29,206 nt of DNA from Promethearchaeota archaeon (lineage in GTDB: Archaea; Asgardarchaeota; Lokiarchaeia; Sigyniarchaeales; SOKP01). The notes under the pieces were generated by a model that saw only the letters and a list, made by a program, of their open reading frames with translations, ran no database searches and was not told the origin of the DNA. The translations under genes were made by a program, and so were the position numbers. Below, piece by piece: positions 1 through 29,206 of this stretch. The number at the start of each line of letters is the position of its first letter. The first letter of the stretch is position 1. The DNA lies in contig JABCSY010000051.1 in NCBI GenBank assembly GCA_018238625.1, positions 1-29,206 of the forward strand, written 5' to 3'.

Positions 1-782
1 TGGGCAGTGGTCGCGTCACTATAGATTGCAAAGATAACCGTAGGGAAGTTAGCAGGAGACATCCAATATTGTTCCCAGCGTTGTAACCTACACTCTACAT
101 TAGGAATGAATTTGTCGTACGTAAAAGGTCCAGTACCTATTGGTTTTCCAGTAGTAAGAGGGATAAAAGAAGTCGCATCACCAGCATGAGCGGTTGGAGA
201 AATCATTCCAGCGTTAATGTAAGTTAAAGTGTTCAAGAAAGTCGCATACGCACCATTGAGAACAATTGTGATATTATAATCTCCAACGGCTGTTATGGTA
301 TCCATGATAGGAGTAACTCCATCAGGGAACATCCATAAGCATTGAGTATGAGCAACTTCGCCAGTATTGGTTCCAGTAGCGTTTATTAAGTATTGTAATC
401 TATCCAAATTCCATTTCGCTGCTTCTGCGTTAAAATCAGTTCCATCGTGGAATAGTATACCTTCCTTCAAGCTTATTTGAAGTTCGGTAGTGGACGCCCA
501 CCAGTAAGAGTGAGCAAGCACATTAATTCGAGGTAAAGCTAAATCAGCTAAATCATAAAAGAACAGTGTTTCAACAACTTGTTCTAGTACATCATTTGAT
601 GCACTATCCCAAGAATCTGTGATTTCTAATGTGTGTGGTCCGGAACTAGTGGATCTTACATAGGTAACGCCCGCCACGGGAGGTTGCACGGGTTCTTTAA
701 GAACAACTAATAAAATGTTGCCTACTCCAGATCCTAACAAAGCAACGATAAGGACAATAATTGCAATATTTTTTTTTTCCAT
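1..782 (-). CDS. ABC transporter substrate-binding protein, family 5 (oligopeptide/dipeptide/nickel type); runs off the left edge
   Basis: Not in ORF track. Manual translation from ATG at 782: MEKKNIAIIVLIVALLGSGVGNILLVVL (membrane anchor)...DSWDSASNDVLEQVVETLF...LKEGILFHDGTDFNAEAAKWNLDRL, matching the SBP_bac_5 signature L(R/K)xGVxFHDGxxxxAxxVxxxxxR. Confidence 0.9.
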   Translation of the reverse strand, partial: MEKKNIAIIVLIVALLGSGVGNILLVVLKEPVQPPVAGVTYVRSTSSGPHTLEITDSWDSASNDVLEQVVETLFFYDLADLALPRINVLAHSYWWASTTELQISLKEGILFHDGTDFNAEAAKWNLDRLQYLINATGTNTGEVAHTQCLWMFPDGVTPIMDTITAVGDYNITIVLNGAYATFLNTLTYINAGMISPTAHAGDATSFIPLTTGKPIGTGPFTYDKFIPNVECRLQRWEQYWMSPANFPTVIFAIYSDATTA

Positions 783-1069
783 ATTTTAATCACTTTATTT
801 TATTTTTTAGTTTTTATTTTTTTTAGATTAATAGTTAAGTATCTACTTGAATTTGGAAACTTATAAGTTTTTTCTTTTTTTTTTTAATTTGTTAGTAGGG
901 TTGATTTTTTGCAATTTAGATTGAAAATTTGATTTTGTAAAAATTTTTCTAGTTTATTATAAATTTTAATTATCAATAGCCTTGGTTTTATCTAGAACTT
1001 CCAGTTCTCCTTTTTACTTGTTTATTTTTAATATTTAAAAAAAGCGGTTCTTTAATGCTTCTTAATATG

Positions 1070-1999
1070 TTAACTGCTAAATATCCCCACTAATACATCG
1101 TAATAAAAAGAGGAAAAAAGGATCAAAAAGAGGAAAAAGCCCGCGATAATTATGCCTTTATCGAAAAAAGCTTTTTCGGTTCTCCTCGCTATTTCAGGCT
1201 TAGCTGACGTTAAATACATATACCGCATAATTAAGTATAATGAAATAGGGATGGTAAAAATCACGATATATTCTTGTAAAATTATGGTGGGTTCAAAAAG
1301 TTCAAATTTTAATATCAGATAAAGAGAATAAGTCATAAATAAAGAGCCGGCAATCATGATGTGGAATTGATCTAGTAATTTTAAAGAATATTGATCGTAA
1401 ACTTTCTTATGCTCAACAGCTTTTTCTTTTCCAAGAAGCATTAGGTCGCCCTTTCTTTTAGCTATGCTTAAAAACATCGCGATTTCAAAAATTGCTAAAA
1501 ACAACCAAGCGGAAATGTATTCATTTATTATAACGACCCCAGATAACGCCCTCCATAAGTAACCCGTAGATAAGATTGAAATGTCAATAAAAGCGTAATT
1601 TTTAAAAAAATGGTTGTAAAACTGTCCTGTTAAGATGATAAGAATTATCATAAAAATAAAACTGATATTTGGTATTAAAAATACGAGGGAGAAGGTCATA
1701 AATGCTGATATGATTAGTAATAATAATACAGCAAAATACACTGGTAAATCGCCAGAAGCGAGAGGTTTTTTTTTCAGTTTTTCTGGATGTTTTTTATCGC
1801 GTTCGACATCTAGTATGTCGTTTATAATGTAGTTGAAAGAAGAAGCGCAACATAGTAAAATAAAACCTAAGATGAGAGGAAAATATAGCGTAAAATCAAA
1901 TATTCTTTCACTAAAAAACACACCAACGAATATTAAAACATTTTTATAGTACTGTCTTACGCGTAAAAGGTTTACGATACTTCTAATTTTACTTGTCAT
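1070..1999 (-). CDS. UbiA-superfamily membrane protein, decaprenyl-phosphate phosphoribosyltransferase-like
   Basis: LLRVRQYYKN, YIINDILDVERDKKHPEK..KPLASG and AKRKGDL motifs typical of the DPPR-synthase branch of UbiA; multiple TM segments. Confidence 0.8.
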   Translation of the reverse strand: MTSKIRSIVNLLRVRQYYKNVLIFVGVFFSERIFDFTLYFPLILGFILLCCASSFNYIINDILDVERDKKHPEKLKKKPLASGDLPVYFAVLLLLIISAFMTFSLVFLIPNISFIFMIILIILTGQFYNHFFKNYAFIDISILSTGYLWRALSGVVIINEYISAWLFLAIFEIAMFLSIAKRKGDLMLLGKEKAVEHKKVYDQYSLKLLDQFHIMIAGSLFMTYSLYLILKFELFEPTIILQEYIVIFTIPISLYLIMRYMYLTSAKPEIARRTEKAFFDKGIIIAGFFLFLILFSSFYYDVLVGIFSS

Positions 2000-2026
2000 T
2001 ATAAGATGTTAAACTAAACATATCAA

Positions 2027-4585
2027 TTAAATTTTGTTAAGGTAAAAAATTTTTTCTGGTTTAAATCTTCTCATTATTAAATATCCTATTTTACTAAACA
2101 TGCTCGTCTCTGATTTTTTTTGAATAATAGCAGTATTATATTGGAACGCTAGCACTTCCAATGAATTGTATGGAATCTTTATAGCCTCACCGAAAATGTT
2201 TTTCATGGAAAGATAATTACTTTTCTCATGCTTTCCCTTATTTGATTTCTTTTTTAAATCTTCAATATTTATTTTAACATCTTGGATATAGCCAATTTCC
2301 AGATTATTTACGGGTTTTTTAAGATAAACGAAAGTTCTGAGTTGTTTTTCTATCAACCAATTAATTACATTTAATTCAGATTTTCGAAACATTTCATTTC
2401 TTCTTATTTGTATGTAAATATTTTTTGGTTTAACGATCAAATCTTTTATTTTATATTGAATTGTTTTGTTGCCATCGCTTTGAGGTATCTCGTTAAAAAA
2501 TAATTCAGACTCTTTGAATTTATCCGAGATGTTAACGTTTAAGCATTTAACTATTCGAATTTCTCCTTTTGTTATGAAAAAAATATCTTTGTCAATAAAT
2601 TCTTTAAATAAGCCTATTGAATTAGGAATTTTTTTTTTCAGGTTTTTGAAAATCTTGCGACCTTCTCTATCAAAAAAAACATATTTTCCATCCTTTTTAT
2701 CCTCGTTCAATTCAATATCTACTAAGCTTAAAGTTCCCTCCTTTCTTAAAAAATATTGATCTTTTAGATGAACCCGAGATTTTGTGTACAATGAAGAATT
2801 TAAAAGAATTTCGGTACCATCTTTAATGTCTTTGACGACATATTCGTCAGTGTCGCAAACATCGTCTTTAAATTTAACATCTTTTAATTTACCTATAACG
2901 ATTTCATCTGTAACTTTATTCTTAAACACGTAATCCTTTTCGAGTTCCAACTTGTATAATTCTATTCTATTTAGATCTCTCATAAAAGCAGAAATATCTC
3001 CAATATGAAAGTGTTCTTTAAACTTCTCGTTGGCGATGTCTTTAAATTTTATTCTCGCGTCTTCAAATAATTTTGCGTAGTATTTTTGTTTTGATTTTTT
3101 TAAACAAATGATCGGTAAAAGCGTTTCTTTTGTTGGTTTTAACTTATCGTCTAATATAGCTGCAATTCTATGATAAGTAGGCGGATGGGAGTTTATTATG
3201 TTGCTTACGAGCGAGAGTCTTTTTGGTTTAATTATTGATCTATTGATGTAATCAGCCGTGTCTAAATAATTTAAAATTTCATTATTTTTTGTAATTTTTT
3301 CGTCACACAAAAGCATCGTATTTAAGCCAAATTCCCGACCTGTGGCGTAAAAACTTTCTAAGTTATAAAGCGCTTTTACGAGTTCTTTTGCGTAGCCGAT
3401 TTTTTTGGTTTTTAGATCCGCTTTTCCTTCCAAGATTCTGACAAACATAAACAATATGAGATATACTAATAAGTTTAAGAGAATAAACGAAATAAATGGG
3501 AGAGTAGGGTTCCCGAACGTATAATCGTAATATGTTGCAGGCACGCCAAATAACATCCTAAAGATTAAATCTCCAGTTGTTATAAAAGTTAATATTAAAG
3601 TATGTTTTCCCTTAGTATGGGCTAACTCGTGAGCGATAATTCCTTTGACCTCATCTTCTGGCACTTGTTTGTAATCCTCCGCAATAAGGGCGATTCTTTT
3701 ATCAAAAATTGAACCGTATGCCATCGCATTTAAGATTGGATATTTTCCAAAACCAACTTTTACTCTTCCTTTTATCCCAATGTTTGATTTTACTTCATCA
3801 ATTAAACCCAATAATCTTTTGTCCTCAAATGGTTTTATACCAAGCATAAAATCTAAAATAGGTCCAGAAAGGAAGTAAATAACCCAATTTATTGCTATTA
3901 ATATAACATAAACATTCATGAAGAGTTCCCAAATGGAGAATTGGCTAAAAAGGAAAGCCTTCTGTGAAATTAAATTAAGAGGCGTATATTGATTTATAAA
4001 AACAATAGCTAACCACGCAATAACATACAAAAATAAAGTTAAATACTCGGGCGACATAAACCTCCAAATGATAATATACTTTCTACCAAATAATATAAAA
4101 CCTAATCCAAGAATGATCCAAAAAGAAAACGCAAAAGCCGTGTTAATAACTTTTGGGTCTCCTATTACATTTGAAATTATTCCTGATATGAAAATAATGT
4201 TATAAGTTGCCAAAGAAATTATTAAAATCTTATTTAAAACGGGGTAATCTTTCAATTCAAATATTCCAAACCATAAATAGATCGAAAAAGCACCCATTAT
4301 CGAAGTCAATATGTCTTTCGAAAGGAAGAAAATTAGAAAAAAGAAAAATAAAAGCGCAACAAAATCGCTCATTTCGCTCCTTTTACCATTTTTACAGAAT
4401 CTATAGAACTCTTCTATTGTAATTAAAAACAATAAGAAAACTACCCAAAAACTCCAATCAGTGAAGGTGTCGTACAAGTTTGGTTGAAATAATATGAAGT
4501 GAAATAAAAAAAATAGTCCAATTGAAATAAAAACGTAAAGGATAAATAACGAGTATCTTATTTTTTTTTTCAATAGAAAACACAT
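2027..4585 (-). CDS. M48 (HtpX/Ste24-like) membrane zinc metalloprotease with extra N-terminal TM bundle and long soluble C-terminal extension
   Basis: LNAMAYG, IIAHELAH (HExxH), LEGKAD and SHPPTYHRIAAI motifs. Exact start uncertain. Confidence 0.85.
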   Translation of the reverse strand: MCFLLKKKIRYSLFILYVFISIGLFFLFHFILFQPNLYDTFTDWSFWVVFLLFLITIEEFYRFCKNGKRSEMSDFVALLFFFFLIFFLSKDILTSIMGAFSIYLWFGIFELKDYPVLNKILIISLATYNIIFISGIISNVIGDPKVINTAFAFSFWIILGLGFILFGRKYIIIWRFMSPEYLTLFLYVIAWLAIVFINQYTPLNLISQKAFLFSQFSIWELFMNVYVILIAINWVIYFLSGPILDFMLGIKPFEDKRLLGLIDEVKSNIGIKGRVKVGFGKYPILNAMAYGSIFDKRIALIAEDYKQVPEDEVKGIIAHELAHTKGKHTLILTFITTGDLIFRMLFGVPATYYDYTFGNPTLPFISFILLNLLVYLILFMFVRILEGKADLKTKKIGYAKELVKALYNLESFYATGREFGLNTMLLCDEKITKNNEILNYLDTADYINRSIIKPKRLSLVSNIINSHPPTYHRIAAILDDKLKPTKETLLPIICLKKSKQKYYAKLFEDARIKFKDIANEKFKEHFHIGDISAFMRDLNRIELYKLELEKDYVFKNKVTDEIVIGKLKDVKFKDDVCDTDEYVVKDIKDGTEILLNSSLYTKSRVHLKDQYFLRKEGTLSLVDIELNEDKKDGKYVFFDREGRKIFKNLKKKIPNSIGLFKEFIDKDIFFITKGEIRIVKCLNVNISDKFKESELFFNEIPQSDGNKTIQYKIKDLIVKPKNIYIQIRRNEMFRKSELNVINWLIEKQLRTFVYLKKPVNNLEIGYIQDVKINIEDLKKKSNKGKHEKSNYLSMKNIFGEAIKIPYNSLEVLAFQYNTAIIQKKSETSMFSKIGYLIMRRFKPEKIFYLNKI

Positions 4586-4773
4586 ATGGCTTAATTTTAT
4601 TGTTATTTTTATTTAAATACGAATTCCTTAAAATTATTTCCTACATCTATTAAAAAATTACATTTACTGATTTTGAGGATCAAAAATAGTATATATAAAC
4701 TTTAATAGCTATGGTAATTTTGATATTTTGATTAAATTTTAAAAGATAAAAAATTCGCGTTTGGTTATCAAAA

Positions 4774-5985
4774 TTGAAAATATCCAAGTTTGGAATACTA
4801 TTTTTACTTTTGGCGCTCCGGATTGACAAACATATTAAAGGATATGTTGATTTTTATTTTGGTCCTGAAAATTTACGAAAAATTGTTGACAACGAGTCAT
4901 TAACATCGCCAAAAAAACTGTTATTAGACTCCAAAACTTTATTAAAACAGTTGGGGGCACAAGGTTACGATAAAAAGCGCGAGCGATATTTAGAAAAAAT
5001 GCTTATAGCAATGAGGACTTCAATAGAATTGCTAATCGGAATCGAGATTCCTATTAAGGAACAATTTTTAAGGCTTTATGATGTAGATTTACAACCAGTT
5101 AACGAAGCGGAGCTGGATAATTTAAAAGAGGAGTTTAATGAAGCATATCGCGGTCCTGGTAGTTTAGAAGAACGAATGAATAAATTAAGAATTTCTCGTA
5201 CTGTTCCTGAAGAAAAGGTTTTTGAGTTGTTTAAAAAAGCACTTGACATCACTGAAAAGCGAACTAAAGAATTGTTTGTTGATCTCTTACCTAAAAAAGA
5301 AAGAATTTTTATAGATGTAGTAAAAAATAACGATACAGATGAGAAAATAAAATGGGCTTGCTATAATTGGTATTTAGGTAATTATTCTAGCCGAATTGAA
5401 GTTAATCCTAATTATCAAATGTATTGGACTGTTTTTCTAACATATCTTTCTCATGAGGGATACCCAGGACATCATACTGAATTTGTTATAAAGGAAAAGA
5501 GGCTTTATCGTGAATTAAACCAATTCGAACATTCTATCTTAATTCTACACTCTCCAAAATTAGTTATTTCCGAGGGAATCGCAAATAAAGCAATCTCTGT
5601 AATCTTTTCAAACCGGGAAGTAGCAGAAATTGGTTTACGAGAATTTTGTTCAGACGCGTCAAAAGAAGCATCTCTTGAAGAATTGGAGTTACAAGACATA
5701 GTAAAAGCAAAAATCCCTCTTTTTTGGTATAATTTTGCATATCATGCTCTAATTGATAAATATAGCAACGAAGAACTAATTCGATATGGACAAAATCTTG
5801 AAATTTTTAGTGAGGAAGATATAAAAACTGGAATAAAAAGATTATCTAATCCAACATATTCAAAAAATGCTTTTATGTATAACCTTGGAAACAATATTAT
5901 AAAGCACAAATACGGAGAAGTCCCCTCAATTAAAGACTTTCGAAATTTGCTCAGTAACCCAATTTTACCATCTGATTTAAAGTAA
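4774..5985 (+). CDS. DUF885-like putative zinc metallopeptidase
   Basis: HEGYPGHHTE motif plus downstream SEGIA, resembling the DUF885 HExxPGHH...EG motif. TTG start. Confidence 0.6.
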   Translation: MKISKFGILFLLLALRIDKHIKGYVDFYFGPENLRKIVDNESLTSPKKLLLDSKTLLKQLGAQGYDKKRERYLEKMLIAMRTSIELLIGIEIPIKEQFLRLYDVDLQPVNEAELDNLKEEFNEAYRGPGSLEERMNKLRISRTVPEEKVFELFKKALDITEKRTKELFVDLLPKKERIFIDVVKNNDTDEKIKWACYNWYLGNYSSRIEVNPNYQMYWTVFLTYLSHEGYPGHHTEFVIKEKRLYRELNQFEHSILILHSPKLVISEGIANKAISVIFSNREVAEIGLREFCSDASKEASLEELELQDIVKAKIPLFWYNFAYHALIDKYSNEELIRYGQNLEIFSEEDIKTGIKRLSNPTYSKNAFMYNLGNNIIKHKYGEVPSIKDFRNLLSNPILPSDLK

Positions 5986-6027
5986 CTGAACCTGTTAGTG
6001 AAATTGAAAATTTATTGTTCTTTGAGT

Positions 6028-6186
6028 CCGTTGACGATATGTAACCTTAAATCGCTTGAATTTTTGGATTTAAGTCAATTAAAATTAACTCGCATTCCAG
6101 AGAAGATCGACAACCTTAAATTATTTCTATATTTGAAAATTAATCATATGTATAATTGAATAGAAAGCCCAGTTTCGATTGCTAAT
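6028..6186 (+). pseudogene. Degenerate leucine-rich-repeat gene fragment
   Basis: Frame +1 reads PLTICNLKSLEFLDLSQLKLTRIPEKIDNLKLFLYLKINHMYN*IESPVSIAN, about two LRR units (PxxIxNLxxLxxLDLS). TGA at 6157-6159 falls at a Leu-type position and there is no clear start. Confidence 0.7.
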
Positions 6187-6338
6187 TCAATTTTACAAGG
6201 TTTAAAAAGAAATTCATTTTTTAATTTTTATTGAAGTTTAAATAAACATTTTGAAATAAAAGTATAGTTTCATTCAGAATTTAAATTTATAAGAGAAATA
6301 GGTTAAAAACATCTCAATTAATATATAAGGTGGAAAAA

Positions 6339-6368
6339 ATGCCTGGTCAAGCTGGAGCAGTACCATAA
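6339..6368 (+). other. Candidate micro-ORF (MPGQAGAVP, 9 aa)
   Basis: ATGCCTGGTCAAGCTGGAGCAGTACCATAA is 15/30 GC in very AT-rich flanks. It is preceded by AAGGTGG and followed at once by a hairpin. Confidence 0.35.
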
Positions 6369-6370
6369 TT

Positions 6371-6410
6371 TGGTGTTTTTTATAAGAACACCATATATTT
6401 TTCTTTTTTA
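6371..6410. terminator. Hairpin plus T-rich tract between convergent units
   Basis: TGGTGTT (6371-6377) / AACACCA (6387-6393) perfect 7-bp inverted repeat followed by TATATTTTTCTTTTTT. Confidence 0.5.
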
Positions 6411-6413
6411 ATT

Positions 6414-7778
6414 TTAAAGCGCGTCTTTCATTTTATTAATTTCAAACCAAAAATATTTGACTGTAATATAATACCATAGGAGTAGTCCAGGGATTACTAA
6501 AATAAATGAGATTACTATATTAGTTGGTATAGTCAAAAAGCCTAAAATATTGATATCTACGAATTTTATTGGCATAATAAACAATTCAATACATAGGAGA
6601 TAAATAAAACCAACGATCATTAAAATTAGCATGAGAATCACAATTCCTCTTATTCTAGGAAACTTACATAATAAGATTGCAGACAAAAGTCCAAAAATAA
6701 CGATTATAATTGCTATTGTAATTAAATCCAGATTTCCAATTGTCCAAACCATTAATAGCGTTGTTATAATAGAAAAAAATCCACAGATAATTGAAATAAT
6801 ATAAAAGTTTTTAACTAATTTTGGTTCCTTTAAAGGACCCTTCGCTAAGATTAATCTTGGTAAAGTCAGAGCGGCGTCTTTCTCGTTGGATGCTTTTATT
6901 AAATCGTTTTTTAACAATATAATATCGCTCTTATTTTCTAGAATTTCACTACTCTCAAAAAATCCTTTTACTGAATATAAAACGTAAAAGCTATTAAAAA
7001 TATGGATTAAAAGTGCACAAAAGACTGCTGCTTCAAGAGAGCCAAATAAAGCAATACACGCAAACAAAGCACCAATGCTTAGCGTTCCAACATCTCCAGG
7101 AAAGATTTTTGCAGGAAATTTATTATATAAGTAAAATGGAATTAGAACTGCTATAGCGATAACGGTAAATAAAACTCCTTCTGCGGAATTCCATATTATT
7201 GAACAAATAAACAAGGAACATAGGGCAATAATGGATGTACCCGACCCTTCACCGTTATATCCTTCTAACATATTCACTGTGTTCGCAAATACAGCGACAA
7301 TTATAGGCGCAAGTATAGGATAAATAACCGTTAACCTTAATTGCCCTAGGAAAGGGATTGTAGGGGAGTCAATTTTAATAAAACCTAAAAAATTTGCCAG
7401 AAAAATCAAGGTTCCCGTAAAGATCGTTAATATTAGTTTATATCTCGATCTTAATTTAATTCTGTCGTCAATATAACCAATTAACCCTGATAAAACCACA
7501 GTTAAAACAAATATCAAGATTTCGTTAAAGAAACTTGGAAAAAAAATAATTAGAAACATTGATGCAAATGAAATTCCTATGACGATGCTAATTCCACCAG
7601 ATTCCGCAACTTCTGTTTTTAAATTTTTATGTATATCGATTCCGATGTGACCCTTTCTTTTCATTATTTTAATAAGATAGGGGATAATTACCATTGTGAT
7701 TGTAAATCCTACAGCAAAGACAATTATTAAATATATAGCTTCCAAGAGTCCCCAATTTAAATCAGTTATACGAATCAT
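6414..7778 (-). CDS. aglH: UDP-GlcNAc:dolichyl-phosphate GlcNAc-1-phosphate transferase (MraY/GPT/Alg7 family) with C-terminal TM extension
   Basis: GIDIHK...VAESGG, IGYIDD, ANTVNMLEGYNGEG, FPAKIFPGDVGT and LTLPRLIL motifs of the archaeal/eukaryotic GPT branch. Confidence 0.85.
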   Translation of the reverse strand: MIRITDLNWGLLEAIYLIIVFAVGFTITMVIIPYLIKIMKRKGHIGIDIHKNLKTEVAESGGISIVIGISFASMFLIIFFPSFFNEILIFVLTVVLSGLIGYIDDRIKLRSRYKLILTIFTGTLIFLANFLGFIKIDSPTIPFLGQLRLTVIYPILAPIIVAVFANTVNMLEGYNGEGSGTSIIALCSLFICSIIWNSAEGVLFTVIAIAVLIPFYLYNKFPAKIFPGDVGTLSIGALFACIALFGSLEAAVFCALLIHIFNSFYVLYSVKGFFESSEILENKSDIILLKNDLIKASNEKDAALTLPRLILAKGPLKEPKLVKNFYIISIICGFFSIITTLLMVWTIGNLDLITIAIIIVIFGLLSAILLCKFPRIRGIVILMLILMIVGFIYLLCIELFIMPIKFVDINILGFLTIPTNIVISFILVIPGLLLWYYITVKYFWFEINKMKDAL

Positions 7779-7837
7779 TATTCATCGATAGATTTTTTTA
7801 AGTAGTTTATTTGTAAGAATAAAAAGTAAATAAATAA

Positions 7838-7939
7838 TAGCCCGGCACGGAATTTCGACATTCGACTTTATTCGATTGTTTTCGAACCGTGGTCACGGGG
7901 TTCAAGGCCCCAGATGCTTGTCCACTACACCACCGGGCT
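7838..7939 (-). tRNA. tRNA-Gln(UUG) with 29-nt intron at 59/60; CCA not encoded
   Basis: Minus strand: AGCCCGG TG GTGT AGTGGACAA GCAT C TGGGG CCTTGAA CCCCG TGAC CACGG TTCGAA [29 nt] T CCGTG CCGGGCT A. Full cloverleaf, anticodon TTG (7903-7905), A1-U72 pair characteristic of archaeal tRNA-Gln. Confidence 0.93.
7852..7880 (-). other. tRNA intron (BHB type) in T-loop, position 59/60
   Basis: CACGG|TTCG|AAA|ACAATCGA-ATAAAG-TCGAATGT|CGAA|ATT|CCGTG: 4-bp central helix with two 3-nt bulges. Cutting after the 2nd base of each bulge regenerates T-loop TTCGAAT. Confidence 0.92.
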
Positions 7940-7953
7940 ATGCTTTTTATTAC

Positions 7954-8577
7954 TTACACATTAAAAGGTTTTAAATTTTGTTTAAAAAATGCATTATCTA
8001 ATAAATCTTTATTGGTTTTTAGAAATTGAATCTCTGCTTTTTCGTCTCTATATTCATCAGGCAGCATTTGAGGTATTGTTTCAATGATTGGGTACCATCG
8101 CATACATTCTGAACAGAACAGTAATCCCGTTTCAACTTCAGTTTCAATTTTAATTTTATTTAAAAAATATAATTCTGGTAGAATATTTTCGATTTTTTCA
8201 AGTTCTAAGTTATTAGAGAAATTGGTTATTTTATCTTTTATATCGTGTTTGATAATGTTAAAACATCGTTTACTTAATTTTGAAGACGATTTGTCGTGTA
8301 TATAGTTGACTTCCTTAATGCTCGAAATTATTAAATTTAAATATGTATCGAACAAGCTCTTTTCAATTACAATATCGTCCCGAATATAAATTTTTCCCTT
8401 TTCCTCTTGAATCTCGATAATATTTTCCTTTTTAATAAGATCAATATCTCTTTTTTCAAAAAAATTTAAGATTTTCCTAAATTCTTCTTCATCAGTTTCA
8501 TATGAAAAGATATACAAATCTAAGGGAAAATTCTTGTCAATCGGACAAGCTAAAATGTCAAGCAACCACGGTTTCAT
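7954..8577 (-). CDS. trm112: Trm112-family methyltransferase activator, long form with large internal insertion
   Basis: N-terminal MKPWLLDILACPIDKNFPL and C-terminal EVETGLLFCSECMRWYPIIETIPQMLPDEYR are the two halves of the Trm112 domain. Confidence 0.85.
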   Translation of the reverse strand: MKPWLLDILACPIDKNFPLDLYIFSYETDEEEFRKILNFFEKRDIDLIKKENIIEIQEEKGKIYIRDDIVIEKSLFDTYLNLIISSIKEVNYIHDKSSSKLSKRCFNIIKHDIKDKITNFSNNLELEKIENILPELYFLNKIKIETEVETGLLFCSECMRWYPIIETIPQMLPDEYRDEKAEIQFLKTNKDLLDNAFFKQNLKPFNV

Positions 8578-8600
8578 CGAGTCACCAAATTAAATGTTAT

Positions 8601-10460
8601 TTATAGTAAGTAGCTTCTTAGTTGTTGAATGTATTTATCTATTGTTCTATCTAGTTTCCTTCTCCTGTTAAAGAAATCGTCTGATAATTTCTGATACGCG
8701 GCTTTAGAAGGTAACCTTCCTCTTTTATATCGGGTCTCCAGAAGGGTTAAACTATCATTTACGCTAAATCTTTCGGCATCTAAAACATCAAGTTTTTTTA
8801 TAATATTATTAAAAGTTTCGTTTGTCTCCATTAAGATTTTTTTAAATGGCGTGATTTCGCCCTTAATTTGGTCGATTTTTGTTGTATTTTTAGCTAATAA
8901 ATTCTTATACGTTTTCTTAGCTAGCTTTTTACGTTTTGCTTCATTTTCTGCTTTTCTAATTTCTAATATTAACGCATTTTTTTCTTCATATAAAGAACAA
9001 AATTCTCTAATTTCATTTGTGGGTATAAATTCCTTTTTAAACACGGATAATTGTTCTTCTCTTTCTCGAGTTTTAATAATTAGGACAAATACAGATGATA
9101 AAAATGCAATTATTAGCATGAAAATAAGAGGTCTTAGAATTAAATCAAAAATATCTACAGTAAATGTGAAAAGTATTGTTTTACTTTCTAAAGGGCTCAC
9201 ATTTTCAGAATTATAAACTAAAACACTAGTATCCCCAGTCTTAAAAGTTGCTTTTGGTAAAGACGATGCGTAATCTATACTACCACAACCCTCTATAAAA
9301 ACACTCGTAGTTTGCTGATGTATCAAAAAATCATAGCTTGTTGTAAAAATGTTAATTAGAATAGACTGTTGAAGCCAATTGTATGAAACTAATTTTTCAT
9401 AAGGTAAATTGTACTCTATAAAAAATTTAAATTTAGAATTAGGCTCCAATGAAACTCGATTTTGATATAAAGCTATAGCTAACACCTTTCTAGAGGGCCC
9501 CTCGATGGAATCGGTTATTGTTGCTCCCAACAATTCGCCAAGATCATCATAAACATTTATGTTTTTAATGTCTACAGGTAGGTTTATTGTAAATGCTGGA
9601 ATTACTATAATTCCTAAATTTTCAATTTTGATTTCTTCCTTGATTTTAACCACGCCCCAAGGAGATATATAAATTTCTCGGTTTATTTCTTCAACTTCTA
9701 ACTTTGTCGCTAGATTATCTTCGAGGGTGATTGTAGTTTCATTATTTTCATCTAAATTTTCTAAAAATGGAGCTAAGAAATTTATAGTAGAACTTTGCTC
9801 TAAATCATATAACACATTTCTACCACCTATAGGTATGCCCATTCCTTCAATCTCTTTATGAAAATTCAGATTTGTCCCCTCAGGCAAAAGATAATTTGAT
9901 TTTATGTTTCCTTCGCTCTTATAAGGTAATATTGGAAATAATAATCCTGTGAAATTAACTAGTTGAACAATTCCTTCACCAATCATTTCAAATTTATAGG
10001 TTATCAAATTTTGGTATGTTTGCCAAACATTTATAATAATCTCTTGAGAAGGTAAAAGAGGAGAATCAAAATATATTGTTATCATTTCATAACTATGCAA
10101 AACCTCGTTTGACCTTTCCGTTAATAAAGTGTTACGTGTTTGACCGGTAGCGCCAAAATAAATTAAATCATTTGAATCCTTTAGCGGGATTCCAAACAAT
10201 ATTGAATTAATAGGATTGTCATTTTGATTTAATATTGTAATTCGATCATTTATATTTACTAAACCAAATGAACTAATATTAGTATTCCTTACAATCTCCT
10301 TAATTAATATGTTTTCAGTCCCTTCTAAACCCCCTGATAATTGAGGATGATCATTTTCCATTTGATTTTGATAATTAGATGAAGGATCATTTTGAAAGGA
10401 CGAAAACGCAACAATAAACAAAAGAAAACTTATTAGTAATATAATCTTTTTTTTTCTCAT
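8601..10460 (-). CDS. Ribophorin I (OST1/RPN1) homologue, oligosaccharyltransferase accessory subunit
   Basis: Signal peptide; two beta-rich lumenal repeats (RNTNISSFGLVNIND; REIYISPWGVVKIKEEIKIENLG, cf. RPN1 RxIEVSHWGNIAVEE; VYDDLGE cf. YRDEIGN); single TM; charged helical cytosolic tail. Confidence 0.82.
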   Translation of the reverse strand: MRKKKIILLISFLLFIVAFSSFQNDPSSNYQNQMENDHPQLSGGLEGTENILIKEIVRNTNISSFGLVNINDRITILNQNDNPINSILFGIPLKDSNDLIYFGATGQTRNTLLTERSNEVLHSYEMITIYFDSPLLPSQEIIINVWQTYQNLITYKFEMIGEGIVQLVNFTGLLFPILPYKSEGNIKSNYLLPEGTNLNFHKEIEGMGIPIGGRNVLYDLEQSSTINFLAPFLENLDENNETTITLEDNLATKLEVEEINREIYISPWGVVKIKEEIKIENLGIIVIPAFTINLPVDIKNINVYDDLGELLGATITDSIEGPSRKVLAIALYQNRVSLEPNSKFKFFIEYNLPYEKLVSYNWLQQSILINIFTTSYDFLIHQQTTSVFIEGCGSIDYASSLPKATFKTGDTSVLVYNSENVSPLESKTILFTFTVDIFDLILRPLIFMLIIAFLSSVFVLIIKTREREEQLSVFKKEFIPTNEIREFCSLYEEKNALILEIRKAENEAKRKKLAKKTYKNLLAKNTTKIDQIKGEITPFKKILMETNETFNNIIKKLDVLDAERFSVNDSLTLLETRYKRGRLPSKAAYQKLSDDFFNRRRKLDRTIDKYIQQLRSYLL

Positions 10461-10614
10461 TATAAATCAACCATTACTTACTCAAATTAACTAACAATAA
10501 TTAATACGATTAATAAAAATTTATCATATTTATTTTTTTAATTCAAGATAAACCTTATTATTTTTAATGTTTTAATTTTATTTAATTAAGTATTATTTTT
10601 GCGACGGTTAAGTT

Positions 10615-10821
10615 ATGTCATCTCGACAAAGTCAATCAAGGCGTAAGAAAAGAAGAAGTGGAACTGCTCCAATGCCTTTAGGTGGAGCGGGTTTAATGAG
10701 GTTTTTTGAGGATAGTTCAATAGGAATTAAAGTAAGTCCTATAACTACGATTATTTTAGCCGTTGGTTTAATTACAATTGTAATGTTAGCTTGGTTACGC
10801 GTTTTTCAATGGTTATTTTAA
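10615..10821 (+). CDS. Preprotein translocase subunit Sec61beta
   Basis: Basic N-terminus, GAGLMRFFED..GIKVSP motif, one C-terminal TM helix. Confidence 0.92.
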   Translation: MSSRQSQSRRKKRRSGTAPMPLGGAGLMRFFEDSSIGIKVSPITTIILAVGLITIVMLAWLRVFQWLF

Positions 10822-10871
10822 TTTTTTTATAAAAAATTGAAATCTTTTCTAAAAAATAATTTATTTAAATT

Positions 10872-11165
10872 ATGAATATTTCAGATTTCCAAGATTTAAT
10901 AAAGAAACTCTATTATCAAAAGGACTCGGATAGAGGATTCAAAAGTACATTTATCTGGTTGATAGAAGAAATTGGGGAGCTAGCTACGTTATTAAATTCC
11001 CAAAACATAGATAAAGAAAAAGTATCAGAGGAATTAGCTGATATTATCGCATGGACTGTTTCCATCGCAAATTTATTAGAAATTGATATGGAAAAAGCAT
11101 TACTTAATAAATATCCAAATAAATGCAAAAAATGCAACTCTTCCCCTTGTAAATGTGGAAAATGA
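10872..11165 (+). CDS. MazG-like nucleotide pyrophosphohydrolase
   Basis: WLIEEIGELA...EELADIIAW..SIANL motif, C-terminal KYP..CKKC...PCKC. Confidence 0.88.
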   Translation: MNISDFQDLIKKLYYQKDSDRGFKSTFIWLIEEIGELATLLNSQNIDKEKVSEELADIIAWTVSIANLLEIDMEKALLNKYPNKCKKCNSSPCKCGK

Positions 11166-11228
11166 TTAACTTAATATTATTTTAAGAAATAATTCAATTA
11201 ATTACTACTTAAAAGTGAAGCTGAAAAA

Positions 11229-11984
11229 GTGAATCTTGAAAGAAAAAATTTATCTTTTATCCACGAAAAAGCATTTATCCACGAGACGGCATTTATTGAT
11301 GATTTTACAGCAATTGGAAAAGGAGCAAAAATAGAAAGTGACGTTTATATTTCCAAGGGAGTTAAAATTTATGGAAATGCTTTGATTCACTCAGACACTT
11401 ATATAGGCGATAATTGTATTATTGGGCATCCGCAGAGAGCGGATTTAATGGATATTATAAAGGGCAAGAGAGAGATTACAGATTTTGAGAGTCCGTTAAT
11501 TACAATAGGAAAGGAATGCACCATCAGAGCAGGTACTATAATATATTCTGAAGTAAATATTGGGGCGAATTGTCAGACAGGACATAATGCTATGATTAGA
11601 GAAAAAACATCCATAGGAAACAGTACTTTAATAGGCACCAACACGATTATAGATGGAAATGTTGTTATAGGAAACAATGTAAGTATTCAAACAGGAGTTT
11701 ACATTCCTTTACATTCTAAAATTGGAAACAACGTTTTTATGGGTCCGTATAGCAAATTAACAAATGATAAATATATGATGCGTAAAGAATTTGATTTAAA
11801 CGGACCTAAAATTGAAGACTATGTTTCTTTGGGGGCAAACTCAGTAATTATGCCGGGAATTACTTTAAAAAGAGGGACGATCGTTGGAGCAGGATCTGTA
11901 GTTACAAAAAATACTGAAGAAAACGACATTGTTGTAGGAAACCCAGCAAAGCTATTAAAAAAAATTCCTAAAGATTGGAAATAA
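11229..11984 (+). CDS. Hexapeptide-repeat (left-handed beta-helix) acyltransferase, WbpD-like sugar N-acetyltransferase
   Basis: Many IG/VG hexapeptide repeats; FMGPYSKLTNDKY; GANSVIMPG; VGAGSVVTK; VVGNPAK. GTG start. Confidence 0.85.
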   Translation: MNLERKNLSFIHEKAFIHETAFIDDFTAIGKGAKIESDVYISKGVKIYGNALIHSDTYIGDNCIIGHPQRADLMDIIKGKREITDFESPLITIGKECTIRAGTIIYSEVNIGANCQTGHNAMIREKTSIGNSTLIGTNTIIDGNVVIGNNVSIQTGVYIPLHSKIGNNVFMGPYSKLTNDKYMMRKEFDLNGPKIEDYVSLGANSVIMPGITLKRGTIVGAGSVVTKNTEENDIVVGNPAKLLKKIPKDWK

Positions 11985-11999
11985 AAAATTGATCTCAAG

Positions 12000-13109
12000 A
12001 TGAGTTTATTAAACAAAAAAATTTGGATCGATATAGAAGAACCAAAAACGGGAATTATGTTTAATCGCCTTCTAAAAAAATTCCAGAAGGAAGGTGCAGA
12101 CCTTTTAATTACTGCCCGAGATTACGATTCTACTTTTCAAATTTTGGACAACTTACATGTTAAATATCAGAAAGTTGGGAAGCATGGAGGTGAAAAATTG
12201 GAAGATAAATTAAAAACTTACATCGATCGCTTGTCTAAACTTTACCCATATGTTATAAAATTTGCTCCAGACTATTTTGTAACTTTCTCTTCTGTGGAAG
12301 GCACTAGAATATCTTACGGTTTGAACATTCCCTCAATAGGCTATAACGATGAGCCTCGAAATGTTCCGGTGTGTAAGCAAATATTTCCATATTTAGATAA
12401 CATAATTACTCCGATGTGTGTTCCAGAAGAATGGTATATCCATCTCCACGCCAATCCTGAGCAATTAATCAGATATAATGGCATCGATGAGATAGCCTGG
12501 CTTTCAGAATACAATCCTAATCCTAAAATTCTTGAAAAAAACGACTTAGAAAAAGGAAAATTCGTAATTATTAGAAGTGAACCTTCGTTTGCTAGTTATT
12601 TCGTAGGAAAACTAAAACCAGAAGAAACATTAATTAGTCAATTCTTTCCCGCAATATTTAATCAATTTCCAAACCATAAATATTTTTTAATTGTAAGAAC
12701 AGAAAAACAAGAACAATACCTGAAAAAAAAGCTGAAAAAATATAATAGTAATTCCAACGTAAGCATTACGCGGTTTATGCCAAATATGGTCGATTTGTGT
12801 TATTTTAGTGCGTTAGTAATCAGTGGAGGAGGTACGATCGTTCGTGAATCGAGTTTATTAAATGTGCCAAGCATTGAATTTTTTCCCGGAGATACCGCCC
12901 CTCAGGAACATTTTTTAATAAATAATGGATTCCCTTTAGAGCACATAAAAGAATCTGAGAAAATTATAAGGAAGTCTATAAAAATTCTTACTGAAAAACC
13001 TCATCACGACAGATTTAACGATTCATTTAAAAGAAGAATTATGCAATTTGAAAACCCAAACGAAATTTGTTTTAAAATTGTAAAGGAGAATTTAATAAAA
13101 AAAGTCTAA
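12000..13109 (+). CDS. DUF354 family GT-B fold protein (putative glycosyltransferase)
   Basis: KIWIDI, ITARDY, VGKHGG and ISGGGTIVRESSLLNVPSI motifs. Confidence 0.8.
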   Translation: MSLLNKKIWIDIEEPKTGIMFNRLLKKFQKEGADLLITARDYDSTFQILDNLHVKYQKVGKHGGEKLEDKLKTYIDRLSKLYPYVIKFAPDYFVTFSSVEGTRISYGLNIPSIGYNDEPRNVPVCKQIFPYLDNIITPMCVPEEWYIHLHANPEQLIRYNGIDEIAWLSEYNPNPKILEKNDLEKGKFVIIRSEPSFASYFVGKLKPEETLISQFFPAIFNQFPNHKYFLIVRTEKQEQYLKKKLKKYNSNSNVSITRFMPNMVDLCYFSALVISGGGTIVRESSLLNVPSIEFFPGDTAPQEHFLINNGFPLEHIKESEKIIRKSIKILTEKPHHDRFNDSFKRRIMQFENPNEICFKIVKENLIKKV

Positions 13110-14215
13110 TTAGTCAAAAATTTTTCATATTCTTCTTCTAATCTTTTACCAACCGCGTTCCAACTGTATTTTTTTATAAAGTCCTGAGCGTCTTTTACTA
13201 TTTCTTTTCTTAATTCATTATCATTGAGGAGAATTTTTATTTTTTCAGCCAATTCTTTCGAATCTTTAGGAGGGACGAACAAAGCATGGTTCTTTAGAAT
13301 CTCTCGATATACTGAAATTGAGGAACATATTACGGGCGTTCCACAAGAGATAGCTTCTAGCGAAGTTAATCCAAATCCTTCGGAAGATGAAGAAAAAGTT
13401 ATAAAAATATCTCCCATAGAATAATAAAAAGGGACTTCTTCTTCTGGAAGATATCCCATAAAATAAATGTCTTTATTTTCATTTTTCCAATTATTGTACG
13501 TTTTTTCCATCAAATAATCTGGTTTACCTCCAATAACTAAATTAAGGTTTGGAATTTCGTTTTTAACCAGTTTATAAGCTTCAATTATGTTACTGACTCC
13601 CTTATAAGGAGCAATTCTTCCGATATACAATAAAACGGGACCTTTTATGTTTAATTTTTCCTTTAATCTTTGAGCTTCGATAGGGTAAGGATTGTACTTT
13701 TCCTCAATGCCATTGTAAATGGTGACAATTTTATTCTTATTAATTTTTGGAATAAAATATTGAAATTCTTGCTTTACATAGTTAGAAACAGTAGTTATTA
13801 ACGATGCTTTTTTTGAAACAAATTTTATCAAAAACTTCTCTAAAGGAATTCTCGTAAGTTTTGTTTCGAAAGGCGTAAAATCGTGGATCGTGCAAATAAA
13901 TCTTTTTTGGTTAGATAAAATAATTGGTAAAGCTGCTTTAGCACTATTAGCATGTATGATGTCGAAATTATTATTCCTTAAGAATTTAATTACCTTGTAA
14001 CAAAAATTTGGAGCCCAAAAAAACCTTTTTCTAATTAAATCAAACTGAATTATATCCGGATCGTCTAAATCTTTGTTCCATTTACCAGTAATTAATTTTA
14101 CGTTGTGTCCTTGCTTTTTTAGATAGTCAAAAATTGCTCTGATAACTTTTGCCTCCCCATCGGCACTATCAGGAGAAACTGTTAATGATACTAAACAAAT
14201 TTTTAGCTTTTTCAT
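13106..14215 (-). CDS. Glycosyltransferase family 4
   Basis: DIIHAN, TIHD, IYNGI, YIGRIAPYKG and EGFGLTSLEAISCGTPVICS. Stop overlaps the convergent DUF354 stop. Confidence 0.92.
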   Translation of the reverse strand: MKKLKICLVSLTVSPDSADGEAKVIRAIFDYLKKQGHNVKLITGKWNKDLDDPDIIQFDLIRKRFFWAPNFCYKVIKFLRNNNFDIIHANSAKAALPIILSNQKRFICTIHDFTPFETKLTRIPLEKFLIKFVSKKASLITTVSNYVKQEFQYFIPKINKNKIVTIYNGIEEKYNPYPIEAQRLKEKLNIKGPVLLYIGRIAPYKGVSNIIEAYKLVKNEIPNLNLVIGGKPDYLMEKTYNNWKNENKDIYFMGYLPEEEVPFYYSMGDIFITFSSSSEGFGLTSLEAISCGTPVICSSISVYREILKNHALFVPPKDSKELAEKIKILLNDNELRKEIVKDAQDFIKKYSWNAVGKRLEEEYEKFLTN

Positions 14216-14252
14216 CTAAAATCAAACGTTGTTTTGTTGAAGTTTCGACTTT

Positions 14253-15224
14253 TTAAGTTAGTTGTTTAAATCCATCTTCAGTTATTAAAATCGTTTGTTC
14301 ACTTTGAGCTACAAATTCTCCTTTTTGTTCCGCTAATACATAATGAGCTTGTATTTTTCCTTGTTGGACTAGTTCTTGGAGTCCAAACATTACTCCCATT
14401 CTAAAATCTTTTGCTAACCATCTTTCTGCAAAAGGAAGCGTTTTGTAGTTCTTATTTATGTGGCCCAAAATTTGTTTCGATAGTTTTCTGCGTAGAGGTA
14501 CTCTTCCAGCATATGGGTTCAATTCGTAAATATAGGAATATTTGGTATTATGGACTGTACCTTCCCCCGTCGAAGCAAATATTTCTATTGCAAAGACTTC
14601 ACCTTCTTCCATTATATCTCCACCTTGAGTACCTAATTCTGGCAATCTTTTTTTTCCATGAACGGTCCACCTTTCAATTTGATGTCCACCAAGTTCTTTT
14701 ATTGGATTAAATTTAAACCCTTTTACGATATCTTCGATTTTTTTACCCAATTCTTTCGTATTGATTTTAGGTTTAGCCATCATTTTTCCGGCTTCCAGAG
14801 CGACTTCAGTTGCTTGAATTATGTTTTCAAGAGATTTCTCATCGTTAAAACTCACGGTAAAAGCTGTGTCCACTATGTATCCATCGATATGAACGCCTAA
14901 ATCGATTTTAACAAGATCCCCTTCTTTAATCGTAAGATCATCTTCCTTTATCGGAGATGTATAGTGAGCTGCAATGTTGTTTATGCTAACATTAACGGGA
15001 AATGCCCATCCTCCGCCTAATTCAACGATTTTCTTCTCTGTGTTTTCAATTAAATTTAATACTTTTGTTCCAACTTGTATTTGCGGTCTAATGGACTTCT
15101 TTACTTCTTGAGCAATCTTTCCAGCTTTGGTAAGAGATTCGATTTTAAGTTTTTTCTCTTCTTCGTCTTCTTCTTTATTGTTTTTTTTATCAGATTGATT
15201 TTTCAAATTATTATTCTCAGTCAT
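14253..15224 (-). CDS. map: Methionine aminopeptidase type II
   Basis: AFPVNVSINNIAAHYT, KIDLGVHIDGYIVDTAFTV, GHQI, FAIEIFAST and TLPFAERWL (type II insertion). Confidence 0.96.
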   Translation of the reverse strand: MTENNNLKNQSDKKNNKEEDEEEKKLKIESLTKAGKIAQEVKKSIRPQIQVGTKVLNLIENTEKKIVELGGGWAFPVNVSINNIAAHYTSPIKEDDLTIKEGDLVKIDLGVHIDGYIVDTAFTVSFNDEKSLENIIQATEVALEAGKMMAKPKINTKELGKKIEDIVKGFKFNPIKELGGHQIERWTVHGKKRLPELGTQGGDIMEEGEVFAIEIFASTGEGTVHNTKYSYIYELNPYAGRVPLRRKLSKQILGHINKNYKTLPFAERWLAKDFRMGVMFGLQELVQQGKIQAHYVLAEQKGEFVAQSEQTILITEDGFKQLT

Positions 15225-15358
15225 TATAATATGTAAATGTAAAAATTGATAAAAATATTTTTTAAATAAGTAATATCCAATTTTATAAAATAAAAAAATA
15301 AAGTAAACATTAATAATTAAATAAAGTTAATTTTAATATCATACAACTTAATAATTTA

Positions 15359-15389
15359 TCACTCACTAAGTTGATTTGTAATTGAGTGA
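15359..15389. promoter_or_regulatory. Inverted repeat TCACTCA-N17-TGAGTGA in divergent map/roadblock spacer
   Basis: Perfect 7-bp arms at 15359-15365 and 15383-15389 in otherwise low-complexity AT DNA; function not established. Confidence 0.3.
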
Positions 15390-15442
15390 GAATATTATTT
15401 AGTTAATGAAACCTTCGTTTAAAAGAAAGGAGGCAATCATGG

Positions 15443-15814
15443 ATGTCTGAGAATATCAGTGAGCTCACGGATTTATTAAGAAAATTATCGGCTGTAAATA
15501 GCGATATCGAAGGCTCAGCAATAGTAAGTGTTCAAGGGCTTCCAATTTGTTCCGTTTTGAGTAGGAATGTTAACGACGGGATCGTTTCTGCCATGTCTGC
15601 CGCTATACAGAGCGTTTCAGAGCGTGCGGTTGAGGAGCTTGAGAGAGGTGAATTAAAAAGAATACTTATTGAAGGGTTAAATGGCATCATAATTCTCTCT
15701 AAAGCAGGTGAAAATGCTATTTTATGTACTCTTTGTAGCGCTAATGCTAGCCTAGGAATGGTTTTTCTAAACATTCAGAGCGTTTCCAATAGAATTGCGG
15801 CTTTATTAGATTAG
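15443..15814 (+). CDS. Roadblock/LC7 (MglB/LAMTOR2-like) domain protein
   Basis: DIEGSAIVSVQGLPI, VSAMSAAI, ELERGELKRILIEGLNG and ASLGMVF; strong SD AAGGAGG at 15427-15433. Confidence 0.93.
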   Translation: MSENISELTDLLRKLSAVNSDIEGSAIVSVQGLPICSVLSRNVNDGIVSAMSAAIQSVSERAVEELERGELKRILIEGLNGIIILSKAGENAILCTLCSANASLGMVFLNIQSVSNRIAALLD

Positions 15815-15937
15815 GAAACTCGTTAAATTAATATTCTATTTTTCAAATCCCAGTTAATTCGACACTTTTCTCGATGATTTAAATAATTAGAAAATTGATA
15901 AATTAAATCAAAATGAATGAAAAAAAAAGAAATATGT

Positions 15938-16366
15938 TTAATTTTCTTTAGGTTGCAATTCCGATTTTGTTTTTGAATCTCGATAAGGATGCTTCTCGAG
16001 GTAAGCGCTAATTAGAGTCATAACACCGTTGCCAATTCCGCCACCCAAAGCTCCAAAAATGGCAGCTAAAACGATTATGAGTATTAAAATTAGCCACCCA
16101 AAGCCTTCTCCAAAAATTAACGCTCCAAATTGGTCAAGTATAATGTACGCGTTTCTTGTAATTATTCCAACTAAAACATAAATCCCCCACGAAAGTGTAA
16201 CTCCGATAAAACCGCTTAGAACGCCATATTTTAACGATTTGTTAAGCATTCCCGCAATAATACCTGGGATTATGACTAATTGCCAAACTGGAACTAGGGT
16301 TAATAGCATAGTTAGACATAAAACAACGATTATACTTATAAAAAAAGTTCTCCTTTCTATTTCCAT
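15938..16366 (-). CDS. Small Gly-rich membrane protein (about 4 TM), coupled to the upstream acylase
   Basis: Hydrophobic ORF starting 4 nt after the acylase stop; AGGAGG SD embedded in the last codons of the acylase. Confidence 0.75.
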   Translation of the reverse strand: MEIERRTFFISIIVVLCLTMLLTLVPVWQLVIIPGIIAGMLNKSLKYGVLSGFIGVTLSWGIYVLVGIITRNAYIILDQFGALIFGEGFGWLILILIIVLAAIFGALGGGIGNGVMTLISAYLEKHPYRDSKTKSELQPKEN

Positions 16367-16370
16367 TTTT

Positions 16371-18962
16371 TTAGCCTCCTATTGGAAAGAAAAATAATTG
16401 AGATTCGATTGAACTAGTAGGAAAGTTATATATTGTATTCGTAAAATATTGATAGTGGTATTTTCCTTGTAAGAACAGTTGTTCTAGTTGATCTGAATAA
16501 TGTTTTGAGTTTGAAAGCCCTCGTTGCCCCGATGGAATAACGCTTAAAGAGTTATTTAGGTTGCTAAAGTCTATAATTAAGCGTTCAGATGCTCCACCTC
16601 TCGCGATTCCAACGCCATTGTCAATATTTACCCAAGCTGGGTTGATAGTGTACCCTTCTCCATCAGCTTCATAAGGTCCTTTACTTAGTGGATCTAATCC
16701 CGTAATAGATGCAAAAATAAGTTGGTGTAGGTCGCCCCACCTCCAAGTTGATGGGTCGTCAGAGACATAAAAACTTTCTAACCAGTCGATTGTGGCGTTT
16801 AATGCTAGCATCATTGTCTCGTTTCTATTCTCGATTTTCAATGGTGTAGAAACATTATCAAACCAATGGGAAGATTTGTTTTCTTTCATTAAATATTCCA
16901 ATACAACTATTCTTGTTCGTGAAGTAAAATTATATGTTTCCTTTTCGTCGTTAAAAGTAAAATCTTGAAAATAATCTCTCCACTTGCGGTAAATAGTTGG
17001 TGCAGCTTCTTCTTTATCCATTACAAATTGCCAACTTTCTAACTCTGTGAGAACACTATTTATTTTTGTAGGAGGGGTAGGACCATAATAATCGTAAATA
17101 ACTTCAATTAACTCTGGAACAAAAGCTCTCGCAGCCGTTGAATTCACATCGTTTTGGATGGTTTTCATGCTTTCAACACTTATAGATCCATCAGCAGCAT
17201 TCATAAGTAGTTCATTTATCCTTCTGGCTCTATATCCGTCTGCGTATTCATTTTGTAAGAAATAACTATTGTACTCTGGTCCTGCTACGATTTGATTAGC
17301 GGAGGCTAAATATTTCTGATTTGGGTTTAGAGAATTAGGCAAATCCTCGAAGGGTATGTAACCAATCCATTCTCCTTCCCCATTTGAACCGTTGTATGGA
17401 AGAGTTCCGTTACCAAGATGACCCAATGGAATTTTTGAATCGTCTCGAATTGGAACTTTTCCTGTTGGTCGAATAGCAATATTTCCATCGACATCTGCAT
17501 AAACGATATTTTGCGCTAGGAGTGTCCAGTCTTTTGAAGCTTCGTCGAAATCTTCTCTATTTTGAGCTCGATCAAAACCATTACCTGCAAGAATGTTGAA
17601 GAAATAACCGTTAGCAGTCCATTTTGGTGCTAAGACTATATCTCCTAAAGATTGAGGCAATCCAAAATCGCGTAAATCGCTTAACACAGGTCCGTGAACA
17701 GTATGTCTAACAGCGAACTCTACAGATTCTTGACCTTTAACATTAATGCTATAACTTTTTTCAGTATAGGCAGTTGAAGTCCCGTTGTAAATGTATTGAT
17801 TTGGTCCATCCGTGTTATAGTAGTACCAATCTAAAACATCGTATCCTGTGTTGGTAAAACCCCAACCGACCCTCTCGTTGTGACCTACAGCAACTCCAGG
17901 CATTCCGGGTATTATAAACCCATATACATGAAATCCAGTATCTTCAGCTTTTAAATGCTGCTCATACCATACTCCGGGCATCATCCAACCAAGGTGCATA
18001 TCGTTGCATAGGATTGGTGCTCCCGTACTGCTTAAAGTACCATTTACAACCCAATTATTTGAACCAATTATTTGATCTTTTTGGTTGTCCATCAAGGTTT
18101 TCTCTGAGATTATTTTTTGGACATTTTCTAGGAAGTTCTGAATTTCGGATTTTAAAGCAAAATCTGGATTTAATTCAAACCCAGCTTTCATTGGACTTTC
18201 TGGGAATTCTCCGTAGTCAGGGATAATAGGAATTTGGTACGGTAAAGTAAGTCCAAATAATTCGTTATAATAAGTAAGATTAATATTATTCAACGCAAGT
18301 AGAGTAGTGTATCTATCCAAATCATGATAATTCCATGACATTTGCCTCGCCATTTCTTGGACTAAACATAAAGTATCAATAGTACTCCATTCAGTAGGTT
18401 CGAAGCCCATTAAATGATATTCTAATGGTTTAGTATCTTTATTCGACCCAATGTAGTAATTTATTCCATCTACATACCTTTCAAATGAACTAAAGAATTC
18501 AAGCGTTTCATTATTATGCATTTCCCTAAACATATCATCGGTTTTAATTGCCCAATCTTCCATTCCGATAGCAAGCATGAATTTATCTACAGTTAATAAA
18601 TCCTCACCTAGTACTTCTGACAACTTCCCCCGTACTTGGCGACGTGTCATATCCATTTGGAAGAGTCTATCCTGAGCATGACAATAACCTTGAGCAAAAA
18701 AGAGGTCTTCTTCGTAAGAAGCATAAATATGTGGTATGCCCCATTCATCGCGTATAACGGTTACTTTCCCTCTTAAACCCGGAATGTTTAACCGTTCTGC
18801 CGCTGGAAGCTCTCCTGGAACCTTCCATACTCCATTTCCAGGAAATAGGAGGTTTCCTAATTGTAACCCCATTAAGGGCAACGAAAAGATAGTCATTAAT
18901 ATGATAGTAAGCGGAATAAAAACTGACAATTTTGTTACTGCTTTTTTTGTTAGATATCTCAT
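16371..18962 (-). CDS. Penicillin acylase family (peptidase S45, Ntn hydrolase), membrane anchored
   Basis: RDEWGIPHIYA, AQGYCHAQDRLFQMD, catalytic GSNNWVV, NDMHL, WGDLHQL and PSGQRG...HYSDQ. Confidence 0.95.
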   Translation of the reverse strand: MRYLTKKAVTKLSVFIPLTIILMTIFSLPLMGLQLGNLLFPGNGVWKVPGELPAAERLNIPGLRGKVTVIRDEWGIPHIYASYEEDLFFAQGYCHAQDRLFQMDMTRRQVRGKLSEVLGEDLLTVDKFMLAIGMEDWAIKTDDMFREMHNNETLEFFSSFERYVDGINYYIGSNKDTKPLEYHLMGFEPTEWSTIDTLCLVQEMARQMSWNYHDLDRYTTLLALNNINLTYYNELFGLTLPYQIPIIPDYGEFPESPMKAGFELNPDFALKSEIQNFLENVQKIISEKTLMDNQKDQIIGSNNWVVNGTLSSTGAPILCNDMHLGWMMPGVWYEQHLKAEDTGFHVYGFIIPGMPGVAVGHNERVGWGFTNTGYDVLDWYYYNTDGPNQYIYNGTSTAYTEKSYSINVKGQESVEFAVRHTVHGPVLSDLRDFGLPQSLGDIVLAPKWTANGYFFNILAGNGFDRAQNREDFDEASKDWTLLAQNIVYADVDGNIAIRPTGKVPIRDDSKIPLGHLGNGTLPYNGSNGEGEWIGYIPFEDLPNSLNPNQKYLASANQIVAGPEYNSYFLQNEYADGYRARRINELLMNAADGSISVESMKTIQNDVNSTAARAFVPELIEVIYDYYGPTPPTKINSVLTELESWQFVMDKEEAAPTIYRKWRDYFQDFTFNDEKETYNFTSRTRIVVLEYLMKENKSSHWFDNVSTPLKIENRNETMMLALNATIDWLESFYVSDDPSTWRWGDLHQLIFASITGLDPLSKGPYEADGEGYTINPAWVNIDNGVGIARGGASERLIIDFSNLNNSLSVIPSGQRGLSNSKHYSDQLEQLFLQGKYHYQYFTNTIYNFPTSSIESQLFFFPIGG

Positions 18963-19215
18963 AATAAAACCTCTAAAATTTAGATTGTTTTTGTTGAATT
19001 TATAGAATTAAATTTTAATATTAATTATATCAATTTGCTATATAAATTATCGATTTTATAAAATAAAGGATTATTTTGAATGAAATAGTAATTAATCTTT
19101 TTAATAAGAAAAAAAGGTTGAATTCAATCAAGAAATAATTATAATTATAAATACAAAATCCACAATATAATATATACAATTTAAATATTAATTAAAAAAA
19201 AGATTTGATATCAAA

Positions 19216-19914
19216 ATGGTTGATGCGTTAGGTTTATTAGATGGTTTGACGGCATCGGGTATTATTTTATCAGCTACGATTTTTGCTTTGCTATCATTAT
19301 ATAAATCGATTAAATTAAAAGCAAAACTGTTAACATGGGCGGCTTTAACAATGCTTTTCATCGGTTTTCTATGGCTTGGTCCATTTATAGATTTTATTTT
19401 GGTTTATTTCACAGGAACCAACATAACACCTACTTACTTTTATTCGATATTAAGTTATATGTGGGTTGCCCCGGCATTAGTTGTCTCGATGTACCTTGGT
19501 GGTTCGCTTTTAATTCCAAAAAAAAAATGGTTCCTAGTTGTAGGTTTTTTAGTCTTAGGAGTTATATTCGAATACTTTCTGTGGTTCTATGCAACTGATT
19601 CTTTCACATGGGTACTTGTTAATCCCGGTCAAGATTTAATTGATGCCAGTTTTGTTAGAAGTCACCCAACCTTTTTGCTAGTTGCTTTTTTTCTCATTGC
19701 AACTCTTGTGTTTCTAGGTTTTGGTTTCTTAATAAAAGCTAAGCAGGCAACTGGAGAGTTGAGAAAAAAATTTATTTATCTAGCATTAGGATTCGTAATT
19801 TTTGTCGTTTGCGGAGCTTTAGATTCTATTGTTCCACCTGGTATTGCTATTGGGTTTGTAAGAGGGGTAATGATGACTTTCGCTTTATGGATGTACCTTG
19901 GCTTTAAAACTTAG
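19216..19914 (+). CDS. Uncharacterised multi-pass (about 7 TM) membrane protein
   Basis: Long ORF with about 7 hydrophobic segments and no soluble domain. Confidence 0.75.
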   Translation: MVDALGLLDGLTASGIILSATIFALLSLYKSIKLKAKLLTWAALTMLFIGFLWLGPFIDFILVYFTGTNITPTYFYSILSYMWVAPALVVSMYLGGSLLIPKKKWFLVVGFLVLGVIFEYFLWFYATDSFTWVLVNPGQDLIDASFVRSHPTFLLVAFFLIATLVFLGFGFLIKAKQATGELRKKFIYLALGFVIFVVCGALDSIVPPGIAIGFVRGVMMTFALWMYLGFKT

Positions 19915-19923
19915 GTAAAAAAA

Positions 19924-19959
19924 TTTATTTTTAATTTTTTTTTTTTTTTTATTTTCTTT
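19924..19959 (+). terminator. Oligo-T archaeal-type terminator between convergent genes
   Basis: Long T tract directly after the stop at 19914. Confidence 0.5.
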
Positions 19960-19961
19960 AA

Positions 19962-21437
19962 TTATTGCCTTATTTCTTGAACATAGTCAAAAATCGTATC
20001 AATTCTATCTTTGATGCTTCCAAACAGCCCTTCTTCTTCAGATACAACCGAGTTTATAGCTGTTTTCAAACCATAATGCCCCTCAGAAATTAATACTCTT
20101 ATAGGGAGGGTTAAAATATCGCTGAATAGCATTAATATTTCTTGCATAATTTTAATAAGTTTTGGGATATTTTCTTCGGTTTTTTCCATCATTGACTGAT
20201 CTGAGGAAATTAAACTATCTTCTCTTTCTTTTCTTAACTCTTCCCAAACATTATCTTTTAGTTCTGAAAAGTTAATGCCTAAATTTTCAAGTGCCATTTG
20301 GGCACCTTCAAAAAGAAAATTAATATCGTCCTTCCCAGAGAATTGTTTTACATTGTCAACCATTTCAGTTGGAGCTAACCCGTCAAGAAAGTTTACTAAT
20401 AATTGGTGGTAATCGTTTATAACATCAATTGGTACGAATAATAGCGTAAATTCTCTTAATTGTTTAAAAAGATATCCCGCAATTTTAGCATAAGTGTCAT
20501 TTTCGAGAGTTTTTTCGATTAATCCCCCATATTCGTTTAGGAGGTGAACCGAGAGAAATCCTATAATTCTTATCATGTCATCTTCGGAATTTCTAAAATA
20601 GTTAAAGAAATGTTCAGGTTCCATGTCTAATTTATCTTCTATGATCTCAGCAACTTTATCTTTAATGCCTTCTAATGGTTCATCGAGCAATTCCTCAATT
20701 TTATCTAAAGACAGTACTTCCTGAAGTTTATCTATGATGTCTAATTTAGTTTCTTGAACGACTTCGTCTTCCAAACTCTCTTCAAAATTGACGCCAGATT
20801 TAATTTTATCTTGAATTCGAGTGCTCATTAGATTTTTCCATTCAATAGTGTCATATATTTTACACATAAATTGAAGAGATTCTTCTCCTTTTGCAATACA
20901 TTTCTGTTCTACTATGTTAATTCGATAATCGTTTCTTTTAATTTTAAGTATGAAATTAGCGACGCTCTCTAACATTCCCGTTAAACCACAAGCAAATCCC
21001 TCGCTATCTTTTCCTTTTACTTTTTGAAAATTAAAAGTATCTTCATTATCTGACCCATATCCCGCACAAAGTGGACAGCTTTTTATTTTAACTATATAAT
21101 CATTATATTTTGAGCCTTCTTTTGGAATTTCTTGGTATGTTAAGTCCCCCTCCTCTAATTCTTTCCCAAAAACAACTACCCACAAGAGCTCAAAATATTC
21201 AACTATTTTTTTTGGACTACCGGGCATCCACTTAAAAACGGCAGTATGACGTTCACAAGATTCTGTTGCAGCTTGTTTTCCGATTTCTCGAAGAATGATC
21301 ACGCTATCTTCTTCATTTTTTGTAATTTCATTTATCTCTTTTAGTATTTCACGGTAAAGAAGAACGTAAAATAAAGAATTAGTGTTTCTACCAAATACCT
21401 TAGTAACCTTTTTTAATAGCCATTGAACTGCTCCCAT
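19962..21437 (-). CDS. Bet3/TRAPP-like (V4R superfamily) domain fused to a long acidic helical C-terminal region
   Basis: LFYVLLYREILKEI...ILREIGKQAA resembles Bet3 LFxLTYGxxV...LxxMGYNIG; V4R-type cysteines CPLC, ACGLTGML and EQKCIAKGE. Confidence 0.65.
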   Translation of the reverse strand: MGAVQWLLKKVTKVFGRNTNSLFYVLLYREILKEINEITKNEEDSVIILREIGKQAATESCERHTAVFKWMPGSPKKIVEYFELLWVVVFGKELEEGDLTYQEIPKEGSKYNDYIVKIKSCPLCAGYGSDNEDTFNFQKVKGKDSEGFACGLTGMLESVANFILKIKRNDYRINIVEQKCIAKGEESLQFMCKIYDTIEWKNLMSTRIQDKIKSGVNFEESLEDEVVQETKLDIIDKLQEVLSLDKIEELLDEPLEGIKDKVAEIIEDKLDMEPEHFFNYFRNSEDDMIRIIGFLSVHLLNEYGGLIEKTLENDTYAKIAGYLFKQLREFTLLFVPIDVINDYHQLLVNFLDGLAPTEMVDNVKQFSGKDDINFLFEGAQMALENLGINFSELKDNVWEELRKEREDSLISSDQSMMEKTEENIPKLIKIMQEILMLFSDILTLPIRVLISEGHYGLKTAINSVVSEEEGLFGSIKDRIDTIFDYVQEIRQ

Positions 21438-21439
21438 AA

Positions 21440-21943
21440 TTAAGCGCCTCCTTCAGAGTATTTAAAACTATGAAGACAAAATTTATTTCCAAACGTCCGA
21501 GATTCGTGAATATCAATTGGTTGTAATATTATTAACGATTTTTCTTTATTAATTAGAGATATAAATTCTGAAATCATTGCTGCAATTATTTCACATCCCG
21601 CAACTTCGATATCGTTAAATGGATATTTGCACAAAGAGCAGTCATTATCCTTAACCCTAACTACCTTCTCAATCTCATCAAGTTCTACTAAAACAGTGCT
21701 GTTTAAAATCTTTTTGTAAATCGTTGTAATAACATCCCTCACATTAGTTAAATTTACAAAATCAATTGGTTTCCAATAATTCACATAAGTACGGGCAATA
21801 TTTCGACCCATTCTTCTGAGTTTTTCTCTTATTTCAGAAACATCATTTATTTTCATGAAGCGTTCTAAATAATATACCATGTTTCGCATTTGATTCATTG
21901 TAGCGTCTGACTGAATTAAATCTTCTCTCGTTAAATTCATCAT
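21440..21943 (-). CDS. Bet3/TRAPP-like (V4R superfamily) single-domain protein
   Basis: EKLRRMGRNIA, DCSLC, GCEIIAAMISEF and ESRTFGNKFC; ends 2 nt before the next gene with GGAGG in its last codons. Confidence 0.7.
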   Translation of the reverse strand: MMNLTREDLIQSDATMNQMRNMVYYLERFMKINDVSEIREKLRRMGRNIARTYVNYWKPIDFVNLTNVRDVITTIYKKILNSTVLVELDEIEKVVRVKDNDCSLCKYPFNDIEVAGCEIIAAMISEFISLINKEKSLIILQPIDIHESRTFGNKFCLHSFKYSEGGA

Positions 21944-22121
21944 TCTTTCAATTTGGGCATATAAATTTGAATAATTATTGAAAAATATGCATCCATATTA
22001 ATATTTTCAATTCATTTAAAAGATGATTAGTATGTTTTTCAAGGAAGAATTATAATCTATATAATCATTTATTTTAACTAACAACTTAGATTAAATTTAA
22101 AAATATTTAGAGGTAATATTA

Positions 22122-22769
22122 ATGGATGCTCAAATGGAAATCTCGTGGTTAGGTCACGCAAGCTTTAAGGTAAAAATGTTTAGTGGAAGGATAATATATT
22201 TAGATCCATACAATATTAAAAATGGTGAAGAAAAAGCTGATATTATAGTTTCTTCCCACAGCCACGGTGATCATTTTTCAAGGTCAGATATTAAGAAGAT
22301 ATGGAAGGATGATACAATTTTATTAGGTCCTGTTAGTATAGCTGACAGTTTAAAAAAATTTGATGGGCAAGCTCTAGAAATTGGGGAAGAATTCGCATAC
22401 AAAGATTTTGCAATCGAGCTTTTTCCGGCATATACAATAAAAAAAGGTACTCATCCTAAAAGCAATAATTGGGTTGGAACGATAATAGAATCGGCAGGTA
22501 AGAGCGTTTATCATGCGGGCGATACGGAAAGGATCCCTGAGATGAAAGAATTAGCTAAGAGAAAAATAACGGTCGCTTTATTACCATGTGGAGGGACATA
22601 TACTATGGATTTTGAAGAAGCTACTGATGCGGCATTAGATATCCAACCTGAAATAGTAGTTCCAATGCATAATTGGGAAAAGGATTTAAACCCATTTAGG
22701 GAACTTATGGCAAAAAAGGATTCCAATATAAAAGTAGAAATATTAACAAAGAAATCTTTGAAAATCTAA
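22122..22769 (+). CDS. Metallo-beta-lactamase-fold hydrolase (UlaG/Lactamase_B_3-like)
   Basis: WLGHASF, YLDPY, SHSHGDH, YHAGDT and VVPMHNW; SD-like GAGGT upstream. Confidence 0.92.
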   Translation: MDAQMEISWLGHASFKVKMFSGRIIYLDPYNIKNGEEKADIIVSSHSHGDHFSRSDIKKIWKDDTILLGPVSIADSLKKFDGQALEIGEEFAYKDFAIELFPAYTIKKGTHPKSNNWVGTIIESAGKSVYHAGDTERIPEMKELAKRKITVALLPCGGTYTMDFEEATDAALDIQPEIVVPMHNWEKDLNPFRELMAKKDSNIKVEILTKKSLKI

Positions 22770-22843
22770 GCAATTTATTTTTACATTTAAATCAGAAGAT
22801 AATTATATATTCTCTGTAATAACAACATAAACTGAGATTTGAA

Positions 22844-23443
22844 ATGATATTGTATAGTGTCGGTGTAAGGGGAGGATTAAAAAGAATAAGTAAAGCCGAT
22901 TTTAAAGAAGATTATGTGTATTTAATTGACGATTTCAAAACAATATATATATGGTTTGGTTCGAACATATCTAAAAAGAGAAAGGATATAACAATAAATA
23001 AGGCAAACTTGTTAAATGAAAAAAAGGACAAAATAGCTAACATTCAAATAATAGATCAAAACAAAGAATATGGTGCTTTTATCGCCATTAAAGATGTTTT
23101 AAGCAAAGGAGTAAAGCAAATAAAAGCCATGGGAAGAAGAGCTGAATTAAAAATTCAAATTGAAGAGACTATGGAGCTCATTGAAGCAGGATTAAATCCA
23201 GATCTCGAGGCAGAAATAACGATCGCAGCAAACAACATTACCCAAAAAAAAAAATCATATAAAGAATTATGCGAAACTTTAGCTCAATTACAGTTAGAGT
23301 TTTTAAAAGGCTCAAAGAAAACTTCTAAGGACGAAATAAAGAAAAAGACGCAAGAAATTTTTAAGTCTTCATCGACATACGAGGAACTTTGCTGGTTAAT
23401 TGCTCAACTAAATACTTTAAACAAAAAAAAATCATTAGATTAG
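22844..23443 (+). CDS. Single-domain gelsolin fused to helical X-type domain (1DGelX-like actin regulator)
   Basis: FKEDYVYLIDDFKTIYIWFGSN...IIDQNKEYGAF is the gelsolin signature; C-terminal half has a duplicated YxELCxxxAQ motif. Confidence 0.82.
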   Translation: MILYSVGVRGGLKRISKADFKEDYVYLIDDFKTIYIWFGSNISKKRKDITINKANLLNEKKDKIANIQIIDQNKEYGAFIAIKDVLSKGVKQIKAMGRRAELKIQIEETMELIEAGLNPDLEAEITIAANNITQKKKSYKELCETLAQLQLEFLKGSKKTSKDEIKKKTQEIFKSSSTYEELCWLIAQLNTLNKKKSLD

Positions 23444-23657
23444 TAAATTCACCATTTATTAGGTAATTAATATTTTTAAATACGATTGGGTTTAATTTTC
23501 GTATTTTTTTTTTAGTTCTGAAATAAAATCCACTACTTTTTCCCTAAGTAGCTTAGTGTTTTATAAATGAAACTAATAAAAGTAATTAAATATTTTTAAC
23601 TAATATTGATCATATTATTTAAAAGATCATTAAGTAAGTACAAGAAACTGAAGTAAG

Positions 23658-24017
23658 ATGATGAGTGTCGAAGTTTTAAAAGAATATGGTATTGAGCTTC
23701 CAAATAACTACGATAATGGAATCGTTATTTGTGATATTTATACAATTTGGTGTGGGCCATGCAAATTTTTAAGTCCAATCTTAGAAAAACTAGAGAGAGA
23801 GGGTTTAATTAAACTATTGCAAATAGATTTAGATCAAAATAGACCTTTAGGCGAAAGATTTGGTGTAACCGCTATTCCAACCTTATTATTTTTCAATAAT
23901 GGCAAATTAGTGGATGGCATAGTTGAAGTACAAGGAAGGAGAGTTATGACTAATGGCATAATGGTTGGAAACTACGGAGAAGCTATAATTAAAGAAACGA
24001 TATCTAAATTAAATTAA
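23658..24017 (+). CDS. Thioredoxin
   Basis: WCGPCK active site and FGVTAIPTLLFF cis-Pro loop. Confidence 0.93.
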   Translation: MMSVEVLKEYGIELPNNYDNGIVICDIYTIWCGPCKFLSPILEKLEREGLIKLLQIDLDQNRPLGERFGVTAIPTLLFFNNGKLVDGIVEVQGRRVMTNGIMVGNYGEAIIKETISKLN

Positions 24018-24140
24018 AATTAAATAGCTCTCTTTTAATACTAAATTATCTATCCCTTTTTTTAAAATTAAAAAGAATTAGTTTAAAATTTAATGCTATT
24101 TAATATTAATATAAGTTTTATAAAAACTAAGTTGATATTT

Positions 24141-24644
24141 ATGGCAACCATAGATTTTGAGTTTCGAAACCAAATTATCCAAAATGACATCGGCAGTACA
24201 TTAGCTTATTGTTATCAGTGTGCTACGTGTAGTGGAGCTTGCCCTGTGGCACAAGTAACAAATGGACGTTATAACCCTAGGAGATTAATTTTGGATGCGC
24301 TTCTTGGGTTAAAAGAAAAAATTTTTGGGAGAGAAAATGCGTTTAGTATATGGGGATGCACAGTTTGTGATACTTGCGATGAAGTGTGTCCTCAAAAAGT
24401 TGAACTTACAGAAATTTTTACAATTTTAAAAAATATGAGTGTTGAAAGAGGTGAAGCTCCAGATTATTACACTACTCAAGCCTCCACTATTTTAGAAAAT
24501 GGTAAAGCAATACCCATGCAACCTGCTATAGAAAGAAGAAGAGATCAACTCGGATTACCAAAAGTTATGTCTCCAGATGTCAATGAAGTAAAAAAGCTAT
24601 TAAAAGCTACAAAATTAGCAGATAAACTAAAAAAAGAAGAATAA
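24141..24644 (+). CDS. hdrC: Heterodisulfide reductase subunit C-like 2x[4Fe-4S] protein
   Basis: CYQCATCSGACP and IWGCTVCDTCDEVCPQ, C-terminal RRDQLGLP. Start moved to the in-frame ATG at 24141 because 24093-24140 looks intergenic. Confidence 0.85.
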   Translation: MATIDFEFRNQIIQNDIGSTLAYCYQCATCSGACPVAQVTNGRYNPRRLILDALLGLKEKIFGRENAFSIWGCTVCDTCDEVCPQKVELTEIFTILKNMSVERGEAPDYYTTQASTILENGKAIPMQPAIERRRDQLGLPKVMSPDVNEVKKLLKATKLADKLKKEE

Positions 24645-24734
24645 TCTTTTTTATTACTCTTTTTTCATAAATATAACTTAAATTAAAATCATTATCGAAT
24701 TTAATCTACATATTTTTAATAGAGGGAATTAAAA

Positions 24735-25505
24735 GTGAGGAAACCAATTATTGGTGGGAATTGGAAAATGAATAAGGGAACCCCTTCAGAAGCTATAGAA
24801 ATGTTGGAGAAGTTGATTCCCTTAGTAAAAGATATTAATTCTGTTGACATTGTGATAGCTCCACCCTTTACAGCCCTATATTCTACGATTGAGTGTGTCC
24901 AAAACACAAATATTATGGTTGGAGCGCAAAACATGCATTTTGAAGAAAAGGGAGCTTTTACAGGCGAGATTTCTCCGTTATTCTTAAAAGAACTCGGGTG
25001 TAAATTTGTAATTCTTGGTCATAGCGAAAGAAGGGATATTTTTAAAGAAACTAACGAATTGATAAACAAAAAATTGAAAAAAGCTTTATCTTTGGGTTTA
25101 AATACGATTGTTTGTATTGGAGAACATCTTGAAGAAAGAGAAACTGGAAGAACAAAAGAAATAATTGAAAATCAATTTAACAATACTTTTAAAGACTTAA
25201 CTAACGAAGAAATGAGTAAAGTTGTTATAGCGTATGAACCAATATGGGCAATTGGCACGGGAAAAACAGCTACTCCAGAGCAAGCTGAAGATATACATCT
25301 TTTTATTCGCGGACTTTTAGCCAAAAACTATGATAAAGAAACAGCAGATACAGTTAGAATTCAATATGGGGGCTCTATAAAACCAAAAAACGCAGAGGAT
25401 ATATTCAAAAAAGATAATATTGATGGAGGATTAGTTGGAGGAGCTTCATTACGGGCAGATTCATTATATGAGGTAATTAAAGCAGCAGAAAAATCCATTA
25501 AATAA
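24735..25505 (+). CDS. tpiA: Triosephosphate isomerase, bacterial/eukaryotic type
   Basis: GGNWKMN, GAFTGEIS, ILGHSERR, AYEPIWAIGTGK, YGGS and LVGGASL; GTG start. Confidence 0.97.
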   Translation: MRKPIIGGNWKMNKGTPSEAIEMLEKLIPLVKDINSVDIVIAPPFTALYSTIECVQNTNIMVGAQNMHFEEKGAFTGEISPLFLKELGCKFVILGHSERRDIFKETNELINKKLKKALSLGLNTIVCIGEHLEERETGRTKEIIENQFNNTFKDLTNEEMSKVVIAYEPIWAIGTGKTATPEQAEDIHLFIRGLLAKNYDKETADTVRIQYGGSIKPKNAEDIFKKDNIDGGLVGGASLRADSLYEVIKAAEKSIK

Positions 25506-25534
25506 ATTAATTTGTTTTTATTTTCTAAATCAAT

Positions 25535-26386
25535 TTATCCTAAAACTTGATTAAATTTAGCCGCAAGCTTTCCGGGAAATTCCCCTAAATAGGATAGGGG
25601 ATCGGCAAATAATAGGTAAAAGTAAGGTTCAAATAATCCGTGGATAGTTGGACCTACTCCTGACTTTATTACGTATACCCATATTTGTTCGTCTGAAATA
25701 TAAGACTGGCGATATATCCATTCTAAAGGCGAGATCTCAGGTATTACGCCAATCTTTCTCAAAATTACTTCTACATCATTCAAAGAATATTTCTTTCCGA
25801 ATACAGCAATAGGTGAAAGATCAAAACAAGTAATACAAATACCATGAAGTCCATAGCTATTCATCTCAGTTAAAAAATCATTTGCTAATTGATTGATCTC
25901 TTTTTCATGTTTTTTTATGCGATTTCTTGCTTCTGAATCTGTTAAAATATCTAATATTTTATCTTCTTCGTTTTGTAATATTTCTAAAGCCGAATCAAGG
26001 GGAATTTTAGGAGATACTACGGAATTATAAATCAATTTTATCTTTTCCCTAACAGATTTTTGAAGTAAGTATGGTTCTGTTTGAGTGGTGATTAAAACAT
26101 CGCCTTTATAACTTGTTTTGTTTAAAGCTCCTTTTTTACTTGCTTTAAATTCAAGATTTTCGATCTTTTTGTCAATACTTCGGGCAAATTCGTATAAAGC
26201 TGAAACTAATCCAGCGTTGAGCTCAAATAGGCTGACAGGATCTAAATTAATATTTGGATCAGAATTACTATGGGAAAAATCAAAAAATCTTAAATATAAA
26301 TTCACACCACTTGGAGGACTCTTTAGTTTTAAATTGTAATAAGGAAATCCCGTGTTAGTAATAACTGAAAGTTCGTAAAATGTCAT
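25535..26386 (-). CDS. Uncharacterised protein with longin-like N-terminal domain and possible second profilin-like-fold domain
   Basis: YELSVITNTGFPYY...LNAGLVSALYEFARSI..KIENLEF matches the longin pattern seen in Asgard proteins; recognition by eye only. Confidence 0.5.
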   Translation of the reverse strand: MTFYELSVITNTGFPYYNLKLKSPPSGVNLYLRFFDFSHSNSDPNINLDPVSLFELNAGLVSALYEFARSIDKKIENLEFKASKKGALNKTSYKGDVLITTQTEPYLLQKSVREKIKLIYNSVVSPKIPLDSALEILQNEEDKILDILTDSEARNRIKKHEKEINQLANDFLTEMNSYGLHGICITCFDLSPIAVFGKKYSLNDVEVILRKIGVIPEISPLEWIYRQSYISDEQIWVYVIKSGVGPTIHGLFEPYFYLLFADPLSYLGEFPGKLAAKFNQVLG

Positions 26387-26552
26387 CTTATCTAAGTATC
26401 TTTACAGAAATTTGAAGAACAAATTATATTTTATTGTATAAATATAGATTTGAGTATATGTATTTAAATTAATATTATGGTTTCATTAGCAAAATATCTT
26501 TTACGATATTAAAGGAGGGAATAAAAATCAATAAAAGGAATTTATTTTTATA

Positions 26553-29206
26553 TTATTTAATAACTATTGCAGGTCGACCTGGTAGCGATTGAGGTGCTTT
26601 TTTTTCTTTTGAGTCGCTCTCTAAAACGATGTTTATCGGGCAGTTGAATTTTTTGTTAATTATTGGTATCATCTCTTCAAAGAATTGATACTCTTCTTCA
26701 CTGGAAAGTGTATATTTTGGATATTTACCAATATTTTTTAATATTTTTGCCGTTGTTTGATTAATGAATTTAGCGTAAGTTTTAAACTCGTCGTGTTGCA
26801 TTATCTGTTTCATGATTTCTCCTTGATTTTTTGACTTTTCTATTAAACTCATTAAAAGCGAATAGAATTTGAATTTCCACGAAGCAGCAATTATTATGTT
26901 AATGTGTTCTAACTTATCTTTTTTGGTTGCTAATTTAATGCTGTTAATATCGTCTATAGTATTGTCCATAAGTTTCCATTTAAATTCGTTTTCGACAGTT
27001 AATAAAGAACCGTTATACGATGGCCAATTGGCTAAACTGATAAATTCTTTTTTTCCCAAAAGCTCCCAAATCTCTTCTGTTGTATGTGGGGCAATAGGGT
27101 GGAAAAGTAATGCCAATTTTTCTCGACACTCGTTGAAAATTTCTTTTAATCCACCTTCGTCCTTATATTTTGTTAAATCCGAAAAAAATAGAATAATATG
27201 ATTTATAACATCACGAATGGCAAGTTTCTCGTAGCTTTCCGTAACTTTTTTTATAGTTTTATTCAAATTGTATGTTATTAATTCGTCCCTAATGGACCTC
27301 TTTATTCGCACTTTTTCGATTGGTTCTCTTAGCAAGTGAAAAAAATTCCTCATAAATTTGTAAGCGAAATCTACTCCTTCGTCAGACCATTCTAACCCTG
27401 ATTTTGGACTAGCCCCAAATAAAATAAAGAATCTCGCTGCATCGGCTCCATATTTATTCATAATTCCAATTGGTTCTACAGTATTCCCAAGACTCTTGCT
27501 CATTTTAACGCTTTTCAAAATATATTCAGTTCCACATCGTTTACATTTTTTATCGTGCATTTCTGCTTTCTTTGCGAATGTTTCGCATTCAAGGCAGAAA
27601 GGATGGGCTTTATTTATCATTCCTTGTGTTAATAACTTTTGAAATGGTTCGTCACACGAATGAAGTCCAAGATCTCGAGCTACTTTAGTGAAAAACCTTG
27701 CATATAATAAATGAAGCACAGAATGTTCAACGCCTCCAATATATTGATCAACATTCATCCAATAGTCTGCTATATCTTTTCTATATGGTAGTTTCTTCTC
27801 ATCAGGATCGCAATACCTGAAGAAATACCACGAACTATCTACAAAAGTATCCATTGTATCTGTTTCTCTTTTAGATGGTTTTCCACATTTTGGGCATTGG
27901 ACTTTGACAAAACTTACACTTGTTTTAAGAGGATTTCCTTTACCTGCGAACTTTACGTCTTTAGGTAGCTCCACAGGTAAGTCTTCGTAAGGTACGGGAA
28001 CGATTCCACAAGTATCACAATAAATAATTGGAATAGGACAGCCCCAATAGCGTTGTCTGGAAATTAACCAATCTCTTAATTTATAATTGATTGTATCTTC
28101 CCCCATTTTCATTGTTTCTAGCTTATTTGTAATTGATTTTATGGCAGAGCGGTTTTCCATACCGTTAAACTCGTCTGAATTAACTAAAGTTCCATCGCCT
28201 TCATATGCTCTAATCATTTTTTTTTCATGTATTTCATAATCAAACGGCTGAATAACTATTTTTATTGGTAGATTATATTTCACAGCAAATTGGAAGTCTC
28301 GGGAATCATGCGCAGGAACAGACATTACAGCTCCAGCACCATACTCGTAAACAACAAAATTCGAGATATAAACAGGGATTTCTTCTTTGGTCAATGGATT
28401 GACACAATATTTTCCAATAAACATTCCCTTTTTCTCGACATCAATGTCAGTCCTCTCAAATGTATTTTGATGCATTACTTCTTGATAGAATTTTTCGTAT
28501 TCTTTTCCATATTCAGTTCCTTTTACCCATTCACGAACCCATGGATGTTCTGGGGCAAAAACCATAAAAGTAACTCCAAATAATGTATCAGGCCTAGTAG
28601 TAAAGATATCAACGGTACGCTCTTCCCCAACTATAGGAAATCGAATCATAGTACCCTCAGATTTCGAAATCCAATTTCGCTGCATTATCTTTACTTTTTC
28701 TGGCCAATCTACGGTATTCAAACCATCTAAAAGTTCTTCAGCATATTCCCGTATTTTTAAGTACCATTGAGTAAGAAACTTTTGATCAACATCAGAGCTA
28801 CATCTCCAGCATTTGCCATTTAGTACTTGTTCATTAGCTAATACTGTTGTACATTGAGCACACCAGTTTACATAGGACTCTTGTCTATAGGCTAGCCCCA
28901 TTTCATACATTTGAAGAAAGAAGAACTGATCCCATTTATAATAGCTAGGATCGTGGCTAAAAATCATTCGCGTCCAATCATAAGACAAACCGATTCTTTT
29001 TTGTTGTTTTTGTATAGCCTGAATATTCGAATTCGTCCATTCTTCCGGATAAGCACCGTGGTCGATTGCCGCGTTTTCTGCGGGGAGTCCAAAGCTCTTA
29101 TGGTATTTCTCTTATTGGGAAACACAGTCATAGCCCATTGGATATAGTACATTATACCCGCTCATTCGTTTATATCGCGCAAATGAATCACCAATTGAAT
29201 AGTTCC
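26553..29206 (-). CDS. leuS: Leucyl-tRNA synthetase (bacterial-type core, archaeal-type C-terminus); 5' end beyond window; join(26553..29096, 29127..>29206)
   Basis: The ORF-track frame continues upstream: [26 protein letters not shown][30-nt insert][14 protein letters not shown]...IGLSYDWTR. Also [44 protein letters not shown] and KMSKS. Confidence 0.96.
29097..29126 (-). other. Predicted BHB-type mRNA intron in leuS (30 nt, in-frame TAA at 29112-29114)
   Basis: GGGC|TATG|ACT|GTGTTTC-CCAATAAGA-GAAATAC|CATA|AGA|GCTT forms helix, 4-bp helix, two 3-nt bulges and a 7-bp inner helix. Canonical cuts join TAT GAC to AGC TTT GGA. Confidence 0.9.

Follow-up and report, generated by a model that had tools for sequence, protein, structure and literature searches.

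A leucyl-tRNA synthetase gene (leuS) lies at one end of the window analysed here, a 29,206-nt stretch of Promethearchaeota archaeon DNA that also encodes Ribophorin I, gelsolin and Roadblock. In this analysis the assignment to Asgard was drawn from these three genes and from the names under which relatives had been submitted (Promethearchaeota, Lokiarchaeota and Hodarchaeota). The reading frame of this leuS is interrupted by a short stop-containing insert within a conserved motif. The question raised by the locus is whether the insert is an mRNA intron of the bulge-helix-bulge (BHB) type, a lesion in a dying gene, an element handled by the ribosome, or an artefact.

Position and register of the insert

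On the minus strand, exon 1 ended with CCAATGGGCTATGAC (last base 29127) and exon 2 started with AGCTTTGGACTCCCCGCAGAAAAC (first base 29096), and between them stood the 30-nt in-frame insert TGTGTTTCCCAATAAGAGAAATACCATAAG (29126-29097), interrupting the PMGxDxFGLPAEN motif of a bacterial-type leuS. The original prediction of a stop-containing insert of this length splitting the LeuRS motif was thus confirmed, and the letters that it quoted around 29088..29142 matched the minus strand exactly. Translation through the insert met no further stop in the remaining 852 codons. The features of the locus are as follows.

29127..29206, minus strand: leuS exon 1, 3' end only; the N-terminal ~58 codons including the HIGH motif lie beyond the contig end
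29097..29126, minus strand: putative BHB mini-intron I1, 30 nt, with in-frame TAA at 29114-29112; composed of 1 bulge nt, 7-nt inner strand, 9-nt loop, 7-nt inner strand, the central helix's 3' strand (4 nt) and 2 bulge nt
26553..29096, minus strand: leuS exon 2, from SFGLPAEN to the stop at 26555-26553; bacterial-type LeuRS with editing and anticodon-binding domains
29088..29142, minus strand: whole hBHBh' motif, helices and bulges as read off the sequence
29142-29139 with 29091-29088, minus strand: extension of the outer helix, UCCA/UGGA
29136-29133 with 29095-29092, minus strand: outer helix, GGGC/GCUU
29132-29129 with 29102-29099, minus strand: central 4-bp helix, UAUG/CAUA
29128-29126 and 29098-29096, minus strand: bulges A-C|U and A-G|A
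29125-29119 with 29109-29103, minus strand: inner 7-bp helix, GUGUUUC/GAAAUAC
Between the inner-helix strands, minus strand: 9-nt loop containing the TAA (29114-29112)

The assembly contained a second version of the locus on contig C30. Its protein was 79% identical to that of the window leuS with the 10 insert codons as the sole gap, and in its DNA the end of exon 1 ran directly into the start of exon 2. The LeuRS of Thermus thermophilus (1H3N/2V0C), to which the C30 allele (P0001) scored 695 bits, was also continuous across the site, which fell directly after the residue aligned to Asp80, inside the catalytic core. If each bulge were cut after its second base, exactly the 10 codons missing from the C30 allele and the T. 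thermophilus enzyme would be removed; the predicted coincidence of the YD|SFG boundary given by the cleavage rule with that given by protein conservation holds.

In Pfam, exon 2 matched Anticodon_1 and the editing domain of LeuRS, and its match to TIGR00395 (archaeal LeuRS) reached 138.6 bits for the C-terminal third against a cut-off of 648.5. Judged from its sequence, the window leuS is a bacterial-type LeuRS and not one of the archaeal/eukaryal type. No archaeal-type LeuRS (TIGR00395 over cut-off) was found in the source MAG G000 (98% complete), G050 (88%) or G008 (85%), and the present leuS is probably the only leuS locus in G000. The source bin, with a contamination of 7.6%, held two versions of this locus, and the intact fragment on C30 is not a paralog but a strain variant that represents this locus from its other side. 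No homing-endonuclease Pfam domain was detected in the window ORFs of at least 110 aa, among them one of 283 aa that lies immediately downstream of leuS. The expectation that annotation pipelines would mis-call such a gene was borne out in public databases, where proteins of 785, 820, 837 and 857 aa begin just after an insert and one LeuRS begins inside it.

BHB fold and its chance occurrence

When the helices were re-read from the sequence, the predicted helices, bulges and cleavage rule all held. The region satisfied the hBHBh' definition, having two 3-nt bulges on opposite strands 4 bp apart, flanked by helices of 4 (+4) and 7 bp where at least 2 bp is required. Each bulge lay 3' of its own central-helix strand, as in a pre-tRNA with a 37/38 intron. 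The region as a whole was not unusually stable (MFE -14.3 kcal/mol, z = -1.19); its predicted MFE structure kept the outer and inner helices with the central helix open, and the BHB fold, evaluated at -11.1 kcal/mol, was thus not the predicted MFE. By eye, the motif contained neither a U33-like position nor a Leu anticodon, and tRNA mimicry by the motif was rejected.

The chance of such a fold was estimated over ~1.2e9 pairs of position and length (11-150) in the 4.29-Mb genome. The relaxed BHB definition was satisfied by 128,074 pairs (~1e-4) and the strict hairpin-like definition by 1,436 pairs (~1.2e-6), the leuS insert passing the latter, and the protein alignment permits only ~1 position for the insert. 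The scanner, built on the 37/38 pre-tRNA geometry, was benchmarked on the 11 intron-bearing tRNAs called by ARAGORN in the genome; it reproduced the intron boundaries exactly for one (tRNA-Thr CGT) and was 2 nt off for another. With positions allowed to deviate by 4 nt and lengths by 6 nt, it missed the remaining 9 of 11.

Distribution and variation among relatives

As the original prediction had proposed, leuS was aligned across relatives, and this revealed a presence/absence polymorphism. Within the order, the insert was found at the identical site in 12 of the 138 genomes having this leuS, in the three genera g1, g15 and g23. At the genus level it was present in 10 of 39 leuS matches covering the site, corresponding to 9 of the 38 leuS-bearing genomes, and 7 of 11 pattern matches in metagenomes were leuS with the insert. 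The intron is polymorphic, some species and alleles having it and others not. One clade (G023, G057, G015, G005 and G022) was wholly intron-bearing; G015 was placed by means of contig C45, in which the site is not covered, and its insert was on C44. The leuS alleles recombine between species of the genus.

The insert varied in length and in stop content. In G056 it was 29 nt long, owing to a U>C change in the inner helix and the loss of the partner A, with both flanks open; this insert would cause a frameshift if translated, and the bulge-cutting rule restores the frame. The G149 insert contained two consecutive stops. A second 30-nt insert with stops was found after …YYK|WDQ… in three sequences (contig C316 of G008, G057 and metagenome locus L172), with two stops in the G008 copy, and it too folded as a BHB with a central CUAU/AUAG helix, two 3-nt bulges and a 9-10-bp inner helix.

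Across the alignment 93.8% of the pair cells were paired, compared with 31-49% when the partners were slid; among the 16 distinct sequences the central 4-bp helix was invariant and 100% paired, and the outer and inner helices were paired in 88% and 96% of cells, respectively. Of the compensatory changes sought by the original prediction, none occurred within the genus, and adding three genomes of other genera gave two both-side changes (GC>AU, and CG>UA by way of UG), which a single sequence carried. The covariation was weak, the score of 0.098 versus 0.087 being attained in 13 of 500 shuffles. The mean pairwise difference of the intron was 0.17 (120 pairs), whereas synonymous differences amounted to 0.3-0.8, and the insert is under constraint because it differs far less than synonymous sites.

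Splicing machinery and RNA coverage

The genome encoded the components that a BHB intron would need. The EndA domain PF01974 scored 97.7 bits on C58 and 73.8 bits on C7, in proteins of 200 and 201 aa, and Y…H…K was retained only in the first of the two paralogs. RtcB (PF01139) was encoded on C24 (556.8 bits). A broad-specificity (alpha-beta)2 EndA has been described in Asgard archaea (Kaneta 2018, PMC5829648).

RNA run X17, the one metatranscriptome with the gene, covered only 28300-28552. X19 covered only 28673-28889 and X18 nothing; no joints were reported in these runs, and no RNA read or contig fell within 29088-29142. On the DNA side, a Logan contig of run X1 spanned 28892-29206 gap-free with the insert included.

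A genome-wide scan for BHB inserts in other split genes, also proposed originally, gave no clear second example. Requiring a canonical BHB, restoration of the frame and an open stretch of 50 codons or more on each side, the screen of G000 returned 861 matches compared with 698-770 at random positions, and 189 compared with 145-167 for inserts of up to 60 nt; by its design it passes over relaxed motifs and the window's own leuS, which lies at a contig end. Inspected by eye, none of the 64 better candidates resembled a split gene, most being gene-gene junctions. A MetRS-like frame on C156 with an internal TAA was also considered as a second intron, and proved to be merely read-through upstream of the start.

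Alternative explanations

It seems improbable that the intron-bearing leuS has become redundant and is turning into a pseudogene, killed by a small DNA insertion while leucine is charged by an archaeal-type LeuRS or an insert-free allele. TIGR00395 was indeed matched over cut-off in 17 of the 25 genus genomes searched (G000 included; G012 had a short fragment below cut-off), and an archaeal-type LeuRS was present in at least six intron-bearing genomes, namely G005 (partial, residues 1-675), G022, G023, G015, G056 and G057 (partial). Since the archaeal-type enzyme also occurs in most genomes of the genus, leuS need not be essential everywhere. A truly broken leuS also exists in the family, that of G080, frameshifted and missing the HIGH-motif segment, and the reads of X17 and X19 fall outside 29088-29142. 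The absence of an archaeal-type LeuRS from G000, G050 and G008 speaks against this explanation, as do the occurrence of the same insert at the same site in three genera, its conservation far above that of synonymous sites and its exact BHB register, with a chance of ~1e-6. Moreover, neither the relaxed selection nor the further disruptions of a pseudogene were seen: pairwise exon dN/dS among intron-bearing copies was 0.02-0.12 with dS mostly saturated, and in all 12 intron-bearing genomes (~600 codons compared) no stop or frameshift occurred outside the inserts. The intron-bearing copies are thus not decaying. An intact second leuS, which the original prediction had named as evidence against itself when accompanied by decay of the interrupted copy, does exist in the same bin in the form of C30, but this is an allele of the same locus and not a second one.

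Retention of the insert in the mRNA, with LeuRS made by stop read-through or recoding with 10 additional residues, or by a ribosomal hop, is in our view very improbable. It would accommodate the insert lengths, divisible by three in all but one of the 16 distinct sequences, as well as the hairpin, which recalls bypass elements, and insert 1 of G057, which is free of stops and in principle translatable. The insert cannot be read through, however, because of the 29-nt copy, the two-stop copy and the second BHB insert in three sequences. The two stops of insert 2 in G008 and the location in the catalytic core, right after the Asp80 equivalent, argue in the same direction, and for bypassing no pair of take-off and landing codons that keeps the conserved Asp could be read from the sequence. 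That the insert arose from an error of assembly or sequencing, or from chimerism of the contig, is scarcely credible. The contig end 80 nt upstream of the insert and the two locus versions in the bin would fit such an origin, but the insert recurred in independent assemblies comprising 12 species-level genomes, seven metagenome contigs and the Logan contig of X1.

Proposed mechanism and implications

We consider it highly likely, on the strength of these comparisons, that the 30-nt insert is a real BHB mRNA intron in an Asgard bacterial-type leuS. From this reading we infer cleavage, ligation and a need of splicing for active LeuRS. The pre-mRNA would fold locally, the bases of the M-G-Y-D and S-F-G codons pairing with each other as the outer helix, exon bases and the 3' end of the insert forming the central 4-bp helix, and the inverted repeat of the insert forming the inner helix. 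EndA, probably an alpha-beta heterotetramer of the C58 and C7 paralogs, would then cut each 3-nt bulge behind its second base, and RtcB would join the exons, restoring the uninterrupted LeuRS motif and probably circularising the 30-mer.

It is also possible, albeit doubtful, that EndA and RtcB perform a routine obligatory step for an essential housekeeping protein here, and that both mini-introns of leuS behave as heritable elements, moving between species with recombining leuS segments. If splicing were obligatory in this way, LeuRS output would depend on splicing capacity, and close relatives of eukaryotes would possess a prokaryotic equivalent of the spliceosome-independent mRNA splicing known from HAC1/XBP1.

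If the leuS inserts are such introns in an aminoacyl-tRNA synthetase gene, mRNA splicing by the tRNA machinery would reach a class of genes new to it, as well as those archaea that stand nearest to eukaryotes. The genus would offer a natural presence/absence series for studying intron gain and loss, and the insert a simple substrate with which to test Asgard EndA. Gene callers truncate such leuS (785-857 aa), so that an essential synthetase may look broken or missing in metabolic and completeness analyses of MAGs.

Comparison with known systems

A BHB intron in cbf5 was reportedly described by Watanabe in 2002 and by Yoshinari in 2006. In Desulfurococcales and Sulfolobales, the pre-mRNA of cbf5, which encodes a pseudouridine synthase, carries a BHB intron (Yokobori 2009, PMC2738675), and within the searchable literature endonuclease-type introns in archaeal protein genes are documented only for crenarchaeal cbf5. 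Among the matching references of a paper published in 2025 about the splicing endonucleases of archaea, the only ones cited were the three papers on cbf5, and the full-text literature searched (subscription journals and bioRxiv supplements lying outside it) reported a BHB intron neither in leuS nor in any other protein gene of Asgard archaea. The leuS insert resembles the cbf5 intron in being short and intra-coding with BHB-like borders, cut by EndA in cbf5 and predicted to be so in leuS, in its lineage-patchy presence and in occurring in hosts with hetero-oligomeric EndA. It differs in the gene, in the host, an Asgard archaeon and not a crenarchaeon, and in the two separate introns in one gene; its motif is fully canonical hBHBh', it is polymorphic within one genus and even one metagenomic population, and its splicing is deduced from sequence.

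The canonical pre-tRNA 37/38 intron shares with the leuS insert the order of helix, 4-bp helix between two 3-nt bulges and helix, the predicted cuts after the second bulge base, a matching size range and a genome encoding EndA and RtcB. Unlike it, the leuS insert resides in an mRNA, where the equivalent of the anticodon stem is built of conserved-motif codons in a region otherwise not tRNA-like.

In the HAC1/XBP1 mRNA splicing of eukaryotes, a regulated stress response, IRE1 cleaves at two stem-loops and the exons are ligated by tRNA ligase or RtcB. The leuS insert differs from this system in the enzyme, which would be EndA and not IRE1, and in the recognition motifs, and regulation is known for HAC1/XBP1 only. 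The two are nevertheless alike in that a small non-spliceosomal mRNA intron is removed, with joining by a tRNA-splicing ligase (presumed in the case of leuS), and in that its removal alters the frame or product.

Structure and register of the insert

The window comprised the entire 29,206-bp contig C152 of the MAG G000 (4.29 Mb, 201 contigs, G+C 32%, completeness 97.9%, contamination 7.6%). The leuS gene at its end encodes a LeuRS of the bacterial type, whose score against the archaeal model TIGR00395 fell far short of the cut-off, and a single TAA was the sole break in the translated reading frame (26553-29206). The sequence quoted around the insert in the original prediction was identical to the minus strand of the window, and all the helices and bulges claimed for a motif of the bulge-helix-bulge (BHB) type were present.

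Features of the window and of the 30-nt insert in leuS (insert 1)
29206 (contig end) to 26555-26553 (stop codon), minus strand: leuS, from translation
29127, minus strand: end of leuS exon 1, from sequence
29126-29097, minus strand: insert 1, 30 nt, from sequence
29096, minus strand: start of leuS exon 2, from sequence
Insert 1 region, minus strand, read as RNA: outer helix GGGC/GCUU with extension UCCA/UGGA
Insert 1 region, minus strand, read as RNA: central 4-bp helix UAUG/CAUA
Insert 1 region, minus strand, read as RNA: two bulges of 3 nt each, AC|U and AG|A
Insert 1 region, minus strand, read as RNA: 7-bp inner helix GUGUUUC/GAAAUAC
Insert 1 region, minus strand, read as RNA: 9-nt loop containing TAA
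8601-10460: Ribophorin I gene (Pfam)
15443-15814: Roadblock/LC7 gene (Pfam)
22844-23443: gelsolin-repeat gene (Pfam)

The cut expected from the bulge rule coincided, as predicted, with the boundary set by protein conservation (YD|SFG), and removed exactly the 10 codons absent from contig C30 of the same assembly, which carries an insert-free leuS. Over its first 603 codons, the C30 protein was 79% identical to that of the window with only one gap, namely the 10 insert codons; it reads PMGYD|SYGLPAEN, and in the DNA exon 1 runs straight into exon 2. The best solved relative, the LeuRS of T. thermophilus (1H3N/2V0C, 695 bits), is likewise continuous at the insert site, which follows the residue aligned to its Asp80 as counted in the alignment. 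Asp80 contacts the amino group of leucine.

Among approximately 1.2 × 10⁹ (position, length) pairs in the whole genome of G000, 128,074 agreed with a relaxed BHB definition and 1,436, like insert 1, with a strict hairpin-like one. A strict BHB at the sole position demanded by the protein is thus an event of about 10⁻⁶. The geometry is the same as that of the pre-tRNA intron at 37/38, each bulge lying 3' of its own central-helix strand. A custom scanner with this geometry, checked on the 11 intron-bearing tRNAs found by ARAGORN in G000, gave one of the 11 intron boundaries exactly and a second 2 nt off; at a tolerance of 4 nt for position and 6 nt for length, the other nine were missed. The minimum free energy structure from RNAfold (-14.3 kcal/mol, z = -1.19) kept the outer and inner helices and opened the AU-rich central helix, and the BHB fold was evaluated at -11.1 kcal/mol. 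As the folding energy by itself was unremarkable, the case for the BHB rests on motif and register. Taken together, it appears highly likely from the sequence that insert 1 is a real and conserved intron of the canonical BHB type in an Asgard leuS, very probably removed by the tRNA-splicing endonuclease EndA and the ligase RtcB.

The Ribophorin I, Roadblock/LC7 and gelsolin-repeat genes on the contig encode eukaryote-like proteins, a typical signature of Asgard archaea. An Asgard affiliation is well supported, the nearest named records carrying the labels Promethearchaeota, Lokiarchaeota, Hodarchaeota and Thorarchaeota. A 403-aa ORF (4690-5985) had no Pfam match; since four to six further copies (68-80% DNA identity) occur in each of five related genomes and the short repeats following it (6267-6418) are recurrent too, it probably belongs to a multi-copy gene family that is either mobile or expanding.

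Distribution and conservation of insert 1

The genus of the window (g1) contains LeuRS of two types, the bacterial type in 38 of 42 genomes and the archaeal type in many but not all; in the order, bacterial-type leuS was found in 138 of 154 genomes. The alignment of leuS across relatives suggested in the original prediction revealed insert 1 at the same place in 10 of the 39 genus matches covering the site (G000:C152, G008:C316, G008:C381, G005, G022, G023, G057, G050, G015 and G056), the other 29 being without it. The insert was also present in three genomes from two other genera of the order (G149, G070 and G073), and absent from all 15 leuS-bearing genomes of families f2 and f4. When metagenomes were scanned with a 21-base pattern, seven of the 11 matches were leuS with insert 1. 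As for an assembly artefact, the DNA run X1 covered 28892-29206 with 12 mismatches and contained the insert.

Across 16 distinct insert sequences, the central helix was invariant and standard pairs occupied 93.8% of pair cells, compared with 31-49% when partners were slid by 1-3 columns. One-sided changes (GU>AU, UA>UG, CG>UG and GC>GU) retained pairing. The compensatory changes anticipated among relatives were found at two pairs, both in G073 (GC>AU, and CG>UA with a UG intermediate in G070), but not within the genus alone. The covariation score was equalled by 13 of 500 shuffles, and covariation would thus lend weak support to the BHB fold. The mean pairwise difference of insert 1 was 0.17 (120 pairs), against 0.3-0.8 at leuS synonymous sites.

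The insert varied in length and stops. That of G056 was 29 nt, with a U>C change in the inner helix and loss of the partner A, and the frame was still restored by the bulge rule; G149 had two stops in succession, and G057 none. The variants of G056 and G149 exclude read-through of the insert.

In addition to insert 1, a separate 30-nt insert (insert 2), containing one or two stops, was detected after …YYK|WDQ… in three leuS loci, the leuS of the window being uninterrupted at that site.

Loci carrying insert 2
L057:2878-2949 (G008:C316)
L070:2419-2490 (G057:C64)
L172:199-270 (metagenome)

One of the three possible boundary placements gave a BHB, and a good one, with central helix CUAU/AUAG, bulges AA|A and AG|A (or AA|A), an inner helix of 9-10 bp, and an outer helix of 2 bp followed by a 4-nt bulge and 5 more bp. 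The carriers of insert 2 stood far apart in the leuS tree, and each of them also had insert 1.

Allelic variation and the alternative of a decaying gene

An intact second leuS, with the window copy decaying, was the alternative raised originally. An insert-free leuS indeed exists on C30. However, its overlap with C152 was confined to leuS (C30:1-1810 versus window 27390-29206; ~65-90% DNA identity, rising to 97-100% over the last 70 nt before the C30 end), and contig C73 of G016 was colinear with the C30 upstream flank, leuS and the downstream region of the window. These two observations rule out a paralog and indicate that C30 and C152 represent a single locus in two versions, contributed by co-assembled strains. 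Moreover, pairwise dN/dS among intron-bearing copies was 0.02-0.12 (up to 603 codons, dS mostly saturated), and the copies compared had no stops outside the inserts. By contrast, the broken leuS of G080, a genome of another genus (L178 = G080:C152:600-4200, ~640-720), had lost about 14 codons of the HIGH-motif segment and had a frameshift and no BHB insert; it is either a genuine pseudogene or a misassembly.

A FastTree phylogeny of the N-terminal 603 LeuRS residues, rooted with a Thorarchaeota-labelled sequence, left out G008:C381, G015:C44 and L086 (identical to G005); G015 entered the tree through contig C45, on which the site is not covered, the insert of G015 lying on C44. The insert marked the groups (G023, G057, G015, G005, G022) and (G008:C316, G000:C152, G050), and G056 alone. 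As all members of the first two groups were insert-bearing, much of that divergence arose with the insert in place.

The flanks of leuS were 87-95% identical between species of the group, while the leuS allele classes differed by ~25% in DNA. The alleles of G000:C152 and G050 were near-identical and intron-bearing (dS 0.045), and the database protein P0002 was a mosaic that resembles the C30 version at its N-terminus and the C152 version beyond it. Judging from these comparisons, there is evidently recombination between species among leuS alleles, whether they have introns or not, and this process, as well as repeated loss, can account for the patchy distribution of the insert.

Expression, gene calls and splicing machinery

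Among the 22 runs listed, part of leuS was found in one metatranscriptome, X17, which on 28300-29206 covered 28300-28552 (word depth 34.8, one mismatch), the insert region lying outside this coverage; neither X17 nor X1 gave a joint. The X17 match hints at in situ transcription of the window allele or of one almost identical to it, with DNA carry-over being possible. Mis-calling by annotation pipelines was borne out, as public gene calls were truncated, those of 785, 820 and 837 aa beginning just 3' of insert 1 or insert 2 and one of 857 aa inside an insert.

G000 contained two EndA-domain genes (C58, 200 aa; C7, 201 aa) together with a single RtcB gene (C24). Of the two EndA translations, only that of C58 kept the Tyr…His…Lys pattern, which we take to be the catalytic triad. 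Such a pair agrees with the (alpha-beta)2 EndA of broad specificity that Asgard archaea are reported to have by Kaneta et al. 2018 (PMC5829648). ARAGORN recognized only 19 tRNA genes, 11 with introns, in the 98%-complete G000, and most of its tRNA genes are probably too interrupted for recognition. This agrees with the heavily interrupted Asgard tRNA genes described in a 2026 preprint (10.64898/2026.10.13.758758), in the text of which a search for the term 'mRNA' found nothing.

Archaeal-type LeuRS above the TIGR00395 cut-off was detected in 17 of 25 genus genomes searched, G000 included in the search, and additionally in the insert carriers G056 and, partially, G057. None turned up in G000 (98% complete), G050 (88%), G008 (85%), G003, G014, G019 or G020, and G012 had a short fragment below the cut-off.

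Comparison with known introns

In the portions of the literature available (PMC2738675, PMC5829648, PMC12397907), BHB introns in archaeal coding sequences are documented for cbf5 of Desulfurococcales and Sulfolobales only. The original prediction knew of none in leuS, and the full texts accessed likewise mention none in leuS or in Asgard protein genes. The leuS intron would add to this known but very small class.
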